In this document: one piece after another, positions 1 to 64,000 of the stretch
How the letters are laid out: each line of letters opens with the position of its first letter
How positions within the stretch are numbered: position 1 is the first letter of the stretch
Assembly: GCA_038229915.1 (NCBI GenBank)
Contig: JBBRNY010000001.1
Coordinates: 33,693-97,692, forward strand
Direction: 5' to 3'
DNA length: 64,000 bases
Source of the DNA: Candidatus Kapaibacterium sp.
GTDB taxonomy: Bacteria; Bacteroidota; Ignavibacteria; Palsa-1295
The notes under the pieces: model-generated
The model's input: the letters and a program-made list of their open reading frames with translations, nothing else
Told to the model about the DNA's origin: nothing
Database searches by the model: none
Position numbers and translations under genes: made by a program

Positions 1-1
1 A

Positions 2-154
2 ATGATTGCCGGTGATGTTATCAAAGGCGATATTGTTATCACATTCGGTGCCGGTTCGATTACCGAACAAGCTCCGAAGATCCTGCAGGCAATACGCCAA
101 CGCTCGAACGGCTCGAAAACACTTAAACACAAGCCGAACAAAGTAACTGCTTAA
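2..154 (+). CDS. murC: UDP-N-acetylmuramate--L-alanine ligase, 3' partial (MurC C-terminus)
   Basis: Open frame running off the window start, ending ...GDIVITFGAGSITEQAPKIL-stop at 152-154. This is a MurC-type C-terminal motif, and the gene sits directly upstream of murB in a dcw cluster. Confidence 0.6.
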   Translation: MIAGDVIKGDIVITFGAGSITEQAPKILQAIRQRSNGSKTLKHKPNKVTA

Positions 155-159
155 CTGTA

Positions 160-1236
160 ATGTCACAAAAAAAGTATATAACGATCGGATTCGACGCCAG
201 CCGCGAACCGCTCGATGAATTGTTTTGGGTCGAAGCCGAAGTTGATGGCTCATGGACAACGATCACCACCTGCGACCGTCTGCGCTCTCGACGTGAGATC
301 GTCGAGCATGTCAGTGCGCTTGATTCTGCATTGATCGGAGTTGATTTCGCTTGTAGTTTTCCGATAGGGTTTTTGGAATACGTTGCATCCCAAAAGGTCG
401 CAACGACCCACCGAGAACTCAGCAAAAAGATCAGACAAGACCTCAAGAAAAATACCGATGACGGTATCCGTGTTTGGATCGATCTGATGGCGGCATATCG
501 CGAATCGAATGTCGAAACTTCTGATGAAACGCGGGCAAGAATTTTCCGCGGCAATCAGCGCCCCGACAACCGTCGCCGCCCTGAAATACCGATCGTCGAG
601 CGTCGCACCTTGGTCGAGCGTTTCCGTCGTATCGAGCGCATCCTTCGTCGCCAACAGCCCGAAGCACTGACAACGACACTGGGCATTCGCTACAATAAAT
701 TGACGGCACGGTATGAATACACCGAGTCGAATGCACGCGGACGTGCCGCGATCATTGGTATTGCACTGCTCGAACAACTTCGCGAAGTAAAACCCGAGAT
801 CGCCATTTGGCCGTTCGATAAACCCGCAGCCCTGACGGTTGCCGAAGTTTTTCCGAAAATGTTCGATGAGAAAATGCGACTCAGCAATGACGCCCTTCGC
901 GAATATTTTGATAGCGAAGAAGATAATGCACTTCATATCCCCAAAGAAGTTCGCGAGCAGGTGTATGCTCATCCGAAAGCACGCGAGGCCGTGTTTGCAT
1001 TACTTGGGATATTGAGTGCCGAGCGCCGCGAAGACAAAACTCTTCGCCCGATCAGAGACTATCGTGATGGTTTTTATGAAAACCCTGAAATACAACTCGA
1101 AGGCTGGGCGTATGGGGTCGGCTATAAAGAATTTCGACCGGATCCTAAAAAAATTGTGATCGCCGAACCGACGACAGAAACTGTTTCGGTAACGGAAATT
1201 GCCGAGCCGGCTATTGCTTCAACTCCGCAGGAGTAA
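160..1236 (+). CDS. hypothetical protein in the dcw cluster between murC and murB (possible RNase H-like fold)
   Basis: 358-aa ORF that exactly fills the murC-murB gap on the same strand. N-terminus YITIGFDAS...ALIGVDFACSFPIGF resembles the beta1-Asp / beta-strand pattern of RNase H-like (DUF429-type) proteins. The central part is Arg/Glu-rich. I could not recognise any ATP-grasp (Ddl) motifs. Confidence 0.6.
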   Translation: MSQKKYITIGFDASREPLDELFWVEAEVDGSWTTITTCDRLRSRREIVEHVSALDSALIGVDFACSFPIGFLEYVASQKVATTHRELSKKIRQDLKKNTDDGIRVWIDLMAAYRESNVETSDETRARIFRGNQRPDNRRRPEIPIVERRTLVERFRRIERILRRQQPEALTTTLGIRYNKLTARYEYTESNARGRAAIIGIALLEQLREVKPEIAIWPFDKPAALTVAEVFPKMFDEKMRLSNDALREYFDSEEDNALHIPKEVREQVYAHPKAREAVFALLGILSAERREDKTLRPIRDYRDGFYENPEIQLEGWAYGVGYKEFRPDPKKIVIAEPTTETVSVTEIAEPAIASTPQE

Positions 1237-1239
1237 GGT

Positions 1240-2163
1240 GTGGATCATCTTCGCAACTTGAGAGAAAAACTTACCGGTACTATCCGCGAGGATGTACCTC
1301 TTGCGCCGTTTACGACATTTCGTATCGGCGGCAACGCAAAGATCTATGTCGAGCCTACCACCGCTGAAGATGTGATCACCATTGAGCAATATGTTGCCGA
1401 GCACCAGGTCCCGCTATTTATTATTGGTAACGGATCAAACGTCCTGATCAGTGACAGTGGCTTCGATGGCATTGTAATGAATTTGGAGACAGGGTTCAAT
1501 ACTCTTGCCTGTGATGAACAAATTGTTACGGTCGGTTCGGGTGTACGAATGGCCACATTTGTTGATTTTGTTATTCGCAATAAATTGCGAGGAGTTGAAA
1601 TGCTTGCCGGCATCCCCGCCACTATCGGCGGTGCTGTTTGGATGAATGCCGGTTGTTATGGCGGCGAAACAAGCGATCATCTTCTTGATGTTTCTATTAT
1701 CCGTGATCGTGCTCTGGTGAAATTAACAAAAGAGCAGTGTGGTTTTCGTTATCGCCATACTGGTTTTCTAAAAGATGATGTTGTCCTTTCAGCACGGTTT
1801 GCGTTTGAGATCGGCGACCCAGTCGAGCTTCGTGAAATTAAATTGAAGCATCTCAAACATCGTAATGATGTACAGCCCGTAAATCTACCCAACTGCGGTT
1901 CGGTATTCAAGAATCCGAAGCCGAGATTTAGCGCAGAGTTGATCGAACAAGTCGGTTTGAAAGGTACTCGAATCGGCGGTGCGCAGATCAGCCCTAAGCA
2001 CGCAAATTTTATTGTAAATATTGATCATGCATCGGCAAGTGACATTATCGCATTAATGAATCTTGCCAGAAAAAAAGTTTTTGATGAGCATCAAATCGTA
2101 CTCGAACCTGAAGTACAACTCATCGGCTTTGTTAGTGACCCCATCGTGAAGCTCCCGAACTGA
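1240..2163 (+). CDS. murB: UDP-N-acetylenolpyruvoylglucosamine reductase
   Basis: GTG start. LAPFTTFRIGGNAKIYVEP and FIIGNGSNVLISDSGFDGIVMNL form an FAD-binding MurB signature, in dcw context. Confidence 0.9.
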   Translation: MDHLRNLREKLTGTIREDVPLAPFTTFRIGGNAKIYVEPTTAEDVITIEQYVAEHQVPLFIIGNGSNVLISDSGFDGIVMNLETGFNTLACDEQIVTVGSGVRMATFVDFVIRNKLRGVEMLAGIPATIGGAVWMNAGCYGGETSDHLLDVSIIRDRALVKLTKEQCGFRYRHTGFLKDDVVLSARFAFEIGDPVELREIKLKHLKHRNDVQPVNLPNCGSVFKNPKPRFSAELIEQVGLKGTRIGGAQISPKHANFIVNIDHASASDIIALMNLARKKVFDEHQIVLEPEVQLIGFVSDPIVKLPN

Positions 2164-2221
2164 ATCTCGTTTTCAAAGACAAGGTAATTGAGCGGATGTA
2201 TGTACTTCAGAAAGAAGCAAC

Positions 2222-3283
2222 GTGCAACTGCATATCAAACGACCAGGAAAGGATCATCACGAAGCATCGCCGAGAGGCTATGCTCCGCTTGATGAAGTAC
2301 GTCCTATCGAAGAACTCCTCGAAGAGTCGTTTCATAGTGATGGTGATCTCCTGGACACTGAAAGATCAAGCTGGAAGACATCGCGCTTGATCCCAAGAAT
2401 GTTATTCGTTGGCGCAATACTCTTGCTATTGGGTATTGTGTTTTTTGCGCGTGAGTTTCAATCTGGCGAGCCGTTGCAATCAGTGCGTGTCGAGGGCAAT
2501 CACGAGTTAATGACCAGCGAAGTACTCTCGCTTGCTTCGATCGACAGATCACACAAGTTCTACGACATCGATCTCAAAGGCATCGAACAGCGTGTGGCAA
2601 AGCACGGGCTTGTTCGTCAGGTCAGCATTCGCCGCGAAACGCACCCAAACACTATCGTTATTCATATTGATGAGCGCACTCCGATCGCGATGATCCGCTC
2701 GGCAAGTGGCGATCCTATTCTCGTTGATAATGATTTTCGTTTTTTCTTGCCAAAAAAACTTTCGGGTTTGCTTGACCCAAATAAATTACTGGCTGTGCCG
2801 GTACTAACGGGTATTACCGAAAAAGATACCGTTGCAATATTAGAAATGTCGCACATCGTCCATGAGATCACCACGACGGGTGATAGTTCGCTGCGCGAAG
2901 CCATCGGCGAATTGCGCCGCGCGCCGACCGGGGCATATGTGATCTATACTTCATTTTCGATGACACCGATCTTCATCGGCTCGCCGAGCGATGTTCGGTT
3001 TATGACAACCATCGAGCGCGACAGCAAGACATCGCAAAGCGCAAATGAACAGCGTCTGTTCGATCATCAGATCCAACTTCTGGCAAAACTATGGAAGCAA
3101 CAGTTGCGCAATGAAATTTGGTCACGTTCAACACTCTATGTAGATGCCCGTTTCAATGGACAAATCATTGTCCATCGCAAGGAGCACTCTGCAACAGCTA
3201 CCATTGCGATCGATAGCGCAAAGCGCCCGATCGCCTCGGCAGATCAGACATCCGGAGTTTACACTACAACCGCAGGACAATAA
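2222..3283 (+). CDS. ftsQ: cell division protein FtsQ (POTRA domain)
   Basis: Cytoplasmic N-terminus, one TM segment (LIPRMLFVGAILLLLGIVFFA), then a POTRA-like VRVEGNHELMTSEVLSLASI. Position between murB and ftsA. Confidence 0.8.
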   Translation: MQLHIKRPGKDHHEASPRGYAPLDEVRPIEELLEESFHSDGDLLDTERSSWKTSRLIPRMLFVGAILLLLGIVFFAREFQSGEPLQSVRVEGNHELMTSEVLSLASIDRSHKFYDIDLKGIEQRVAKHGLVRQVSIRRETHPNTIVIHIDERTPIAMIRSASGDPILVDNDFRFFLPKKLSGLLDPNKLLAVPVLTGITEKDTVAILEMSHIVHEITTTGDSSLREAIGELRRAPTGAYVIYTSFSMTPIFIGSPSDVRFMTTIERDSKTSQSANEQRLFDHQIQLLAKLWKQQLRNEIWSRSTLYVDARFNGQIIVHRKEHSATATIAIDSAKRPIASADQTSGVYTTTAGQ

Positions 3284-4656
3284 TGCAATACAACGAACAC
3301 TATCATCCATCAAAACCGTCGCCGATGTCATCGGCGCCAATGATCGGCGTGCCGGCAATGCTCGAACCGAGTAGGATCATTGTTGGTCTCGATATCGGCA
3401 CCACCAAAGTGTGCGCTATCGTTGCCGCGGTCTCTCTGAACGAGCCACATTCGATGACCATCCTTGGTGTCGGCACAGTTGCCGCCGATGGGCTGTCACG
3501 CGGAGTTGTGACGAACATTGATAAAACTGTTCGCTCGATAGAGCGTGCTGTTGCCGAAGCCGAGGCACAGTCGGGCGTAAAGATTCGCGAAGTGGTTGTT
3601 GGTATTGCGGGCGATCACATCCAATCATTCCAATCACGCGGTGTAGTGACGATCTCGAATCAAGATCGTCAGATCCGCCCCGAAGATATAGGGCGTTTGC
3701 TCGAAGACGTGAAGCGTATTCATCTGCCAAGCGACAGAAAGATCTTGCACGTGATCGCACAAGAGTTTATTGTTGACGGACAAGACGGATTTTACGAAGA
3801 ACCTGTCGGAGTCTCGGGCGTTCGTCTCGAGGCTACTGTTCACGTGATCAATGGCTTGGTTACTGCGGTGCAAAATATTTATAATTGCGTCGAGCGCGCG
3901 GGTTTGCGCGTTCACGACATTGTACTCGAACCACTTGCATCAAGTTATTCGGTTCTTGATGAAAAGGAAAAAGAAGCAGGCGTTGCACTCGTTGATATTG
4001 GTGGCGGCACAACTGATATTGCCGTCTTTGAAGAAAAAACTATTCGACATACGGCAGTGATCGGTATTGCCGGGCAAAAAGTGACTGAAGATATTCGCCG
4101 TGGCTTACAAATTCTTGGCGATCAGGCTGAGCGTCTCAAACGCGAATACGGTTGCGCTGTAGTGTCGCATATCGTTCGCGATGAGATCATTCAGCTTCCG
4201 GGTCTTGCCGGTCGTAAGCCGCGCCAGATACCACGTTCGCTCCTTGCACGTATTATCCAACCGCGTATGGAAGAAATGCTCGAGTTCTCGTATAACGAGA
4301 TCAAGCGTTCAGGTTTTGCGAGAAATCTTGGCGCCGGTGTCGTTCTGACTGGCGGAGGTTCGATGATCAATAGCACTCGCGAACTTGCCGAAGCTATTTT
4401 TAATATGGATGTCAAGATCGGAATGCCGATGAGTTTCGGCGCCGGGCTTGTCAAAGAGATCGAATCGCCGGTCTATGCCACTGCGGTCGGGCTGGTGTTG
4501 TATGCGTTCAAGAATTGCTCCCCAAGCTCATTGCCATCGTTCGTTGAAGAAGAACGCTCGAGCAATCAGCACGAAGAAGAATACATCGAAGATGAAGAGT
4601 CGCGCGAGAAACCGAACGTCATTGAAAAAATGAAACGTTGGTTTGAACATTTATAA
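3283..4656 (+). CDS. ftsA: cell division protein FtsA
   Basis: IVGLDIGTTKVCAIVA actin-like phosphate-1 motif and VDIGGGTTDIAVF. The ATG overlaps the ftsQ stop (ATAATG). An internal Met near 3358 (MLEPSRIIVGLD) is an alternative start. Confidence 0.9.
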   Translation: MQYNEHYHPSKPSPMSSAPMIGVPAMLEPSRIIVGLDIGTTKVCAIVAAVSLNEPHSMTILGVGTVAADGLSRGVVTNIDKTVRSIERAVAEAEAQSGVKIREVVVGIAGDHIQSFQSRGVVTISNQDRQIRPEDIGRLLEDVKRIHLPSDRKILHVIAQEFIVDGQDGFYEEPVGVSGVRLEATVHVINGLVTAVQNIYNCVERAGLRVHDIVLEPLASSYSVLDEKEKEAGVALVDIGGGTTDIAVFEEKTIRHTAVIGIAGQKVTEDIRRGLQILGDQAERLKREYGCAVVSHIVRDEIIQLPGLAGRKPRQIPRSLLARIIQPRMEEMLEFSYNEIKRSGFARNLGAGVVLTGGGSMINSTRELAEAIFNMDVKIGMPMSFGAGLVKEIESPVYATAVGLVLYAFKNCSPSSLPSFVEEERSSNQHEEEYIEDEESREKPNVIEKMKRWFEHL

Positions 4657-4696
4657 TAATTTTTATACACGTTAGTATTTGTTGGAGGATAGAACA

Positions 4697-6184
4697 ATGA
4701 TCGAACTCGATAGCAAAGAAGATTACGGCGCCAGAATAAAAGTCATCGGTATCGGCGGCGGCGGATCAAATGCCGTCAACGCGATGATCGACCGCGGACT
4801 CATCGGCGTAGAGTTTTGTGTGCTCAACACAGACATCCAAGCCTTGCAAGCTTCAGCGGCATCGCTGAAATTGCAGATCGGCAAACACCTCACTCGTGGG
4901 CTCGGTGCAGGTGCAAACCCTGACATTGGTCGTCGCGCTGTCGATGAAGATCACGAAGAAATTTCGCGATTGATCGGCAATAGTGATATGGTCTTTGTCA
5001 CTGCAGGTATGGGCGGCGGCACTGGTACCGGTGGCGCAGCACGCGTCGCGCAGATCGCCAAAGAGTGTGGTGCGCTTGTCGTAGGTATTGTCACTAAGCC
5101 ATTTCTTTTTGAAGGGAAGCGTCGTTTTCAACAAGCCGAAGACGGCATTCAAGAACTTCGCAAAAATGTTGATACGCTGATCGTTATTCCAAATCAAAAG
5201 TTGTTGGCACTTGTCGCTGAAAGCACTTCGCTACTTGACGGATTTGAAATAGCAAATCAAGTCTTATACAATGCTACTCGTGGCATTAGCGAACTCATTA
5301 CTCGTCACGGACATATCAACGTCGATTTTGCAGATGTTCGTACAGTAATGACCGATATGGGTGATGCCATTATGGGTGCCGGAGTTGCAAGCGGTGCGCA
5401 CCGGTCGGCAATTGCTGCTGAGAATGCGATCAGTTCTCCATTACTCGAAGGTGTTTCGATCCAGGGTGCACAAGGTGTCTTGGTAAATATCACTGGCGGG
5501 CGCTCGATGACACTGCTCGAAGTCAGTGAAGCAACGCAGATCATTCACGATGCAGCGGGCGACGACGCAAATATTATCTTCGGCGCTGTGCTCGATGAAA
5601 CGATGGACGAAGAGATCATGGTCACCGTGATCGCAACAGGATTTAATAACAAACCGACATTCACCGGGTTTGCAATTCAAGATAAAAATACTGTTCCATT
5701 CATCCCTGCCGAAGAAGCTCTCGGAGCAAAGCAAAAGCCATCGGTCGTGAGAATGACTCAGCCTATCAGTGCTGATGAATATGAAGCTCGAAAGAAGATC
5801 ATCGCTTCATCCCCACATCAGCATGAGCAGCACGAAGAGATGATCGCTGATGCGCAGCCGAAAGTTGAGCGTATGTCCAGAGGTACACTCGGCGAACGTG
5901 AAGAAAGCCCGAATGCTTTTGACCGTCTATCGGCAGGGGCGTTCCGTGCTTCGTCGATCAGATTGACACCTCAGAATGAAACATCACACGTCCCAAGCGG
6001 ACCGCGTGACCTGAAAGAATATGATACACCGGCGTATTTGCGTCGTGGTATTAATATCCCGACCATCGAAGAGCAAGAGGTCTCCGTCGAGCAAGAGCAG
6101 CCAGTATTTGAAGATAGCTATACTGCCGCACCTGTTCGCGAGCGCGACGACCGCCCGACGTTCTTAAGAAAAATTATGGATTGA
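4697..6184 (+). CDS. ftsZ: cell division GTPase FtsZ
   Basis: GGAGGA ribosome-binding site 7 nt upstream of the [20 protein letters not shown] and [11 protein letters not shown] are tubulin-like GTP motifs. Long disordered linker and a C-terminal [10 protein letters not shown] peptide. Confidence 0.95.
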
Positions 6185-6202
6185 TCACATCACTACAATA
6201 CG

Positions 6203-6535
6203 ATGATACAACATTCAATGACATCTACCACATTTGATATCGAAGGATACAAAGTGGTAAAAACATTTGGTATGGTGCGTGGCATCATTGTGCGGTCACG
6301 TTCGGTGATCGGCAATATTGGCGCCGCATTTCAGATGTTCGTCGGCGGTAACATTAGCATCTATACCAAGCTGTGCGAGGAAGCACGCGAGCATTCATTT
6401 CAGTTGCTTCTCGAACACGCTGACTCGATGGGCGCGAATGCGATTATCGGCGTTCGCTATGATGCAACCGAGATCGCCGCAGGAGTGAGCGAGGTTCTTT
6501 GTTACGGAACTGCCGTGATGGTAGAAAAGAAATAA
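6203..6535 (+). CDS. ybjQ: YbjQ/UPF0145 family protein
   Basis: 110 aa; YKVVKTFGMVRGIIVRSRSVIGNIGAAF...GANAIIGVRYDATEI...VLCYGTAVMV matches the YbjQ (DUF74) fold signature. Confidence 0.85.
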   Translation: MIQHSMTSTTFDIEGYKVVKTFGMVRGIIVRSRSVIGNIGAAFQMFVGGNISIYTKLCEEAREHSFQLLLEHADSMGANAIIGVRYDATEIAAGVSEVLCYGTAVMVEKK

Positions 6536-6552
6536 TCTTGAGTCTTAACCAT

Positions 6553-6594
6553 AAAAAAAGCCTTGCTCTTTCTGAGCAAGGCTTTTTTATTTAT
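6553..6594. terminator. bidirectional rho-independent terminator
   Basis: A-tract, GCCTTGCTC, 5-nt loop, GAGCAAGGC, then TTTTTTATTTAT, between the convergent ybjQ and the 6608-8236 gene. Confidence 0.8.
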
Positions 6595-6607
6595 ACAAAT
6601 GTAATAC

Positions 6608-8236
6608 TTATTGGCGAATCACCAAAACATTAAATCTCTCGCCGTTCGGGATATTGGTTGCTTGATCTTCGAGAAATATTTCCCAACGATTTGCTGCGCC
6701 ATTCCATTGGACACCGTAACCGAGTCCGTCAAACACACCACCACCAAGATTTTTCTTGAGCGGTGCCGCTACTGATTGATGAGTGACAAGCACAATATCG
6801 CTCTGGAGCATTCCGGGATAATTTAAGAATGTCACCCACGGGGAATTTGCGATAATATTTGCGGCTCCGACTGTATGAACATAGGCGGTTTTAGAATTAC
6901 CACCAACTTTAATAAAGCCATTATCAATATACAAAGATGTTCCGCTGGTACTGTTACCACTGTATCCGGCTTTCACACCGACACCGGTTGCGCTCTCGCC
7001 ATAAACTCCTGCTGCCGAAGTACCTGTCGAGCTGAGGCCATGAACACCGTAACCGTTACTGAGTGTAGATAGTCCTTGCACACCATCCCCTGCGCTTGAT
7101 GTCCCGGCGACGCCGATCGCTACATCAGTTGTTCCAAAGACACCAATTCCTGTTGAAACAGTTGGGTTTGGTCCGCTATTGCCGACAAGCCCATACACGC
7201 CGATATTTCCACTCGACCCGTACACACCTTTGCCGTTGTTATCGCTGCTAAAACCCCAAACACCATTGACTCCGGTACCTTTTATACCGACACTGCCATT
7301 TGTATTAGTAATAGACATTGATGGGCTTGGCGAGTTATCACTTTGTACAAAAGGCAAAGAAATGGTGACATTCGTTGGCTCCCATGAATTATTAGCGGCA
7401 TTCCAAATAAGTGCTTGCGTGTTTTGTGGCACGTTCGCACTGACATTAAAATTTCTGATCTTCGCAACATTCGGATTTGGATAACTACCGATCAAGTCAC
7501 CATTTGCTGGTCCCGTCGGTGGCAGCTCTATCGGGATTACTCCTGGAGCAATTTTGAAAAGCGTTACCGAACTATCAGTGATCTTTTGAGTACCTATTGA
7601 TCCATCGGTGACACTAAGAGTTGCCACGGGGCCGTTTGCATTGAGAACTGTAATACTTCCATCGGTATTTTGGACGCCCTGTACACCGCTTGCACCAGCA
7701 CCACCGCTCGAGCTGATCGTGATCTTTTTTGTTGCGACATCTTTATTGATGGTCGTCGACCCACCACCCACGAGCACTACATCGCCAAGAAGTGCATTCA
7801 AACTTGAGACCCCAGCAGTACCACCACCGCCACCGACAACACTGCCAGCCACATCGGCATAAGAAGCGCGAAGTGCGTACGGAGCCGATACTAATGCCGT
7901 TCGTGGGCTGAGTTCTGTGCCGCCATCGACACTCACTCCGAGAAAATATGCACGATCAAATGCTACGGTCACAGGAATTTCTGTCACTGAACCAATGATC
8001 GCATTGAATATGCCTTTAACAACTGGCACTGTTTGAACTTCAGTGAAGATCGCCACAGCACCCGAAGCACTTTCATAGAGCTTAAGAGTTAGTTGATGAT
8101 TCCCGTTCGGGATCAAATTCCCTGACGCATCGCTCAGAACACCCTGATAACTTATCGTGCGTGGGATCTGTGCAAAAGCTGTTGCCGATGACAACGACAA
8201 GAGTATGAGAAAACAAAATGTAGCAACGTGTTTCAT
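6608..8236 (-). CDS. secreted Gly-rich repetitive protein (beta-helix/tail-fibre-like surface protein)
   Basis: Signal peptide MKHVATFCFLILLSLSSATAFAQ. N-terminal ISYQGVLSD...LTLKLYES...FTEVQTVPVVKGIFNAIIGS module resembles the conserved head of FCB-group tail-fibre-like proteins. About 140 aa of Gly/Ser/Val periodic repeats (GVYGSSGNIGVYGLVGNSG, GVFGTT..GVAGTS..). No T9SS C-terminal domain. Confidence 0.6.
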   Translation of the reverse strand: MKHVATFCFLILLSLSSATAFAQIPRTISYQGVLSDASGNLIPNGNHQLTLKLYESASGAVAIFTEVQTVPVVKGIFNAIIGSVTEIPVTVAFDRAYFLGVSVDGGTELSPRTALVSAPYALRASYADVAGSVVGGGGGTAGVSSLNALLGDVVLVGGGSTTINKDVATKKITISSSGGAGASGVQGVQNTDGSITVLNANGPVATLSVTDGSIGTQKITDSSVTLFKIAPGVIPIELPPTGPANGDLIGSYPNPNVAKIRNFNVSANVPQNTQALIWNAANNSWEPTNVTISLPFVQSDNSPSPSMSITNTNGSVGIKGTGVNGVWGFSSDNNGKGVYGSSGNIGVYGLVGNSGPNPTVSTGIGVFGTTDVAIGVAGTSSAGDGVQGLSTLSNGYGVHGLSSTGTSAAGVYGESATGVGVKAGYSGNSTSGTSLYIDNGFIKVGGNSKTAYVHTVGAANIIANSPWVTFLNYPGMLQSDIVLVTHQSVAAPLKKNLGGGVFDGLGYGVQWNGAANRWEIFLEDQATNIPNGERFNVLVIRQ

Positions 8237-8420
8237 ATCTTTACAATTTAAATTTTCACCACAATTCGATAGGTAAGATGCGAGCAAGAGTAATCCAATC
8301 GAAGCTACCCGTTTTTACTTTCGGATCTCTTCGGTTGAGCTACGGACAAGACGCCTTACCACAAGGCAAAAACACCTTATTCTTTAAACGACTGATCAAA
8401 TCAGTTTGTGACAGGAATCT

Positions 8421-8457
8421 TTAAAAAAGAAAGGCGGACTTAGAGTCCGCCTTTTGA
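8421..8457 (-). terminator. rho-independent terminator for the lipoprotein gene
   Basis: GGCGGACT, TAG, AGTCCGCC stem with flanking A/T tracts. Read on the minus strand it is a hairpin followed by UUUCUUUUUU. Confidence 0.7.
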
Positions 8458-8476
8458 TACAACTGATGATATCCTC

Positions 8477-9199
8477 TTACTTTTTGAGGTTCTCATCCTT
8501 CCCGAGGTCCCACTGCATAATATATCTGCCGCGTTGGTCGTACCAATGGCCGTGGTCTTCCGGTGCGCCGGGTCCGGTGGATGGGGCACTCGATCGACTC
8601 AGGAGTTGAAGATTTGAAATTTCGGTTGATGCATCATAGATCGTACGTTGAAGGATCAGTCCAAGATCGCGAGCAAAGAAACGAACAACATAACTGCCGT
8701 CGCTCTTGGTATTGTCGATATACTTGACTGCAACAACATCATGAATAACCTCCTGATGTCCGGGTAGGTAATAATCTGTATATCTTCCGACAACCGTTGC
8801 TTCGATCTGATCCGATTTATCGGCAAACCATTTCGAGCCAACAGAAAGATCACCTTGTAATGCTATGGTCCCTTGGTCAGAGCCCGTCTCGGAGAGAATG
8901 CATTGTTGAATTCCTGCATTGGAAGAACCAACTTTGTAGTAGTAGAGCACCGAATTATTAGTACCCGTGTCCTTTTTTATAAGCTTTGCATAACTGTCAT
9001 ACGCCACACCGACAATGATCTGATAGGTTGTGGTATCTGTGACAGTTGTCGTGCCTTCGGAATAGACATACTGGGTGCCGTTGACCGTAGGGAAAAAATA
9101 CTGGTCGGCAGGTGCATTTGCCGGAAGGCTTGGGCTTGTCGGGGCGTTACAAGAAGCAAGGAATATTCCAAGGAAAAGAAAAACCAGATTTTTTTTCAT
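8477..9199 (-). CDS. hypothetical lipoprotein
   Basis: MKKNLVFLFLGIFLASC lipobox. 240 aa, Thr/Tyr/Gly-rich, beta-rich. Confidence 0.6.
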   Translation of the reverse strand: MKKNLVFLFLGIFLASCNAPTSPSLPANAPADQYFFPTVNGTQYVYSEGTTTVTDTTTYQIIVGVAYDSYAKLIKKDTGTNNSVLYYYKVGSSNAGIQQCILSETGSDQGTIALQGDLSVGSKWFADKSDQIEATVVGRYTDYYLPGHQEVIHDVVAVKYIDNTKSDGSYVVRFFARDLGLILQRTIYDASTEISNLQLLSRSSAPSTGPGAPEDHGHWYDQRGRYIMQWDLGKDENLKK

Positions 9200-9257
9200 A
9201 CTAATTCCTCCTCAAAAATTCACACTGCTATTTAGTTAGTCCTACACAAGCAATGCT

Positions 9258-10583
9258 TTAAAAGTGGAAATAAATCCCGGTTGAGATCTCCACGTTTAAG
9301 TTTGCTTTGTCATCGGTCACCCCAGGCGCAACACCTGTTCCGGCATTAAAGCTACTGCTGGTAATAATATCTTGGTATTGTGTTGCCACGTTGCTATTGA
9401 TCCTCGAACCACGGAGCCCGAGCAAGACACCAACATCACCCGTTACATCATATCGAACGCCAAGCTCAGAGCTGATGATCGGGCCGAGGGTCGAAGCAGC
9501 AAGCCCGACATTTGCCGCGAAGGTAAGTCTTGAGCTGATCGGTTTGCGATACTCAATAAGACCACCGCCCCAGACAGTCTGTTCGTGAACGAGATCACTA
9601 ACGATCTGATATTGCAATAGCGGAGCATTTGGATCAACAAACGTGGTGCTCAATTTTTTCTGCGTGACGTTTGCAGTGCCGAACGATGCGCCAATCCAAA
9701 ACTCCGGAGTGAGTTGATACTTCAAACTAATATCCGAGTTGGTAATGATCGGCATCGAAGTGTTGGTAGCAGCGGTATTCGGAAATTGTTTTCCGATACC
9801 TTCGTGTATTGCGAAATCAAAACGCTCGAGGAATCTCGGTGAATGTGTTTGCATCACGCCGCCGATACTTGGGTGTTCGCGCTGAGGGGCATTCGGATCG
9901 CGAATAAAACTAGCACTGGCTATTAGTGGTAATGCTTGCGGTATCTGAGTCAAACGCTGACGATCAATGAGCACCGGAAGAAGATCGACCGACAGATCCG
10001 AGCCGTTTGCTAATTGAGGTGTCTCTTGTATTAGGGGCGCTCCGATTGACTGGCGGTTAATATTTACTTCGCGACCACGTTTCTGCGAGTTCAAAATTTC
10101 CGAATTTCGGGCAACGATATTTGTGCTTGATGGTGTAGCCGTCTGTTGTCCGACATTCTCAGAAAGAGATTGTTTGATTTGTGAATCTGGGATAGTAGAA
10201 AGTTGTGAAGAATTATTTCCGCTCCATAATAAATAACCGGAGCTAAGCCCTATTAACAGGGCGGCGACCGCAACCGCACTCATTCTCCAAACACTTGAAG
10301 CAAGTATCCCTGTGCTTGTTGCAACACTTGTCGCGACCGGAACAGCTGAAACGACCGGCGACATCGCGCCGATAGCAGCCCATAATTTTTGTTCGGCTGA
10401 ATATGGCACAACGATCGCACTGCGATCGGCGCTGATAATTGCCGACTGCTTCATATAGCTACGTAAGATCTCGCGACGTTCGGGCGAAACCGAAAGTCGG
10501 TGCAGCAATTCCGCTTCCTGATCGCCGGAAAGACTTCCGTCGAGGAATTGTTGAAGCGACTCTGAAATATTTTCCATTCCCAT
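9258..10583 (-). CDS. membrane-anchored anti-sigma factor with C-terminal OMP beta-barrel-like domain
   Basis: Immediately downstream of the ECF sigma gene. N-terminal cytoplasmic anti-sigma-like helix (ESLQQFLDGSLSGDQEAELLHRL), a single TM (MSAVAVAALLIGLSSGYLLW), a Ser/Asn/Gln-rich linker, then about 150 aa of alternating-hydrophobic beta-strands ending GIYFHF (OMP_b-brl-like). Confidence 0.6.
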   Translation of the reverse strand: MGMENISESLQQFLDGSLSGDQEAELLHRLSVSPERREILRSYMKQSAIISADRSAIVVPYSAEQKLWAAIGAMSPVVSAVPVATSVATSTGILASSVWRMSAVAVAALLIGLSSGYLLWSGNNSSQLSTIPDSQIKQSLSENVGQQTATPSSTNIVARNSEILNSQKRGREVNINRQSIGAPLIQETPQLANGSDLSVDLLPVLIDRQRLTQIPQALPLIASASFIRDPNAPQREHPSIGGVMQTHSPRFLERFDFAIHEGIGKQFPNTAATNTSMPIITNSDISLKYQLTPEFWIGASFGTANVTQKKLSTTFVDPNAPLLQYQIVSDLVHEQTVWGGGLIEYRKPISSRLTFAANVGLAASTLGPIISSELGVRYDVTGDVGVLLGLRGSRINSNVATQYQDIITSSSFNAGTGVAPGVTDDKANLNVEISTGIYFHF

Positions 10584-10609
10584 CTCTATTGTTGATCCCT
10601 ATAAAATTG

Positions 10610-11200
10610 TTATTGTTCGTCTCGATAATATGGCTCTAATATTTTGCGAAGTTCTTCGCGAGCCCGATATATTCTACTTTTGACTGCGGCGATCGTCAGT
10701 TTCATAACCTCGGAAATTTCCTGATAGCTCAACCCCTGATATTCGAAGAGCACAAACGGCTCGCGATTTTCTGGCGGTACTTGCTCGAGCGCAGCCTGTA
10801 TTCTGGCTGCCCAATCTTCTCCCATTTCCGGATTACTCGAACTGAGACTGATATAATTATCAATGCTATCATGATCTTTACGATCGCGAATTCTATTGAG
10901 GCAAAGATTGTGAGCGATCGTAAATATCCAACCGGAAATACTTTTTTCTTCGGTGAATTGATAGGCTCGCTGCCACACTCTGATAAACACTTCTTGAAAT
11001 AGATCTTCAGCTTCTTGAGCATTGCCGAGCATTCTTAGGCAATAGGCATAGACCCTCTGGCGGTAGCGAAGGTACAGCTCGGTAAATGCCTCACGCTTTC
11101 CTTCTCGGAATGCGCGAAGCAACGCAATCTCATAAGACTGATCCTGTTCGTTCGGACCTATCCCAGAGCGTCTTTCCACTGTTTGTAAAGCTGGTGCCAC
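10610..11200 (-). CDS. ECF-type RNA polymerase sigma-70 factor
   Basis: Region 2 (YLRYRQRVYAYCLRMLGNAQEAEDLFQEVFIRVW) and region 4 (LSYQEISEVMKLTIAAVKSRIYRAREELR) motifs. The ORF has no ATG near its 5' end; a GTG/TTG start is likely. Confidence 0.85.
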   Translation of the reverse strand: MAPALQTVERRSGIGPNEQDQSYEIALLRAFREGKREAFTELYLRYRQRVYAYCLRMLGNAQEAEDLFQEVFIRVWQRAYQFTEEKSISGWIFTIAHNLCLNRIRDRKDHDSIDNYISLSSSNPEMGEDWAARIQAALEQVPPENREPFVLFEYQGLSYQEISEVMKLTIAAVKSRIYRAREELRKILEPYYRDEQ

Positions 11201-11239
11201 CGCGATTCGATAGCTTAGTGAATTTTAGGGTACTTCCCT

Positions 11240-11268
11240 ATAATAAAGCAACACCATAGGAGAGTCAA
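11240..11268 (-). promoter_or_regulatory. putative sigma70-type promoter for the ECF sigma / anti-sigma operon
   Basis: Read on the minus strand: TTGACT, 17 nt, TATTAT, about 35 nt upstream of the sigma start. Confidence 0.45.
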
Positions 11269-11328
11269 AGTTGCAAGACCAAAAGCACTTATTTACACCT
11301 AATACGGTAACTCACTTAATATCAATGA

Positions 11329-12246
11329 TTAACCGTTGATATTTATCGCCGCCCTCACAAAGCCGTCTGCATCTGCAATAAGCTTCTTGGCTTCTTGTGG
11401 GCTTACTGATCTTTTCTGCATTACGATAGCGCTCTTGACGTGATTGCCGCTGGTCTTTAATAACTCGGCTGCTTTCTCGTACTCAACTCCTGTTGCTAAC
11501 ATAATTATACGTTTTGCCCGCTCGCTGAGTTTCTGATTGGTGAGTTGGAGATCGACCATCATATTTTCATACACTTTTCCGAGACGAACCATCGTCGTGG
11601 TCGTGATCATTGTTACGATCATTTTTTGTGCTAATGCTGATTTCATTCTTGTCGAACCCATCAATACTTCGGGACCAACGACAGGACAGATCGCTTCGAA
11701 TAAATAACTCGTATCAAGACTTTCGCGTGGGTTAGTCGTGATTAGGACAGCCGCGGAACCCAATTCCGACGCCTTCTTCAGAGCTCCTATCACAAATGGT
11801 GTGCGTTTGCTGGCGGCTATACCAATGACCATATCTTTATCACTACACCGTTGCAATGCAATTTCGAGCCCACCTTTTTCGCTGTTATCTTCAGCGCCTT
11901 CTTGCGAACGAAACACTGCATCTTTTCCGCCGGCAATAATAGCTTGTATCTGGGCAGGGCTTGTCCCAAAAGTCGGCGGACACTCCGCCGCATCGATCAC
12001 ACCCATTCTGCCACTGGTGCCGGCACCAACGTAAAATAATCTTCCGCCATTCGAAAGAAGAGAAACAAGTTTGTTCACTACTTTTTCGATCTGCGGTATC
12101 TCCAGTTTCACCACCTGCGCAACTTTGGCATCTTCATCATTGATGAGCTTCAAGATTTCGCCCGTGCTCATCGTATCCAAGTTCATAGAACTTGGATTGC
12201 GTTGCTCAGTTGCAAGGTTTGAGACTTCCGTAAATAGCTCTGTCAT
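11329..12246 (-). CDS. murQ: N-acetylmuramic acid 6-phosphate etherase
   Basis: SIS domain LFYVGAGTSGRMGVIDAAECPPTFG. 305 aa. Confidence 0.85.
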   Translation of the reverse strand: MTELFTEVSNLATEQRNPSSMNLDTMSTGEILKLINDEDAKVAQVVKLEIPQIEKVVNKLVSLLSNGGRLFYVGAGTSGRMGVIDAAECPPTFGTSPAQIQAIIAGGKDAVFRSQEGAEDNSEKGGLEIALQRCSDKDMVIGIAASKRTPFVIGALKKASELGSAAVLITTNPRESLDTSYLFEAICPVVGPEVLMGSTRMKSALAQKMIVTMITTTTMVRLGKVYENMMVDLQLTNQKLSERAKRIIMLATGVEYEKAAELLKTSGNHVKSAIVMQKRSVSPQEAKKLIADADGFVRAAINING

Positions 12247-12293
12247 ATACTATAAATAAAATTGTTTTTATTGATATTAATTTCCACGTGGAA

Positions 12294-14123
12294 CTATCGT
12301 AAAGACCCCACGAGAATTGAAATATCCGTTGGTGATACTCCGGGAAGTCTCGAAGCCTGTCCGATGGTTTCCGGTTTCACTTTTTCCAGCACTTCCCTTG
12401 CTTCGGTGCTCAGTGCTTTCAAGACCTTGAACGACAAGCCGATAGGTATCTTTTTGCTTTCATGCTCGCGAAGTTTTTCTATCTGATTCTTATGCTGTTT
12501 GATGTAGCCTTCATATTTGATCTCAGTATTCGCAAGTAATAATAGCTCCTCATTACAAGATAATAAAAGCTCTTTACCACTTTCATACTGCTCGAGCAGG
12601 TCTTTGATAGACGTACCTGTGGTAACGATATAACTCTTGATGGTCTGTTTGAGAGCCGGATCAGATGGTGTTGCGATCTTCTCCTTCTCAGACCATGCGA
12701 TCAACTTATCTAATAGCTCTTGCTTCCTGAGTACTCTATCATGGGCTGATTGATCGATCAAGCCAAATTCGAAAGCTTTCTTTGAGAGTCTCAGATCAGC
12801 ATTATCCTGCCTTAAGATAAGACGATGCTCGGCGCTCGAAGTAAAGAGACGATACGGCTCTTCCTGTATTTTATTTATAAGATCATCAATAAGCACCCCA
12901 ATATAGCCTTCGTCGCGAGATATAGTAAATTCGGGCATCCCTTTTATTTTTGCCGCGGCGTTCACACCTGCTACTATACCTTGGGCTCCAGCCTCTTCAT
13001 AACCCGAAGTACCGTTTATCTGCCCTGCAAAATAAAGGTTTTGAACATGCTTCGATTCAAGCGTATGAAAAAGCTGGTAAGCAGGAAAATAATCATACTC
13101 CACTGCATAGCCCGGGCGAATCATCACCACATTCTCAAGACCTGGCACTGTTTTTAATGCCACTAATTGGATATCAGCTGGAAGACTTGTCGAAAAGCCG
13201 TTCACGTAAACGACATCGCCGTCAGCTTCTTCGGGTTCGAGAAAGAGGTGGTGTTGGGTCTTATCCGGGAAGCGAGTTACCTTATCCTCTATAGATGGGC
13301 AGTATCTTGGCCCCTTACCGTGAATAACGCCAGTAAACATCGGCGACTCGGCAAAACCTTTAGCTAGCTCGGAGTGCGTTACTTCCGACGTGTAGGTAAT
13401 GTAGCAATGTATCTTATTCTTAATTTCGATATCCGATCGAGAAGAAAATGGGATGATCTCGTCATCACCTTGCTGTATCTCAAGATTTTCGGTATTGATG
13501 CTCTTCAAAGATATTCTTGGCGGAGTTCCGGTCTTCAATCTATAACTAACAAGGGACAATGCTCCATCGGGTTCTGTTCGCAATGAAGTTGGTTCTTCCC
13601 CAAACCGTCCACCAATTGTCTGGTTCAATCCGGTGTGCATTACCCCATTAAGAAATGTGCCTGCGCATATAATAACAGCCTTTGCAGTGAGTTTAGTACC
13701 ATCCGAGAGTACTACACCCTTCACTTGTCCACCAATTATCCATATTTTATGCACGTTGGCACTGACAATCATATCAGGATCAAGTTCACGAAGTTTGCGC
13801 TGAGCAATGATCGGGTACTGACTTCTTGAGACTTGGGCACGGGGCGACCAGATAGCAGGACCTTTGGATTTGTTGAGCATTCGAAAATGAAGCATTGCTT
13901 CATCAGCGATCTCACCCATTAATCCACCGAGCGCGTCGATCTCTCGCACGACCTGTCCTTTTGCTGTCCCACCGATAGCGGGATTACAGGAAAGCTCCCC
14001 TACTTTATCGGCGTGCAAAGACAATAGCCGAACCTTCAGCCCCATCCGATGGGCTGCCGATGCCGCTTCGATGCCGGCATGACCGCCACCAACTACGATA
14101 ATATCTGCGAATGGCTGTTCCAC
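12294..14123 (-). CDS. mnmG: tRNA uridine 5-carboxymethylaminomethyl modification enzyme MnmG (GidA)
   Basis: [20 protein letters not shown]-binding motif. 609 aa, adjacent to mnmE. Confidence 0.95.
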
Positions 14124-14196
14124 GTGGAACGGTTGTTTAATTTAATGAAAAATACGAATAATAAATGTCTTTATGTGCTATAAATATGGAAATAGT

Positions 14197-15492
14197 TTAT
14201 TTTCCTATGCACATTTTACTAAAAATATAGTTTAAGTTATCTTCGGCTATGTTATATCCTAACAATGAAGCTATTTTATCAGCTGAAGAGCGAATGTCTT
14301 CGGCAACAATAGATATTTCATTGTTTTTCATTAAGTTAGCAAGCTGTTGCTTCGTGGCTTCAATGATCATGGACTCCGATCTCGATACGGAATACCCGGT
14401 TCTTGCTGAATCTATTAAGGAGATCATTGATGCAATGCTCGCGATCAAGCTCGGCAGTCCTTCGCCCGTCTGTGCCGATAAGAACATCCCTTTTCGAAAA
14501 CTATCGACATCGCATTTATTATGTACGACAATCTCGCCTTGCAAGGCTTGCACAGCGCGGCTTTCAGGGTCAGTTACTCGCAATATGACATCGGCACGCT
14601 CGGCGATGTTCGTCCCCAGGGCGATGCCCTTTGTTTCGATCAGATCGTTTGCCTCGCGAAGTCCGGCAGTATCGATCAGCTTTACCTTAAACCCTTCGAG
14701 CATCACGAAGGCTTCCACATAATCCCGGGTCGTACCCGGTGTTTCGCTAACGATGCTTCGTTCGTATCTCAGCAACGCATTGAAAAGACTACTCTTACCA
14801 ACATTCGGTGGGCCGGTTAGCGCGAGCGAATAATAGCCTTTATTTATTTGCTCATTGATAGCTTTATGCTCAAGTTCATCTAATTTGGCGAGGATCGTCT
14901 TTACTTGTACCTCGAAACCGAAAATTTCGACGTTATCGGACTCGCCAAAATCTATTTGTGCATTGACTTGAGCGAGCAACGAAATAATATCATCATAGAC
15001 AGCACGGAGGTGATCAAATTTTTCTGCCAATACACGCTCGACCGATCGGAGTGATCCTTCACTTGATGCATCGAGGCGCATCAAGGTTCGTTCGAGTTCT
15101 TCAAGCGTTTGTTTGCCGTTCATAAATGCGCGGCGCGAAAACTCACCATGCTCTGCAAGCCTTGCCCCATATAGCCGGAGCTGATTTCCGAGCATCTCCA
15201 TAATCACTGGGGAGCCATGCGTATGGAACTCTACAATGTCTTCGCCACTATATGAACGGGGCGCGCGCCAAACGGTTACAACCACATCATCAATATGATT
15301 GCCGCTCGAATCGCAAACATTGGTATAGAAAGAATCACCGCCAAGGGCAGTGAATATCTTTTCAGGCGTGTCAATACATTTTCCGGCAATACGAATAGCA
15401 TCCGCACCCGCGAGGCGAAGCGTAGCCAGTGCGCTCGAGCCAAGCGGCGTCGAGAGCGCGTAGATTGTATCGTGTAAAATTAACAGTGACAT
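14197..15492 (-). CDS. mnmE: tRNA modification GTPase MnmE (TrmE)
   Basis: GPPNVGKSSLFNALL G1 motif and the C-terminal CIGK. Confidence 0.95.
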   Translation of the reverse strand: MSLLILHDTIYALSTPLGSSALATLRLAGADAIRIAGKCIDTPEKIFTALGGDSFYTNVCDSSGNHIDDVVVTVWRAPRSYSGEDIVEFHTHGSPVIMEMLGNQLRLYGARLAEHGEFSRRAFMNGKQTLEELERTLMRLDASSEGSLRSVERVLAEKFDHLRAVYDDIISLLAQVNAQIDFGESDNVEIFGFEVQVKTILAKLDELEHKAINEQINKGYYSLALTGPPNVGKSSLFNALLRYERSIVSETPGTTRDYVEAFVMLEGFKVKLIDTAGLREANDLIETKGIALGTNIAERADVILRVTDPESRAVQALQGEIVVHNKCDVDSFRKGMFLSAQTGEGLPSLIASIASMISLIDSARTGYSVSRSESMIIEATKQQLANLMKNNEISIVAEDIRSSADKIASLLGYNIAEDNLNYIFSKMCIGK

Positions 15493-15504
15493 TAGAGCAA
15501 CCTA

Positions 15505-15550
15505 AAAACAGAAAGTTCTCTGTTTGGGTGTCATCCAAACAGAGAACTTT
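15505..15550 (-). terminator. hairpin terminator between yidC and mnmE
   Basis: Perfect 16-bp inverted repeat AAAGTTCTCTGTTTGG / CCAAACAGAGAACTTT with a 7-nt loop, followed on the minus strand by UGUUUUUAGG. Confidence 0.65.
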
Positions 15551-15595
15551 AAAACTGCATTACTCGAAAATTAAAGAACCACGAGTTACTATAAC

Positions 15596-17431
15596 TTATT
15601 TTTTCTTCTTTGGTGGAAGTGGTTTCTTCCCTGCCATTGTGTCTTGACGTTGTTTACGAGCGTTCTTTTCCATATCCTGCATCCTTGACATAAAACCTTT
15701 CTTGCCTTGTGCTTGCATTTTTAATGCTTCAAGATCAAGCGGCGGAAGGAATTGCTTGTTATAGACTTGCTGTGCAATACCAAAAATATTGAACATAAAG
15801 TAATAGAGCGCAACACCTGACGGCAAATTATTGAACAAGAACGTAAAGAAGATCGGCATAATATATGCCATTGTTTTTTGGCGTGGGTCGGTCGTTTGGA
15901 ATGCGGATTGCACGACCATCGTAATACCCATCAATAGTGTCAAGCCGGAAAGCTGATCGCCAATGATCGGTATATGGGTTCCTAACTTAAAGAGTGCATC
16001 GGGCACCGAAAGATCGTTGATCCAACTAACGAACGGAGCCTGACGAAGTTCGATCACATTGCGAAGCACTGCATAGAGCGCAAACAAGATCGGCATTTGC
16101 AAGATCATCGGCAAGCAGCCGCCGGCGGGGTTTACGCCGTAAGTTCGATACATCTTGAAGGTTTCTTCTTGCTGTTTTTTCTGATCGTCTTTATACTTTT
16201 CCCGGACTTCGGTCATCAATGGCTGCAACGCTTGCATCTTGCGCATCGCCTGCATTTGGCTGCGAGTGAATGGCATCGTTACGAGTTTGATCATGATCGA
16301 GAAGACGATGATCACTAATCCCCAATTCGAAATAAAACCGTGGAGCCACATAAAAAATGGGAACAGCACGTAGATGCTGATCGGGCGTACTAATAAACGC
16401 CATCCGAAATCCATAACGCCATCAAGTGCCGGTGCAATGGAAGTCAAGCGTTCATACTCTAACGGACCGAGATAATATTCTACTGAAAGTACTTCTTTAC
16501 CCGGCGAAGCGATCGGCAGCGAAACATTCATCACATAATGCTCGATCCTTCCGCCATCAGGAGCGGGGAAAGAATTGCCGGTGATCTCCGAGCTCACAGG
16601 GCGCGGGGTTTCGGGTATCATCGCCGCGAGAAAATACTGTGTACGTGCTGCGACGTATTCGACATCACCATTAAATGCTTTATGAACTACCTCGCCATTC
16701 TTGCTGGCATCAACTTCTTCCGAACCTACTTTTGAAACCGAGAAAGCACGTGCTACCTGTGACTCGCCATCAGTATGTGCTTCATTATATGGTATTGGAT
16801 TATCAACTGAAAGAGCATAACGATAGCCGCCGACTTTATTTTGCAAGCCATTGAGATGATACTCAATACGCATTGCATATTTATCAGAGTATATATGAAT
16901 GATCTTTTCGATCGAAGCCCCTGAGTCTATCTTCGCAACCATTCTGATCGTCAGTGAATCATGGTAACCGAGAGTCTTCTGAGAGTTATCATCAATGGTA
17001 AACGGCAGATCTTTGGTTGATACTTTTCTGCCATCGGTTGCGACAAAAACAAGATTCACGTCACCCGATTTGACTGTTTTGTCAACCATCTCCAGTGGCG
17101 TGCGTTGAAATGTCTTATAATTTTTCAGTACCCAACTAATGATGTTTCCGCCGTGAGAAGAGATAACAGCACTTACCAACGGGGTTTCGATAAATTTCGA
17201 ACTTGCCGCCGTTGTGGTATCACTCGGAAATAACGCTGAGCGCATTTCCTGTGGGGCAATAGGTTTGGCAACCGTCGCAGGGCCGGTTGAGTCGGTTTTT
17301 GGGATAAAACTGTCTGTGACAACAGGTTTAGCAGGAGGTGGGACGCGTTTCGGTTGGCTGAAGATCATCCAAGAGAAAAACACCAGGGCGATCATCGCAA
17401 TGCCGATCGTAGTCGTACGTGTAGAATTCAT
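15596..17431 (-). CDS. yidC: membrane protein insertase YidC
   Basis: 611 aa with an N-terminal TM, a large periplasmic domain and a C-terminal five-TM core (LQPLMTEVREKYKDDQ...), ending in a Lys-rich tail. Confidence 0.9.
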   Translation of the reverse strand: MNSTRTTTIGIAMIALVFFSWMIFSQPKRVPPPAKPVVTDSFIPKTDSTGPATVAKPIAPQEMRSALFPSDTTTAASSKFIETPLVSAVISSHGGNIISWVLKNYKTFQRTPLEMVDKTVKSGDVNLVFVATDGRKVSTKDLPFTIDDNSQKTLGYHDSLTIRMVAKIDSGASIEKIIHIYSDKYAMRIEYHLNGLQNKVGGYRYALSVDNPIPYNEAHTDGESQVARAFSVSKVGSEEVDASKNGEVVHKAFNGDVEYVAARTQYFLAAMIPETPRPVSSEITGNSFPAPDGGRIEHYVMNVSLPIASPGKEVLSVEYYLGPLEYERLTSIAPALDGVMDFGWRLLVRPISIYVLFPFFMWLHGFISNWGLVIIVFSIMIKLVTMPFTRSQMQAMRKMQALQPLMTEVREKYKDDQKKQQEETFKMYRTYGVNPAGGCLPMILQMPILFALYAVLRNVIELRQAPFVSWINDLSVPDALFKLGTHIPIIGDQLSGLTLLMGITMVVQSAFQTTDPRQKTMAYIMPIFFTFLFNNLPSGVALYYFMFNIFGIAQQVYNKQFLPPLDLEALKMQAQGKKGFMSRMQDMEKNARKQRQDTMAGKKPLPPKKKK

Positions 17432-17530
17432 TCGCAGTCAGTGAGAGTCGTAACTCTGAAAATTAAGCCCGTTAAAACGCGCTATCGAAGTGGTTCGTTC
17501 AGGCTATGAAACACTGTCTTGGTGCTTCTT

Positions 17531-17560
17531 TTGCCGTAACTTTGCAGTTTCTACTATAAT
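17531..17560 (+). promoter_or_regulatory. putative sigma70-like promoter directly abutting the uppP start codon
   Basis: TTGCCG, 18 nt, TATAAT. The -10 ends 6 nt before the ATG at 17567, which implies a leaderless or near-leaderless transcript. Confidence 0.4.
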
Positions 17561-17566
17561 ACACGT

Positions 17567-18385
17567 ATGATGTTTCCTATCTGGATACAATCGATCATCC
17601 TCGGATTGGTCGAGGGGCTTACCGAATTCATCCCTGTTTCTTCTACTGGGCATTTGATCATCTTCGATCATTTGCTCAATTTCCAGAATGCACTCTCATC
17701 AGCTAACCAAGCCGAGCTTTTCGAGGTGGTGATACAACTTGGGGCAATACTCGCTATTGGTTTTCTCTATCGTGCGCGTCTCTGGAAAGCACTCAGCGCC
17801 ACAGAGACCGCTTCGGCGCCAGGGCGTTTGCGTTTACATTTGATCGTGGCGTTCTTGCCCGCAGCGATCTTCGGGCTTCTGTTTCATTCAAAGATCAAAG
17901 AATTTTTATTTTCGCCGACCACTGTTGCCATCAGCCTTATCGTCGGTGGTATCATTATGATCGTGATCGAAAAAATGATGAGTGGCAAAAAGCATTCGAC
18001 CGATACCAACACAATGACGATCAAGGATGCGCTGATCGTCGGGTTTTCGCAAGTGCTGTCGCTTATTCCGGGCGTGTCACGTTCGGGCGCAACAATAATG
18101 GGTGGTTATGCAGGCGGTATGAGTCGAGAATCAGCAACCGAGTTCAGCTTTTTGCTCAGTTTCCCTGTCATGATCGCCGCCAGCGGATATGAACTAATAA
18201 AATATCGTGATCTCTTAACCAAAGATATGCTCAGCATACTTGCAATAGGTTTCGTAGCAGCATTCTTCTCGGCACTGGTCGTTGTGCGCTGGCTCATTGG
18301 TTATGTCCGAAAGCACAGTTTTGTTGGGTTTGGGGTGTATAGGATTATTGTTGGTGTGTTAATTCTATTGTTTCTAATAGGGTAA
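17567..18385 (+). CDS. uppP: undecaprenyl-diphosphatase
   Basis: ILGLVEGLTEFIPVSSTGHLII and GVSRSGATIMGG BacA motifs. Confidence 0.9.
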   Translation: MMFPIWIQSIILGLVEGLTEFIPVSSTGHLIIFDHLLNFQNALSSANQAELFEVVIQLGAILAIGFLYRARLWKALSATETASAPGRLRLHLIVAFLPAAIFGLLFHSKIKEFLFSPTTVAISLIVGGIIMIVIEKMMSGKKHSTDTNTMTIKDALIVGFSQVLSLIPGVSRSGATIMGGYAGGMSRESATEFSFLLSFPVMIAASGYELIKYRDLLTKDMLSILAIGFVAAFFSALVVVRWLIGYVRKHSFVGFGVYRIIVGVLILLFLIG

Positions 18386-18417
18386 CTTCAGCCCTGCCCC
18401 ACCGTCTCTCCGTATTT

Positions 18418-20586
18418 TTGCATATTGTACATCGAAACCCTATGACTATTAAGACGATCGTGTTTGTGTTTGTGCTGGCTATTGCCTTTGGCGCAGTGTT
18501 TTATAATACTCGCCGATTGCTCGATTTCCTGCGTATCGGCAAGTGGACCAACCGCTTCGATAATCTGGTCGAGCGCTTCCGTCGCACATTGGTCATAGCC
18601 ATCGGGCAGACGAAGATCTTCCGCGATCCCGTTGCCGGACCGGTTCACGCCTTTATTTTTTGGGGCTTCATCGTCTTGCTCGCCGCTGTGATCGAGTCTA
18701 TCGGCGAAGGGCTGATGGGTCGGTTTTCGCTGTCGTTTTTGGGTGGTGCGTATTCTATTATTACGGTTTCGCAAGATATTTTTGTCTTGCTGATAGTTGC
18801 CTCGGTCGTTGTTGCATGGTGGAGACGGACTGTTTCGAAAGTCAAACGCTTACAAGGTGATAAGCACGAGAAGCTTGATGCACAGGTCGTGCTCTATACT
18901 ATTGGCTTGATCGTCGTGTCATTAACGATGACAAATGCTGCTCGTATCGCAACTGGTGGTATCTACCCGAACGAAGTTCGCCCCCTTGCCTCAGGGATAG
19001 CGAGTTTACTTTGCAGTTGTTCAAGAACCGCGACAATGGGTGAAGTATTTTGGTGGGTGCATATTATTAGTGTGCTCGGCTTTATGAATTATCTGCCATA
19101 CTCGAAGCACTTACACGTGATGACGAGCATCCCAAATGTATTTCTCTCCGATCTCAAACGCAAAAATTACCTCAAGCCGATCAACTTCGAAGATGAATCG
19201 CTCGCCCAATATGGTGTGAAGGATGTCGAAGATATGAGCTGGAAGCAGTTGTTCGATGGCGACACGTGTACACATTGCGGAAGATGTACTTCGGTCTGCC
19301 CGGCAAACTCGACCGGAAAAATTCTTGATCCAAAATGGATCATCATCGCGACACGTGAGCGCATGCTTGACAAAGCACCGTATCTCGTTGCCGAACAGAA
19401 ATTTGGTTTTGATTCGTGGGAATCAGGGATGCAATCGGCATGGTCGGGCGGAAGTTATGCCGGCACGTCCGCAAATTTGCCACCTGCAACAGAAGTAAAA
19501 CATTCAGAACCAACAGCACTGCTCGGCGCAAAACCGAGAATGAGTAAAGAAAACGTCGAGCAAAAGCAATTCATCGGCGACTATATCCCTGCCGAAATGC
19601 TCTGGCAATGCACAACGTGTCAGGCCTGTATGCAAGAGTGCCCTGTGATGATCGAGCACGTTGATGTCATCGTTGATCTACGCCGAAATCTGGTGATGAT
19701 GGAAGCAAACTTCCCGCCTGAGCTACAGCCGGCATTCAGCTCGATGGAAAATAATTTTTCGCCATGGGCATTCAGTCCAAGCGAACGTGCCGACTGGGCA
19801 GAAGGTCTCGGCATCGAAACAATGGCAAGCTACACCGCAACAACTCCTGAGCCGAAAGAAGATCTGGTGCTTTTCTGGGTTGGTTGTGCAGGTTCGTTCG
19901 ATGCTCGTGCGAAAAGTATTTCTCGTGCATTTGCGGAGTTAATGCAGATAGCCGGTATCAACTTTAAGATTCTCGGCACCGAAGAAAAATGCACCGGCGA
20001 CCCGGCGCGTCGTATGGGCAACGAGTATCTTGCACAGACACTGATCAAAGATAATATCGAGACGCTCAATCGCTATAACATCAAAAAAGTAGTTACGACG
20101 TGTCCGCATTGTTTTAATGCGATCAAAAACGAGTGGGGCGATTTCGGGGGCAACTATGAAGTCGTTCATCATACTGAGTATGTCGCAGAGCTTCTCGAAA
20201 AAGGCAATCTTGTTGTCACCGGCGATCTCAAAGAACGCGTGACCTATCATGACTCTTGCTATCTCGGGCGCTCGAATGATATTTATGATGCCCCTCGCGC
20301 GGTGCTCGAAAATATTCCGGGTCTGGAGATCATCGAGATGGATCGCAATAAATCGCGCGGTATGTGTTGCGGTGCAGGCGGCGGACAAATGTGGATGGAA
20401 GAAACGCAAGGTAAGCGCGTCAATATCGACCGCACCGAAGAAGCGCTCGCAACCGAAGCCACAACGATCGCCTCAGCTTGCCCATTTTGTATGACCATGA
20501 TGACCGACGGCGTAAAAACAAAAGACCAAGCCGACCACGTTCACGTCAAAGATATTGCGGAGATATTGTTGGAGGTGGTGAGGTAG
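18418..20586 (+). CDS. membrane-bound (Fe-S)-binding oxidoreductase, HdrD/GlpC-like with N-terminal polytopic domain
   Basis: About 250-aa N-terminal domain with several TM segments and conserved His. Two ferredoxin-type motifs (CTHCGRCTSVCP, CTTCQACMQECP) and two CCG-type Cys-rich domains (TTCPHCFN, CCGAGGG). Confidence 0.8.
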   Translation: MHIVHRNPMTIKTIVFVFVLAIAFGAVFYNTRRLLDFLRIGKWTNRFDNLVERFRRTLVIAIGQTKIFRDPVAGPVHAFIFWGFIVLLAAVIESIGEGLMGRFSLSFLGGAYSIITVSQDIFVLLIVASVVVAWWRRTVSKVKRLQGDKHEKLDAQVVLYTIGLIVVSLTMTNAARIATGGIYPNEVRPLASGIASLLCSCSRTATMGEVFWWVHIISVLGFMNYLPYSKHLHVMTSIPNVFLSDLKRKNYLKPINFEDESLAQYGVKDVEDMSWKQLFDGDTCTHCGRCTSVCPANSTGKILDPKWIIIATRERMLDKAPYLVAEQKFGFDSWESGMQSAWSGGSYAGTSANLPPATEVKHSEPTALLGAKPRMSKENVEQKQFIGDYIPAEMLWQCTTCQACMQECPVMIEHVDVIVDLRRNLVMMEANFPPELQPAFSSMENNFSPWAFSPSERADWAEGLGIETMASYTATTPEPKEDLVLFWVGCAGSFDARAKSISRAFAELMQIAGINFKILGTEEKCTGDPARRMGNEYLAQTLIKDNIETLNRYNIKKVVTTCPHCFNAIKNEWGDFGGNYEVVHHTEYVAELLEKGNLVVTGDLKERVTYHDSCYLGRSNDIYDAPRAVLENIPGLEIIEMDRNKSRGMCCGAGGGQMWMEETQGKRVNIDRTEEALATEATTIASACPFCMTMMTDGVKTKDQADHVHVKDIAEILLEVVR

Positions 20587-20648
20587 AGGATGGAGTGCTC
20601 TGCTTTCGGCACCGAATTGCTGAAGCTACATAAACACAACACTATTAT

Positions 20649-21173
20649 ATGAGCAATTACTACCAACACAAACTATCTGCCGGTGAGCATAATGTTGTTG
20701 TTGCAATTTCGGATACGGAGTGTGGCAAGTTATTTGCCAATGATACTCGGAGTGATATTGGATCCGAAGCCGAGAAAATGAAATTTGCCAATAGTATAAA
20801 TGGTCTTGTTGTTCAATTCATACGACTCGATCATGATGAGACAACCGGTTCGGATATGATCGTTATGGAGCGGCTTTACCCAATGGATTTCAGAAGTATT
20901 GAAGTCGAGAAACGCGAGTTGATTTTTGAGGTGTTTGAATATGAGCTGGCGCAACTCCATAGCGCGGGTTTCGCTCATCACGACCTCAAGCGCCCACACT
21001 CGGAAAAAGGTGAACCATACGATAATATTTTTCTGACTCAGACAGGTATTCGCCTCATTGATGTCGGCATTTCAGTCTTGCGATCACAAGTAGGGAACAA
21101 ACTCTTTGATCGATATTTTGAAGAAGAGATGAAAGAACTTACCGAGTTCAAAAAGTATTTTATAGAACGATAG
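20649..21173 (+). CDS. minimal protein-kinase-like (Bud32/RIO/Kdo-kinase-like) protein
   Basis: 174 aa. Hinge-like MIVMERLYP, catalytic-loop-like HHDLK....DNIFL, and DVG where kinases have DFG (IRLIDVG). Confidence 0.5.
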   Translation: MSNYYQHKLSAGEHNVVVAISDTECGKLFANDTRSDIGSEAEKMKFANSINGLVVQFIRLDHDETTGSDMIVMERLYPMDFRSIEVEKRELIFEVFEYELAQLHSAGFAHHDLKRPHSEKGEPYDNIFLTQTGIRLIDVGISVLRSQVGNKLFDRYFEEEMKELTEFKKYFIER

Positions 21174-21577
21174 TAATCCCCGATCTATTATATATTTCCT
21201 ATGACTAAATCTACCGCCAATAAAAACACGGCGCACTGAGGCGAGTATCGAAGATTTCTAAACACGTTTCTCGACCCACAACGTCGGGCTGATTGTTTTG
21301 CGGTTGCAAAGATGATGGAAGAGGTCACGAAAACCAAAGATGTGGGACACGAGCATTGTTGGTGCTCAAAGAACTGATACAATACAGGATCTCCTACTTA
21401 TCGAAAATGTACAAACAATAATATTGGCATCCATTTAGACCAATATTCATTCCTCCTCAACGAATAAGCAATTCCAAAGAACAACTGAATGAATCACTCT
21501 GGGTTTACTCGGAGTATATCACTTGTGTGATAATAATTATCGCACAACATTCATTCTTTATCCTCGGAATTACTAAT

Positions 21578-22813
21578 ATGAAAACTTTGATACGATTTCT
21601 CTTTTGTGCCACGCTCTTTTATGCCGTCAGTAGCCGGGCACAATGGCATAGTACCCCATCCGGAACGACAGAAACATTTTACGGATCTGCATTTGCCGAC
21701 ACCAACACTGCCTACCTTGCAGGTTGGGATATCAATGGGGCATCGATCTATAAAACAACCGATGGTGGTGAGAGCTTCTCAAGCTCTTGGCATGATGAAA
21801 CCGGATTTTTTATCTTCGGTGTCCATGCTACCGATCCGCACAGTGTGATTGTCTCGGGATACGACCCTACTTGCGGTTGTGCATTGTTATTACAAACCTA
21901 TGACGACGGAATAACTTGGACTAACAGCACATTCTCTTCTTCATTTGGCTTTTATTCGATCGAACAAACAGACCCTACAACATTTCTTGCCGCTGGTTAC
22001 AACGGGAAAATTCTCAAAACCGTAAACTCCGGTAAATTCTGGAGCGAGGCAACCACTGGTACTGACACATTGATCTTTCGTTTTATGAGTTTCGGGGATG
22101 TAAAAACGGGATACGCCCTTGCCGGAACTTTGCCTACTCTTTTTGATAAGATCTTTAAGACGACCGATGGTGGATCAACATGGGCACTACAAAAAGATTT
22201 TGCTTCTACACGCAGTCTCGGCGATATCAAATTCATCGATGCCCAGACGGGATTTTATGTCGGCTCGGATGGACAAGACGCCATTTATAAAACAACCAAT
22301 GGCGGAAGCAGTTGGAAACGCGTGTATCATGGCACCGAATCAACAAGCGTAATGATCGGTATTCGTTTTCAAAACGCCATGGTCGGTTACGCCGCTAACC
22401 AAGGTGGCCGAGTACTAAAAACGACTGATGGCGGAGATCATTGGGTAAGTTCATCCTTCAACGACGGAGTACAATTTGGTACGCTTGCGGTCTCAACAAA
22501 TGGCAAAGTTCTTGCCGCAGGGGTCGATGGAGCCACCTATACAAATTCACTTTCTGCTTCGGTATTCATACCAAAGACCGCAGACAAAGACTATTTCGTG
22601 AGAATCGATGCAAATAAACTATTGGTAGTCGACGATAACGAAGATCAGATCACCGAGATCATCATTCATGATATTTTGGGCAGAGAATTAATTCGTAAAA
22701 ATATGACAGACTCACACGAAATCTCCCTAGCATCGCTTCACAGCGGCACATATTTTTGGAATACGCTTCATAATGGACAAGAGTACTCCCACGGTAAAGT
22801 GATAGTTGAGTAA
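21578..22813 (+). CDS. BNR/Ycf48-like repeat protein with T9SS C-terminal sorting domain
   Basis: Signal peptide MKTLIRFLFCATLFYAVSSRAQ. Four Asp-box repeats (YKTTDGGESF, FKTTDGGSTW, YKTTNGGSSW, LKTTDGGDHW). C-terminal roughly 80-aa T9SS type-A CTD (...EIIIHDILGRELIRKN...GTYFWN...). Confidence 0.8.
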   Translation: MKTLIRFLFCATLFYAVSSRAQWHSTPSGTTETFYGSAFADTNTAYLAGWDINGASIYKTTDGGESFSSSWHDETGFFIFGVHATDPHSVIVSGYDPTCGCALLLQTYDDGITWTNSTFSSSFGFYSIEQTDPTTFLAAGYNGKILKTVNSGKFWSEATTGTDTLIFRFMSFGDVKTGYALAGTLPTLFDKIFKTTDGGSTWALQKDFASTRSLGDIKFIDAQTGFYVGSDGQDAIYKTTNGGSSWKRVYHGTESTSVMIGIRFQNAMVGYAANQGGRVLKTTDGGDHWVSSSFNDGVQFGTLAVSTNGKVLAAGVDGATYTNSLSASVFIPKTADKDYFVRIDANKLLVVDDNEDQITEIIIHDILGRELIRKNMTDSHEISLASLHSGTYFWNTLHNGQEYSHGKVIVE

Positions 22814-22852
22814 GCATTCCCCACTTTCTCAATCTATTGCATTCAAAAAATC

Positions 22853-22900
22853 ATCGCGTCTCTTCTTATCAATGGTATTGTGAGAGAGACGCGATTTGTT
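22853..22900 (+). terminator. candidate terminator hairpin after the BNR gene
   Basis: 11-bp stem ATCGCGTCTCT / AGAGACGCGAT with a long loop, followed by TTTGTT. Confidence 0.4.
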
Positions 22901-22940
22901 ATACTCGCGCCGGATGTAACGAAGCATTAGTATATTCGTA

Positions 22941-23360
22941 GTGACAACTATGAATATTATGAACGACAAAAAAGCATTTACCGAAGAAGAGCTCCGCCAA
23001 CGTTTGACACCGACGCAGTTTCATGTTACCCAAGAAAAGGGCACAGAACGGGCGTTTACTGGCGAGTATTACGATACAAATACCCCTGGGATCTATAATT
23101 GCATCGTCTGCGATACACCGCTGTTTGCCTCGGAGACGAAATTCGATTCCGGTTGCGGCTGGCCCAGTTTTTATCAACCTACAAAAGATGTCGTAGTCAC
23201 TGAGCATGTTGATCGTTCATTCGGAATGATCCGAAAAGAGATCGACTGTGCAACCTGTGGCGCACACTTGGGGCACGTCTTCGATGACGGACCACCGCCG
23301 ACAAATCTCAGATATTGTATCAACTCTGCATCGTTACAATTTAAACCGACCCAATCGTGA
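22941..23360 (+). CDS. msrB: peptide-methionine (R)-S-oxide reductase MsrB (cytoplasmic copy)
   Basis: Two CxxC zinc motifs (CIVCDTPLF, CATCGAHLGHVFDDGP) and the catalytic RYCINSASL. Confidence 0.9.
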   Translation: MTTMNIMNDKKAFTEEELRQRLTPTQFHVTQEKGTERAFTGEYYDTNTPGIYNCIVCDTPLFASETKFDSGCGWPSFYQPTKDVVVTEHVDRSFGMIRKEIDCATCGAHLGHVFDDGPPPTNLRYCINSASLQFKPTQS

Positions 23361-24361
23361 TCTATCGTTCGAAGAATAGAGCACTGCTCCAAAAAAAGGA
23401 AGCTACGCCCACACCCAAAGCAGTCGAGGCACCCGAACTTGGTTTCGGCAATCGCCCGAGTGTGCGAGGCCAGAGACTGGTCAATCAAAATGGGGCGTTC
23501 AATATTACTCGTATTGGCGAAGAAAAGAATCTTCTCAATAATGCATTCCATCAGATTCTTTCGATGGAGTGGGGCAGATTTTTTGGAATGATCTTAATTG
23601 GATTTTTAGTCACCAATATTATTTTCGCCTTTATCTATATTAACTTAGGGGTTGAGAATTTACAAGGAATGATCGGCACATCATTTCTCGATCAGATCAG
23701 CGAAGCATTTTTCTTTAGTACACAAACGCTGACAACACTGGGTTATGGGCGCATCAGCCCCGTAGGTTTTTCAACAAGTTTTGTGGCTTCGATCGAATCA
23801 ATGCTTGGCTTGCTCGCTTTTGCGATGGCAACAGGTTTGCTCTACGGACGCTTCTCGCACCCGGAAGCAAATATTCTTTATAGCAAGAATGCTCTGTTCG
23901 CGCCGTATCACGATGGTGTAGGCCTAATGGTCAGGATGGCAAACGGCAGACGCAACCAATTGATCGAGCTTGAAGCACTGGTTACTCTTGCCAGAAATGA
24001 GATCATTGATGGAGTAAACAAACGGAAGTTTTATGTGCTACCGCTTGAGCTTACAAAAGTATCAGTGTTAGCATCAAGTTGGACGCTGGTGCATCCGGTC
24101 ATCGAAGGCAGCCCATTCTTCGGAATGACATTCGATGAGATCAACGAAAGTGATGGAGAAATACTCGTGCAAATAAAGGCCTACGACGAAACGTACTCGC
24201 AAAATGTCTATTCACGTAGCTCGTTTATGGATGATGAAATTATCGTCGGCGGAAAATTTATCTCGGCAGTATCAGTTGATGAGCAAGGGCACTCGGTGCT
24301 CGATCTGAGGATGATCAGCGATTACGAAATCGTCGAAGTGCCGATAGCACGTAGCGCTTAG
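23357..24361 (+). CDS. inward-rectifier-type potassium channel (KirBac-like)
   Basis: Two TM helices with a pore TLTTLGYG selectivity-filter-like motif, and a C-terminal cytoplasmic beta-rich (IRK-C-like) domain. Overlaps the msrB stop by 4 nt. Confidence 0.75.
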   Translation: MIYRSKNRALLQKKEATPTPKAVEAPELGFGNRPSVRGQRLVNQNGAFNITRIGEEKNLLNNAFHQILSMEWGRFFGMILIGFLVTNIIFAFIYINLGVENLQGMIGTSFLDQISEAFFFSTQTLTTLGYGRISPVGFSTSFVASIESMLGLLAFAMATGLLYGRFSHPEANILYSKNALFAPYHDGVGLMVRMANGRRNQLIELEALVTLARNEIIDGVNKRKFYVLPLELTKVSVLASSWTLVHPVIEGSPFFGMTFDEINESDGEILVQIKAYDETYSQNVYSRSSFMDDEIIVGGKFISAVSVDEQGHSVLDLRMISDYEIVEVPIARSA

Positions 24362-25017
24362 GCCATCAACAACACCTGATCTACCAGCGCTTTGATGCCA
24401 ATGAAGACCTCGTTGAGCGGAGCTTCGTCGTACATATATGCCGGTGTGGTGACGATCTTATGTGCCGCATCAATATGAATTTCACTTGGCTTGGTTTCGA
24501 AATGAATGTGCCCCATTTTGCGAAGCTCCTCCGCTTCGGGTCCGTCGGCTCCGAGGGTGAGTTCGAGCTTCTCGCCTTTGAGTGCAAGCCCAACTAATGC
24601 CGGCGCGATACACACAGCACCGATCGGCATTCCATTGCGATAGGTTTGTTTTATTGCTTGTTCGAGTTCGCGATAAAGAATTTTTCCGCCGGCGCCTTCG
24701 GTTGCAAACGTGCAAAGATTTTTTGCCACGCCGAAACCACCTGGCATAATCAGAGTATCATAATGCAGATCGGATAGTTCGGAAAGCGGTTTGATCTTGC
24801 CCCGAGCGATGCGAGCTGATTCGACAAGAATGTTGCGCGTTTCGCCGACAGCTTTGTTGGAGTAGTGGTTCATTACTGATAATTGTGGCGCATCGGGCGC
24901 AAAGATCTCCACCATGACAGGGTGCTGACTCAATGCCCATAAGACACCAACTGATTCGCGGATCTCGGCACCATCTAAATACCCACAACCTGAAAGGATA
25001 ACGGCAACTGTTTTCAT
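24358..25017 (-). CDS. elbB: DJ-1/PfpI-family protein ElbB (glyoxalase-like)
   Basis: MKTVAVILSGCGYLDGAEI...IMPGGFGAAKNL...VCIAPAL...IVTTPAYM aligns closely with E. coli ElbB. Confidence 0.85.
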   Translation of the reverse strand: MKTVAVILSGCGYLDGAEIRESVGVLWALSQHPVMVEIFAPDAPQLSVMNHYSNKAVGETRNILVESARIARGKIKPLSELSDLHYDTLIMPGGFGVAKNLCTFATEGAGGKILYRELEQAIKQTYRNGMPIGAVCIAPALVGLALKGEKLELTLGADGPEAEELRKMGHIHFETKPSEIHIDAAHKIVTTPAYMYDEAPLNEVFIGIKALVDQVLLMA

Positions 25018-25087
25018 TTTTTCTTTTTTGACAAATCTGATACAGCACTAAACTTTGTATATCATATAGTAAGTTTCTGATAAAACA

Positions 25088-25588
25088 ATGAAATCAACAA
25101 GAATAAGACCAATAGCGATTGCCATCGTCCTTCTTATCAGCACGACGATCGGCTGTACTCGCGCCAAGACTGAAACCATCATCGGCGACACGACGCGCAC
25201 CAAACAACATTTTAGCGACGACGATCTTCGTAAACGCCTCACCAAAGAGCAATACGAAGTGACCCAACACAAAGGCACCGAAGCATCGTATTCGGGAAAG
25301 TATTGGGACAATCACGAAGAAGGAATATACTCGTGCATCGTCTGTGGCACCAAACTGTTCGATTCGAAAACAAAGTTCGAATCAGGCACCGGCTGGCCAA
25401 GCTTTTTCAAACCGATCTCCACTTCAGCAACAAAGAACATTTCCGATAACGGCTACAACATGACGCGCACCGAAGTAACCTGTGCTACGTGCGGCTCGCA
25501 TCTGGGTCACGTCTTCGATGACGGACCGCAGCCAACCGGCTTGAGATATTGTATGAACTCCGCTTCGCTGGATTTTAAGAAGCGATAA
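25088..25588 (+). CDS. msrB: MsrB paralogue with lipoprotein-type signal peptide (exported copy)
   Basis: N-terminal MKSTRIRPIAIAIVLLISTTIGC lipobox, followed by the same CxxC / CxxC / RYCMNSASL MsrB core. Confidence 0.85.
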   Translation: MKSTRIRPIAIAIVLLISTTIGCTRAKTETIIGDTTRTKQHFSDDDLRKRLTKEQYEVTQHKGTEASYSGKYWDNHEEGIYSCIVCGTKLFDSKTKFESGTGWPSFFKPISTSATKNISDNGYNMTRTEVTCATCGSHLGHVFDDGPQPTGLRYCMNSASLDFKKR

Positions 25589-25651
25589 TTACAGAATGAT
25601 TTCTTGGGAGAAACAACTGTTGTAACTTCTTATTTTTAATTTCAAACAAAT

Positions 25652-25695
25652 ATGCGCTTGTCTGGCAGATCATAGGATTTGCCAGACAAGCGCAT
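25652..25695. repeat. perfect 16-bp inverted repeat (stem-loop) in the msrB2 - M42 peptidase intergenic region
   Basis: ATGCGCTTGTCTGGCA, 12-nt loop, TGCCAGACAAGCGCAT. No U-tract follows. Confidence 0.6.
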
Positions 25696-25786
25696 TGAGA
25701 ATTCTATCACGCTGTTCCGAGTACGTAATTCGAGAACCATTCGGTGACGAATTAAAAGAAACTCTCCGAATAATAACTCGTTATCA

Positions 25787-26878
25787 TTGCATTCAAACCT
25801 ATATATTATGACCCCATCACAAGAGCAATTTTTACAGAAGCTGATCGAGACGCCGGGCGTTTCGAACTATGAAGAGAATGTACAATCGTTATGGCGAGAT
25901 GCTGTAAAGCCTTATACCGATAGCATTGAAATTACACCACACGGAAATAATATCTCGACCCTGAAGGGCACTGATGATATTTCGGTGATGATCGTCGGTC
26001 ATGCCGATGAGATCGGCTTGATCGTCAGATATATTAATGGCGATGGTTTTATTTATGTCTCACGAGTCGGCGGAGTTGATCCTGCGATCTTGCCATCGCA
26101 CCGCGTCAGAATTTTTTCGTCAAAAACCGGTGGTTTTGTCACTGGTGTCGTGGGCCGCACGGCTCCGCATCAAACAAAAGATGACGGCGGGGCAAAGAAG
26201 ATTACCTACTCTGATGTATGGATAGATATCGGCGCCACGAATAAAGAAGAAGCCGAAAAATATGTCAACATCGGCGATGTTGTTATTTATGGCGAAGGCT
26301 ACGAAAGATTAATTGATACTCGCGCTACGGCTCGTTGTTTTGATAATCGAATCGGAATTTATATCGTCGCCGAAGTAATGAAAAATCTTCACGCACGAAA
26401 AAGCGAATTGAAAGCAACCGTGTATGGAGTCAGCTCCATTCAAGAAGAGACTGGGGTTTGGGGTGCAGGGCAAGCTGGCTATCATTTGAACCCGACACTT
26501 GCGGTCGCACTTGATGTCACACCTTCGACCGACTCGCCGGGAATTTCGAAAGAACTCTGGGGGCAAGTTGATGTCTCGAAGGGCGCTGTTATTTCAAGGG
26601 GTATTAGAAACAATCGGAAGATCAGTGATCTGATGACCAAGACTGCCGTTGATAAAAAAATACCGTATCAGATCGAAATTGATAACGGTCACACCTCAAC
26701 CGACGCCGACCCGATAAGCCAAGCACGGTCTGGCATTCCAATTACAGTGCTCAGCCCAGCAACACGCTACCTACATTCATCGGTCGAGGTTCTCGACTTG
26801 AATGATATAGATCATTGCGTAAACCTCTTGACGGAATTTATTCTATCGCTCAAAGGTGGGATGGATTTTAGGAATTAA
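25787..26878 (+). CDS. M42 family metallo-aminopeptidase (FrvX/YsdC-like)
   Basis: MIVGHADEIGLIV...FDNRIG motifs. 363 aa. Confidence 0.85.
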   Translation: MHSNLYIMTPSQEQFLQKLIETPGVSNYEENVQSLWRDAVKPYTDSIEITPHGNNISTLKGTDDISVMIVGHADEIGLIVRYINGDGFIYVSRVGGVDPAILPSHRVRIFSSKTGGFVTGVVGRTAPHQTKDDGGAKKITYSDVWIDIGATNKEEAEKYVNIGDVVIYGEGYERLIDTRATARCFDNRIGIYIVAEVMKNLHARKSELKATVYGVSSIQEETGVWGAGQAGYHLNPTLAVALDVTPSTDSPGISKELWGQVDVSKGAVISRGIRNNRKISDLMTKTAVDKKIPYQIEIDNGHTSTDADPISQARSGIPITVLSPATRYLHSSVEVLDLNDIDHCVNLLTEFILSLKGGMDFRN

Positions 26879-26954
26879 AAAACTCCTGAGCATCACGATA
26901 TACATCAGAGGATTCCTCACTTCGCTAAAGCTTCGTTGGGAATGACAACGATGA

Positions 26955-26988
26955 CAAAAAAAGTCCGCCTCTCGGCGGACTTTTTTTT
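26955..26988. terminator. bidirectional rho-independent terminator
   Basis: AAAAAA, AGTCCGCC, TCTC, GGCGGACT, TTTTTTT, between convergent genes. Confidence 0.85.
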
Positions 26989-27526
26989 ACTCTTTGATCA
27001 GATAAATTTTATTGTTCTCCACCTTATAATGCATCGGAACGGCGGTGATCTTCGGATAGGTTTCTCGAAGCCGTTCGGCCTCGCTGACAGCAAATTCAAT
27101 GGCGTCGCCTATTTCCCACTTCGGAGCAGATTCTTCGAAATGCTGAGTCGCTCGCTCCCGAGTCCAGCCGGCACTTTCGACAAGTCCATTGATAAATAAT
27201 TCTTTTCGATCATTCAAATGTACCATACCACAATTATTATGCCCGATAATTGCGATGTGTTGGATCGCTCCGATCGAAAGAGCATACGATACTTTGAATT
27301 CACTATAGCGAAGATTAGCTCCGCCACTTCGAATGATATAGGAGAAGTTATCAGGGATTCGCAAATGTTTGCGGTTATCCATACACATCCCTATCAAAAG
27401 CTTTGCTTGAGTATAGGTGTCGAAGGGGATTTCGAGGTCGTGATATTTCAATAACAACCCGATGGGGGTCTCACGATATTTTTCAGGAATATCGTTCTCG
27501 CTTGTTATTTCTATTAGTCTATCCAT
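26987..27526 (-). CDS. beta-class carbonic anhydrase-like protein
   Basis: CMDNR (where canonical enzymes have CxDxR) and GHNNCG (HxxCG) zinc-ligand motifs, plus an RSGGAN stretch typical of beta-CA. Confidence 0.65.
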   Translation of the reverse strand: MDRLIEITSENDIPEKYRETPIGLLLKYHDLEIPFDTYTQAKLLIGMCMDNRKHLRIPDNFSYIIRSGGANLRYSEFKVSYALSIGAIQHIAIIGHNNCGMVHLNDRKELFINGLVESAGWTRERATQHFEESAPKWEIGDAIEFAVSEAERLRETYPKITAVPMHYKVENNKIYLIKE

Positions 27527-27531
27527 AGTGA

Positions 27532-28179
27532 TTATTTTGCGATATGAATATTAAAATTTGCTGAGCCGACAGCGCCCCAAAGACGGAGCCACATCGGAAG
27601 ATACATTTCCATTGCACGCGCTCCGGTAATGTCGCCAAGGTCAAGGATATTCTTCCATCCGAACCAGTTGGCAAGAATGTCACGAACGGTTGCTTTTGCA
27701 TCAGCATCATTGCCGCAAAGAAAGATATCATGGTCACCAGCTACGAGTGACGGATTGACCATCGCGTTACAATTTACAGTATTCAATGACTTCACAAACT
27801 TGACATCGGGAAATTCACGTTGAAGCTGCTCGCCAAGTGAATCAGTATTACAAACAAACAGCGATGGCGGCATCCCTTTCGAAAAATCGAGGGGATTTGA
27901 AATATCAATAACAACTTTGCCATTGATATTTTCTGCGCCTGCCGATTTCATAGCTTCAAGTGCACCGAAGCCATTGGTACAATTAAAGATGATAGTCCCG
28001 AATGAAGCCGCATCGGCAAAAGTACCTGTGCTAGCTTTCGCGCCATTGGCTTCAGCCCATGTTGCAGCCTTCTCGTTGGTCGTGGTACGAGAACCCATCA
28101 TCACACTATGACCGAGGTTGATCAGCTTCGTGCCGATCGTCGCACCAACCATGCCGGTTCCGAATACAGCGATGTTCAT
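27532..28179 (-). CDS. NADP-dependent oxidoreductase, F420-reductase (NPD)/P5CR-like Rossmann family
   Basis: MNIAVFGTGMVGATIGTKL dinucleotide-binding motif. 215 aa. Confidence 0.7.
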   Translation of the reverse strand: MNIAVFGTGMVGATIGTKLINLGHSVMMGSRTTTNEKAATWAEANGAKASTGTFADAASFGTIIFNCTNGFGALEAMKSAGAENINGKVVIDISNPLDFSKGMPPSLFVCNTDSLGEQLQREFPDVKFVKSLNTVNCNAMVNPSLVAGDHDIFLCGNDADAKATVRDILANWFGWKNILDLGDITGARAMEMYLPMWLRLWGAVGSANFNIHIAK

Positions 28180-28194
28180 TAGAATAGTCCTTCG

Positions 28195-30213
28195 TTAATA
28201 TAAAAGTAATTTTTGAATTGCAGATGCAATATTTTCAACTGTTGGGATAGTGACATTCATCAATCCAACATTATACGGAATGGGAATATCAATAGTTGCC
28301 AACCGTTCGACAGGAGCATCGAGATAGTCGAAAGCCTCTTGCGAAATTGTCGCACAGATCTCTGAGGCAAAATTCGCAGTCCAGTTATCTTCGCACAGCA
28401 CGATAACCCGATTTGTTTTCTTTACCGATTCAAGCACGGCATCTTTATCCCAAGGGATGATTGTCCGTAGATCAATGATCTCGACCGAAGCACCGGTGGC
28501 ATCAGCGGCTTCGAGAGCTCGGCTCACCATTGCACCCCAAGTGATGATGGTCACATCGCTGCCTTCACGAGCTGTCCGAGCTTTGCCGAACGGCACCATA
28601 TAGTCATCGCCGGGATATGATGTTCTGCCTTGTGGTGTGTCGAGCAATGCACGATGTTCAAAAAAGAATGTCGGGTCGTTGCCGCGAAGTGCGGTCCGAA
28701 GCAACCCTACGGCATCTTCCGCGTTCGACGGGAAAGCAATTCGCCACCCGATCTGATGAGCGAACGTGGCTTCGCCCGAAACAGAGTGCCACGGATCGCC
28801 AGTTTTTTTTGCGAAACCGACTGGGATACGAATCACCATACCGGCAGTGAATTGCGACTTCGTTCTCCATCGAACCGTACCAATGTCATTGATCTGCTCA
28901 GTTGCAGGGTCGGCATATTTTCGGAATTGAATTTCCGGTACCGGCATCAACCCATTGAATGACATCCCTACGGCTCTGCCGATGATACCTTCTTCGGATA
29001 GCGAAGTATCAAACACCCGATCTTTGCCAAATTTTACTTGCAGATCAACCGTCGCGCCGTGAACTCCACCTTTAGCACCGACATCTTCACCAAAGATCAA
29101 CAAATTTGGATTCTTCGACAATTCAACTTCCAATGTTTTGCGAACGGAATCTTGGAGATTCATTCGAACTCCTTCTTCCTTTGTCGAATTGATCGTGATA
29201 GTATCTGCAGAAAATGTATGATCACGAACGGTTGCCGTATCAGGTTCTGGCGATGCAAGAGCACGATCGCGAGCCGAAATGACATCTGCTTCGACTTCTT
29301 GCTCGAGAGTATCCCATTCTTTTTCAGAAAGGATATTCTGTATCATATAGGTTTTGAGCTTTGCAAGCGGATCATTGTTGCGTTCGCTTTCGAGTAGCTC
29401 TTTTGGTTTGTAGCTTTGAGTATCGACAAATGAATGCCCTTCGAGACGCGGCACTTTCAAATGGATCAGTGCCGGACCATTCCACTGTCGAACATACTCT
29501 ACTGCATCGCTGATCATCGTTGCGGCTGCTTCTGGGTCGGTGCCATCACCATCCCAAATTTTGAGATTGCCAAACGATGCGAGATTCTTCGCGATGTTTG
29601 CGCCGGGTGTTTGATAGTCGCCGGTTACTGAAATACCGTAGCCGTTGTTTTCAATAAAAAATAGGAGCGGAAGTTTTTGTGTCGTTGCAACATTCAGTGC
29701 AGCCCAAAAGCCATTTGCGGCAACCGAGCCATCGCCACCCAAGGCAACAGCGATAGCACCTTTGTGTGCGGCGGACTTTAGCACATTTGCATGATACTGC
29801 ACCGACTGCGCCCAACCTATTGCCGGAGAATATTGAGCACCGACATCACCCGAAGCAGGGAGTACGGTTGCACGACCACGAGAACGTAGGAAATGCACCA
29901 CTCCAATATCACGACCACCGTGAATGCCGCCGGAGCGCGCCATCGAAGCCGCCATAGATTCTTCGGGAGTCAAACCTTGTCCCAATACGAATGGTCTTGA
30001 TCTATAATAGACGGTAGCACCGTCGTTGGGGTTTGAGATACATTCTGAAAGAATCGCTTGGATCATATCATGTCCTCGCGCCGAGAACTGATAGGTGACC
30101 AGCCCGTTCGGGACAAGCTCGGTCTCTTCGATACGATCAATAGCTCGAGAAGTGAGAATAGTCCGAGCTACTCGCTTGAAGTCAATATTACTAAACTGTT
30201 TCTTTTTTGCCAT
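28195..30213 (-). CDS. thiamine-diphosphate-dependent 2-oxoacid dehydrogenase E1 component, alpha/beta fusion
   Basis: N-terminal E1-alpha with GDG...NN TPP motif (GGDGSVAANGFW...FFIENNGYGIS). C-terminal transketolase-like pyrimidine-binding beta half. 672 aa. No E2 or E3 gene adjacent. Confidence 0.8.
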   Translation of the reverse strand: MAKKKQFSNIDFKRVARTILTSRAIDRIEETELVPNGLVTYQFSARGHDMIQAILSECISNPNDGATVYYRSRPFVLGQGLTPEESMAASMARSGGIHGGRDIGVVHFLRSRGRATVLPASGDVGAQYSPAIGWAQSVQYHANVLKSAAHKGAIAVALGGDGSVAANGFWAALNVATTQKLPLLFFIENNGYGISVTGDYQTPGANIAKNLASFGNLKIWDGDGTDPEAAATMISDAVEYVRQWNGPALIHLKVPRLEGHSFVDTQSYKPKELLESERNNDPLAKLKTYMIQNILSEKEWDTLEQEVEADVISARDRALASPEPDTATVRDHTFSADTITINSTKEEGVRMNLQDSVRKTLEVELSKNPNLLIFGEDVGAKGGVHGATVDLQVKFGKDRVFDTSLSEEGIIGRAVGMSFNGLMPVPEIQFRKYADPATEQINDIGTVRWRTKSQFTAGMVIRIPVGFAKKTGDPWHSVSGEATFAHQIGWRIAFPSNAEDAVGLLRTALRGNDPTFFFEHRALLDTPQGRTSYPGDDYMVPFGKARTAREGSDVTIITWGAMVSRALEAADATGASVEIIDLRTIIPWDKDAVLESVKKTNRVIVLCEDNWTANFASEICATISQEAFDYLDAPVERLATIDIPIPYNVGLMNVTIPTVENIASAIQKLLLY

Positions 30214-30264
30214 TATTGCTTATCAACGGAACTTGCATTCCAGAAGTTGTATTTATAGAAGCGG

Positions 30265-30684
30265 ATGAAAACACCACTTCTCGCACTAATCATTTCCCTG
30301 TTGGCACTTTCTTCGTGCCAAACACAATATTTTTATACCCTGCCTACTCCCGAAGCATCAAAACGCTTTCCGCCAGAGAAGATGAAATGGGAATATACCA
30401 ATAAGATCGTCACAAAAGTGACCGTTATCGACGAGAACAATAAAATGTACCGTCTCGACGTGACACCAAAGACAAAATTAGAGGCTGTGACGCTCTATGG
30501 CGAAAAATTTCAGTTCTATCTCCAAACGATCACCGTTGAAGGAAGTACTGATGGCCTTTTAGGCAGCGGTCAGTCATGGACAGGCTATGAACTCCACGAC
30601 CATGCCCAACGGACTGTCGCGGTCAAAGAAGTAACCGAAGTAAAAATCATCTCCCAAGCCCCCGCCTCCGAGCTAACCTTCTAA
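30265..30684 (+). CDS. hypothetical lipoprotein
   Basis: MKTPLLALIISLLALSSC lipobox. 139 aa. Confidence 0.6.
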   Translation: MKTPLLALIISLLALSSCQTQYFYTLPTPEASKRFPPEKMKWEYTNKIVTKVTVIDENNKMYRLDVTPKTKLEAVTLYGEKFQFYLQTITVEGSTDGLLGSGQSWTGYELHDHAQRTVAVKEVTEVKIISQAPASELTF

Positions 30685-30711
30685 ATTAGCCATATTTTCC
30701 TATATTCTGTT

Positions 30712-30763
30712 TTAGTTAACGATTAGTTAATATTAAAGCAATGCTGAGCTAATGTTGAGCTGG
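30712..30763 (+). promoter_or_regulatory. Pho-box-like direct repeats upstream of the phosphate porin gene
   Basis: TTAGTTAAcgaTTAGTTAA and GCTGAGCTAATGTTGAGCTGG are direct repeats with 11-bp periodicity, the architecture bound by PhoB-type winged-helix regulators. Located 65-115 bp upstream of the porin start. Confidence 0.35.
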
Positions 30764-30826
30764 TAATTTTGCACTTAGATAGTGATAATTATCTATAAAC
30801 TTGACAAACCAATCATCTAAGATACA

Positions 30827-32380
30827 ATGCTTTCAAAGAAACTCAAATTGATCGTGTCGTTCGCCGCTCTTCTTCTTGTCGTAGCGAACACAAACGTATT
30901 AGCACAAACGGTTGAAGAAAAAGTATCAACCCTTGAAGGTAAGGTCGATGGCGTTACCGACCGCACCACCGAGTTGGAAAACACCGTGAATAGTCTTACC
31001 AAACTCAAGATCTCGGGATATGTACAACCACAATGGAATTGGCAGGATGTTGATTCATTAGGCAATCAAGTAAACGGTCGCAATTCTTTCTCGATCCGTC
31101 GTGGTCGCGTAAAATTTGTTCACAAATCAGGTGCTATCGGAACAACAATATATCCTGACATTACTGAGAATGGCGTCGTTATTAAAGAAGTGTTCGCTAA
31201 CTGGGATATTACAAAACAGCTGACCGTCTATATGGGCGCTATGAATCGCCCATTCGGTTATGAAATTGCCAATTCATCAAGTGCACGTGAAGTAACCGAA
31301 CGTTCACTCGCAGAGAATAGACTTTTCAATGGAGAACGTGATCTCGGCTTACAATTTACCTATAACCCTACGATCGGTGATATTAAACCGACGATAGAAC
31401 TTGGTCTCTTCAATGGATCAGATAACTTTGGTGCAGGTCCGGTTGGAGGGCTTTTCGGTGGTAATAATAAATTAGGGTTTGGCTCGGCTCCGATCGGAAC
31501 AGGCGCAGCATACGCTCTTACGACAGGTGTGACCGATTCAGCTTTCAAAGCTTCTGTCAATAGTGCACTCGGTAAAGAGGGTGTCTTAACTCTTGCAGCC
31601 AACGGCACTGCCATCGGACAGCCAGCAAAAGAGCTTATGGGACATCTTCGAATTCCATTCTTGGTAAGCGACGAATTTAGCTTTGACATCGGAGGTTCGA
31701 TCTCGCTTGGCGGTATTACTGAGCCATCGGATGTTGTTGCAAAGTATGATGGTGCAAATGGTGCTCTTCAGCTCCATAAGTCTGATAATACAAAAGCGGG
31801 GCATAGCTTCACCAATCAAAACAACACATTTTTACAAACCAACAGATCTATCATCGGTGCCGATGGACAGTTCTATCTTTCAGTACTTCCTTTTGGTGGT
31901 ACCATCATAAAAGGCGAGCTCTATACTGGTCAAGTGCCTTTCTATGGGTCAGCATACTTATTTACTACTGCCGATGCCACTACATTAGGGGCTCCGGTCG
32001 CTTCTACCGTCTATAAGAAGGTAATGGGTATGTATGTAATGCTTGTTCAGAATTTGATGGATAACCTTCAGATCGCCGCTCGTATCGATAGCTACGATCC
32101 TAACACAGAAATCACCGGCACAAACTTTGCCTTTCTCGATGGTGCAGGAAAAGCACAGAAACTTCTTGGTGCTAACGCATCATCAGGTTTCGGTGGTGAC
32201 TTAAAAGTTACTACTCTTAGCTTTGATGTAAACGTATTCGTCTCAGGCTCAATGCGTTTGATGTTTGATTATGACCATGTGACAACAGAAGACTTTACGA
32301 AAGTGGTTGGTACTTCTATTGCAACTATACCAGATGCGAAAGATGACCGTTTCACTTTCCGTATGCAGTATAAATTTTAA
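30827..32380 (+). CDS. phosphate-selective porin O/P family outer-membrane protein
   Basis: Signal peptide, N-terminal coiled coil, beta-barrel body ending in a C-terminal Phe (RMQYKF). Directly precedes pstSCAB-phoU. Confidence 0.75.
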   Translation: MLSKKLKLIVSFAALLLVVANTNVLAQTVEEKVSTLEGKVDGVTDRTTELENTVNSLTKLKISGYVQPQWNWQDVDSLGNQVNGRNSFSIRRGRVKFVHKSGAIGTTIYPDITENGVVIKEVFANWDITKQLTVYMGAMNRPFGYEIANSSSAREVTERSLAENRLFNGERDLGLQFTYNPTIGDIKPTIELGLFNGSDNFGAGPVGGLFGGNNKLGFGSAPIGTGAAYALTTGVTDSAFKASVNSALGKEGVLTLAANGTAIGQPAKELMGHLRIPFLVSDEFSFDIGGSISLGGITEPSDVVAKYDGANGALQLHKSDNTKAGHSFTNQNNTFLQTNRSIIGADGQFYLSVLPFGGTIIKGELYTGQVPFYGSAYLFTTADATTLGAPVASTVYKKVMGMYVMLVQNLMDNLQIAARIDSYDPNTEITGTNFAFLDGAGKAQKLLGANASSGFGGDLKVTTLSFDVNVFVSGSMRLMFDYDHVTTEDFTKVVGTSIATIPDAKDDRFTFRMQYKF

Positions 32381-32413
32381 TTAGAATAACAGTACGATTA
32401 ACAATCGAAACAA

Positions 32414-33265
32414 ATGACAATTATGAAAAACCATTTGACAGTAAAGATCGCAGCGGCAGTATTGATGTTCGTTGCAACAGTTGGTTTCGTGTATGCTCCG
32501 GCAGAGACGATCACCGTTAAAGGTTCTGACACGATGGTGCAGCTTGCACAACGTTGGGCAGAAAAATATATGCAACAACATCCTGAATTAAATATTCAGG
32601 TCACCGGTGGTGGCTCGGGTACAGGTATCAGTGGCTTGATCAATGGTACCACCGATGTCTGTGATGCTTCGCGCCCGATGAAGGATGCTGAGAAAATAAA
32701 ACTTCGTGACCGTTATGGCTCAACTGGTATTGAGATCCGCACCGCAAAAGATGGGCTTACTGTATATCTTAATGAGGGTAACCCAGTAAAAGAACTATCT
32801 TTCAGTCAGTTGCGTGGTATTTATACCGGAAATATCAAAAACTGGAAAGAAGTTGGCGGTAAAGATGCAGCTATTATTCTCTATGGTCGCGAAAATAATT
32901 CAGGAACATACGGCTTGTTCAAAGAGCTCGTTCTTAATAATGAAGATTTTGCAAATTCAACCCAAACACTTCCCGGCACTGCCGCAGTTGTAAACGCTGT
33001 TAATCATGATGTGAACGGTATCGGTTATGGTGGCGCGGGTTATGCAAAAGGTATCAGAGAGTGCGCTGTGAAAAAAGGCGATAATGATGAAGCATTTCTT
33101 CCAACTGCGGAAAATGTAGCAAGCGGAAAGTATCCAATTACTCGCTTCTTGTTTATTTACCTTCGTCAAAAGCCTACAGGTGCCCTTAAAGAGTACATCA
33201 AATGGATTCTTGGTTCTGAAGGACAGGACATTGTAAAAAGCTCAGGTTTCTTCCCGGTTCGTTAA
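32414..33265 (+). CDS. pstS: phosphate ABC transporter substrate-binding protein PstS
   Basis: GSDTMVQLAQRWAEKY...VTGGGSGTGISGLINGTTDV. Confidence 0.9.
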   Translation: MTIMKNHLTVKIAAAVLMFVATVGFVYAPAETITVKGSDTMVQLAQRWAEKYMQQHPELNIQVTGGGSGTGISGLINGTTDVCDASRPMKDAEKIKLRDRYGSTGIEIRTAKDGLTVYLNEGNPVKELSFSQLRGIYTGNIKNWKEVGGKDAAIILYGRENNSGTYGLFKELVLNNEDFANSTQTLPGTAAVVNAVNHDVNGIGYGGAGYAKGIRECAVKKGDNDEAFLPTAENVASGKYPITRFLFIYLRQKPTGALKEYIKWILGSEGQDIVKSSGFFPVR

Positions 33266-33287
33266 GTTTTGTGATGACATAAGTAAA

Positions 33288-33328
33288 TTCCCGAGGGGTA
33301 ATCAATTAGGTTGCACACCCCTCGGGAA
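33288..33328 (+). terminator. intra-operon hairpin between pstS and pstC
   Basis: Perfect 12-bp stem TTCCCGAGGGGT / ACCCCTCGGGAA with a 17-nt loop, 23 nt after the pstS stop. Confidence 0.55.
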
Positions 33329-33392
33329 GTTTATATCTATAGATGAAACATTATTACGAAACAATAGCGTTACCATTAACTCAAAAACGACC

Positions 33393-34901
33393 GTGACAAG
33401 CCAAAAGCCCCCGTTGCAATTAGGAAAGAAAAGGAAAATTGGTGAGACGATCATCGAATCACTTATTCGCGGCTTGTCCTTTATTTCTATCATTGCGATC
33501 GCACTGATATTCTTCTTTGTCTTCAAAGAAGCCTCCCCTGTTTTTTTTGGTAAGCCTAATAAAGTCGTTACTCGCGATTCGAGCTCTACAACTCATAACG
33601 AGTCTTCTAAAACCGCAGTTGTTATCGATAGCTCCTCGGCAACGATGAAAACAGTGGAGACGATCAAGGCAAAGAACGGCATCAAAGGTACAGAGATCAC
33701 CGTAAAAATGGATGCCGCAGGGAATAAAAAGAAATTTACTAAAGGTGGTGGCAAGATCGAACAAGAAGTGTATGACCCACTTGCCGATGACGCCACTCCA
33801 ACGAAAGATACTGCCGCAACACCGGTCACTCCGGCAAAACCAAAAGAGATAAAAAAAGAAGAGCCAAAACCTACCGCCGCTAAAGAAACCACGCCGACTA
33901 ATAAAAAGTATTCGACAACCAATGGTGGTTCGGTCGAGCAAGAAGTGTATGATCCTTTTGCCGACGAAAAAGGAGGCATCGCCACCATTCCCGGACAAAA
34001 AAATTCTAAAGTCAAATCATCTTCTGATACCGGTTCGCTCGGCGATTCAGCCGATCCGACAGTTATAGCACAGACACAATTACAGATCGACAGCAGTGCT
34101 CTTCAAGAATCAAAAGATTCTCTTGATCGTGCTCATGCCGGTGATTTTAGTAATTTGCTTTTCGGTGATACATGGCAGCCTGTTTCGAATGTACCAAAGT
34201 TTGGATTTCTACCGCTGTTCATTGGCACACTCAAAGTAACCCTGATCTCGATATTATTTGGTGCGCCCCTTGCCATTCTTGCCGCGCTCTTTACAAGTAC
34301 CTTTGCGCCGAAGTGGGCACGTGAAACACTCAAACCGATCATCGAACTTCTTGCAGGTCTTCCGAGCGTCGTTGTTGGTTTCTTCGCATTGATCGTGATG
34401 GCTACTATTTTTCAGGATCTTCTTGGGTATCAATACCGGCTTAATTCTTTTGTCGGTGGTATTGCGATGAGCTTTGCTGTTATTCCAATTATTTATACGA
34501 TTAGCGAAGACGCACTGACAGCAGTGCCGAACACCCTTCGCGATGCAAGCACTGCCCTCGGTGCAACGAAATGGCAGACAGCATTCAAAGTAGTGCTTCC
34601 ATCGGCTATCCCCGGTGTGTTCGCGGCTGTTATTCTGGGTTTTGGTCGTGCCTTTGGCGAAACGATGATCGCCCTAATGGCAACTGGAAATGCAGCGATG
34701 AGCACGGCAAGTCCGTTCGATCCGATCCGTACATTTGCGGCAACGATCGGTGCCGAAATGGCAGAAGTAGTTTTTGGCGATCAACATTACAACATTCTCT
34801 TTTTGATCGGAGCAATGTTGTTCGTCTTTACATTCACATCCAATGCACTGGTAGAATTCTATGTCCGTAAGCGCCTCATTAGACGTATCCAAGGAAAATA
34901 G
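33393..34901 (+). CDS. pstC: phosphate ABC transporter permease PstC with a ~220-aa low-complexity periplasmic insertion
   Basis: Canonical PstC TM1 (IIAIALIFFFVFKEASPVFFG) and C-terminal permease core (EAA-like ...ALGATKWQTAFKVVLP...), separated by a Lys/Thr/Ser/Pro/Glu-rich insert carrying an internal repeat. Confidence 0.85.
   Translation: MTSQKPPLQLGKKRKIGETIIESLIRGLSFISIIAIALIFFFVFKEASPVFFGKPNKVVTRDSSSTTHNESSKTAVVIDSSSATMKTVETIKAKNGIKGTEITVKMDAAGNKKKFTKGGGKIEQEVYDPLADDATPTKDTAATPVTPAKPKEIKKEEPKPTAAKETTPTNKKYSTTNGGSVEQEVYDPFADEKGGIATIPGQKNSKVKSSSDTGSLGDSADPTVIAQTQLQIDSSALQESKDSLDRAHAGDFSNLLFGDTWQPVSNVPKFGFLPLFIGTLKVTLISILFGAPLAILAALFTSTFAPKWARETLKPIIELLAGLPSVVVGFFALIVMATIFQDLLGYQYRLNSFVGGIAMSFAVIPIIYTISEDALTAVPNTLRDASTALGATKWQTAFKVVLPSAIPGVFAAVILGFGRAFGETMIALMATGNAAMSTASPFDPIRTFAATIGAEMAEVVFGDQHYNILFLIGAMLFVFTFTSNALVEFYVRKRLIRRIQGK
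33744..33975 (+). repeat. internal direct repeat inside the PstC insertion
   Basis: GGGKIEQEVYDPLADDATP and NGGSVEQEVYDPFADEKGG. On the DNA, GAACAAGAAGTGTATGACCCACTTGCCGATGA (33759-) and GAGCAAGAAGTGTATGATCCTTTTGCCGACGA (33936-), about 177 bp apart. Confidence 0.7.
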
Positions 34902-35820
34902 TCTGCTTGGTTCTACCTCGCTGAAGCGTCGATTGATCGGCGGTATGGCTGGTGGTATCACAGGTTTTGCGGCAATGCTGATCGTGCTGATCGTCTTTAC
35001 GATCGTGATCTCGGTCGTCATGGGCGGCTATAAAAATATTACGTGGGAGTTTCTGACCGAAGCACCAAAAGAAGGAATGATGGAAGGCGGTATCTTCCCC
35101 GCTATTTTTGGTACGGTCATCATGACAATGTTAATGTCATTAATGGCGGTGCCACTAGGCACGGTCACGGCGATCTATCTTTCTGAGTTTGCAAAACCTA
35201 CTTCGATCCTTGCACGCTCGATCCGGTTCGCCGTCAATACGCTTGCTTCGATTCCTTCGATCGTCTTTGGTTTATTTGGTTTAGGCTTCTTCGTTCAATT
35301 TATTGGTTCGAGTATTGATAATGTCACTAACCCGGGCACATTAGTTTGGGGACAACCAAATATTCTATGGGCATCAATGACTATGGGTTTGCTGACAATG
35401 CCGGTGGTGATCGTCTCGGTCGAAGAAGCGATCCGTACCGTACCGAAAGAGTGGCGCGATGCATCGCTTGCACTTGGTGCCACGAGGCTACAAACGATCA
35501 GAAAAATTGTGATACCCGGTTCACTTTCTGGAATCTTGACCGGTATGATCTTGGCGATCAGCCGCGGAGCCGGCGAAGTAGCACCAATTCTTTTTACGGG
35601 TGCCGCGTTCTTCTTACCGCAAATACCCCACGCCCTTTCGAGCCAATTTATGCATCTTGGGTACCACATTTATATTTTGGCAACTCAGTCGTCTAATGTT
35701 GAAAAAACGATTCCGTTGCAGTATGCAACAACGTTAGTGCTCCTTGCCCTGACGTTCACGCTCAATCTTACTGCGGTCATACTGAGATCACGTTTACGCG
35801 GTAAATCACAATCTGCATAA
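34861..35820 (+). CDS. pstA: phosphate ABC transporter permease PstA
   Basis: The ATG at 34861 overlaps the pstC end by 41 nt; a start at Met 34945 is the alternative. Core ...[18 protein letters not shown]... EAA-loop region. Confidence 0.85.
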
Positions 35821-35840
35821 ATTTCCGAGAGAATTATCGT

Positions 35841-36689
35841 ATGTTAGAACAAATGGAAAAAGATCACTCTCAACAATTGCGCACCGAAATGCCACCAATG
35901 CATCCTGATGAAGGATTCAATGCAATGGTCAATAGGCCGGTCAAAGTATCGAGTCGCGGGCTGAACCTCTATTACGGAGAAAAGCATGCGCTCACCGATG
36001 TATCACTTGAAATACCAACCAATCGAGTGACAGCGTTTATCGGTCCTTCTGGATGTGGCAAATCGACGTTTCTTCGGACACTCAATCGTATGAACGATAC
36101 GATCGTCGGATGCAAGATCACCGGCGAGGTTATCATGGACAGTGTAAATATTTATGATGCGCGTCTCGATGTGGTCGAACTTCGTAAACGCGTCGGGATG
36201 GTATTCCAAAAATCGAATCCGTTTCCTAAATCTATTTGGGAAAATGTTGCTTACGGACCAAAGATCTTAGGCGAAAGTAATAAATCGACATTGAATGAGT
36301 TAGTTGAGCGCAGTTTGAAACAAGCTGCACTCTGGGAAGAAGTAAAAGACCGTTTACAGCACTCCGCTCTTGGTCTTTCGGGTGGTCAGCAACAGAGGCT
36401 CTGTATCGCTCGTGCTCTTGCTACAAGCCCCGAAGTGCTCTTGATGGATGAACCCGCAAGTGCTCTCGACCCGATCAGCACCGCAAAGATCGAAGAGTTG
36501 ATCTTTCAGTTAAAAAGTAATTACACCATCGTGATCGTTACACACAATATGCAACAAGCCGCACGTGTGAGCGATATAACGGCGTTCTTTTATCTTGGCG
36601 AACTCATCGAAGTCGGGAACACCCGCGATATGTTCACCAAACCTGCAAAAAAACAAACAGAGGATTATATCACAGGAAGATTCGGATAA
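35841..36689 (+). CDS. pstB: phosphate ABC transporter ATP-binding protein PstB
   Basis: Walker [10 protein letters not shown], signature LSGGQQQRL, Walker B LLMDEP. Confidence 0.95.
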
Positions 36690-36692
36690 GAT

Positions 36693-37403
36693 ATGGAAAT
36701 GTCAGAATTACAAACACCCCGCATCCACCGCCATTTCGAAGACGAGCTTGAAAAACTTCGTGCGTTGCTGATTCGTATGGGCTCACTCGTTGACGAGCAA
36801 GTAGAGCTTGCTTCAAAAGCTGTCTTAACAACCGATCACGAGTCTGCACGTTTTGTGCTCAAACGCGAAACCCGTGTAAACGAGTATGACCTAATGGTTG
36901 ACGCACTCTGCCAACGCATCTTGGCGCTTACACAGCCCGTCGCTACCGATCTTCGTTTGCTCATCGCTGCAATGCGCATTGATTCAGAGTTCGAAAGAAT
37001 TGGTGATATTGCTGTGAATATTGCCGAGCGTGTCACGGTACTCGAAAATCAAAGTGATATGCTCGAAAGCACGGGCTTAAAAACAATGATGGACGAAGCG
37101 CATCGAATGTTTCGTTTTGCCTTTGACGCTTTTATTAATAATGATGTAACATTAGCACGCTCGCTCTTCGACCGCGAAGCCGCTATTGATAGAATTGCGC
37201 ATCGTGCATTCGATCTTTTAATTGATGAGATGAAACGCGACCCGCTTCAGATCGAACCCGGCGCCCATGCGATGGCATTGCTTCGCCACGTGGAACGCCT
37301 AGCCGATCATGCGACAAACATTGCCGAAGACGTGATCTTTATCGTCGAAGCAAAAATGCTGAAGCATCAATCGCAAGAGAAACTTCCTACTGCTGAGGAT
37401 TAG
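36693..37403 (+). CDS. phoU: phosphate signalling complex protein PhoU
   Basis: 236 aa with duplicated PhoU three-helix repeats. Follows pstB after a 3-nt gap. Confidence 0.9.
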   Translation: MEMSELQTPRIHRHFEDELEKLRALLIRMGSLVDEQVELASKAVLTTDHESARFVLKRETRVNEYDLMVDALCQRILALTQPVATDLRLLIAAMRIDSEFERIGDIAVNIAERVTVLENQSDMLESTGLKTMMDEAHRMFRFAFDAFINNDVTLARSLFDREAAIDRIAHRAFDLLIDEMKRDPLQIEPGAHAMALLRHVERLADHATNIAEDVIFIVEAKMLKHQSQEKLPTAED

Positions 37404-37423
37404 TATTTCCAAATATTAGATAT

Positions 37424-37452
37424 AAAAAAAGGCGGTTATTCCGCCTTTTTTT
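37424..37452. terminator. bidirectional rho-independent terminator
   Basis: AAAAAAA, GGCGG, TTATT, CCGCC, TTTTTTT. Confidence 0.85.
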
Positions 37453-37469
37453 ATATCTATACTAAAATC

Positions 37470-38345
37470 TCAAACTCGACTTTCCTTCCAGGTTCGATAC
37501 GCCGAGACACTCAGGATTATACTCCCCCCAAGAATTGCCCACATCGTTGGGCGTTCGTGAATGCCAAGGAATACCCATATCGGATTCAGTACCGGTTCGA
37601 TCATCGATAACAACAATGCATCGAGAGCTCTGACGTAATGGATACCATTGGTAAATAAGGCATAAGCAAATCCGATCTGAAAGATACCAAGAAATGCAAG
37701 TTCGGAAATCTCGGTAATAGAATTTGGGATGGGATTACTCTGCCCCGAAAGCCATACCCCAAGCATGACGATCACAATAATTAAATGCCCAAGAATAACT
37801 GATTGCCATCTCACCGCTTCGTTCGTATGTTCGTGCTTCAGTAAGAGCGCATAGGCGGCAAAACAGACGCCACTTATAAGTGCGAGGATGTTTCCGAGCA
37901 CTGACGAGGTATCAAACTTCCCGACAAAAAATAGTGCCATCGCCGCTATGGTGATCATCACCGAGATTACATCAGCACGTTTGATCTTTGTTTTTGAGAT
38001 CAGCGGCTCAAAAAATAATACATAGATCGGTGCGGTGTATTGCAAGAAGATCGCATTTGCGCTCGTCGTGAGTTTTGTTGCTAAAACGAACAACACCAGC
38101 AACGCGGCATAAACAACCGACATCTGAAGGGTTCGCGACGAGAGCCAATGTTCACGATGAGCCGCGAGATCGTTTTTGAATGTGCGCCGATAAATAATAT
38201 ACAGCGTGAGTGCCGCAAAACTGCTTCGCCACAGTGAGACACCATAGCCGTCAAGAGAAACCGACTTAATAAATAATCCGCCGGTGCTCCAGAGCAATGC
38301 TGCGAGCAAAATAAAATACGAACCTCGGCGCACGCTTGAGGTCAT
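37470..38345 (-). CDS. EamA/DMT-family transporter
   Basis: Ten predicted TM segments with duplicated EamA halves (LAALLWSTGGLFIK...). Confidence 0.75.
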   Translation of the reverse strand: MTSSVRRGSYFILLAALLWSTGGLFIKSVSLDGYGVSLWRSSFAALTLYIIYRRTFKNDLAAHREHWLSSRTLQMSVVYAALLVLFVLATKLTTSANAIFLQYTAPIYVLFFEPLISKTKIKRADVISVMITIAAMALFFVGKFDTSSVLGNILALISGVCFAAYALLLKHEHTNEAVRWQSVILGHLIIVIVMLGVWLSGQSNPIPNSITEISELAFLGIFQIGFAYALFTNGIHYVRALDALLLSMIEPVLNPIWVFLGIHERPTMWAILGGSIILSVSAYRTWKESRV

Positions 38346-38352
38346 CTGATTA

Positions 38353-38730
38353 TTATTTTTTGCTCCAACCGAGACGGTCGCCTTCTTCGAGTATCGCTTT
38401 TAACTCGTCAATGGTGATGTTTTTCTTCTTGAGGAATGCATCGATCTCTTCTTGCTTAATCCCCTCTTTGCGCAGTGGGCGGAAATCGTGAAAAATAATG
38501 ACCACATCATCGGGAGAGAAACGCGAAAGCATTTTTTCATGCTCAGGCGTTCGGAGCCTCGCACGATCAATGATAAGCCCTGTATTCACATCTTTCGGTT
38601 CTTGAATGACCGAGCCGGAATCGATCACCATCGGCTTCGCAAGCAATGTATCGGTTGCATCTTTCGGTGGGGTGGTCTTATTGGAGCAGGATAGTGTGAA
38701 AAAAGCGAAAAATATTATTATGTTTTTCAT
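38353..38730 (-). CDS. hypothetical lipoprotein
   Basis: MKNIIIFFAFFTLSC lipobox. 125 aa. Confidence 0.55.
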   Translation of the reverse strand: MKNIIIFFAFFTLSCSNKTTPPKDATDTLLAKPMVIDSGSVIQEPKDVNTGLIIDRARLRTPEHEKMLSRFSPDDVVIIFHDFRPLRKEGIKQEEIDAFLKKKNITIDELKAILEEGDRLGWSKK

Positions 38731-38937
38731 AGAGAGAAAACTTATTTCGGAATATTATTACTCCGCTACTATGATAGAAAAAAATAAAAATCACGGAACT
38801 TTTTGGTATTATGGCAGTTACGAAGAAGTAGTTCTACAAATTTATCGTCAAACCCTTGTAGTTAGACTTCTTTTGCAGAACATCAAGAAGCAAAGAGCAG
38901 TACTTTATTTGAGCCAATAAATCAGAGAGGAAACGCT

Positions 38938-41900
38938 ATGAACATACCTTATAAGCAAAACACCCAGCCAAATGGTTATTCGAGTAAAATCGGAAATGCT
39001 TTGACATTATTTTTACTGATGACACTATTAGCATCAAACACCGTGCAAGCACAGTATGATGTGACGACTCAAGGCATTCAACCAACACAAATTAGTGGTA
39101 GCGGAACACAGGCGACCTCAAATCTTGGGCAATTTGTGGTCAATAATAATACCGGAGATGTCAATTTTATTGGTAATTCAGGTAATGTCATCAGCACTAT
39201 TGGACCATTCACAACAACTGCAAACATCTCAGTTGCTACAAATCACAATACCTACCTTGCTGTTGTAACTAGTTTACAAATTGGGCCTGACCCCTTTATT
39301 AAAGTATTTGTATTTAACAATACTAATCTTACAAAAACAGGAGTTATGCGGATGCCAGCACCCACAGTATTGCCATCCAATTCGCCATACCAGATCTCCG
39401 TACAAGGGGGCTCTTTCCCTCATTCACCAAATGATGGAATCCATTGGATTGAAACAAATATGGACAACCACTATTTGTATATTGCTTGGCAGATGAATTC
39501 AAGACGACTTGGATTTGCAATTATGGATATTACAAATAATACTTGGGCAGTGCCACCAGGTGATATTCCAGAACCATGGCCAGGTGGCAGACAAGTTGCA
39601 CAAGGAAGCATCCCAACAGTGGGATGTTTTCGGTGGTCAGTAAATCAAGTACATATTGCTTTTGTCTCCGATCAAGGATCGCAACCGTATGATTTTCAGC
39701 CAAATATCCCATCTAATTTTGCCACCGATCCGATTGCAGTACTACCTTTGGTTACCCCAGGGAATGTAGCACATGATATAGAATGGGTAAGGGTTGTGTG
39801 TTGGGATCATTTTAGTGGTGCTAACGGACAACATTATTTTTATGGCACAAAGTCTGTCCCATTTGACGCAAACCGCCATGAATTGTGGACAACAACTGGC
39901 GTTAATGTACCATTAGGACCTCATACGACAAGACTCATAAACGATCCAATCAATCCCGGAACAGCCAATCCAGTCCCGCCTATGGCAGTTGCCGACCCTT
40001 ACCATATATGGAATGGTGTTGACCAATCTGTTTTTTGCCTTTATAAGGAATGGGTAAATTATGTACCTGGGATTCAGCCATCAGGGTCCACCCAATATAG
40101 AATTTGTAGAAAAGACGGTGCTAACCAACTAACCGTTTTTGCAAATCCGTTAGTTGTGAATAACCCAAATTCTGTAATGAGATACTACACCTTAGGCGCA
40201 AATCAAATGGGGACTTTTGCGAACATTGAGGGACCAGTGTCAATGTTACTGTGGCGCAATTTCATTGACATCAACGATGATATTCATGAAAATACACTTG
40301 CTACTGGTTTAGTAAATTTTACCGTAGTCGCTCCAAATTTAGCAAGAACAGTGCTTCAAGGCGACACATTAAGAATCTATGGTGATGTTTATGATAATCT
40401 GCGTAATTTTAATATAAACAATGATGCAGCAAAATTATTTGTAGGATTATCATCCACTGACCCTGGTTTTTCACAAACTGCAAAACGAGCCCATTTAATG
40501 CTTGATATTGATGCTAAATTGGACTTTCATAATAAGCTTAATTTTCAGTTTTTTGTCGAAGGCAGAGGAAGTATCGAATACAATGGTGCCAGCTTGAATA
40601 ATATGAACAATGTGTCGTGGTTTTTAAGAGGTAACCTGAATAGCATTGATAGTTCAGAACCTTTTAAGGCACTGTTCTATATTAATGCTCCATTAACGAT
40701 TCCTTCTTACTCGCAATTGATGAGTCAAAAAGGACAAATTCGATTTATAGCAGCATCTACGCAACCCGCTATGGCAAAGTTGACAGTATCTGGAGTAGGT
40801 TCGAATATTAATCTTCAAAATTCAACAATGATTCTTGGATCCCAAAGTACGTCAGGACCTTTGACCCAAATCGAAATGAATATAGGGAGTAGCGTCAATA
40901 ACGGACAATCATTGATTATTAATAATAGCCTTATCACAACTGGCTGGCAACCGAACTTGGTGTATAATTTCCAAGCAACAACGAACCCGTCTGGGAATCG
41001 GTCCGACATTCTTATTAACCGACCTGATGTCGTGAACATTTCAAGTAACAATATTTTGTACACGAACTTTAGAATAACCAACCCGATGGGGAATATTAAC
41101 TATGACTTTAACAGTATTTCTGCTGCGCGAAATGCAGTAAAGCTTGAATGGACAATTGCAGGAAATTACACAAAGCGAATTAATCTCCATCACAATAATC
41201 TCTTTGAAACCTGGCCAATTGGTTCAACACAAGATGATCCAATTGATTTTATTTTACTTGGACTCATCGGGACTAATCAAAACGATATTATTGTCGATGA
41301 GAATATTTTTGGGACACGAATAAATAATAATGTACGTATCCTTCAAGGCAATCACACCGCTATTGATTTTCAAAACGGTTCGGTAGGAAGAATAATGCAA
41401 AACAACATTGTCGGAAGATGGATCGGCATACATACTGAAGGAACTGGCAATACAAATCCATTCCTTTGTTTAAATGACATCAATGGTGCTGGTTCAGACG
41501 GTGTCAGTGGACCATTCAGTACTTTTACTAATAGTACCGGAATTCTTCAAGATGGGAATGGAACTGGTAACGTAAGTTATGTCAAACGCAATACAGTTTA
41601 CAATTATGGTACTGCCTATCATGCTGCTGGGAATGATAAAAGCGTTTGTGTCGACAACTATTTCCGAGATAGCCGAAGGGGTGTTGAGTGTAGCGGCACT
41701 TCTCTAACGGATTTTAGCGGTTATACTGAGTCTTCCTCCGGTAACCACATACAAGGTTTAAACCGGATTCTACATAATTCTGAGACACAGGTGTTACTTA
41801 ATAATATGGCACAACCTGTATTTGGAGCGCCAAACGCCGTACCACAAAATCAGTTGCCAAATTGGGCGCAAAATACAATTGATGAGCAAGGGTTAACAAA

Positions 41901-42933
41901 CGCTTTGCATTTCAAGTACGGTGGTGGTGCGAACCCACAATATATATTGATACAGCCAGTTACGTTCAATAATTGGAACCCTGCAATTCTCAGCAATGGA
42001 ATTGTTAATACCGGAGAGCCGAAAATGCTGATAACGTATGAGAATAATGGTAATACCACTGCGCCTACAACTGATTTTGACTGCAATGAAGCAGACCGCA
42101 TAGGAGTAAAAAACAATCAAACTCTTGCGTCGTTTGATTGTAAGTCAATGTTTAATCAAGCAGACTCTTCAGCATTATATGAATGTGCCATTGCCCTTTC
42201 ACAAATTGGTGCATTTAACATGGCATTTGATTCGATGCGTGTGTTTTGTGAGCGATATCCGTTAGTTTCAAATTCGATAATTTCGCTTCATGTCGGGAAT
42301 GGTTTAGGACTTTGTGGAGGTTACCCACTTAGTATTAAGCATAAAACTGGGTCAGATTCTACATTATATCTTGCATATAATTGGATCGTTTACATGCAAC
42401 CAAAGAATTCTGAGTGCGCGCAATATCAAGCTGGTATTTTTGATGGACTTGCTGCTCTTCTTGGTCATGAAGGTTTCAATGACCCTAATGAGCAGTGTAA
42501 TATGTGGTGGAATTATATTCAAATCTGTTCTGATCATGGTTGGAGAGATTCAATGTATTATGGTTTTATTCGCCAGACTCGGAAATACCAAACTATAGAT
42601 ACAACCCCGTACTATCTTTACACATACCCTTTGAAGCCACTCCTTTCTGTTGCTCAGGAACATACTAACCCTGAGGATCTGATTGAGGCGTTGCTTCAAC
42701 CAAACCCAACGACAAAGCAAACAAATTTGCGGTTGTCTTTAAATAAGAATGCATCAATTAATATTACTCTCTTTGATCTTCTCGGTAAAGATATGAAGCT
42801 ATTATATAATGGTGCTATCGAATCGGGCAATCAGACTATCCCATTAGATCTGACTGGCCTTTCAGCTGGCGAATACTATGTCCGTATTCAATATGGCGGA
42901 AATACGACGACCAAAAAGTTAATCATAAAATAG
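38938..42933 (+). CDS. 1331-aa secreted protein with T9SS type-A C-terminal sorting domain (beta-helix-like cargo)
   Basis: GAGAGG ribosome-binding site. Signal peptide. Asn/Gly-rich repeats (NNIVGRWIGIHTEGTGN...). C-terminal KQTNLRLSLNKNASINITLFDLLGKDMKLL...GEYYVRIQ matches the T9SS CTD. Confidence 0.8.
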   Translation: MNIPYKQNTQPNGYSSKIGNALTLFLLMTLLASNTVQAQYDVTTQGIQPTQISGSGTQATSNLGQFVVNNNTGDVNFIGNSGNVISTIGPFTTTANISVATNHNTYLAVVTSLQIGPDPFIKVFVFNNTNLTKTGVMRMPAPTVLPSNSPYQISVQGGSFPHSPNDGIHWIETNMDNHYLYIAWQMNSRRLGFAIMDITNNTWAVPPGDIPEPWPGGRQVAQGSIPTVGCFRWSVNQVHIAFVSDQGSQPYDFQPNIPSNFATDPIAVLPLVTPGNVAHDIEWVRVVCWDHFSGANGQHYFYGTKSVPFDANRHELWTTTGVNVPLGPHTTRLINDPINPGTANPVPPMAVADPYHIWNGVDQSVFCLYKEWVNYVPGIQPSGSTQYRICRKDGANQLTVFANPLVVNNPNSVMRYYTLGANQMGTFANIEGPVSMLLWRNFIDINDDIHENTLATGLVNFTVVAPNLARTVLQGDTLRIYGDVYDNLRNFNINNDAAKLFVGLSSTDPGFSQTAKRAHLMLDIDAKLDFHNKLNFQFFVEGRGSIEYNGASLNNMNNVSWFLRGNLNSIDSSEPFKALFYINAPLTIPSYSQLMSQKGQIRFIAASTQPAMAKLTVSGVGSNINLQNSTMILGSQSTSGPLTQIEMNIGSSVNNGQSLIINNSLITTGWQPNLVYNFQATTNPSGNRSDILINRPDVVNISSNNILYTNFRITNPMGNINYDFNSISAARNAVKLEWTIAGNYTKRINLHHNNLFETWPIGSTQDDPIDFILLGLIGTNQNDIIVDENIFGTRINNNVRILQGNHTAIDFQNGSVGRIMQNNIVGRWIGIHTEGTGNTNPFLCLNDINGAGSDGVSGPFSTFTNSTGILQDGNGTGNVSYVKRNTVYNYGTAYHAAGNDKSVCVDNYFRDSRRGVECSGTSLTDFSGYTESSSGNHIQGLNRILHNSETQVLLNNMAQPVFGAPNAVPQNQLPNWAQNTIDEQGLTNALHFKYGGGANPQYILIQPVTFNNWNPAILSNGIVNTGEPKMLITYENNGNTTAPTTDFDCNEADRIGVKNNQTLASFDCKSMFNQADSSALYECAIALSQIGAFNMAFDSMRVFCERYPLVSNSIISLHVGNGLGLCGGYPLSIKHKTGSDSTLYLAYNWIVYMQPKNSECAQYQAGIFDGLAALLGHEGFNDPNEQCNMWWNYIQICSDHGWRDSMYYGFIRQTRKYQTIDTTPYYLYTYPLKPLLSVAQEHTNPEDLIEALLQPNPTTKQTNLRLSLNKNASINITLFDLLGKDMKLLYNGAIESGNQTIPLDLTGLSAGEYYVRIQYGGNTTTKKLIIK

Positions 42934-42960
42934 TTAAAAGACTATAGAATTATTTTTTAT

Positions 42961-42994
42961 CAGCCGTGGGATAAGTCTCACGGCTGTTTTGTTT
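42961..42994 (+). terminator. rho-independent terminator
   Basis: CAGCCGTG, 10-nt loop, CACGGCTG, TTTTGTTT. Confidence 0.85.
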
Positions 42995-43061
42995 AGCTAC
43001 CGTTCTTAACAGTAGATACCAATAATCTCGTTTGTTTTTTGTGCATTACAGTACTATACCT

Positions 43062-44150
43062 ATGAAATTCGTAACTTTTCAAAAAGAACTCGCATCTGTA
43101 CCACAACCCAAGCAGATGCTGATGCAGTCGATCACCGATGCATTCGGCGAAAAGAATTTACAACTTCCGTATGGACCTAAAGGCAGATTGGGCTTCTTGG
43201 TCGGCGCGAGTATTGTTGATCTCGAACAAGCATCACTGAAGTTTGCTATGCATAATAATAGCAAGCATTACAATACATTACCAAGCGACATTATTATTTT
43301 TCTTGCTCTTGGTGAACCTGCATGGGCTACAGCAAAAGAAGTCTTTGCTTGGTGTATGGCAAAAACCGATGATGAGTTGAAGTCATTAGGTATTTATGTT
43401 GGCACAATGAGCGATACGCCCTTGCTTTCGCCTGTTCCGAAGCCCTCTTCGATGCGTGATGCATACGCCTTTCGTCAGCACGTCGAGGCGGCGCGCCGCA
43501 ATCGTGGCGTTGAGATGATCCCCGAGTTTGATGAATTTCCGGTGTTTTATTTTACAAATCATCAGGCAGTTATTGGTCCGGGACCAATGGAAGTGATGCC
43601 CGAGCATTTGAAAAAACTTGACTTCGAGCTCGAAGCCTGTATCGTGATCGGTAAAGAATGTCGTAATGTAAAAGCATCGGAAGCCGATGAGTATGTTTTC
43701 GGCTATATGGTGATGAATGACTGGAGCGCACGCTATCTCCAGATGGAAGAAATGAAACTCTCGCTCGGACCTGCTAAGGGTAAAGATTTCGCGACCGCGA
43801 TCGGCTCTGTGCTGGTCACACGCGACGAGCTTGCCTCGAAACGCATTACTTCCCCTGTGGGTGAGCGTTATGACCTTACAATGACCTGTAGCATCGGCAA
43901 TGAGGAAGTCTCACGAGGTAACCTTAAAGATATGAGCTGGACGTTCGCCCAGATCATCGAACGAGCCAGTTATGGTGTCACGCTCTACCCCGGTGATGTG
44001 ATCGGCTCGGGCACTGTCGGCACCGGCTGCCTCCTCGAACTCAACGGCTCAAAGGTTTTTGACAATCGCTGGATCGCCATCGGAGACAAAGTTACCTGCT
44101 CGATCGAGATGTTAGGTCAGCTAACAAATGAGGTTGTAGAGATGAAATAA
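43062..44150 (+). CDS. fumarylacetoacetase (FAH) family hydrolase
   Basis: GYMVMNDWSARYLQMEE...GPAKGKDFATAIG parallels the eukaryotic FAH GYTMFNDWSARDIQ...GPFLGKSF core. Confidence 0.8.
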   Translation: MKFVTFQKELASVPQPKQMLMQSITDAFGEKNLQLPYGPKGRLGFLVGASIVDLEQASLKFAMHNNSKHYNTLPSDIIIFLALGEPAWATAKEVFAWCMAKTDDELKSLGIYVGTMSDTPLLSPVPKPSSMRDAYAFRQHVEAARRNRGVEMIPEFDEFPVFYFTNHQAVIGPGPMEVMPEHLKKLDFELEACIVIGKECRNVKASEADEYVFGYMVMNDWSARYLQMEEMKLSLGPAKGKDFATAIGSVLVTRDELASKRITSPVGERYDLTMTCSIGNEEVSRGNLKDMSWTFAQIIERASYGVTLYPGDVIGSGTVGTGCLLELNGSKVFDNRWIAIGDKVTCSIEMLGQLTNEVVEMK

Positions 44151-44197
44151 GAGAACTTTGTTTTCTAGCCGAAGGTTAACATTAATGTGAACTTGCA

Positions 44198-44548
44198 ATG
44201 CGTAAGATCAATTTCTACAAAACTGAATTAGGAAAAAGCCCGATTGAGGATTTTTTTGATTCACTTCCCGCGAAATTATTTCAAAAGGTATCTTGGACAA
44301 TTGAACTTGTAAAACAACTACCAATCGTCCCGAGTGAATATTTGAAGAAACTTACCGGTACTGATGAAATTTGGGAAATACGGACCCAGCTTGGTAGCAC
44401 AGCAATCCGATTGCTTGGCTTCTTTGACGGCAGTGATGTTATTATTGTAACAAATGGGTTTTCGAAAAAAACAGATCGGGTGCCCAAACGGGAAATTGCG
44501 CTTGCAGAAGAAAGACGAAAAGAATATTTTCGGAGAAAAAAGAAATGA
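44198..44548 (+). CDS. type II toxin-antitoxin system toxin, RelE/HigB (Gp49-like) family
   Basis: 116 aa. ...[33 protein letters not shown].. is a Gp49/HigB-type motif. Overlaps the downstream HTH gene by 4 nt (ATGA). Confidence 0.75.
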
Positions 44549-44823
44549 AAGATGATTTTGCACTCTATATAGAGAAACGAAAAAAAACAGACTCCGCTTT
44601 TGCCAAGGGCTATGAAGAAGGGTACCTCAACTTTAAGATAGGAGTAATCCTAAAGATGGCACGTGAAGACGCAGGAATGACACAGCAAGAGATTGCAAAA
44701 AAACTGAAGACCAATAAATCGGCTATCTCGCGTATTGAAAATCATGCGGAGGATATTCGTCTCTCGACATTAAAGAAATATGCCGGAGCACTTGGGAAAA
44801 AAGTGCGTGTGGAGATTTCTTAA
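44545..44823 (+). CDS. HTH XRE-family antitoxin (HigA-like)
   Basis: 92 aa. [31 protein letters not shown] is a helix-turn-helix. Confidence 0.75.
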
Positions 44824-45351
44824 TTATTCAGCCTTTGCTATTTTTGCCTTCGTAAGTCCTTTTAATTTTTGATACTCTAAGATAACCATGGTCAAGACAA
44901 ATGTATCGAAGCTCATCAAGATACACACTCCCCAAAAGAAATGGAAGATGATGCGATAGGCTTCGATCGAGAGAATAATACCGAACCCAACAAATGCAAA
45001 TGGAAACACCCAGAGCTTTTTCTTTAGCAAGCCATACACCAAGCCCAGCTTGATCACCGCATGACTTAGCATATAGAGACTGACAATGAGCGTCGTACTG
45101 ACAGAAAGATTTTCTGCTTGATGATGCAGAAAGTGCGCGATGACATTGTCTGGATTTGCGGAGAAAAGATGACGCGTGAGGAAATTCATCCAACTACCGA
45201 GCGTTTGTGGCTCGACGAACAATAACAGTGTCCCGCCGATGAGCTGCATCACACCATCAAAGCCTTTGATGAAAAGACTTACTCGAAAGGCGCGATCAAC
45301 CAGTGATCTTTTCGCCGGAGGCTGGTCTATTGTTGTTTCAGGCTTTACCAT
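44824..45351 (-). CDS. DUF2127-like small membrane protein
   Basis: 175 aa with four predicted TM helices. Confidence 0.5.
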   Translation of the reverse strand: MVKPETTIDQPPAKRSLVDRAFRVSLFIKGFDGVMQLIGGTLLLFVEPQTLGSWMNFLTRHLFSANPDNVIAHFLHHQAENLSVSTTLIVSLYMLSHAVIKLGLVYGLLKKKLWVFPFAFVGFGIILSIEAYRIIFHFFWGVCILMSFDTFVLTMVILEYQKLKGLTKAKIAKAE

Positions 45352-45370
45352 CAGTCACGATCACGTTGAC

Positions 45371-47782
45371 TTAGTAGAATTTTCCGAATTGGAAATGCGT
45401 GTGCCAACCGCTTGGTGCACCAAAGGGTGTGATACTATCAAAACCATAACCAAGATCGAGACCGATCAGACCGACAGCCGGTACTTGCAAGCGAGCGCCC
45501 ACACCGAGCGAGCGTTTGAGGTTGAACGGATCGGCATACGAAAAATTATTCCAAACATTTCCTGCTTCGGCAAAGGCGATCAAGAAGATCGGTATCGGCT
45601 CGCGAGCTACTTGAAAACGCAACTCTGCGGCAAAGCGCATATAGGCGTCGCCACCTTGTGCAAAATTTGAGCCTGATGAATGTAAAGTACCAATAGACGC
45701 ATCATCATAACCACGAAGAGCTATCGTATTAAAACCGCTCGTCAAGCCTGAGCCGCCCATGACAAAGCGTTGCTGTGGTGGCACGAACGGTGTGCTCGAA
45801 AGCCCGCCAAGATCGCCGATCTCACCGGTTGTGACCAGTACAAATTTATTCGTCGGGTTAAGGCTGAAGAGTGTATTATAGAACTTCATCGTCAAACCAA
45901 GACGATAATAATTTGCCGGCTGGTTCGGCGCAACAAAACTTGCGGGCAAGTATGCGATCTTCGTCAAGAACGAAAACTCAGAACCGGTGCCCGGGAAAAG
46001 CGGATCGTCGATCGAATTGCGAGTAATAACTTGCGCAAGGCTGAGCTCATCATTGACACCAACCGGATAATATCCACCACCGGTGATGATATCAGTATGT
46101 GAAGCACTAAGACTCCAATCACCTCTGAAGAAATCATCAGGGAAGCGAAAACGACGACCGATCGAGATCGTAGCGCCGGTAACCTTCTGATTATAATACA
46201 CATTACTTTGTGAATTATAGACCGAAAAACCAAGCGAAGTAGGCTCCTGGAACAGCCAAGGTTCGGTAAAGCTCAGCGAGATCGTGCGATAGCTCTGTTG
46301 CCCAAATTCTGCTGAGACCGAGAATATCTGCCCTGCTCCGCCATGGAGCGGATCGGCAATATCAAAATTATTAAACGATACACCGACCGAACCCGTCAAA
46401 CCAAGTGCACCACCATACCCGACCGAGGCATTGAACGTATCGCTCGATTTTTCTTCGAAATTATAGATCACATCAAACGAAGTTGCATCGGCAACAGGTT
46501 TGACATCGGGCTGCAATTTTTCTTGATTGAAATAATTCAACTGCGCAAGCTGACGGAGCGAACGAATGATCGATGAGCGGCTGAAGGGGTCGCCGGGGCG
46601 AGAATAGAGCTCGCGGCGGATCACATAATCTTTTGTTTTGGTGTTGCCAGCAATATCAATATTGCGGAAGTAGTGGCGCTTGCCTTCTTGTATGCGGATG
46701 GTGATATCAACAGTGTCAAGGCCCACCACCGTCACTTCGGGCGCAACGTTTGCGAGATATCCGCGATCATAATAGAGCGAACCGACATCGTTAAAGTCGG
46801 CTGTTGGTCCTTTGAGGTTCAGATCAACTTTCTCGAGATTATAAACATCACCTTTCTTAAAGCCAAATGCTCGGCGCACTTCATCCTCGGTAAAAACATC
46901 GTTACCGGAAATAGAAATATTACGGATGTAATACTGCTGACCCTCGTAAAGATTAATTTTAATATTCAGATCAGAGCCATCAGTGACCCAAACCGAATCA
47001 GATAAGATCGCGGCATCGCGGAAACCGTGTGAACGGTAGTAACTCAGAAGTTTTTGCTGATCGGCTTCGTATTTTTTTGGGTCGAACGAACCACTGGTAA
47101 AGATCTTGTACCAACGTTTTTCGTGGGTATCGTCAAAACTCGAACGCAGATCGCCTGAGGTGACTTTTTCGTTGCCGGTAAAATCAATATGACGGACGGT
47201 GACTTCAGTACCCTCATTGATCGTGAAGATCAATCGTACTTTATTGCTTGTTTCGTCGAACGGCACTGTGCGATCAGTAATATCAACATAGTTATAGCCT
47301 TCTTTGATATAGGCAGCTCTGATCTTTTGCTTTGCCCCTTGCACTTCCCACGGGCGCAAGAACTCGTTCTTATAAAACGAATACGCTTTTTGAATGTCGG
47401 TGGTCGAAAGATGTTTGTTGCCTTCGATGATCACCGAGTCAACTCGCGGAAATTCTTTTAATCTTATCACCAAGAACGCACCCGTCGAGCCATCGGCTTG
47501 CGAGCTGATCTTTGCGACATCAATATGCACATCGGAATAAATATTTTGTTGCCAAAGCCTATCAATTGCTCGGCGGAAGGCATCGCTCGGGACAGCGAAC
47601 TTATCACCCTTATGGAGCAGACTTTGCGAGATGATGGTCTCGGCATTGCCCGAGACATTCCCTTCGACCGAAAGACCGAGGATGGTATATTCTTGATCGG
47701 CAGCTTGTGCGAAGGCGTTGGGAGCATCTAAAAAGAGACACAGCATCAGCATCGAAAATACGATCGTCGAAAATTGCTTCAT
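45371..47782 (-). CDS. bamA: outer-membrane protein assembly factor BamA
   Basis: Signal peptide, five POTRA-like repeats, a C-terminal 16-strand barrel ending FQFGKFY. Confidence 0.9.
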   Translation of the reverse strand: MKQFSTIVFSMLMLCLFLDAPNAFAQAADQEYTILGLSVEGNVSGNAETIISQSLLHKGDKFAVPSDAFRRAIDRLWQQNIYSDVHIDVAKISSQADGSTGAFLVIRLKEFPRVDSVIIEGNKHLSTTDIQKAYSFYKNEFLRPWEVQGAKQKIRAAYIKEGYNYVDITDRTVPFDETSNKVRLIFTINEGTEVTVRHIDFTGNEKVTSGDLRSSFDDTHEKRWYKIFTSGSFDPKKYEADQQKLLSYYRSHGFRDAAILSDSVWVTDGSDLNIKINLYEGQQYYIRNISISGNDVFTEDEVRRAFGFKKGDVYNLEKVDLNLKGPTADFNDVGSLYYDRGYLANVAPEVTVVGLDTVDITIRIQEGKRHYFRNIDIAGNTKTKDYVIRRELYSRPGDPFSRSSIIRSLRQLAQLNYFNQEKLQPDVKPVADATSFDVIYNFEEKSSDTFNASVGYGGALGLTGSVGVSFNNFDIADPLHGGAGQIFSVSAEFGQQSYRTISLSFTEPWLFQEPTSLGFSVYNSQSNVYYNQKVTGATISIGRRFRFPDDFFRGDWSLSASHTDIITGGGYYPVGVNDELSLAQVITRNSIDDPLFPGTGSEFSFLTKIAYLPASFVAPNQPANYYRLGLTMKFYNTLFSLNPTNKFVLVTTGEIGDLGGLSSTPFVPPQQRFVMGGSGLTSGFNTIALRGYDDASIGTLHSSGSNFAQGGDAYMRFAAELRFQVAREPIPIFLIAFAEAGNVWNNFSYADPFNLKRSLGVGARLQVPAVGLIGLDLGYGFDSITPFGAPSGWHTHFQFGKFY

Positions 47783-47804
47783 TCTATTACTTATGTGAGA
47801 GAGT

Positions 47805-48680
47805 TCAGATCTTGCCTTTGGTCAGTGCACCGACGATCTGCTTGATATACGAAGAATGCTCTTGGGGTACGTCATCCTGTGATTTAAGTTGCGCCCCGGT
47901 CATTCCGTAGCGCCGTTCACGGCTTTGATAGTTGCGAACCGCTTCATACAAATGCTCGCGACGGAAATCGGGCCAAAACACTTTGGTAATATACATTTCG
48001 CTATACGCCATTTCCCATAACAAGAAATTCGAGAGGCGCATTTCACCTGATGTGCGAATCATCAAGTCGGGGTCGGGCATTTCGGCTGTCGTTAGATACG
48101 ACTTTACTAGACCGTCGTTCACATCCTCGGGCGAAAGCTTGCCACGGCGCACATCAAGCGCCATAAGCTGCATAGCTCGGACAATATCCCATCTGCCCGA
48201 GTACGACAATGCAAGTGTCAGCGTCAGACGGTTATTCCCCGATGTTTTCTCGATGGCATCAAAAAGATCTTGTTGCACTTCTTTTGGTAGTGCGTTGGTT
48301 TGCCCGATGGTTGCCAGACGGACACCATTCTCGCTCATCTCATCTATTTCCTCGTGAAGCATCTTCCGAAGCAACCGCATCAGCATCGCCACTTCTTTGC
48401 GAGGGCGTTTCCAGTTCTCGGTACTAAACGCATAGAGCGTGACATAACGAATACCAAGCTCGCGAGCGGCGCGGGTAATATCACGAACCGAAGTAATACC
48501 GGCTTGATGACCGACCACACGCGGAAAGTTGCGCTCCTCAGCCCAACGACCGTTGCCATCCATAATAATAGCCACGTGCTCCGGAATCCGACCACGCGAA
48601 ATAAGCTCCTGCTGGACTTGTTTGTCCTCAGAGCTTTGCTCATAAATGCCCGGTTTGAAGATATTTCTAAGAAACGACAC
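47805..48680 (-). CDS. uppS: isoprenyl transferase (undecaprenyl-diphosphate synthase)
   Basis: HVAIIMDGNGRWA and LYAFSTENWKR. Confidence 0.9.
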   Translation of the reverse strand: MSFLRNIFKPGIYEQSSEDKQVQQELISRGRIPEHVAIIMDGNGRWAEERNFPRVVGHQAGITSVRDITRAARELGIRYVTLYAFSTENWKRPRKEVAMLMRLLRKMLHEEIDEMSENGVRLATIGQTNALPKEVQQDLFDAIEKTSGNNRLTLTLALSYSGRWDIVRAMQLMALDVRRGKLSPEDVNDGLVKSYLTTAEMPDPDLMIRTSGEMRLSNFLLWEMAYSEMYITKVFWPDFRREHLYEAVRNYQSRERRYGMTGAQLKSQDDVPQEHSSYIKQIVGALTKGKI

Positions 48681-48784
48681 GCTATTTATACTTTACAGCC
48701 ATAATATGCCAAAAACAGGGCAAATGGTTCGGGAAAAATGCGGGACTTATTTACAAGGAAATAAATAATGCACTTATAATATCA

Positions 48785-50134
48785 TCACATCGCTCTCGCG
48801 ATCAATGCTTCGGCTTCCTCTTTTGTCGGGGCTTCGGCTATGAGGCGGATGATCGGCTCGGTATTCGAGGAGCGGACATGGAGCCAGCTTTTTTCGAAGT
48901 CAAGGCGCAAGCCGTCGTCTTCGTTAATTGAGACCGACGTCGGAGCAAGCTTCGTTTTGATGTTGGCTATCATCTCGGTGGCTTGTTCTTTGCTTGTCAA
49001 CTCGATCTTGTTTTTAACGATCTCATATTGTGGCAATGATAGCTTCTTGTGCGACAACGTCATTCCGCTTCGGGCAAGGTTACTGAGTGCCAACGCAACG
49101 GCAACAAGCGAGTCTCGACCGATATGCACTGCAGGGTAGATTACGCCACCCGAACCTTCGCCACCAATAACGGCATCGGTAGCGATCATCTTCTTCGCCA
49201 CATTGATCTCACCAACTGCTGTGCGGTGCACTGTCGCACCGTATTGCTCAGCAATATCTTCGATGGCACGAGTAGTAGAGAGATTCACCACAACATTCTG
49301 ACCGCGCGGCATATTGAACAGCACTTCTTCGGTAGCAAGAACGATAGTATTTTCTTCGATGAATGGCTCGCCGGTATTGGTGATCAAAACGCAACGATCA
49401 GCGTCGGGATCAATGGCAATACCCAGATCAGCATTGTTCGAGATAACAGCTTCGCAAAGTGAAGTAAGATTTGCAGGTATCGGTTCGGGATAATGAGGGA
49501 AAATACCTGAGCCGTCGGTAGCAACCCCGATCACCTCGGCAACACCAAGACGCTTGAGCAATTCTTGTTGGATAAACGAACCGCTTGCATTAACAGTATC
49601 AAGCACGATCCGAAATTTCTTCTTCTTGATATCCTCAAGCGCAAGAAATGGTATTGCAAGAACCGATGCAATATGCGCTTCGATGGTTTGATTTCCATCA
49701 AGGATCTGCCCTTGCGATGATGAAATGCTCCAACCGCCGGAATCAACAAGTCTCCAGAGAGCGGCATTCTCATCAGCATCAAGAAAAAGACCTTTGGAAT
49801 TAATAAATTTCAAACCATTCCATTGCTGTGGATTGTGGCTTGCGGTGACGATGATACCACCACGAACAGCATCATCTTTCTCGACAGCAAACATCACGGT
49901 TGGTGTCGGGACCATCCCAAGCGATAGCACGTCGCAACCTGCAGCGGCGAGGGTCATCGCGACAAGCTCATATATTCGCTTGCCCCCGACTCTGCCGTCA
50001 AAGCCGATTGCAACAGTACCGCCGTTGCCGACGACAGTTGCAAACGAAGAAGCATACGCGATGATGACTTCGTCGGTGAGTCCGGTTTGAGAGTCAGTAA
50101 GCCCGCGAAGGCCCGAGATAGAGCGGATGAGCAA
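48785..50134 (-). CDS. glmM: phosphoglucosamine mutase / phosphomannomutase family protein
   Basis: SISGLRG N-terminal motif and the TASHNP active-site loop. The ORF extends to a TTG at 50200, but the first ~22 codons span a GGATAC/GTATCC hairpin; a TTG at 50134 is the likelier start. Confidence 0.8.
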   Translation of the reverse strand: MLIRSISGLRGLTDSQTGLTDEVIIAYASSFATVVGNGGTVAIGFDGRVGGKRIYELVAMTLAAAGCDVLSLGMVPTPTVMFAVEKDDAVRGGIIVTASHNPQQWNGLKFINSKGLFLDADENAALWRLVDSGGWSISSSQGQILDGNQTIEAHIASVLAIPFLALEDIKKKKFRIVLDTVNASGSFIQQELLKRLGVAEVIGVATDGSGIFPHYPEPIPANLTSLCEAVISNNADLGIAIDPDADRCVLITNTGEPFIEENTIVLATEEVLFNMPRGQNVVVNLSTTRAIEDIAEQYGATVHRTAVGEINVAKKMIATDAVIGGEGSGGVIYPAVHIGRDSLVAVALALSNLARSGMTLSHKKLSLPQYEIVKNKIELTSKEQATEMIANIKTKLAPTSVSINEDDGLRLDFEKSWLHVRSSNTEPIIRLIAEAPTKEEAEALIARAM

Positions 50135-50214
50135 AGTAGTAGAGATATAAAAATAGATTATTTGAACAACGGATACGGGAAATGTATCCTGCGATAACAA
50201 AATCAGGAGTTCTA

Positions 50215-50889
50215 TTAATTATTCAGCATCCCTTTATTAATCCATGAACGAATTCTGGAAATATCATTAGGTAGAAGTGCTGGGCCGAGCGTATCAGCGT
50301 TTCTCGGCATAGATTGGTAGCCATTGTCATGAACTATGACGCCGATGAGTGTTCCATCAGAAGCATAACCGCGAAGATGATCAAGATTTGTGGCATCGAA
50401 ATGTCCGGCATGATCATACTCATTATGACAACCGCGACAATGTATTTCAAATATCGGAGCAATATCTGTTTTGTAAGAAATATGAGAGGTATCAAGCATA
50501 TCCTTGACTATATCAGTATTCATAGCCCCTTGTTCGATCCATGTTTTGATAATAGTTTTCTGAGACAATGTCAAGGCAAGTTCCGGTACCTTTGGCATTC
50601 TGATTGAAGTATCATTTGTACAGATTCTTTCATAAAGAATACTCGACGATGGGTTCCTCGATCCAATGAGGGAATGAATGGATGAATATGATGACAATAC
50701 CAAGTCGGATTGATGCGTCTTTGAATCATGACAAGTGGAGACGCCACAGCTACTTTCAATGATCGGTAGTACATGATTCGAAAACGAAACAGTTGCCGCA
50801 GTTTCGGGCAACGCTTCGGCTATATGTGAGTGAGTACAACCAACAAAGAACCCTAAAGAAGATATTACAACAAGGATAAATATCCGCAT
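50215..50889 (-). CDS. lipoprotein with two tandem PSCyt1-like (planctomycete cytochrome c-like) domains
   Basis: LGFFVGC lipobox. Two repeats of V.PI...C..CH...L.L.SY...I...MP...L...WI..GA. The first carries CGVSTCH (CX4CH); the second carries the canonical CRGCH. Confidence 0.65.
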   Translation of the reverse strand: MRIFILVVISSLGFFVGCTHSHIAEALPETAATVSFSNHVLPIIESSCGVSTCHDSKTHQSDLVLSSYSSIHSLIGSRNPSSSILYERICTNDTSIRMPKVPELALTLSQKTIIKTWIEQGAMNTDIVKDMLDTSHISYKTDIAPIFEIHCRGCHNEYDHAGHFDATNLDHLRGYASDGTLIGVIVHDNGYQSMPRNADTLGPALLPNDISRIRSWINKGMLNN

Positions 50890-50951
50890 TTCCGATTTAA
50901 CTCAACAGTGAGCCTGCAAAACTACGGATTCCAGGTTATGATAGTGTTAAC

Positions 50952-50988
50952 AAAAAAAAGGAGTAGGCATGAGAACATATCTACTCCT
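50952..50988 (-). terminator. rho-independent terminator after floA
   Basis: AGGAGTAG, 14-nt loop, CTACTCCT, with a U7 tract on the minus strand. Confidence 0.75.
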
Positions 50989-51008
50989 TAGAATAAGAAA
51001 GATAAAAG

Positions 51009-52034
51009 TTATGCGTTGCCCGTCGTTGATGAGCCGCCCATCGCGCTCATATCGCTCGATGAACTTTCGGCGATCGACTTACGCATTGCAGTATCCGACT
51101 GGACGTTTTGCATATTATAATAATCCATCACGCCAAGCTTACCGTTACGGAATGCTTCGGCAATTGCAATGGGGATGAGTGCTTCGCTTTCGACCACTTT
51201 CGCACGCATTTCTTGCACTTTTGCTTTCATCTCTTGCTCGAAAGCGATAGCAGAGGCACGGCGCTCTTCGGCTTTTGCGCGAGCGATCTTCAGTTCGGCT
51301 TCAGCTTGATCGCTCTGAAGTTTAGCACCGATATTTTGCCCGACATCAACGTCAGCAATATCGATCGAAAGAATTTCGTAGGCTGTGCCAGAGTCGAGAC
51401 CTTTGTTGAGCACGGTCTTTGAAATATTATCAGGGCTTTCGAGCACTTCTTTGTGCGATTGTGCCGAACCGATAGTCGTAACAATACCTTCGCCCACACG
51501 AGCCAGGATCGTCGCTTCGCCGGCACCACCGACGAGGCGCTCGAGATTAGCACGTATCGTCACACGAGCAACAGCCGTCACCTGAATACCATTTTTGGCA
51601 ACAGCCGCAACCGGCGGTGTTTCGATCACTTTCGGATTGACTGAAAGCTTCACAGCTTCGAGCACGTCACGACCCGCAAGATCAATAGCTGCGGCGCGAT
51701 CAAAATCGAGATCGATATTTGCTTTGTGAGCACTAATAAGAGCATTGATCACTCTTGGGACATTACCACCAGCCATATAGTGGGCTTCGAGGAGTGGAAT
51801 TTCGACAGGGATACCCGCTTTGGTAGCGGTGATCTTTGCACGAACGATCACATCTGCAGGTACTTTACGAAAACGCATCCCGACGAGATCGCCAAAAATG
51901 CGAACGTGAACACCTGACGAAAGTGCTGTGATCCAAAGCCCCAGACGCATAACTGAGAGCAAAATGATCAAAAAGAAGAAAGCGGCAATGACGATGCCAA
52001 GTGTGAGGTTACCGATGGGGTTCATATTTTCCAT
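51009..52034 (-). CDS. floA: flotillin-like protein FloA (UPF0365)
   Basis: [28 protein letters not shown]...SPFH-like domain. 341 aa. Confidence 0.85.
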
Positions 52035-52124
52035 TTCAAAATAAGATGAATAGACTACAAATCTACGATAAATGTAGAGCCATTAGCAATAAGTGAGAAG
52101 AAAAGAGGAATAAAAAAAAGGGGT

Positions 52125-52937
52125 TTATACGACAACCCAAGCTTCTTTGAAGATCACTTGTTTGGTAAGGGGGAGCTTATAACCCAAGAACCGCTCGCCG
52201 ACCGATTGAAATTTTGAGGGGATATCACTGACGAGAAACAAATGATCGGGAGCATTAACTGTTGCATTTCTTTTTTGCTCTTTCACATTGCGAGCCGCAA
52301 CAGCACCACTATTAATGAGCTTGACATCAGTACCCATATAATCGCCGATCACTTTTGACAGAACAGGATAATGAGTACAACCCAAGATGAGCGTATCAAC
52401 TCCAGCTTTTTTTAACGGGCGGAGATATTCTTCGGCAATAAGCTTTGCGGCACTATGATCTTGCCAGCCTTCTTCGGCAAGCGGCACGAAGAGTGGGCAA
52501 GCCTGTGAAAATGTCTGGATATTTTTTCCTGAGGAGATTGCCATAATACCTTCATCGTATGCTTTGCTCGAAACGGTGGCTTGCGTGCCGATGATACCAA
52601 TACGATTATTTATTGTGGTGGCAACTGCCTCGATGCAAGCAGGTCCGATCATCCCGATCACCGGAATATTTCCGGCGGTTGCTTTTACAACGTCAAGTGC
52701 AACAGCACTGACGGTATTGCAAGCAACAACGATCAACGATGGATTATGCTGTAACAGGAGTTCGGTATCTTCGCTTGCATAGCGACGAATGATCTCGACA
52801 GATTTTGATCCGTACGGTACACGCGCCGTATCACCAAAATAGACGATGCGCTCATTCGGGAGTTGCTCGAACAACTCATGGACGACCGTCAGACCGCCGA
52901 TCCCTGAATCAAATACTCCGATCGAAGAATCTCTCAT
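52125..52937 (-). CDS. murI: glutamate racemase
   Basis: IGVFDSGIGGLTV and VVACNT...LGCTHYP. Confidence 0.9.
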   Translation of the reverse strand: MRDSSIGVFDSGIGGLTVVHELFEQLPNERIVYFGDTARVPYGSKSVEIIRRYASEDTELLLQHNPSLIVVACNTVSAVALDVVKATAGNIPVIGMIGPACIEAVATTINNRIGIIGTQATVSSKAYDEGIMAISSGKNIQTFSQACPLFVPLAEEGWQDHSAAKLIAEEYLRPLKKAGVDTLILGCTHYPVLSKVIGDYMGTDVKLINSGAVAARNVKEQKRNATVNAPDHLFLVSDIPSKFQSVGERFLGYKLPLTKQVIFKEAWVVV

Positions 52938-53584
52938 TAATGCTTTATATCTATAGAGTCAGAATGCGGAGCTTGCTCAATATGCGCTCCGGGTACTCTG
53001 CGAATCGGGTGACCTGCAGAATCAAGTTTCATACCGGGTGGAAGTTTTTGGTTTAGCACCGGGGGGCGTTCTTTCTGCATCTTCTGAAGTGCCTCTTGGC
53101 GCAGTGGTGCTAAATTAGCATTTACTGTACGAGTAACATAACTACTGGTCTCGTTCGTGGCGCGTTGCAGTTGGGGGAGTGCTAAATACACTTTCATCCC
53201 CTCGGGAGTTTTAATAAATTCTAAAAACTTTTTCAGATCGGGCAAGTCCAAATGTTCACGATACATTGCATAGTAGATCTTTTCGTAAGCATTATTATCG
53301 ATACCGGTCATTGCAAGTTTATGTGCAACGGCAGTATCAATGCCCTGTACAGAAAATGTGCGGCTGATGCGATTATAGAATTCTTGAGCATCAACGTACG
53401 CCGTTTTCTGCGGTCCGATCAGCGCATACAACTGTTTAAAAGTCTTTGCATACTCAATGCTATCTTTGTATGAATTGCTCATTTCTTCCCGAGAGACACT
53501 ACGACCAGGCTTTTCTTTCTTGGGCTGCGCTAAGACGACAGTTGCGCAACAGACAATTAGTAATAATACAACAAATGCTTTCAT
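52937..53584 (-). CDS. secreted DUF2059-like protein
   Basis: Signal peptide. YYAMYREHLDLPDLKKFLEFIKTPEGMKV resembles the DUF2059 Y...FT..EL..L..FY.TP.G.K motif. Confidence 0.55.
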   Translation of the reverse strand: MKAFVVLLLIVCCATVVLAQPKKEKPGRSVSREEMSNSYKDSIEYAKTFKQLYALIGPQKTAYVDAQEFYNRISRTFSVQGIDTAVAHKLAMTGIDNNAYEKIYYAMYREHLDLPDLKKFLEFIKTPEGMKVYLALPQLQRATNETSSYVTRTVNANLAPLRQEALQKMQKERPPVLNQKLPPGMKLDSAGHPIRRVPGAHIEQAPHSDSIDIKH

Positions 53585-53634
53585 ATTTAGAATGGTAATG
53601 TAGATTTCTAAAAACCGAAAATATTGAGAATAGG

Positions 53635-54360
53635 TTACCGCACTTCTGACAGATCACCATTGAGCTGACGCCATGAGTCACCACTTTGCACTTCGAAGAG
53701 TGTAACAGGATGCACTTCCCATTGTGAGCCACGAGATTTACCTACTTCGTCGGGATGCTCTTGATCCCACATTACCCAGCCCGAAATGCGAACCTTTGCG
53801 TTGTTGCGAACGAGTGCTTGAACGTAACGAAGCCGCCACTCGGGAAATTGCTCTTTCCAATATGGTGTCATTTCTACGATGACCCCTGTATTTTTATTGA
53901 CATCCGGTGATGAGGCGATCCAGATATGATAATCACGAAGCGAATCACTATGTCCGTTGCAACTTTCAGGCCCCGATTCTTTCGCGGCAACTAAATATCC
54001 CGTCACCCGAACGCCGAGTGATTCGTACTCCTGAGCTTGATTATTTGCCGACGTCCCCCATTTTGATCTATATTTTTTCCCAGCAACATCAAGTTCGGAG
54101 TGCGGAAAGCTGAGAATGTCATCAACCGAGACGTCTCGGAATGATTGCGGTGCCGACCATCTATTCTTTTGCTTATTGAGCAACGGGTCACCCCCTGTGC
54201 CTTCGGGCCCGAACCCATGAAACGTCGCAGGAGCCTGTCCCGACTGCGTAGTAACAGGAATTGGTGTAGTAGTCGTCGAGTGTTTTGAAACAATGAAATA
54301 TAGAATCACAAGCATAACTATTATGCCGACGATGATGATAATCTTGTTTTGTTGTTTCAC
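53635..54360 (-). CDS. hypothetical membrane-anchored periplasmic protein
   Basis: N-terminal TM anchor IIIIVGIIVMLVILYFIV. 241 aa, no recognisable motifs. Lies 21 nt downstream of the cytochrome b gene. Confidence 0.5.
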   Translation of the reverse strand: MKQQNKIIIIVGIIVMLVILYFIVSKHSTTTTPIPVTTQSGQAPATFHGFGPEGTGGDPLLNKQKNRWSAPQSFRDVSVDDILSFPHSELDVAGKKYRSKWGTSANNQAQEYESLGVRVTGYLVAAKESGPESCNGHSDSLRDYHIWIASSPDVNKNTGVIVEMTPYWKEQFPEWRLRYVQALVRNNAKVRISGWVMWDQEHPDEVGKSRGSQWEVHPVTLFEVQSGDSWRQLNGDLSEVR

Positions 54361-54381
54361 AAACTTACAATGATAAGACGT

Positions 54382-55017
54382 TTATTTCTGCACAGTCTCG
54401 ACGCGTTTCCACCCAGTGATCATCGACCAGAAATTCCACCACCCAGCGGTCACCACCATAAATAAATGTCCGAGAAAAAAGAACACGATCAGTGCCATAA
54501 AGATAAAATGAAACCACCGAGCAAGATCATAGCCGCCAAAAATAAATGCTATCTCTTGAAAGGTTACCGGCATATACATTGCCAAACCCGATAGCGTCAC
54601 CCCGATACCAAGAAATGGAACGCTGGTATAAGCAAGCTTTTGAAGAGCATTATACTTATCTGTTTTAGGATGCTCTTTGTTAATGCGAAGATAGTATTTG
54701 ATCATCGGTAAAATACCGTGAATATCTTTGGTTCTAAAGATCGTCGTTTTTCTACCGTGACGAGTTGCAACGTTATAAATAACAGCGAGCACTCCATTAA
54801 GCACGAATATCCACATCGCAAAAAAATGCCACTGCCTCGCGCCTCCCAACCAACCGCCGAGAGTAACCCAAGAAGGGAATTTAAAAGCAAAAAGAGGAGA
54901 TGCATTAAAGATTCGCATTCCGCTGGAGACCATGATCAACAGCGCAATAAAATTGAGCCAATGGGTGACTCGAATGACCAAAGGGTGTTGAAATATTTTG
55001 GCGGGCTTCATTTTCAT
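54382..55017 (-). CDS. cytochrome b561-family membrane protein (Ni_hydr_CYTB-like)
   Basis: HPLVIRVTHWLNFIALLIMVSSGMRI N-terminal motif typical of prokaryotic cytochrome b561. 211 aa. Overlaps the upstream Mo-enzyme gene. Confidence 0.7.
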   Translation of the reverse strand: MKMKPAKIFQHPLVIRVTHWLNFIALLIMVSSGMRIFNASPLFAFKFPSWVTLGGWLGGARQWHFFAMWIFVLNGVLAVIYNVATRHGRKTTIFRTKDIHGILPMIKYYLRINKEHPKTDKYNALQKLAYTSVPFLGIGVTLSGLAMYMPVTFQEIAFIFGGYDLARWFHFIFMALIVFFFLGHLFMVVTAGWWNFWSMITGWKRVETVQK

Positions 55018-55023
55018 ACACGC

Positions 55024-55716
55024 TTATAGCCCTGCATTCCAATCATACCCTTGATCTTCCCAATATCCGCCGGGCTTCGTATTAGTGACAACAAGCTTGA
55101 ATATCCACTTCGCGCTTTTATAGCCAAGCTTCGTGGGCATTACTATTCGGCAGGGCGCACCATGCTGAAGCGACAGAGGCTTGTTGAAGGCTTCGTAGCA
55201 AAGCAGTGTTTCGGGGTGTCGTGCGCTTTCCATATCATAACCTTCGTAATATTTATCAGCACACTCGACAGCAATATATTTTGCATTGGAATCAGCACCG
55301 ACCCAATCGAGGAAATACCACAAGGCAACCCCACCCCACTTAATATTTTGGCTCCACCCTTCAACGCAGACGTGTTTTGAGTTTTGCACTTGCTTCTGAA
55401 GCTCTTTGATCTGGGCAAGCGAATAATATCCGGGATGTTTGACGAGTCCGGTTACATACAGTCGCCAATTTTCGGTAGTATCAGAAGGAGGGGTGTGAGT
55501 ATCGTAATCATTCACTCGAAATTTCGATTCCGGAGTGAGATCTTTGTCTTCTATCTTCGGGGCGAGTTTGTTCTTGCTAAAAGCAGCTTGTTGGACCCCA
55601 TCGTTAAACTTTTGAAAACTGCGAAGACCTTGTTCGATCTTGCCCGATGGTGTCGCATCACACGAGCACAAGAGCACACTTAAAAAAACTATACAAAAAA
55701 AATCAAAGGTTTTCAT
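55024..55716 (-). CDS. sulfite-oxidase-fold molybdopterin oxidoreductase (MsrP/YedY-like) with lipoprotein signal peptide
   Basis: MKTFDFFCIVFLSVLLCSC lipobox with no RR motif. HVCVEGWS resembles the Mo-ligating Cys region of YedY-type enzymes. Ends ...GYWEDQGYDW. Confidence 0.65.
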   Translation of the reverse strand: MKTFDFFCIVFLSVLLCSCDATPSGKIEQGLRSFQKFNDGVQQAAFSKNKLAPKIEDKDLTPESKFRVNDYDTHTPPSDTTENWRLYVTGLVKHPGYYSLAQIKELQKQVQNSKHVCVEGWSQNIKWGGVALWYFLDWVGADSNAKYIAVECADKYYEGYDMESARHPETLLCYEAFNKPLSLQHGAPCRIVMPTKLGYKSAKWIFKLVVTNTKPGGYWEDQGYDWNAGL

Positions 55717-55800
55717 CGCGTTGCGTTCTTTTTTATGCAAACATTCAGAACAAAGATACAGATTTTTTGCGAGAAGTATGCCAAATCTGAGGCAACACTC

Positions 55801-55926
55801 TTAGTGCCAATCGACTAAGATCACAAACAGTAAAAAGACAAAAATGATGAAGACCCAAATACCCATACCGATGATCACGAATCGGAATTTACGCTCGCGG
55901 TTTGTCAGCACAGGAGCCGGTAACAC
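55801..55926 (-). CDS. possible 41-aa single-TM micro-protein downstream of coxIV
   Basis: GTG start 15 nt after the coxIV stop. V/MLPAPVLTNRERKFRFVIIGMGIWVFIIFVFLLFVILVDWH. It is below the 60-aa cutoff of the ORF track. Confidence 0.3.
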   Translation of the reverse strand: MLPAPVLTNRERKFRFVIIGMGIWVFIIFVFLLFVILVDWH

Positions 55927-55941
55927 CCTGCTCTACCTTTA

Positions 55942-56238
55942 CTAAAATAGCCAGTGGGGTTGGAAAGCCCACTCGAGCGATATCATCAAGATCAAAATAC
56001 CCGCAACCGCAAGAGGTGCGTATGCGATCACCGATAAGAAGCCAGAGTCATATTTCAAGTGCATAAAATACACCGCGACTAACCCTGCTTTGACCAAAGC
56101 AAGTGCGATCAACAAAATGATCATTGGTGTTTTGGGCATACCGATCATCGTCAGCCCAACCTCGACAAGGGTGAGCACTGCAAGCGCGATGAAGATCTTG
56201 ATGTATGTCTTGGTATGATTTACAGGAGCGTGTTCCAT
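55942..56238 (-). CDS. cytochrome c oxidase subunit IV (prokaryotic CoxD-type)
   Basis: 98 aa with three TM helices (LIALALVKAGLVAVYFMHLKY), directly after coxIII. Confidence 0.7.
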   Translation of the reverse strand: MEHAPVNHTKTYIKIFIALAVLTLVEVGLTMIGMPKTPMIILLIALALVKAGLVAVYFMHLKYDSGFLSVIAYAPLAVAGILILMISLEWAFQPHWLF

Positions 56239-56255
56239 AACCGCTAAGATCTAAG

Positions 56256-57086
56256 TTAGATGAGATAAACGAGTGTGAAAAGAATGATCCAGATCAGATC
56301 GACAAAATGCCAATACAAGCCGGCAACTTCGACAACTTCCGCAGTGTCCTGACGTTTGCGAAACCAGCTAATTCCACGAATAAAGATGTAAGGTGCGCCA
56401 CCGGCAACCATCGGAATAAGCACGTGCGGCAAGCCAGGCCAAGTTTTTGTTGGTCCGAAAAATAGAAAGAGTGTTAGGCCGAAACATACCAATCGGAAAA
56501 GATTAATAAACCAATAATTCTCTTTTTTATGCTTATCGACAGGTCCGAGCCAAAGTGCGATCGTTAGTGCCAATAGATACAGCACTCCCGAAAACACATG
56601 AATTCCATGAAAACCCGTTAAACTAAAGAATGTGGCATCAAAAAGACTATTGCCCATTCCCATGTGATCTTTGACGATCAGGTGATAGTACTCACCGTAC
56701 TGAACGCCGAGGAAGATCGCGCCACCAACGACGGTGACCAAAAGCCACAAGATCGTTTTTTTAATATTCTTGAAGCTGGCTGCCTGAACGGCCATAACCA
56801 TCGTCACGCTCGAACAGATCAGCACAAAGGTGTTAATAGCTGTTAGCGGAATATCAAGTGGGTAATGCTCAATACCATGAGCATGATTTTCCGGACCAGG
56901 CCATAAGTCGCCAGAACCGATGCGGACGGAAATATATGCCGCAAAAAAGCCCATGAACATCAAGGCATCCTGACACAGAAAAAGCCACATAAAGACTTTT
57001 CCCATCGGGGTTCCGGTACTGGTATAAACCGGAGCTTCTTGGTGATGCTCTTCGGAATGAGTGTTTTGTAAAGCTATCTCTGACAC
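56256..57086 (-). CDS. coxC: cytochrome c oxidase subunit III
   Basis: Seven-TM heme-copper oxidase subunit III pattern (FMWLFLCQDALMFMGFFAAY...LYWHFVDLIWIILFTLVYL). Confidence 0.85.
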   Translation of the reverse strand: MSEIALQNTHSEEHHQEAPVYTSTGTPMGKVFMWLFLCQDALMFMGFFAAYISVRIGSGDLWPGPENHAHGIEHYPLDIPLTAINTFVLICSSVTMVMAVQAASFKNIKKTILWLLVTVVGGAIFLGVQYGEYYHLIVKDHMGMGNSLFDATFFSLTGFHGIHVFSGVLYLLALTIALWLGPVDKHKKENYWFINLFRLVCFGLTLFLFFGPTKTWPGLPHVLIPMVAGGAPYIFIRGISWFRKRQDTAEVVEVAGLYWHFVDLIWIILFTLVYLI

Positions 57087-57239
57087 GGCGTAAGTATTTC
57101 AGAAATTGTGAATAACGAAGTACAAATATACGGAATTGTGAGGCAGAGTGTAAAATTCGTGGATTATTGGACACTCTGGAATTTGTATCAACTCCCAAGA
57201 GAAAAGAGCGTGGTAACTTCAAGACGAATTTTTCGTTAA

Positions 57240-58580
57240 ATGAAACACGCAATGTTAGTAATACCCGAGCGATATTCCAGACCATTCCTTGATGCGGTTC
57301 GAACGACGTTTAGTTCTATCCGCCATCGCAACTACCGACTGTTCTTTTTTGGGCAATGTATCTCCCTTGTCGGAACATGGCTTCAAAACACCGCTCTTGC
57401 TTGGTTGGTCTATCAACTAACCCGTGATTCAAGAGCACTCGGGCTTATGAGCTTTCTCGGTGCTGTTCCTATTCTGTTATTTGGCATCTATGCCGGTACG
57501 GTTGCTGACGAGTATCCTAAGCGTACTATTCTCATCTGGACACAATCATTCGCCGGAATTTTTGCTATCGCTCTTGCAATATTCGTTGGCATAGGCTGGA
57601 CACAGATCTGGCTGCTTGGTTCGATCAACTTACTAACAGGTATTGTGATCGCTTTCGATCTCCCCACTCGGCAAGCATTTGTCGTCGAGATGGTAGGTCG
57701 TGAAGACCTCACGAATGCTGTTGCCCTAAACTCGGCTATTTTTAATGGGGCACGGTTGATCGGTCCGGCTCTCGGAGCAATAATTATTTCGGCAGTCTCT
57801 ATCGAGATCTGCTTCTTGCTCAATGGAATTTCTTTCCTTGCGGTCATTCTCGGTTTATGGATGATGCGCTTGCCGAAACATGAGCAACGTGAAAAAAAGG
57901 TCAGAGAGATCTCGAGAGTAAAAGCGATGCGCGAGGGACTGGACTATCTCTATCAAATTCCAAATTATCGAGCATTAATGGTTTTGGTGGTGACCATGAC
58001 ACTGTTTGCTTGGAGCTACACGGTGCATCTACCGGTGATAGCGGTCGAAGTATTACACGGAAGTTCTTCGACCTATGGTGCACTGCTCTCGGCTAATGGC
58101 GTTGGAGCTTTACTTGCGGCACTGACACAAGCGGCGTTCGGACCACGGTTGCGAGCTCGTTACGTTATCTACTTTTCGATCTTGGTGTTTGTCATCTCGA
58201 TCTCCTTGATACCACTCTTCAGTACGATCGTCCCCGTAATGATCTTGCTCGGAATGACCGGATGGAGTATCATCACTTTTTTTATCACCGCCAACTCAAC
58301 GATCCAACGTTTCGTACCCGATGAACTCCGCGGCCGAGTGATGGGTATCTATTCGCTTTCTTTTGCAGGATTGTTTCCCTTCGGTAGTCTGCTGGCGGGC
58401 TTCTTAGCACATACTTATAGTATAGGTGTATCAATGTGGGTTGATGCGGCAGTATTGTTTATTGTGGCAAGTCTCACCTTTAACTTTGTCAGAAAGCTTC
58501 CGAGCCTTACACAAATATCCGAACAAACAGGCTCGAGGACCATCTCTCTCGACATTATGAAGCAAGCCATCATAGTCTAA
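57240..58580 (+). CDS. MFS transporter
   Basis: Twelve TM segments and the MFS motif region GIYAGTVADEYPKRTIL. Confidence 0.8.
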   Translation: MKHAMLVIPERYSRPFLDAVRTTFSSIRHRNYRLFFFGQCISLVGTWLQNTALAWLVYQLTRDSRALGLMSFLGAVPILLFGIYAGTVADEYPKRTILIWTQSFAGIFAIALAIFVGIGWTQIWLLGSINLLTGIVIAFDLPTRQAFVVEMVGREDLTNAVALNSAIFNGARLIGPALGAIIISAVSIEICFLLNGISFLAVILGLWMMRLPKHEQREKKVREISRVKAMREGLDYLYQIPNYRALMVLVVTMTLFAWSYTVHLPVIAVEVLHGSSSTYGALLSANGVGALLAALTQAAFGPRLRARYVIYFSILVFVISISLIPLFSTIVPVMILLGMTGWSIITFFITANSTIQRFVPDELRGRVMGIYSLSFAGLFPFGSLLAGFLAHTYSIGVSMWVDAAVLFIVASLTFNFVRKLPSLTQISEQTGSRTISLDIMKQAIIV

Positions 58581-58641
58581 GACGGAACTTCTTCTATTCA
58601 AATATCAGTAGTATAAACGATCAAATAATTTATTTTATTCT

Positions 58642-59001
58642 ATGCGTACTCTGCTATTACTTTTAGGTGCTGTGACAATGTTTGGTTGTCTTGGTTGTAA
58701 CGAGAACAGCACTCAGGTGATCATTAATAGAATGGTCATCAGTCCGAAAGTATTGACCTATCAATCGGGAGAATCAACGAAAACACTTTCGATCACCCAT
58801 ACTTGCACTTGCCCATTCAATTGGACCGTAGCGGTACTCCCTCCGAATGGTGTGCTCAAAGATACAACCGGAACTTGGGATAATCCCTCAGTCCCTATTG
58901 AAATCGATCGCTCCAAATTGACGGTCGATACACTTCAAACTATGCTCCGTATTTCCAGTACTTTTGGTATCGATACCATCAGAGTCACCATCATAAAATG
59001 A
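58642..59001 (+). CDS. small hypothetical lipoprotein
   Basis: Signal peptide LLLLLGAVTMFGC. 119 aa, beta-rich. Confidence 0.5.
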   Translation: MRTLLLLLGAVTMFGCLGCNENSTQVIINRMVISPKVLTYQSGESTKTLSITHTCTCPFNWTVAVLPPNGVLKDTTGTWDNPSVPIEIDRSKLTVDTLQTMLRISSTFGIDTIRVTIIK

Positions 59002-59023
59002 TCGGCGAGTATATCATGCTTTA

Positions 59024-59058
59024 AAAAGAAAAAGGCTCCGATCACTCGGGGCCTTTTT
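59024..59058. terminator. bidirectional rho-independent terminator
   Basis: AAAAAGAAAAA, GGCTCCGA, TCAC, TCGGGGCC (one G-U pair), TTTTT. Confidence 0.8.
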
Positions 59059-59080
59059 ACAAAAACAAATTGAAAGAAAA

Positions 59081-59314
59081 TTATTTCTTCTTCATTTCGT
59101 CTTTTTTCATCTCGTCCTTCTTCATCTCGTCCTTTTTGGTCGAGTCAACAACTGTAGTAGTGGTAGTTGTTGTTGTAGTAGCTGCAGGGGCCGGAACCGG
59201 AGCAACCATTACAGAATCAGCGGGTTTGACTTCTTCAGCCTTTTTTCCGCAAGAAATAACGCCGACAGACATAGCTGTCAAAGCACAAAGCACAAAGATA
59301 TTACGAAGCCTCAT
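59081..59314 (-). CDS. small repeat-containing lipoprotein (poly-Thr plus (KKDEM)3)
   Basis: MRLRNIFVLCALTAMSVGVISC lipobox. Thr run TTTTTTTTT, then KKDEMKKDEMKKDEMKKK at the C-terminus. Confidence 0.6.
   Translation of the reverse strand: MRLRNIFVLCALTAMSVGVISCGKKAEEVKPADSVMVAPVPAPAATTTTTTTTTVVDSTKKDEMKKDEMKKDEMKKK
59084..59182. repeat. tandem 15-bp repeats plus an (ACN)n tract encoding KKDEM x3 and poly-Thr
   Basis: cttcttcatttcgtc / ttttttcatctcgtc / cttcttcatctcgtc / ctttttggtcgagtc, followed by gtagtagtggtagttgttgttgtagtagc. Confidence 0.75.
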
Positions 59315-59565
59315 TGTAATTACCTCTATCATTTATTAGTGAAAAAAACAAGCAGTACACACCAATCCCTATTTTTGACGATAGAAAGGTGGCTGTGCAG
59401 CACTTTCTGATTAAAAAACACTCAGTATGCAAATATACGGAATTTGCCGAACTAAGACAAAAAAACCAGAAAAAGCGTTTCATCTTTATTTGTCGTATTT
59501 TCCTTTGTCGTTGCTACAACTGATATCTGAACCCGAAATAGCTTCCAAAACGTTGAGTGTCGTCT

Positions 59566-61011
59566 ATGGCATTATCTATTTATAACACGCTCAGTCGAAG
59601 CAAAGAGACTTTTCAGCCGATCGAACCCCATAAGATTGGGATGTATGTCTGCGGACCGACCGTCTATTCCGACACCCACATTGGGCATGCCAAAAGCTAT
59701 ATTAGCTTCGATATCGTTCGTCGCTACCTTTGCTTTCTCGGCTATAAGGTGACCTATGTCTTGAATATCACCGATGTCGGGCACTTGACCGATGACGCTG
59801 ATGAAGGTGAAGACAAACTCGTAAAAAAAGGGCTTGAGACGAAGCAGCACCCAATGCAGATAGCCGAGACCTATACTCGGAGCTTCTTCGAAGAAATGGC
59901 GAAACTCAATGTCCTACCACCCGATATTGCTCCACGGGCTTCGGGTCATATCATTGAACAGATAGAAATTATCAAAGACTTGATCGCCAAAGGTTTTGCC
60001 TACGAAGCAGGCGGCAATGTCTATTTCGAAGTCGCAAAAGACGCTGAGTACGGAAAACTATCAGGTCGTAAAGTTGACGACCAAGAGGCATCGGGCAGAG
60101 TCGAGACAAGAAGCGATAAACGAAATCCTCAAGATTTTGCACTCTGGAAAAAAGCCGAAAAAGGACATATTATGCATTGGGCTTCGCCATGGGGCGATGG
60201 GTTTCCCGGCTGGCATATCGAGTGTTCGGCAATGAGTATGAAATATCTCGGCGAGACATTTGATATTCATGGCGGAGGGATCGAGAACCAATTTCCGCAT
60301 CATGAGTGCGAGATAGCCCAAAGCGAATCTTCGACCGGCAGGCAATTTGTGCGATATTGGATGCACAATAATATGGTGATGGTCGATGGGAAAAAGATGG
60401 GGAAATCATTGGGCAATTCGAGCTATCTGAAAGATCTCTTTCTACAGTTCGACCCGATGACACTCCGCTTCTTTCTCTTGCAGTCACACTATCGTAGTAC
60501 AACCGAGTTCAAGACCGAGGCGATCATTGCAGCTGATACCGGTTACAAAAAATTGCTGGCTACATTTGATAAACTTCGCGATAATGTTGGTGTCGTTGAG
60601 ATCGGTATGCTCACAACCGAAGAGCTTGCTCATCCGATCGTTCAACAATTTATAGAAGATATGAACGATGACTTCAATACATCCAAAGGCATTGCTCAAC
60701 TCTTCGACCTATCGAGAATAACCAACGAAGCACTTTCATCAGAAGGTGATCCGAAGTTATTAAAATCATTGTTTCACATCTGGAATGTTCTTGGAGGTGA
60801 GATCCTCGGTATTATCCCAAAGGAGCACACGGGGAATGTCCAGAACGGGGACGTCCTTGATAATGTGATCGAAACGATCATTGGTTGGCGCAAAGAAGCG
60901 CGAACGAACAAAGATTATAAAATGAGCGATGCCATCCGAAACGACCTCGAATCAGCAGGAGTCTTGCTCGAAGATGCAAAAGACGGAACGACCAGCTGGA
61001 GTGTAAAATAA
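59566..61011 (+). CDS. cysS: cysteine--tRNA ligase
   Basis: HIGH motif ([14 protein letters not shown]), KMSKS region (KMGKSLGN), Cys/His zinc site CGPT. Confidence 0.95.
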
Positions 61012-61014
61012 TTT

Positions 61015-61647
61015 ATGTTTGCTTTTACGCTTCTGTGTTTCGTCTCTCTTTTTACGATGGTCAACCCCATCAGTATTATCCCTGTCTTCAATTCGATGAC
61101 GGCTTCACTAACTCCGAAAGAAGTTCGGAGGGTCGCATTGCGAGCATCGATCACAGCACTGATCACCCTCATCTTCTTTGCACTTACCGGGCAGTTTGTT
61201 TTTAAGTTTTTTCAGATCTCTATCCATAGTTTTCGTTTGGTCGGTGGGGTGATATTCTTTATTATGGGCTATGAGATGCTTCAGGCACGTCTGACAAGAA
61301 CCAACTACGACGAACAGACGACCAGGAAGCAATATATGCAGGATATTGCTATTACTCCGCTCGGCATTCCCATGATCTGTGGTCCGGGGGCTATCACCAC
61401 GATCATCGTCTTAATGAACCAAGGAGATACTTTAGTCGAACAGTCGATCGTGATCGGGGTCACATTTTTGATCGTATCGATCGTCTATGTCGCACTCATT
61501 AGCGGAAACAAGATATTAAAACTCGTCGGCGACAGTGGTAATAAAGTAGTGCTCCGGCTAATGGGTCTCATCGAAATGGTCATAGCCGTAGAGTGGTTTT
61601 TTGCGGGTTTGAAGCCTATTCTCCGTGATATATTCAAGATCCATTAG
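61015..61647 (+). CDS. MarC family (UPF0056) membrane protein
   Basis: VNPISIIPVFNSMT and ITPLGIPMICGPGAITT motifs. 210 aa. Confidence 0.85.
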   Translation: MFAFTLLCFVSLFTMVNPISIIPVFNSMTASLTPKEVRRVALRASITALITLIFFALTGQFVFKFFQISIHSFRLVGGVIFFIMGYEMLQARLTRTNYDEQTTRKQYMQDIAITPLGIPMICGPGAITTIIVLMNQGDTLVEQSIVIGVTFLIVSIVYVALISGNKILKLVGDSGNKVVLRLMGLIEMVIAVEWFFAGLKPILRDIFKIH

Positions 61648-61825
61648 AGCTTCGGACAATATTCCATTACTAATTATTCACGCTTGTAACCGTTGCCCAA
61701 TGCTCCCGTAAGGGTATGGGTATGGAAAAAAATGAAACTTTTGCCATACAAATTCACTTTACAAGCGTCAATTTTCGATAGGATAATACTATCAATTAAT
61801 GCAACTTTAGGAGGAAAAACCTACA

Positions 61826-62350
61826 ATGCTATCCGTTAAACGTTTATTTTTCTTTGCAGTCGTAATTGCTGCTTTACTTTCAACCGGCTCGATCAAGACC
61901 TACGCACAGAAGATCGGTGTCGTAAATGGTAATGATGTTCTTGGCACCTTTGATGATGCGAAGAAGGCTGATGAAAAGATCAAAGCAATGAGTCTGCTTT
62001 ACACAGACACCTTGACGATGATGAACAAAGCCGCTCAGGAAAAAGCTGAGGGTTACAAGAAAATTCTTTCGACGATGTCTGAAGATGCTAAGCAAAAAGC
62101 TCAGGCTGAGCTTGACGTCTTAGGTCGGAACATTCAAGAGTACCAGAATTCAAGATTCAATCAACAAGATGGTATGGTTCTCAAGGCAAGAAACGAAATG
62201 GTAAAGCCAATTCTTGAAAAGATCCAGGCCGCGGTTGCTACAGTCGCCAAGAAGAAGAAGCTTGATGTGATCCTTGATAGAGGCAATGTCGTGTATGTGA
62301 ACAGTGATGTTACTGACATTACCGAAGACGTAAAGAAAGCGTTGAAATAA
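61826..62350 (+). CDS. skp: OmpH/Skp-family periplasmic chaperone
   Basis: AGGAGG ribosome-binding site. Signal peptide. Coiled-coil body with KIGVVNGNDVLGTFDDAKKA and ...KKKLDVILDRGNVVYVN as the OmpH ends. Confidence 0.85.
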   Translation: MLSVKRLFFFAVVIAALLSTGSIKTYAQKIGVVNGNDVLGTFDDAKKADEKIKAMSLLYTDTLTMMNKAAQEKAEGYKKILSTMSEDAKQKAQAELDVLGRNIQEYQNSRFNQQDGMVLKARNEMVKPILEKIQAAVATVAKKKKLDVILDRGNVVYVNSDVTDITEDVKKALK

Positions 62351-62391
62351 GGGTACACCGTTCTTCCCTATTTTACGGGCATTTTTTTAAG

Positions 62392-62430
62392 ACGCGTTTG
62401 CTTCTACTATGGGAGCAAACGCGTTTTCAT
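62392..62430 (+). terminator. hairpin terminator between the two skp paralogues
   Basis: ACGCGTTTGC, 13-nt loop, GCAAACGCGT, TTTCATTTT. Confidence 0.6.
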
Positions 62431-62460
62431 TTTCTCCTTAGTCGTTAATTTTTTATCGTT

Positions 62461-63153
62461 ATGAATCTTCGTCGCTATATTAGCCGCCTGAGTGTATTAG
62501 TATTGTTGTTGATCATTCAACAGGATGTGTCGGCGCAAAGCCGTATTGCATACGTTGATGCAATGAAGCTCTTGAAGCAATTACCCGAAGCAATGGATGC
62601 TGAGTCACATCTGAACCAGTTTGTTTCGCAATGGAACAAAGAGGTTGCTGATCTGGAGACCGAACTCAATCGCAAACGAGTAGATTATGATCGTAAAAAA
62701 TTAATTATGAGCGATGCCGAACGTTCGGCTGCCGAACTTGATATTTCGGAATTGAGAAAACGTATTGACCAATATCGTCAAACGAAATATGGACCCAGTG
62801 GCGAACTTGCCACTCAACAAGAAGGTCTTATGAAATCGGCATACGACAAACTATTGAAAGCTATTGAAGATGTCGCTCTCGAATCAAAGTACGATTATGT
62901 CTTTGACAAAAGCTCAAAGGAGATCGCTTTGCTTTATACCAATGCAAAATTTGATCTGACAAATGCCGTCGCAAAAAAACTTGGTCTTGAAACCAATGAT
63001 ATTTTCAGCATTCCGTTGATCAATAACACCAAGCCGCAACAACAGCCAAATATGCCTCCACCAGATCAACGAGGTCAACCACAGCCGCCGCCCCAGACCG
63101 ACCCGTCAAGGAGACCACCGATCCCACTTGATCCCCAAGCACAACCGCACTAA
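62461..63153 (+). CDS. second OmpH/Skp-family chaperone with Pro/Gln-rich C-terminal tail
   Basis: Signal peptide. [16 protein letters not shown]...[16 protein letters not shown] OmpH pattern. C-terminus [39 protein letters not shown]. Confidence 0.8.
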
Positions 63154-63164
63154 AACGTATCGTT

Positions 63165-64000
63165 ATGCAACTTCTTGAGCTTGCAAAAAAGATCGGCATC
63201 GAACGCATCGACGGTAATGCTGAAGCCATAGAGATCACTTCGGTTGGTACGATCACTGATGCTGGTGAACAGAGCATCAGTTTTATTGCAAATCCGACTT
63301 ACGAACATTTTATTACCGAAACAAGCGCTCGCGCAGTTATTGTTGGATTAGGGTTTGAGGTACCTGAAAAAATCGGAGCAATACCGATCTTACTCCGAAG
63401 CGAAGACCCATACATCGCCTTTGCAAAAGCATCAGCAATATTAAATCCGAGAACACCTGTATTTTCCGAGCGGCTTGCCCGAACTGCTGTGATCGATCCC
63501 GACGCAGTCATCGCTATGACTGCCATCATCGGTGCACATACATTTATTGCACATAATGTAATCATTGGTGAAGGAACGGTCGTCCATCCGAACTGTACTA
63601 TATATGATGGAGTAGTCATCGGGGCAAATGTCGTAATAGGTGCAGGGACGGTGATCGGGTATGACGGCTTCGGCTTTGCTAAAAGCGCTGACGGGAGTTA
63701 TCTGAAAGTACCCCAAACAGGCGGAGTCATCATCGAAGATGACGTCGAAATTGGCGCGAACTGTACTATCGATAGAGCCGCGATCAGCAATACCATTATC
63801 CGTCGAGGCGTGAAGCTCGATAATCTTGTACATATTGCTCATAATGTCGAGATCGGCGAGGATACCGTGATCGCCGCACAAACAGGCATCTCCGGCTCAG
63901 CAAAGAACGGAAAAGATAATCAGATCGCCGGGCAGGTTGGGATGATCGGCCATATCTATACAGCCGATGGGGTCACGATCATTGCTCAGTCGGGTGTATC
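63165..64000 (+). CDS. lpxD: UDP-3-O-acylglucosamine N-acyltransferase, 5' partial (runs off the window end)
   Basis: ATG at 63165 with an open frame to the window end. Left-handed beta-helix hexapeptide repeats ([32 protein letters not shown]) and GFGF; skp-skp-lpxD synteny. Confidence 0.85.

Follow-up and report, generated by a model that had tools for sequence, protein, structure and literature searches.

The 358-aa open reading frame (ORF) that follows murC in the 64,000-nt stretch of a Candidatus Kapaibacterium sp. contig analyzed here (the window) encodes an unannotated subfamily of the DUF429-like RNase H superfamily. This protein, referred to below as X, retains the fold of the superfamily, has lost two of the four acidic active-site positions found in its closest homologous family, and occupies a fixed place in the dcw operon. 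The interpretation favored here, which is offered tentatively and at somewhat less than even confidence, is that X is a degenerate or repurposed pseudonuclease, specific to Kapaibacteria, that would act by binding and serve as an accessory of the murC/division operon.

X was delineated in the initial annotation with the same start, end, strand, and length, and the motifs quoted there, ITIGFDAS, LIGVDFACSFPIGF, and an Arg/Glu-rich stretch, are all found in the protein. The tight spacing noted at that time also holds: X starts 5 nt past the stop codon of murC and ends 3 nt ahead of murB, and the corresponding stop and start codons overlap in its relatives. X is a real gene under purifying selection. 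Comparison with its 89% identical orthologue from locus L006 revealed 143 nucleotide differences, with 30, 10, and 103 of them in codon positions 1, 2, and 3, respectively, and 87 synonymous versus 38 nonsynonymous codon changes; the reality of the reading frame follows from this codon-position bias and synonymous excess. A pseudogene or a fused frame, which had been considered as a potential pitfall, is excluded, as more than 40 sequences have an uninterrupted frame maintained by purifying selection. The antisense 240-aa ORF (positions 250 to 972) contains two stop codons in the L006 orthologue and is a shadow ORF. An origin of X as a defense-island gene or a mobile or phage insert was likewise rejected: searches of X against PADLOC and PHROGs gave no match and no meaningful match, respectively, no significant repeats were detected around it, and its GC content (0.507, compared to 0.45 to 0.50 in the neighboring genes) is in line with that of the adjacent fts genes. 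An Rfam scan of positions 1 to 8000 returned no match, and a scan for sigma-70 promoters and terminators showed no excess over shuffled sequences, the sigma-70 model being uninformative for this phylum.

The collinear arrangement of murC, murB, ftsQ, ftsA, and ftsZ around X, as originally described, was confirmed by the domain content of these genes and their identity to homologous loci (Table 1). The murC fragment aligned in BLASTP (54% identity over 35 aa, E value of 4e-10) with the C terminus of the Mur ligase that precedes X in locus L001, and that L001 gene, located just upstream of X, encodes the Mur_ligase, Mur_ligase_M, and Mur_ligase_C domains. All related loci contain collinear ftsA and ftsZ orthologues with the FtsA and Tubulin/FtsZ_C domains. 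X itself has the properties of a dcw operon component: it lies on the same strand as its neighbors, leaves no room for a promoter or terminator, and keeps its position across divergent genomes. Very probably, X shares a transcript with murC and with murB or ftsQ and is coupled to them in translation.

Table 1. Features of X and of the surrounding dcw genes, in window coordinates (A2 is the DUF429-like family alignment described in the text)
Feature	Positions	Strand	Evidence or description
murC, 3' end	2..154	+	Last 50 codons plus TAA at 152-154; BLASTP match to L001
X, 358-aa ORF	160..1236	+	ATG start, stop codon at 1234-1236; ORF, family, selection, and fold evidence
X residues 1-83, N-terminal half of the core	160..408	+	beta1-beta2-beta3-alpha1-beta4-alpha2 (DSSP of the model)
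X codons 10-12 (G-F-D), strand-1 catalytic position	187..195	+	hmmsearch/hhalign register
X D62, end of beta4, motif GVDFACSFP	343..345	+	D in 39 of 41 sequences; aligns with invariant D77 of A2
X residues 84-128, helical segment with most of the insert	409..543	+	Helices 84-97, 99-116, and 121-128; pLDDT 82-94
X residues 129-146, Arg-rich low-confidence loop	544..597	+	pLDDT 59 for residues 131-140
X residues 147-165, E..R...ERFRR(I)(D/E) helix	598..654	+	41-sequence alignment and register
X residues 174-187, conserved beta-hairpin LGIRYNKLTARYEY	679..720	+	Strands 176-179 and 184-187
X residues 189-325, C-terminal half of the core	724..1134	+	WPF, EIYP, and EGW motifs align to A2
X residues 326-358, acidic disordered tail	1135..1233	+	pLDDT <50 for residues 331-355
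murB	1240..2163	+	GTG start; FAD_binding_4 (1e-23), MurB_C (2e-32)
ftsQ	2222..3283	+	POTRA_1
ftsA	3283..4656	+	78-99% identity to FtsA of homologous loci
ftsZ	4679..6184	+	73-96% identity to FtsZ of homologous loci

Among the 5.8 billion proteins searched, 35 relatives of X were found, all of them named “hypothetical,” and their alignment contains 68 invariant columns in 33 full-length sequences. An exhaustive search of 1.84 billion cluster representatives with the X profile produced matches in three tiers. The first tier is the X family of the window itself. The second tier (P0036 to P0043, 431 to 583 aa) consists of full-length matches with E values from 1e-91 to 1e-121 that carry a low-complexity N-terminal extension of 57 to 165 aa. 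The third tier comprises proteins of ∼260 to 300 aa that match X in two stretches, with E values from 1e-14 to 1e-3. Wherever the sources of the first two tiers are meaningfully named, they are Candidatus Kapaibacterium/Kapabacteria or, at a coarser level, Bacteroidota/Ignavibacteriota; the third-tier entries are named only “hypothetical protein.” Judging by its named sources, the X family is restricted to lineages of Candidatus Kapaibacterium. The “Alphaproteobacteria” label of locus L008 is a binning artifact, given that the FtsA and FtsZ encoded there are 88% and 85% identical, respectively, to those of the window.

In every first-tier locus that is long enough, the genes are arranged in the order murE-murF-mraY-murD-ftsW-murG-U165-murC-X-murB-ftsQ-ftsA-ftsZ, often with overlapping gene junctions, and in the second tier the order is murC-X-ftsQ, without murB. 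The U165 gene, located between murG and murC, encodes a ∼165-aa membrane protein with two helices and a PH-like domain; the Kapabacteria literature contains no mention of either U165 or X. Loci retrieved through X represent a biased sample, and a second search was run with U165 as the query. It yielded at least 150 clusters, from Kapaibacterium where named, and three divergent U165 members located on long contigs were examined, each of which is accompanied by an X homologue (E values from 1e-117 to 1e-136), encoded right after murC and before ftsQ. The U165-murC-X order was observed in each of the 22 loci with at least 2.3 kb of sequence upstream of X (∼19 distinct genomes owing to duplicates, with every locus retrieved through X or U165), so that the insert first noticed in the window recurs throughout the orthologous dcw clusters sampled. 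Kapaibacterium dcw clusters also hold sporadic inserts, such as the 23S_rRNA_IVP gene, LprI, and glyoxalase, which differ among the loci.

Sequence identity to the window copy ranges from 44 to 89% for X and from 44 to 90% for FtsQ and is higher for MurB (64 to 87%), FtsA, and FtsZ (Table 1). This pattern, in which X tracks FtsQ and stays below MurB, FtsA, and FtsZ, fits vertical inheritance, with X diverging as fast as an accessory protein of the divisome would. X is found next to murC even across lineages whose X proteins are only ∼33 to 45% identical (33% for L021). The best third-tier protein has no dcw context.

The initial annotation regarded X as occupying the slot of ddl. In dcw clusters with both murB and ddl, ddl follows murB, and the order in E. 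coli is murC-ddlB-ftsQ. A tblastn search with an E. coli DdlB probe, confirmed as Ddl by Pfam with an E value of 6e-75, found no ddl between murB and ftsQ, as had been stated, nor anywhere in the window, nor, in about 20 related loci, at a distance of up to 10 kb from X. In the Fibrobacteres-Bacteroidetes-Chlorobi superphylum, loss of murB and ddlB from the dcw cluster has been reported as a characteristic trait (Léonard et al. 2022). Given this trait, the absence of ddl is the expected state and nothing is missing at the site of X. The ddl-slot view is not supported: X lies between murC and murB, and ddl is typically located outside the cluster in this superphylum. The presence of murF in the Kapaibacterium dcw cluster means that D-Ala-D-Ala is required, and a canonical Ddl is expected to be encoded elsewhere in the genome.

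There is almost no chance that X is a Ddl substitute, i.e., a divergent or non-homologous D-Ala-D-Ala ligase, or else the fused or decayed pseudogene that the selection data exclude. The murC-X-ftsQ order of the deep lineages resembles the murC-ddlB-ftsQ order of E. coli, and ddl was absent within 10 kb of X in every locus searched, but the first of these is a likeness of gene position alone, seen in some lineages, and the second accords with the usual location of ddl in this superphylum. The initial failure to recognize ATP-grasp motifs in X proved justified: the Pfam scan of X found no families at an E value of ≤1, with no ATP-grasp or Ddl signal, whereas the DdlB control was readily recognized, and NCBIfam gave nothing relevant. 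The three-domain ATP-grasp fold is absent from the model of X, whose fold is RNase H-like.

The AlphaFold2 model of X, generated from the family alignment (pLDDT of 83.8, pTM of 0.81, with residues 331 to 355 disordered), displays the beta1-beta2-beta3-alpha-beta4-alpha-beta5-alpha core of clade D of the RNase H-like superfamily. In the N-terminal half of this core, DSSP assigned strands to residues 5 to 12, 20 to 29, 32 to 41, and 57 to 61 and helices to residues 44 to 52 and 69 to 77. The pLDDT in this half exceeds 90 from residue 21, and residues 1 to 83 align with positions 3 to 90 of the profile of the DUF429-like family A2. The C-terminal half consists of a helix (residues 189 to 210), the IAIWPF and TVAEVFP strands, further helices, and the RPIRDYR and EGWAYG segments. 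The closest structural neighbors of the model are RuvC, Ydc2, poxvirus resolvase, and terminase nucleases, along with the RuvC domains of Cas12 and Cas9, YqgF/RuvX, Tex, and Spt6; slightly further down the list are ASKHA-type kinases and actins. Majorek et al. (2014, PMC3985635) assign the RuvC/Ydc2/terminase/Tex/Spt6 set to clade D of the superfamily and include DUF429 in the same clade, noting that its putative catalytic residues are conserved on strands 1 and 4. A Foldseek search of the PDB with the model retrieved the same families, with no match below an E value of 0.02, so X has no close solved structure. Searches of PDB sequences gave no usable match for X or its profile and none for the third-tier profile.

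The relationship of X to DUF429 runs through an intermediate. The Pfam model PF04250 (gathering score of 23 bits) does not match X even at an E value of ≤1 and does not match the second-tier proteins at ≤0.01. The alignment of 50 third-tier members, A2, has DUF429 as its sole Pfam signal, detected in 5 of the 50 (best E value of 3.6e-6), and two further weak DUF429 matches came from P0057 and P0092, the latter at 22.9 bits. The X profile (A1) aligned with A2 over 252 columns at an hhalign probability of 99.9% (E value of 2e-35). The A2-DUF429 link consists of sub-threshold Pfam matches, and A1 is connected to PF04250 through A2. The suggestion of an RNase H-like/DUF429-type fold, made originally from the N-terminal sequence, is thus supported at the superfamily level by the model and by the hhalign comparison via A2, but X itself falls below the Pfam DUF429 threshold.

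X and DUF429 (PF04250; COG2410/COG4328/COG4923) have the same RNase H-like core and the same structural neighbors, and both are chromosomal and non-mobile, with locally conserved contexts. With A2, the family that borders DUF429, X shares the G-x-D-F-x-x-S-F-P motif of strand 4 and the R-x-x-(D/E), W-P-F, E-(I/V)-(Y/F)-P, and E-G-W motifs. Unlike DUF429, X lies below the PF04250 match level and is linked to that family through an unannotated one, lacks the Asp residues of strand 1 and of the C-terminal helix, contains an additional conserved insert of ∼60 residues, an Arg-rich loop, and an acidic tail, and is unique in its dcw context after murC. We know of no function for DUF429 itself.

The acidic set of A2 comprises Asp in strand 1 (VDWSG), Asp in strand 4 (GxDFAFSFP), Glu in EIYP, and Asp in the DAFDA helix; the R-x-T-E and EGW motifs are also conserved. 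X has lost two of these four positions. The strand-1 catalytic Asp corresponds to Gly10 in the window copy, and in the 41-sequence alignment of the first two tiers none of the 39 sequences aligned at this position has an acidic residue there (9 Gly, 23 Ser, 2 Ala, 4 Thr, and 1 Met). The register is unambiguous, as the second-tier IGWSGAREP matches VDWSGAxxP residue for residue. The position of the C-terminal-helix Asp, residue 273 of X, is unconserved (23 Lys, 5 Asp, and others). What X has kept from the ancestral site are Asp62, Arg156, Asp/Glu159, Glu229 (nucleotides 844 to 846; present in 41 of 41 sequences), and Glu314-Gly315-Trp316. The pair of acidic residues on strands 1 and 4 that is characteristic of DUF429 is accordingly reduced in X to the strand-4 Asp, the one on strand 1 having been replaced, and X does not have the complete metal-binding acidic set of an active RuvC-type nuclease.

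Nucleases across the RNase H-like superfamily depend on the strand-1 Asp as a ligand of their catalytic metals. Because this metal ligand is absent from the X family, a conventional nuclease mechanism appears unlikely from the alignment. Of the initial interpretation, then, the fold assignment stands, and the nuclease framing, like that of the ddl slot, does not, both the strand-1 and the C-terminal-helix Asp residues having been lost. Asp12, part of the IGFDAS sequence, is found only in the clade of the window; elsewhere this position is occupied by Lys, Arg, or Ser (9 Asp, 14 Lys, 8 Arg, and 8 Ser), and such variation in a very conserved protein argues against Asp12 being a simple compensation for the lost residue. 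The RuvC, Ydc2 (Cce1), and poxvirus A22 resolvases are only 5 to 12% identical to X, which is ∼200 residues larger, contains inserts, and does not conserve their acidic tetrad. Pseudonuclease domains of the RuvC-like and YqgF-like types are known to serve as binding modules, namely, in TEFM and in the YqgF-like domain of Tex/Spt6. These domains have no detectable sequence relationship to X and, unlike X in its genomic setting, belong to transcription pathways unconnected to cell wall or division.

X has also added several parts to the core. The insert of ∼60 residues (about residues 88 to 150), which has no counterpart in A2 in the hhalign and hmmsearch alignments, is predicted to form three confident helices and includes the invariant residues Lys96, Asn98, Asp101, Gly102, Trp106, Tyr113, Arg114, and Glu115 (KKNTDDG..W......YRE). 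The loop region (residues 125 to 148) carries a net positive charge in 40 of the 41 sequences and is RG/RD-rich in the second tier. In the helix that follows, Glu147, Glu153, Arg154, Arg156, and Arg157 are invariant, and position 159 is Asp in 34 sequences and Glu in 7; Arg156 and Asp/Glu159 match the R-x-T-E motif of A2. The hairpin LGIRYNKLTxRYE has invariant Asn179, Leu181, Thr182, Arg184, and Tyr185. The C-terminal tail is net negative in all 41 family members and in many first-tier proteins ends with the conserved peptide ..E(I/V)P(V/I)EEP(S/T)(L/P)S (e.g., EIPVEEPSLS), which the window copy does not have. In the N-terminal extensions of the second tier, the 40 residues nearest the fold bear a net charge of +2 to +12. 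Charged residues make up 33% of the X core (54 Lys/Arg and 55 Asp/Glu in 325 residues) and dominate its 54 invariant positions. Across 13 genomes, 63% of the invariant residues of X are polar, charged, or aromatic, compared to 29 to 33% in MurB, FtsQ, FtsA, and FtsZ. From this pattern, the conserved residues look like an interaction or reactive surface rather than simply a hydrophobic core.

In summary, X descends from a DUF429-like (clade D, RuvC-type) family with the RNase H fold, is vertically inherited, and is fixed in the dcw operon right behind murC. It has kept the fold and part of the acidic site (Asp62, Arg156/Asp-Glu159, Glu229, and the EGW motif), has lost the strand-1 and C-terminal-helix Asp residues, and has gained the charged helical insert of ∼60 residues, the disordered Arg-rich loop, and the disordered acidic tail, with a basic N-terminal extension as a further addition in the deep branches. 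Taken as a pseudonuclease, such a protein would bind protein partners, a polyanion, or both, the polyanion being a nucleic acid or a ligand linked to a nucleotide. It could assist division or peptidoglycan synthesis at the MurC stage in this lineage specifically, and it possibly works with U165, whose gene invariably lies across murC from X. Several observations weigh against this interpretation. The retained Asp62, Asp/Glu159, Glu229, and Glu46, along with the new invariant Arg15-Glu16-Pro17 by strand 1, permit a remodeled active site; abundant invariant charged residues are typical of enzymes, too; a place in the operon is not in itself proof of a functional connection; and Kapaibacterium dcw clusters tolerate such passengers as the 23S_rRNA_IVP gene, LprI, and glyoxalase.

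If the site has indeed been remodeled, combining the retained Glu46, Asp62, Asp/Glu159, and Glu229 with the new Arg15-Glu16-Pro17, Lys96, Asp101, Glu115, Arg156/Arg157, Asp255, and Asp300, X would have hydrolase activity, as a nuclease or resolvase acting on DNA or RNA or as an enzyme with a nucleotide-linked substrate. This is rather unlikely. The mostly charged nature of the 54 invariant positions, the partial retention of the ancestral acidic set, and the fact that this fold class consists almost entirely of nucleases are consistent with it, as is the presence in the window clade of Asp12, two residues past the lost Asp and on the same face of strand 1. However, the strand-1 Asp that coordinates the metals in the superfamily is missing in all 39 sequences aligned there, Asp, Lys, Arg, and Ser all occur at the +2 position, and the C-terminal-helix Asp has been lost as well. 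A role closer to the operon is suggested by the location of X, always just after murC and, in most lineages, just before murB: coupled to MurC and MurB, X would sense or process the nucleotide-linked peptidoglycan precursors UDP-MurNAc or UDP-MurNAc-L-Ala, as a regulator or an editing enzyme. More distant DUF429-like proteins are fused to the nucleotide-handling HD_4 and HIT domains, and fusions to NUDIX and RelA/SpoT domains, also nucleotide-handling, have been described (Majorek et al. 2014, PMC3985635). Nevertheless, this scenario is very improbable: the fusions occur in distant relatives that have the full acidic tetrad, those with CbiC and HEPN do not suit the nucleotide picture, no nucleotide-binding motif or pocket was identified in X, and murB is not adjacent to X in the deep lineages.

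X could also be a long-resident passenger functionally unconnected to the cell wall and division; a housekeeping factor for RNA or DNA would be one such case. Such residence would be in keeping with the unrelated inserts (23S_rRNA_IVP, LprI, and glyoxalase) seen in Kapaibacterium dcw clusters and with the existence of DUF429-like relatives elsewhere that have no dcw context, but it is quite unlikely: those sporadic inserts change from locus to locus and X is constant, its position after murC being invariant in lineages where X itself is ∼33 to 45% identical (L021 at the low end), its junctions with the neighboring genes overlap or are coupled, and U165 accompanies it in every case.

Within the pseudonuclease interpretation, a more specific and, on the whole, unlikely proposal is that X and U165 form a two-part Kapaibacteria module that brackets murC, with X as a RuvC-fold pseudonuclease co-opted for the divisome or peptidoglycan synthesis. 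In such a module, U165 could tether X to the membrane, perhaps via the acidic C-terminal tail of X, and X might, for example, link septal wall synthesis to the state of the nucleic acid or nucleoid or to the supply of precursors. If this proposal is true, bacterial division would have gained in X its first dedicated RNase H-like pseudonuclease.

Kapaibacteria are essentially uncultured, and few gene arrays in bacteria are as conserved as the dcw cluster. Because of that conservation, a gene fixed in this cluster throughout an entire class makes a good candidate for an unrecognized division or cell-wall factor, and in every locus examined murC is flanked by two Kapaibacteria-limited proteins, X and U165. 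Should X be a mere passenger, the outcome would be the annotation of a new DUF429-like subfamily, which is not Ddl. Should X and U165 act in division or peptidoglycan synthesis, they would bring a new fold class, a RuvC-type pseudonuclease, into the divisome and would provide the first functional foothold for the DUF429-like superfamily.

Homologues of X, the 358-aa protein with an RNase H-like fold encoded directly after murC, are also found in the deep-branching Kapaibacterium lineages (loci L019 to L021 and L023 to L025). In these proteins, the fold is preceded by a low-complexity N-terminal extension of 57 to 165 aa, whose distal part is acidic and whose fold-proximal part is strongly basic. 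The respective dcw clusters in L020, L021, and L023 to L025 lack murB and show the gene order murC-X-ftsQ; L019 is not included in this count, as its sequence stops just 3' of X. The dcw clusters of Kapaibacterium sporadically contain passenger genes, namely, those for a 23S_rRNA_IVP four-helix bundle, an LprI-domain protein, and a glyoxalase, so insertions are evidently tolerated.

The antisense ORF located inside X is a shadow ORF: it is interrupted by 2 stops in the 89%-identical orthologue of X, and the substitutions between the two sequences across this segment follow the reading frame of X.

Features discussed in this section (window coordinates unless a locus is given)
Feature	Length (aa)	Position	Strand	Remarks
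Antisense ORF	240	250-972	-	Inside X
YbjQ-like gene	110	6203-6535	+	Directly 3' of ftsZ
Gly/Ser/Thr-rich repetitive protein	559	6608-8287	-	3' of dcw cluster
SIS-domain protein	305	11329-12246	-	GKRP_SIS_N, SIS, GKRP-like_C
Channel-like protein	334	23357-24361	+	Ion_trans_2 pore, IRK_C (E 7e-17)
X homologue		L021:10001-11332		Deep-branching lineage
Passenger genes		L021:1825-2187, L021:4803-5732, L024:4344-4721, L025:1709-2071		Within dcw clusters

Several related loci also carry the YbjQ-like gene directly 3' of ftsZ (in L001 and L004, it matches PF01906), and others have rnpA in its place. The 559-aa repetitive protein is probably secreted; its counterpart in L001 is weakly matched by DUF7452. 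The SIS-domain protein resembles MurQ-type N-acetylmuramic acid-6-phosphate etherases, a cell-wall recycling type, and is encoded 10 kb away from the dcw cluster. IRK_C is the C-terminal domain of inward-rectifier K+ channels, and its combination with the Ion_trans_2 pore identifies the 334-aa protein as a KirBac-like channel.

Several distant relatives of X (unannotated DUF429-like proteins of ∼260 to 300 aa that bridge X to Pfam DUF429) are fused to nucleotide- or RNA-handling domains, including HD_4 (P0069 and P0091), HIT (P0085), and HEPN_Swt1 (P0108); two more, P0093 and P0095, are fused to the precorrin-8X methylmutase CbiC. Such fusions offer hints to the chemistry of the wider DUF429-like family.

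Follow-up and report, generated by a model that had tools for sequence, protein, structure and literature searches.

The Dma anti-sigma factors, described in 2024, have been studied experimentally in Bacteroides thetaiotaomicron (Pardue et al., PMC10927553; Dma2, PMC13088901), and the family is reported to be restricted to the Bacteroidota (PMC10927553, PMC13088901). The first 40 aa of Dma1 (BT_4721; WP_008766767.1) bind Das1 (BT_4720), full-length Dma1 carrying both its N- and its C-terminal tag is found in membranes, OMVs contain the barrel fragment of the protein only, and growth-phase-dependent Dma1 fragments suggest proteolytic control (PMC10927553). A dual-membrane layout had earlier been suggested for Reo/EcfO of Bacteroides fragilis and for an anti-sigma factor of Phocaeicola vulgatus (PMC10927553, PMC9308784), the latter belonging to the pair M0N98_03760/03761, which is induced by cell-envelope stress and whose sigma gene is strongly self-induced (PMC9308784). 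Both pairs, which represent Dma1 orthologues within the Bacteroidales, consist of a sigma factor and a large, “unusual” anti-sigma factor predicted, like the protein described here, to span the periplasm and to end in a C-terminal outer-membrane barrel; their regulons are known and involve oxidative stress, O-antigen length and NigD proteins.

Two systems outside the Dma family share part of this organization. In Escherichia coli, rpoE-rseA-rseB has a gene order like that of the present locus, namely a sigma factor, an anti-sigma factor and a periplasmic beta-rich partner (RseB, structures 2v42 and 2v43). FecA-FecR-FecI follows the same logic of linking a component in the outer membrane with an anti-sigma factor in the inner membrane and with an ECF sigma factor, whereas in the Kapaibacterium protein receptor and anti-sigma factor form one chain. 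In the current work, a Candidatus Kapaibacterium gene is analyzed whose product very probably is, as judged from its sequence and its predicted structure, an anti-sigma factor that combines an inner-membrane anchor and an outer-membrane barrel end in one polypeptide.

An anti-sigma gene with a family of homologues

The window (the whole 64-kb stretch of DNA that was analyzed) contains the gene within a three-gene operon, the elements of which are, in the order of transcription:

11250..11274, minus strand: GCAACTT-N13-GTGTT, putative promoter motif of the ECF type, upstream of the sigma gene
10610..11200, minus strand: ECF sigma factor gene, 196 aa, with a GTG start aligning with the ATG of relatives
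9258..10583, minus strand: gene for the predicted Dma-type anti-sigma factor, 441 aa, ATG start
8477..9199, minus strand: lipoprotein gene, third in the operon, 240 aa, lipobox L-A-S-C17
8430..8454, minus strand: strong intrinsic terminator at the end of the operon, made up of an 11-bp stem with 6 GC pairs and a T-run after it

An earlier note on this DNA had placed an open reading frame at 9258-10583 and quoted three peptides from it; the frame was confirmed as a minus-strand ORF of 441 aa, the translation of which contains all three peptides. Close homologues of the 441-aa protein number 39 at E <= 5e-51, with 38/39 being full length, and the family alignment used throughout comprises 40 sequences, the AlphaFold2 (AF2) model having been built from the same alignment. 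Among 1.8 billion cluster representatives, searched exhaustively with HMMER, 247 match the anti-sigma family at E <= 1e-3. The homologues, together with the kept sigma context (see below), exclude a chance ORF, and the frame is a genuine gene. Among 88 distant relatives, an N-terminal HMM matched every sequence (88/88) and a barrel HMM matched the C-terminal 210 aa in 45/88 at E <= 1e-3 (the best reversed-sequence control scoring 0.017); therefore, the computation establishes that both domains have been inherited together.

Genome loci matching the family were retrieved from 14 species representatives, eight of which are labelled Candidatus Kapaibacterium sp. Four of the others are labelled as MAGs of Bacteroidetes/Bacteroidota or Ignavibacteriae and one simply as “bacterium”, and the last carries the label “uncultured Alphaproteobacteria”, probably reflecting a mislabelled bin. 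The cluster taxonomy of the distant relatives holds no names other than “bacterium” and “Candidatus Kapabacteria”. Kapaibacterium is assigned by the NCBI taxonomy to the Bacteroidota, class Eximiradiia. No paralogous Dma-like gene was found elsewhere in the 64-kb window, a tblastn search against plasmids gave no match, and a mixed barrel-only profile search returned three matches, none of them annotated.

A conserved operon with a single conserved promoter-like element

The sigma ORF matches Sigma70_r2 (4e-21) and Sigma70_r4_2 (9e-17) in Pfam as well as NCBIfam model TIGR02937 (106.6 bits, with a cut-off of 42.9), and falls below the cut-offs of the Bacteroidota-specific NCBIfam sigma models TIGR02985 (115.8 vs 126.4 bits) and NF058625 (109.9 vs 130 bits). 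Its product is 57-96% identical across 17 related loci. The end of the sigma gene is separated by 26 nt from the start of the anti-sigma gene on the same strand, and these matches and this spacing bear out the earlier placement of the anti-sigma gene directly downstream of an ECF sigma gene. The arrangement recurs in 20/20 related loci (17/17 close and 3/3 distant), in all of which the sigma gene lies directly upstream.

Conservation extends to the whole operon, in which a putative ECF-type promoter is followed by the ECF sigma gene, the anti-sigma gene, the gene for a lipoprotein of ~240 aa and an intrinsic terminator that starts 22 nt past the lipoprotein stop codon. The lipoprotein gene is positioned directly 3’ of the anti-sigma gene in 16/16 evaluable related loci, and the anti-sigma gene thus occupies the middle of a trio that is kept in each of these loci while the flanking genes vary. 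The genes neighboring the anti-sigma gene in the window specify a MurQ-like protein, MnmG, the lipoprotein and a fibre-like protein, with no TonB-dependent receptor among them.

The motif GCAACTT-N13-GTGTT is the single sharply conserved element upstream of the sigma gene in an alignment of 18 loci. Its exact form is present in one copy per locus in the 17 related loci and in the window, always upstream of sigma (18/18), and a search of the 64-kb window allowing up to one mismatch recovered no further copies. A sigma70-like sequence, TTGACT-17-TATTAT, which overlaps the motif, was considered and rejected, being absent from what the other loci conserve; because it is not conserved across loci, the reading of GCAACTT-N13-GTGTT as a putative ECF-type promoter is preferred. 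Its AAC...GT layout is typical of ECF promoters, which makes it probable that the sigma factor, the anti-sigma factor and the lipoprotein are encoded by an autoregulated operon, and such autoregulation fits the 33-fold self-induction of the sigma gene of the P. vulgatus counterpart (PMC9308784).

The lipobox cysteine of the third gene product (Cys17) is invariant among its homologues. The protein can tentatively be described as all-beta with a LolA/RseB/YmcC-like fold, and its structural model shows weak matches to RseB/MucB/LolA-like folds. An identity as NigD was rejected, since neither NigD_N nor NigD_C of Pfam was matched by any of 11 homologues at E <= 10, and no literature was found on structures 4fvs or 3fzx, which were looked up for this gene. 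A gene for a lipoprotein of ~240 aa also recurs directly after distant sigma/Dma-like pairs.

Domain architecture of the predicted protein

The domain architecture and the fold class of the C-terminal domain were derived computationally from the family alignment and the AF2 model, and divide the 441-aa chain into four consecutive parts, of which the third and the fourth each contain a conserved motif:

10359..10583, minus strand: anti-sigma domain, predicted to be cytoplasmic and to consist of four helices, aa 1-~75, with the near-invariant EAELLHRLSVSPERR
10224..10283, minus strand: predicted single TM helix, aa ~101-120, MSAVAVAALLIGLSSGYLLW, with R100 on its N-terminal side
9822..10223, minus strand: predicted disordered periplasmic tether, aa ~121-254, S/Q/N/P-rich and hypervariable in sequence
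10032..10040, minus strand: A-P-L island, aa 182-184, [E/G]APL, in a tether that is otherwise unconserved
9261..9821, minus strand: barrel of eight beta-strands predicted at the C-terminus (AF2 model), aa 255-441
9261..9284, minus strand: beta-signal-like motif S-T-G-I-Y-F-H-F, aa 434-441, at the C-terminal end

The N-terminal domain is modelled as four helices (residues 4-14, 20-32, 34-57 and 61-72) and is strongly conserved, its column entropy being 0.35-1.3 bits. It contains no cysteine and is therefore not a zinc ZAS domain. The NCBIfam model “antisigma” (NF052375) matches the window protein at E 2e-5, under the cut-off of the model, and a profile built from the N-termini of close and distant family members finds as its best PDB match the N-terminal domain of E. 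coli RseA (RseA-N; 1or7_C, E 0.006), the sigmaE-binding domain of that protein. This alignment spans the conserved motif (L/M)DG..L...ELL.EL...PE. Among relatives, the Pfam models matched by the N-terminus are zf-HC2 (9/24) and, weakly, RseA_N (6/24). Because of these matches and of the position of the gene after an ECF sigma gene in all 20 loci, the N-terminus is accepted as a class-I, RseA-like anti-sigma domain that would bind the co-encoded sigma factor. Membership of the RseA family itself was considered and rejected, as the window protein matches neither RseA_N (PF03872) nor RseA_C (PF03873) and carries a barrel at its C-terminus.

The predicted TM helix corresponds to a hydrophobic stretch of 20 residues (aa 101-120) enclosed by an AF2 helix spanning residues 97-123, in which G112 and G116 are conserved. 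It is followed by the tether, in which pLDDT falls to 30-47 and column entropy rises to 2.1-2.9 bits, the highest in the protein. The length of this segment, with a median of ~135 aa, lies between 122 and 159 aa in 39/40 homologues, and such a narrow range, maintained despite free sequence drift, suggests that length is under selection. Within the tether, A182 and P183 are at least 90% conserved, and [E/G]APL at aa 180-184, found in 38/40 homologues, is a candidate site of protease action or of partner binding. The envelope spacing of Gram-negative bacteria is generally 20-30 nm; a tether of ~130 residues, having a contour length near 45-50 nm, would be long enough to cross the periplasm.

The barrel domain, modelled with a pLDDT of ~90, is composed of eight long strands with values of ~80-95, and strand lengths are constant across the family. 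According to the predicted topology, the window protein has three periplasmic turns of 4 aa each, and L4, the final extracellular loop, measures 30-35 aa throughout the family. Conservation within the barrel domain is highest in the stretch EGIGKQFPNxxATNxSxP, which is predicted to form an extracellular loop; it is unusual in an OMP for a loop of this kind to be the most conserved part. On strands 5-8 the hydrophobic face is variable (mean Kyte-Doolittle value of +1.6 to +2.4), and the polar face holds the invariant residues E373, R391, N430, E432 and G436; this combination points to an exterior that faces lipid and a lumen that is polar and conserved, with lipid-facing residues being assigned from residue alternation only. 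The in/out pattern of strands 1-4 is less clear-cut than that of strands 5-8. At the C-terminal end, N430, G436 and F441 are invariant in the 40-sequence alignment. Among 139 full-length relatives, the last residue is Phe in 114, Gly is present at position -6 in 120, and the pattern Gxx[hydrophobic]x[FYW]-COOH is matched in 106; the C-terminus fits the beta-signal that is recognized by BAM.

The window protein itself has no C-terminal Pfam match at E <= 1, nor has the barrel alone at E <= 10; NCBIfam likewise returned no C-terminal match, and the full-length profile searched against PDB sequences produced noise alone, aligning the TM region with butyrophilin. Its relatives, searched as barrels only, do show weak Pfam matches, to OMP_b-brl (PF13505) in 6/26 (best E-value 3e-4) and, as single weak matches, to OMP_b-brl_2 (PF13568; 1/26 at E 0.078), PagL and Autotransporter, all four of which are outer-membrane barrel families. 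The small eight-stranded outer-membrane barrels (the OmpA N-domain, OmpW, NspA, PagL and OprF-N) are 8-17% identical to the window protein, which their Pfam models do not match, and are free-standing proteins with a cleaved signal peptide, unlike the Kapaibacterium protein.

One alternative is an anti-sigma factor of the conventional type, confined to a single membrane, whose C-terminal eight-stranded barrel is like avidin, lipocalin or YceI, stays soluble in the periplasm and serves as a ligand-binding sensor at the end of a long flexible stalk. The distribution of residues on strands 5-8 is, however, the opposite of that of a soluble barrel, and we regard this alternative as improbable. A soluble periplasmic beta-sandwich, for which the domain was also checked, was not obtained either, AF2 giving an eight-stranded OMP-type barrel. 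Overall, an outer-membrane-type barrel is much more likely than the soluble alternative.

The architecture given here largely agrees with that proposed in the earlier note. Its cytoplasmic anti-sigma N-terminus is supported by the matches to NF052375 and 1or7_C, by zf-HC2 and RseA_N in relatives and by the four-helix AF2 model, and its single TM helix by the hydrophobic stretch within helix 97-123. The low-complexity periplasmic linker was rightly recognized and its size underestimated, being ~130 aa (aa ~121-254) as delimited by pLDDT and conservation rather than ~70 aa. Similarly, the C-terminal beta domain stands as an OMP-type barrel and measures ~187 aa (aa 255-441), not ~150 aa. The aromatic-x-Phe terminus holds as well, as the chain ends in ...STGIYFHF.

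Relationship to the Dma family

The authors of the Dma family define membership by architecture, and because of this the Kapaibacterium protein fits the family as published; it is placed beside Dma1-3 by description, not by sequence. The features predicted or found in common are the adjacent ECF sigma gene, the anti-sigma domain, the TM helix, the tether, the eight-stranded barrel and the phylum. Dma1 has the same four-part architecture, which in the present case is predicted from sequence and the AF2 model, and the Dma genes, like the Kapaibacterium gene, have their ECF sigma gene adjacent in the same operon and occur in Bacteroidota. In the published family, the cognate sigma factor is of group ECF21.

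Several differences are nevertheless apparent. Dma1 is annotated with OMP_b-brl_2 (PF13568), whereas the barrel of the window protein gives no such match at E <= 10. The Kapaibacterium N-domain is predicted to be a full RseA-like, four-helix anti-sigma domain of ~75 aa, while in Dma1 it was the first 40 aa that were tested. A lipoprotein gene adjoins both loci, being NigD2 next to das1-dma1 and, in the Kapaibacterium operon, an unrelated-looking lipoprotein of ~240 aa which has no NigD Pfam signal. The hosts differ, too, in that Dma1 and Dma2 are from Bacteroides thetaiotaomicron and the present protein is from an uncultured Kapaibacterium lineage. None of the homology searches returned a Bacteroides protein among the family matches, and the retrieval of related genome loci yielded Kapaibacterium-type loci alone, with the Bacteroides Dma1 locus not among them.

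The earlier note had considered this architecture to be uncharacterized, which is wrong, since it had been proposed for Reo and the P. vulgatus anti-sigma factor (PMC9308784) and has been studied as Dma (PMC10927553, PMC13088901). Its proposal of FecR-like logic in a single chain, by contrast with that claim, is shared by the Dma authors, who liken the design to FecA and FecR in one polypeptide (PMC10927553). An assignment to the FecR type proper was rejected, as no FecR (PF04773), STN domain or TonB-dependent transducer is present in or beside the gene. The protein thus adds a member of divergent sequence to the known Dma design, and the system is not of a new kind.

Proposed mechanism and alternatives

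The best explanation of the locus, to which a probability of about 0.72 is assigned, is that it encodes a Dma-type dual-membrane anti-sigma factor operating as follows. The RseA-like four-helix domain would sequester the co-encoded ECF sigma factor at the cytoplasmic face of the inner membrane, where the TM helix would serve as an uncleaved signal anchor. The disordered tether of ~130 aa would cross the periplasm, and the beta-signal would deliver the eight-stranded barrel to BAM, such that the barrel resides in the outer membrane. A perturbation of the outer membrane, of the barrel or of its surface loops would then trigger proteolysis of the tether, followed by intramembrane cleavage (RIP), regulated proteolysis being the likely mode of release as it is in the E. 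coli sigmaE system. Finally, the freed sigma factor would transcribe its own operon from GCAACTT-N13-GTGTT together with a further regulon. The steps of sigma binding, residence in two membranes, proteolytic triggering and signal perception are modelled on the precedents of Dma1 and RseA.

It may be asked whether the two membranes are in fact linked for any length of time. The barrel could reach the outer membrane and the tether be cleaved constitutively soon after export, resulting in an RseA-like stub and a separate small OMP, in which case no lasting dual-spanning molecule would exist and regulation would be independent of physical membrane coupling. In B. thetaiotaomicron, C-terminal Dma1 fragments of ~20 and ~17 kDa are abundant and the full-length protein is lost in stationary phase, but full-length, doubly tagged Dma1 is detected in exponential phase (PMC10927553). 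In such a scheme, processing could take place at the conserved [E/G]APL island; yet a tether that is constrained in length (122-159 aa) and free in sequence is better explained by a spanning role than as a disposable connector, and the N-domain and the barrel are still fused across a very divergent family. Constitutive cleavage is therefore judged unlikely. As the window probably represents a MAG, it was also considered that the fusion might be an assembly or annotation artefact, with two adjacent genes being read as one ORF, but this is effectively excluded because 38 full-length and ~100 more distant homologues, derived from independent assemblies and sources, likewise have one unbroken ORF with their domains in identical order.

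The dual-membrane reading can be extended to all three genes, in that the trio may combine the design of sigmaE/RseA/RseB with that of Dma, having a lipoprotein-gated tether, length-sensing and a loop acting as a ligand site; taken jointly, these proposals are doubtful. In such a hybrid, the LolA/RseB-like lipoprotein may bind the tether, for example at [E/G]APL, and gate its proteolysis upon the appearance of mislocalized lipid or LPS. The tether may serve as a ruler, or a sensor of tension, for the distance between the membranes, blebbing or detachment then pulling on the anti-sigma factor, and the predicted surface loop EGIGKQFPNxxATNxSxP may be a ligand or partner site. If this hybrid reading were true, the recurrence of the lipoprotein, along with the presence of NigD2 beside Dma1, would imply that Dma systems are generally three-component.

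The value of the family is foremost comparative. Its 247 cluster representatives form a divergent branch outside Pfam cover, offering a length constraint on the tether, the APL island, a conserved predicted loop and a candidate third component. They thereby provide material for questions raised by the Dma papers, i.e., which signal is perceived by the barrel, at which point the tether is cleaved, and by what route a chain with an inner-membrane anchor is passed to BAM. In deep-branching, uncultured Kapaibacterium, the anti-sigma gene is always located in a compact operon with a sharply conserved putative ECF promoter.

Conserved segments of the barrel and the tether

In the homolog alignment, the best-conserved stretch of the C-terminal barrel domain of the 441-aa Dma-type anti-sigma protein is EGIGKQFPNxxATNxSxPxxTN (aa 261-292; window 9708-9803, minus strand), which spans the predicted extracellular loop L1 together with the flanking strand ends. 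The predicted loop has a constant length of 11 aa and an entropy of 0.77 in this alignment, and the region is modelled by AF2 with low confidence (pLDDT of approximately 58, falling below 50 at aa 273-275). Such conservation of a predicted surface loop is unusual for an outer-membrane protein, and the loop could represent a ligand or partner site, or could be folded into the lumen of the barrel.

Conservation is also encountered in the tether that connects the TM helix to the barrel, at the following position:

10032-10040, minus strand: [E/G]APL island (aa 182-184), kept in 38 of 40 homologs

Among these homologs the island is surrounded by hypervariable tether sequence, being located 46-124 aa past the TM helix and 66-100 aa ahead of the barrel, while a second, semi-conserved patch (R-D-P ... 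P238-F) immediately precedes the barrel. Both patches are candidate protease or partner-binding sites.

Promoter region of the sigma gene

Ahead of the sigma gene, a sigma70-like sequence, TTGACT-17-TATTAT (10/12 match; window 11240-11268, minus strand), shares positions with the conserved ECF-type motif. Since its hexamers are not conserved across the other related loci, this match may be fortuitous or may constitute a second, lineage-specific promoter. At L019, a locus of a distant relative, the sigma gene is preceded at a distance of 34 nt by AAC-N15-GTGTT (3395-3417), whose spacing equals that of the window motif. The same locus carries a second pair (8222-9254), consisting of a sigma gene and a gene for a 472-aa protein, about 3 kb downstream, and therefore such sigma/anti-sigma-like pairs can be paralogous within a single genome.

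Genomic context and the lipoprotein gene

The operon is flanked by the following genes:

4679-6184 and 6203-6535, plus strand: ftsZ and a YbjQ-like gene, in that order, at the end of a cell-division cluster
6608-8287, minus strand: Gly/Ser/Thr-rich fibre-like protein of 559 aa with a signal peptide, just past the operon terminator
11329-14123, minus strand: murQ-like (SIS/GKRP) and mnmG genes, on the other flank

The N-terminus of the fibre-like protein scores E 1e-7 against Bdello_MAT_N of NCBIfam (a 'mosaic adhesive trimer' fibre), and its C-terminus is weakly similar to DUF7452; among the related loci compared, the gene for this protein lies downstream of the operon in the nearest relatives only (L001, L005 and L006). 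The housekeeping neighbourhood into which the operon is inserted, with the cell-division cluster on one side and the murQ-like and mnmG genes on the other, is common to the window and L001 and is absent at more distant loci; the sigma/anti-sigma/lipoprotein trio therefore travels as one unit.

Lipoprotein genes, encoding a signal peptide and Cys, also directly follow two very distant sigma/Dma-like pairs:

L018, 5308-6024: lipoprotein gene
L020, 2309-3049: lipoprotein gene

Homology between their products (~238-246 aa) and the window lipoprotein was not detected (HMM E > 0.09). Taken together with NigD2, which adjoins Dma1 in B. thetaiotaomicron (PMC10927553), these two genes point to a lipoprotein of ~240 aa as a possible recurring third member of Dma operons.

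Follow-up and report, generated by a model that had tools for sequence, protein, structure and literature searches.

Minimal kinases such as RIO, Bud32 and OspG/NleH are informative about what catalysis by the kinase fold needs and about how partners substitute for its missing parts. The RIO kinases (Rio1, Rio2 and RIOK3; PF01163) are archaeal and eukaryotic, and have a canonical HxDLSxxN catalytic loop, a RIO-specific N-terminal helix and a II–III insert. Bud32/PRPK (KEOPS), which is universal in archaea and eukaryotes and is not bacterial, is associated with Kae1/TsaD; its catalytic loop is a canonical HGDLTxxN, and its C-terminal tail is functional. Bud32 lacks the canonical substrate-recognition infrastructure, and its essential activity is that of an ATPase stimulated by partners and by tRNA (PMC8565320). 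OspG and NleH (PDB 4q5h, 4lrj) are T3SS effectors of enteric pathogens that act in host cells, and OspG is activated by E2~Ub (PMC11078946).

Hanks-type Ser/Thr kinases (PF00069, PknB-like) have a kinase domain of ~270 aa, in which the spacing of HRDxKxxN is fixed. A 2007 survey of the microbial kinome distinguished 20 PKL families, with inserts at VIa/VIb, at II/III and in the activation loop; its retrieved passages contain no mention of a catalytic-loop insert or of the family described here (PMC1821047). Here we analyse a small protein of Candidatus Kapaibacterium sp., hereafter the mini-kinase, which is encoded in a 64,000-nucleotide stretch of genomic DNA (the window; Table 1).

Table 1. 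Mini-kinase gene and the parts of its product, in window positions
Feature	Position	Strand	Remarks
Complete mini-kinase gene, stop included	20649..21173	+	ATG start, 174 codons/174 aa
Putative nucleotide-binding (Gly-rich-type) loop, L9-S-x-G12-x-N-N15-x-V17	20673..20699	+	Joins β1 and β2; single Gly
K27, β3 lysine (VAIK Lys equivalent)	20727..20729	+	Strand 24–29; 186/186; ≥90% in relatives at 30% identity
β3–αC loop and αC start, D32-T-R-S-D-I-G-S-E40-A-E-K-M-K-F-A-N48	20742..20792	+	E40 = αC Glu (hhalign)
β5 end and hinge, M73-E74-R75-L-Y-P78	20865..20882	+	M73, E74, R75 in 185–186/186; E74-R75 ≥90% in distant relatives
Expanded catalytic loop, H110-H-D112-L-K114-R115-P116...D125-N126	20976..21026	+	hhalign: HHDLK = HRDIK
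Family-specific 9-residue insertion H117–D125, invariant G121 and D125	20997..21023	+	9-column gap in canonical kinases
β8 and metal-binding motif R135-L-I-D138-V-G140-I-S142 (DFG equivalent, Phe to Val)	21051..21074	+	Aligned to LIDFGAS
Single long C-terminal helix, residues 150–173	21096..21167	+	All of the C-lobe left after DxG; DSSP of model

A family of short proteins in Bacteroidota-group lineages

The mini-kinase is acidic (pI 5.2) and hydrophilic, and its N-terminus contains no signal-like segment. The only ORF overlapping its gene, in antisense orientation (20730–20999), is short and has no support as a gene. The first-pass annotation of the window had singled out a hinge-like MIVMERLYP, HHDLKRPHSEKGEPYDNIFL and IRLIDVG, in this order, as kinase-like motifs, and the three are located at residues 70–78, 110–129 and 134–140, respectively. 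A search of 5.8 billion proteins (E ≤ 1e-3) returned at least 1742 homologues, nearly all of which are 172–176 aa long and 60–78% identical over their full length. Because the homologues are this numerous and the motifs are invariant or near-invariant in 186 unique core-family sequences, the kinase-like order of motifs lies far beyond coincidence. When 50%-identity representatives were scanned exhaustively with HMMER, only 209 clusters reached E ≤ 1e-3; thus, the family is compact, with a sparse halo of relatives at 30–45% identity and without a gradual bridge to long canonical kinases.

Tracing the phylogenetic distribution, as had been suggested, places the gene in at least 474 species of Bacteroidota-group lineages among species-representative genomes. 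The carriers include Kapabacteria (the closest, 72–75% identity), Ignavibacteria, Chloroherpetonaceae/'Chlorobiota' MAGs, Saprospiraceae/Lewinellaceae, Chitinophagaceae, and Cytophagales/Spirosomataceae (e.g. Larkinella, Spirosoma, Nibrella and Rhodocytophaga). The identity of 72–75% to the mini-kinases of the two nearest genomes is in a range similar to that of flanking housekeeping genes, namely the FeS-CCG oxidoreductase (77–79%), MsrB (75–76%) and M42 peptidase (74–86%).

Across the 186 core sequences, K27, E40, H110, G121, D125, N126, R135, L136, I137, D138, G140 and S142 are invariant, D112 is present in 180 (97%), R115 in 184 and V139 in 168, while position 114 is variable (K in 103, R in 45, S in 10 and C in 8). 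The length of the catalytic-loop insert is constant, and the most conserved part of the protein is the stretch from D32 to N48, comprising the β3–αC loop and the start of αC. In a wider alignment of the core with 52 more distant relatives (24–49% identity), K27, E40, E74-R75, N126 and D138, among others, are kept at ≥90%, and these constitute the ATP/Mg-binding set. Neither the HxD position nor the length of the insert is constant among the distant relatives, in which the loop spacing ranges from shorter than in the core to ~12 residues longer. The pattern speaks in favour of nucleotide binding as a conserved property and, for the core clade, of a conserved catalytic base as well, and the core family is evidently under strong purifying constraint.

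In a rough NJ tree, the core clade is a tight, short-branched group. Its closest outliers, P0124, P0129 and P0134, are metagenomic singletons that have lost D112, D138 or N126 (degraded motifs HRKLYD, IDMSRA and LMHVEIS, and YSS replacing DN); they may represent offshoots that became pseudokinases, or else errors of sequencing or assembly.

Sequence models and profile–profile alignment relate the family to kinases

Matches of the window protein to curated kinase models all score under the respective cutoffs. The top curated model is the Bud32 domain (TIGR03724; E = 1.7e-4), with 21.2 bits against a cutoff of 125. The NCBIfam Rio1 model gives E = 0.072 (12.5 bits; cutoff 480), and there is no match to PF01163. 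Models of the small-molecule PKL families (APH/ChoK, PF01636; Kdo, PF06293; YrbL, PF10707) are unmatched by the window protein; for the Kdo, YrbL and Fructosamine-kinase models, this holds at E ≤ 10. Among 30 family members, PF00069 is the most frequent weak Pfam match (24 of 30, best 1e-5), with a best score of 26.6 bits, below the gathering cutoff of 31.7, and APH is matched weakly by five (E ≥ 0.008). Against PDB sequences, neither a single-sequence nor a profile HMM search gave anything better than E ~0.4–1.4.

No family model of PADLOC or PHROGs matches the window protein, and the mini-kinase family has no entry in Pfam, NCBIfam, PADLOC or PHROGs. No homologue of the window protein or of its phage-type relative was found by tblastn in 50,697 deposited phage genomes, and no domain fusion was recognisable in the longer relatives. 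Some database records name members 'serine/threonine protein kinase' or 'protein kinase domain-containing protein'; the fold assignment is thus already known from record labels, while the family, its architecture and the contexts of its relatives appear undescribed in the literature searched.

Since sequence alone is indecisive, structure and profile–profile comparisons were needed. The family profile was aligned, using hhalign, with four bona fide Hanks kinases from a locus (L090) that is described below, giving a probability of 90% and E = 1.4e-6. In the resulting register, E40 corresponds to the αC Glu, M73-E74 to the hinge (VM(D/E)Y) and N126 to the Asn of HRDxKxxN. Specifically, G-F-A-H110-H-D112-L-K114 is aligned on s-F-L-H-R-D-I-K, N126-I-F-L on N-I-Y-I, and R-L-I-D138-V-G-I-S on M-L-I-D-F-G-A-S, with a 9-column gap in the canonical kinases between K-P-G and N. 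The alignment stops ~10 residues past DxG.

The alignment bears on two further claims of the first-pass annotation. The replacement of the activation-loop DFG Phe by Val is found throughout most of the core family (V139). The catalytic-loop insertion is real, but its net length is 9 (approximately residues 117–125) rather than 11, since 11 residues lie between K114 and N126, compared with two in HRDLKxxN.

The window protein has no Pfam match even at E ≤ 10, as would be expected of a chance ORF or of a coincidence of motifs without any kinase relationship. This reading is refuted by the homologue search, by the hhalign result, and by the predicted fold and structure comparison given below, and has practically no probability.

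A predicted kinase fold with a truncated C-lobe

An AlphaFold2 model built with a 30-sequence alignment (pLDDT 88.7, pTM 0.83; secondary structure by DSSP) predicts a bilobal protein-kinase-like fold, with a five-stranded N-lobe plus αC, a hinge, and a C-lobe containing the catalytic loop and β7–β8. In the model, the N-lobe is composed of strands 8–11, 15–19 and 24–29, helix 34–50, and strands 57–63 and 68–74, while the C-lobe is composed of helix 86–105, a long coil (110–126), strands 127–130 and 133–136, a short helix, and the long C-terminal helix, the region of which has F153, E160, F167, F171 and R174 as invariants. The N-lobe had been described as drastically shortened; instead, β1–β3, αC, β4 and β5 are all modelled (residues 8–74), and it is the C-lobe that is truncated. 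Specifically, just 36 residues lie beyond D138, and no activation segment, APE motif or αF–αI block is present after D138 in the model. With its N-lobe complete and its C-lobe truncated, the predicted structure has the minimal architecture of RIO, Bud32, OspG and NleH, and the protein is among the smallest stand-alone proteins with a protein-kinase fold.

The structures closest to the model are Rio1, Rio2 and RIOK3, with Bud32 just after them; for NleH1 and OspG, 142–144 residues are aligned to target chains of only 160–169 residues. The kinase fold proposed from the motifs is thereby recovered by both structure comparison and profile–profile alignment. Against the viral structures of BFVD, segments of nidovirus/torovirus replicase polyprotein 1a/1ab are at or near the top (TMq up to 0.71, 172 columns), and probably reflect compact kinase-like domains in those polyproteins; other matches include giant-virus Ser/Thr kinases and a 'RIO-like' cyanophage kinase, all of them generic kinase matches.

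The mini-kinase resembles the minimal kinases but, by the RIO, Bud32, Hanks, APH and Kdo models that it fails to reach, is a member of none. Membership of RIO or Bud32 was rejected on cutoffs and defining inserts. Unlike RIO and Bud32, it has an expanded catalytic loop, and the RIO-specific N-terminal helix and II–III insert are absent, with β1 starting at residue 8 and only 12 residues between K27 and E40. Unlike Bud32, it has neither Kae1/TsaD nor any other gene as a conserved neighbour in 84 loci. It shares the αC Glu, hinge, HRD, Asn and DFG positions with Hanks kinases, but is shorter than their kinase domain (174 aa against ~270), lacks the activation segment, APE motif and αF–αI, has DVG for DFG, and exceeds the HRDxKxxN spacing by 9 residues. 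With OspG and NleH it has a similar architecture without detectable sequence similarity; moreover, it is chromosomal, belongs to free-living Bacteroidota and has no secretion signal. OspG and NleH are not known to have an insertion in the catalytic loop.

The model also bears on whether the mini-kinase could be a small-molecule or lipid kinase, in which the insert and the β3–αC loop would form a pocket for a Bacteroidota-specific metabolite, cofactor or envelope lipid. The weak APH matches point in this direction, the invariant polar residues of the insert region (R115, D125) and of the DTRSD loop could bind a small polar substrate, and the varied metabolic neighbours of this stand-alone gene are compatible with it. 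However, in the 2007 survey, APH, ChoK, HSK2, MTRK, FruK and KdoK are described as having a VIa–VIb insert and a helical C-terminal substrate-binding region (PMC1821047), whereas the mini-kinase has one helix after DxG and leaves the Kdo, YrbL and Fructosamine-kinase models unmatched. In addition, no metabolic neighbour is conserved, and relatives are found in protein-signalling operons (see below). We consider a small-molecule or lipid kinase quite unlikely.

Catalytic residues and the expanded catalytic loop

Every canonical ATP/Mg2+ ligand, comprising K27, E40, H110-x-D112, N126 and D138, is kept. Because K27, E40, N126 and D138 are invariant in the 186 core sequences and D112 is nearly so, ATP/Mg binding and probably catalysis are likely to be retained. 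By its position in the fold, the segment L9–V17 would be the G-loop; L9, S10, G12 and N15 are conserved in 184–185 of the 186 sequences and V17 in 183.

In the canonical kinase architecture, the phospho-acceptor of the substrate is faced by the residues that separate the catalytic Asp from the Asn, and the N-terminus of αC abuts the activation segment. On this general basis, the foremost candidates for a substrate or partner surface are the insert (R115, P116, G121, Y/F124 and D125) and the DTRSDIGSE loop. The insertion is modelled as coil, with a pLDDT of 79 for residues 111–120. Residues 31–40 have the lowest internal pLDDT (77), which, for a β3–αC loop that is invariant, suggests a mobile functional loop.

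The insertion lies exactly at the normally fixed spacing between catalytic Lys and Asn, and could have disturbed the geometry of phosphotransfer. The mini-kinase might accordingly be a nucleotide-binding pseudokinase or scaffold that uses ATP as a structural or allosteric ligand, the insertion having disabled phosphotransfer. The variability of K114 and the dispensability of the HxD Asp in some relatives are in line with such a protein, as are the three outliers without D112, D138 or N126. The full conservation of N126, D138, K27 and E40 and near-complete conservation of D112 speak against it, since retention of the catalytic base beside the metal ligands is atypical of pseudokinases, and R115, next to K114, could assume the role of the Lys. 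A pseudokinase is therefore very unlikely in our judgement.

Genomic context of the core gene

In Kapabacteria, a FeS-CCG gene directly precedes the mini-kinase gene, with a gap of 62 nt in the window, and co-transcription of the two is possible. The window copy (18418–20586) encodes a 722-aa heterodisulfide-reductase/DsrMK-like protein in which a multi-pass membrane domain at the N-terminus is fused to a 4Fe-4S dicluster and two CCG domains. Downstream lies the gene that the first-pass annotation had described as a T9SS-exported BNR-repeat protein; its 428-aa product (21527–22813) is indeed BNR/Ycf48-like with a T9SS sorting domain at the C-terminus, as it matches PSII_BNR (4.5e-12), and Por_Secre_tail falls just under the cutoff (24.6 bits). 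An 11-bp-stem palindrome (21523–21547) overlaps the predicted GTG start of this gene. Further downstream (22941–25588), two MsrB (SelR) paralogues flank an inward-rectifier-type K+ channel gene (IRK_C and Ion_trans_2, 23357–24361). The first MsrB gene and the channel gene overlap, stop to start; the N-terminus of the second MsrB (25088–25588) resembles that of a lipoprotein or a signal sequence.

The two closest Kapabacteria genomes (L006 and L007) have, in this order, the FeS-CCG gene, the mini-kinase, MsrB and the Kir-type channel, with the MsrB–Kir pairing kept, and no BNR gene, which has been gained or lost locally. To survey the neighbours, all ORFs within 5 kb of 84 core loci were clustered. 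No conserved operon was found, as no neighbour family occurs in more than 8 of the 84 loci, and those 8 belong to one clade; guilt-by-association therefore fails for the core clade. Given this result and the missing BNR gene in the two closest genomes, the placement of the mini-kinase next to a BNR/T9SS gene is incidental. Functional coupling to the BNR gene was ruled out by its absence in these syntenic relatives.

FHA, PP2C, VWA and Hanks-kinase genes were found neither within 5 kb in the 84 core loci nor anywhere in the window. A role of the core clade as a toxin–antitoxin or defence-system component was rejected, there being no partner gene and no PADLOC match. The search for a shared upstream regulatory motif returned only the generic Bacteroidota TAnnTTTG −7 element, at ~15 of 79 loci; outside Kapabacteria, the gene has its own Bacteroidota-type −7 element at many loci. 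A sigma-70 scan of the window and Rfam and repeat scans of the mini-kinase flanks detected nothing.

Very high conservation without an operon partner would fit contact with a universal, slowly evolving machine. This is one argument for a RIO/Bud32-type ATPase switch, which would bind and hydrolyse ATP without stable phosphotransfer to a substrate and thereby power or license a step in the work of a conserved ribonucleoprotein or enzyme complex. The order of the structural matches, the Bud32 domain as the best curated sequence match, and the stimulated ATPase activity that is essential to Bud32 (PMC8565320) are also consistent with such a switch. We regard an ATPase switch as unlikely.

Distant relatives occur in phospho-signalling operons and phage DNA

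Nine distant relatives were placed on contigs, and four of these nine are in FHA/PP2C phospho-Ser/Thr operons (three with VWA-FHA), two in phage DNA and three elsewhere. The operon-linked relatives are 30–40% identical to the mini-kinase. In particular, P0159 (Arcobacter-type, L090, 955–12810) and P0152 (L100, 1328–9783) share one gene order, Trypsin-FHA-FHA, coiled-coil protein, VWA-FHA, mini-kinase, Hanks kinase(s) and PP2C, in which the mini-kinase start overlaps the VWA-FHA stop. P0150 (L093, 387–5538) is located upstream of VWA-FHA and PP2C, while P0135 (Spirosoma-type, L087, 1–10394) is located among FHA, PP2C, caspase-like and PrsW/FHA-like genes; no Hanks kinase is present in the 12.5 kb of L087, and P0135 may be the sole kinase of its cluster. 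P0150, P0152 and P0168, the first two of which are operon-linked, carry an N-terminal extension of ~25–40 aa with zinc-ribbon-like CxxC...CxxC spacing, which is not recognised by Pfam.

P0179 (L099, 8001–8531, on a 256-kb contig) and P0163 (L101, 5872–6429) are surrounded by dozens of small ORFs without a Pfam match, and their ~1400-aa neighbours match the phage-only families phrog_30979 (E 1e-76 to 1e-83) and phrog_35244; both are apparently encoded in large-phage genomes. P0145 (L094, 300–6131) immediately follows a tandem of three paralogous ~530-aa genes for STAND-like ATPases (AAA_22/AAA_35), in a region dense in PIN/PhdYeFM, DUF4160/DUF2442, nucleotidyltransferase and Uma2 genes that is typical of a defence or toxin–antitoxin island. 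P0142 (L097, 560–2793) is followed by two more small genes, of 242 and 234 aa, that match APH/Pkinase faintly, forming a tandem divergent mini-kinase-like array, and P0128 is stand-alone.

FHA domains read pThr, and PP2C erases pSer/pThr. VWA-STPK-FHA-PP2C operons have been described as phospho-signalling modules (bioRxiv 10.64898/2026.01.23.701218), and linkages of kinase, PP2C and vWA have been noted in conflict-type systems (PMC7159879). As the core clade has no conserved neighbour and no FHA, PP2C, VWA or Hanks genes nearby, the link to protein signalling comes from distant paralogues only.

Discussion

Our analysis upholds the kinase-like fold proposed for this protein in the first-pass annotation, and retains the small-molecule or lipid kinase and the pseudokinase that it had suggested as alternatives of low probability. 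With guarded confidence, we favour a cytoplasmic, stand-alone, partner-dependent minimal enzyme for which Ser/Thr phosphorylation of a protein is the most likely chemistry. Such an enzyme would bind Mg-ATP in the canonical orientation, would be catalytically competent, and would act on or together with a specific macromolecular partner, as RIO, Bud32 and OspG/NleH do. The dependence on a partner is suggested by the lack of an activation segment and of an αF–αI substrate platform. The insert (R115-P116...G121...Y124-D125) would replace the missing platform and, together with the DTRSDIGSE loop, would supply a partner or substrate surface beside the γ-phosphate. The target would be a conserved protein, and this would account for the slow evolution seen across the family.

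The closest alternative to protein phosphorylation would be ATP hydrolysis stimulated by a partner. Several points count against the phosphorylating enzyme that we favour, namely the replacement of D112 in 6 of the 186 core sequences, the variation of the HxD position in distant relatives, a possible disturbance of phosphotransfer geometry by the insertion, the lack of a conserved neighbour and of signalling genes around the core loci, and the sub-cutoff scores against all curated kinase models.

A wider proposal is more tentative and, in our view, doubtful. The core would be a slow-evolving, domesticated branch of an undescribed 'mini-kinase' superfamily of ~170–200 aa, in which an expanded catalytic loop stands in structurally for the activation segment. 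Further branches would serve VWA-FHA-PP2C signalling or conflict operons, and large phages, as their dedicated kinases, and the core would phosphorylate a conserved housekeeping target through a recognition mode unseen in studied kinases.

The mini-kinase combines, in a full-length protein of 174 aa, all ATP/Mg ligands and a conserved 9-residue insert in a loop whose spacing is nearly fixed superfamily-wide, and a nucleotide-bound structure would test how much the catalytic core tolerates. The family is strongly conserved in many environmental Bacteroidota-group lineages and is absent from curated family databases and model organisms. Through its relatives, VWA-FHA-PP2C operons and large phage genomes would gain a small kinase component that has been overlooked.
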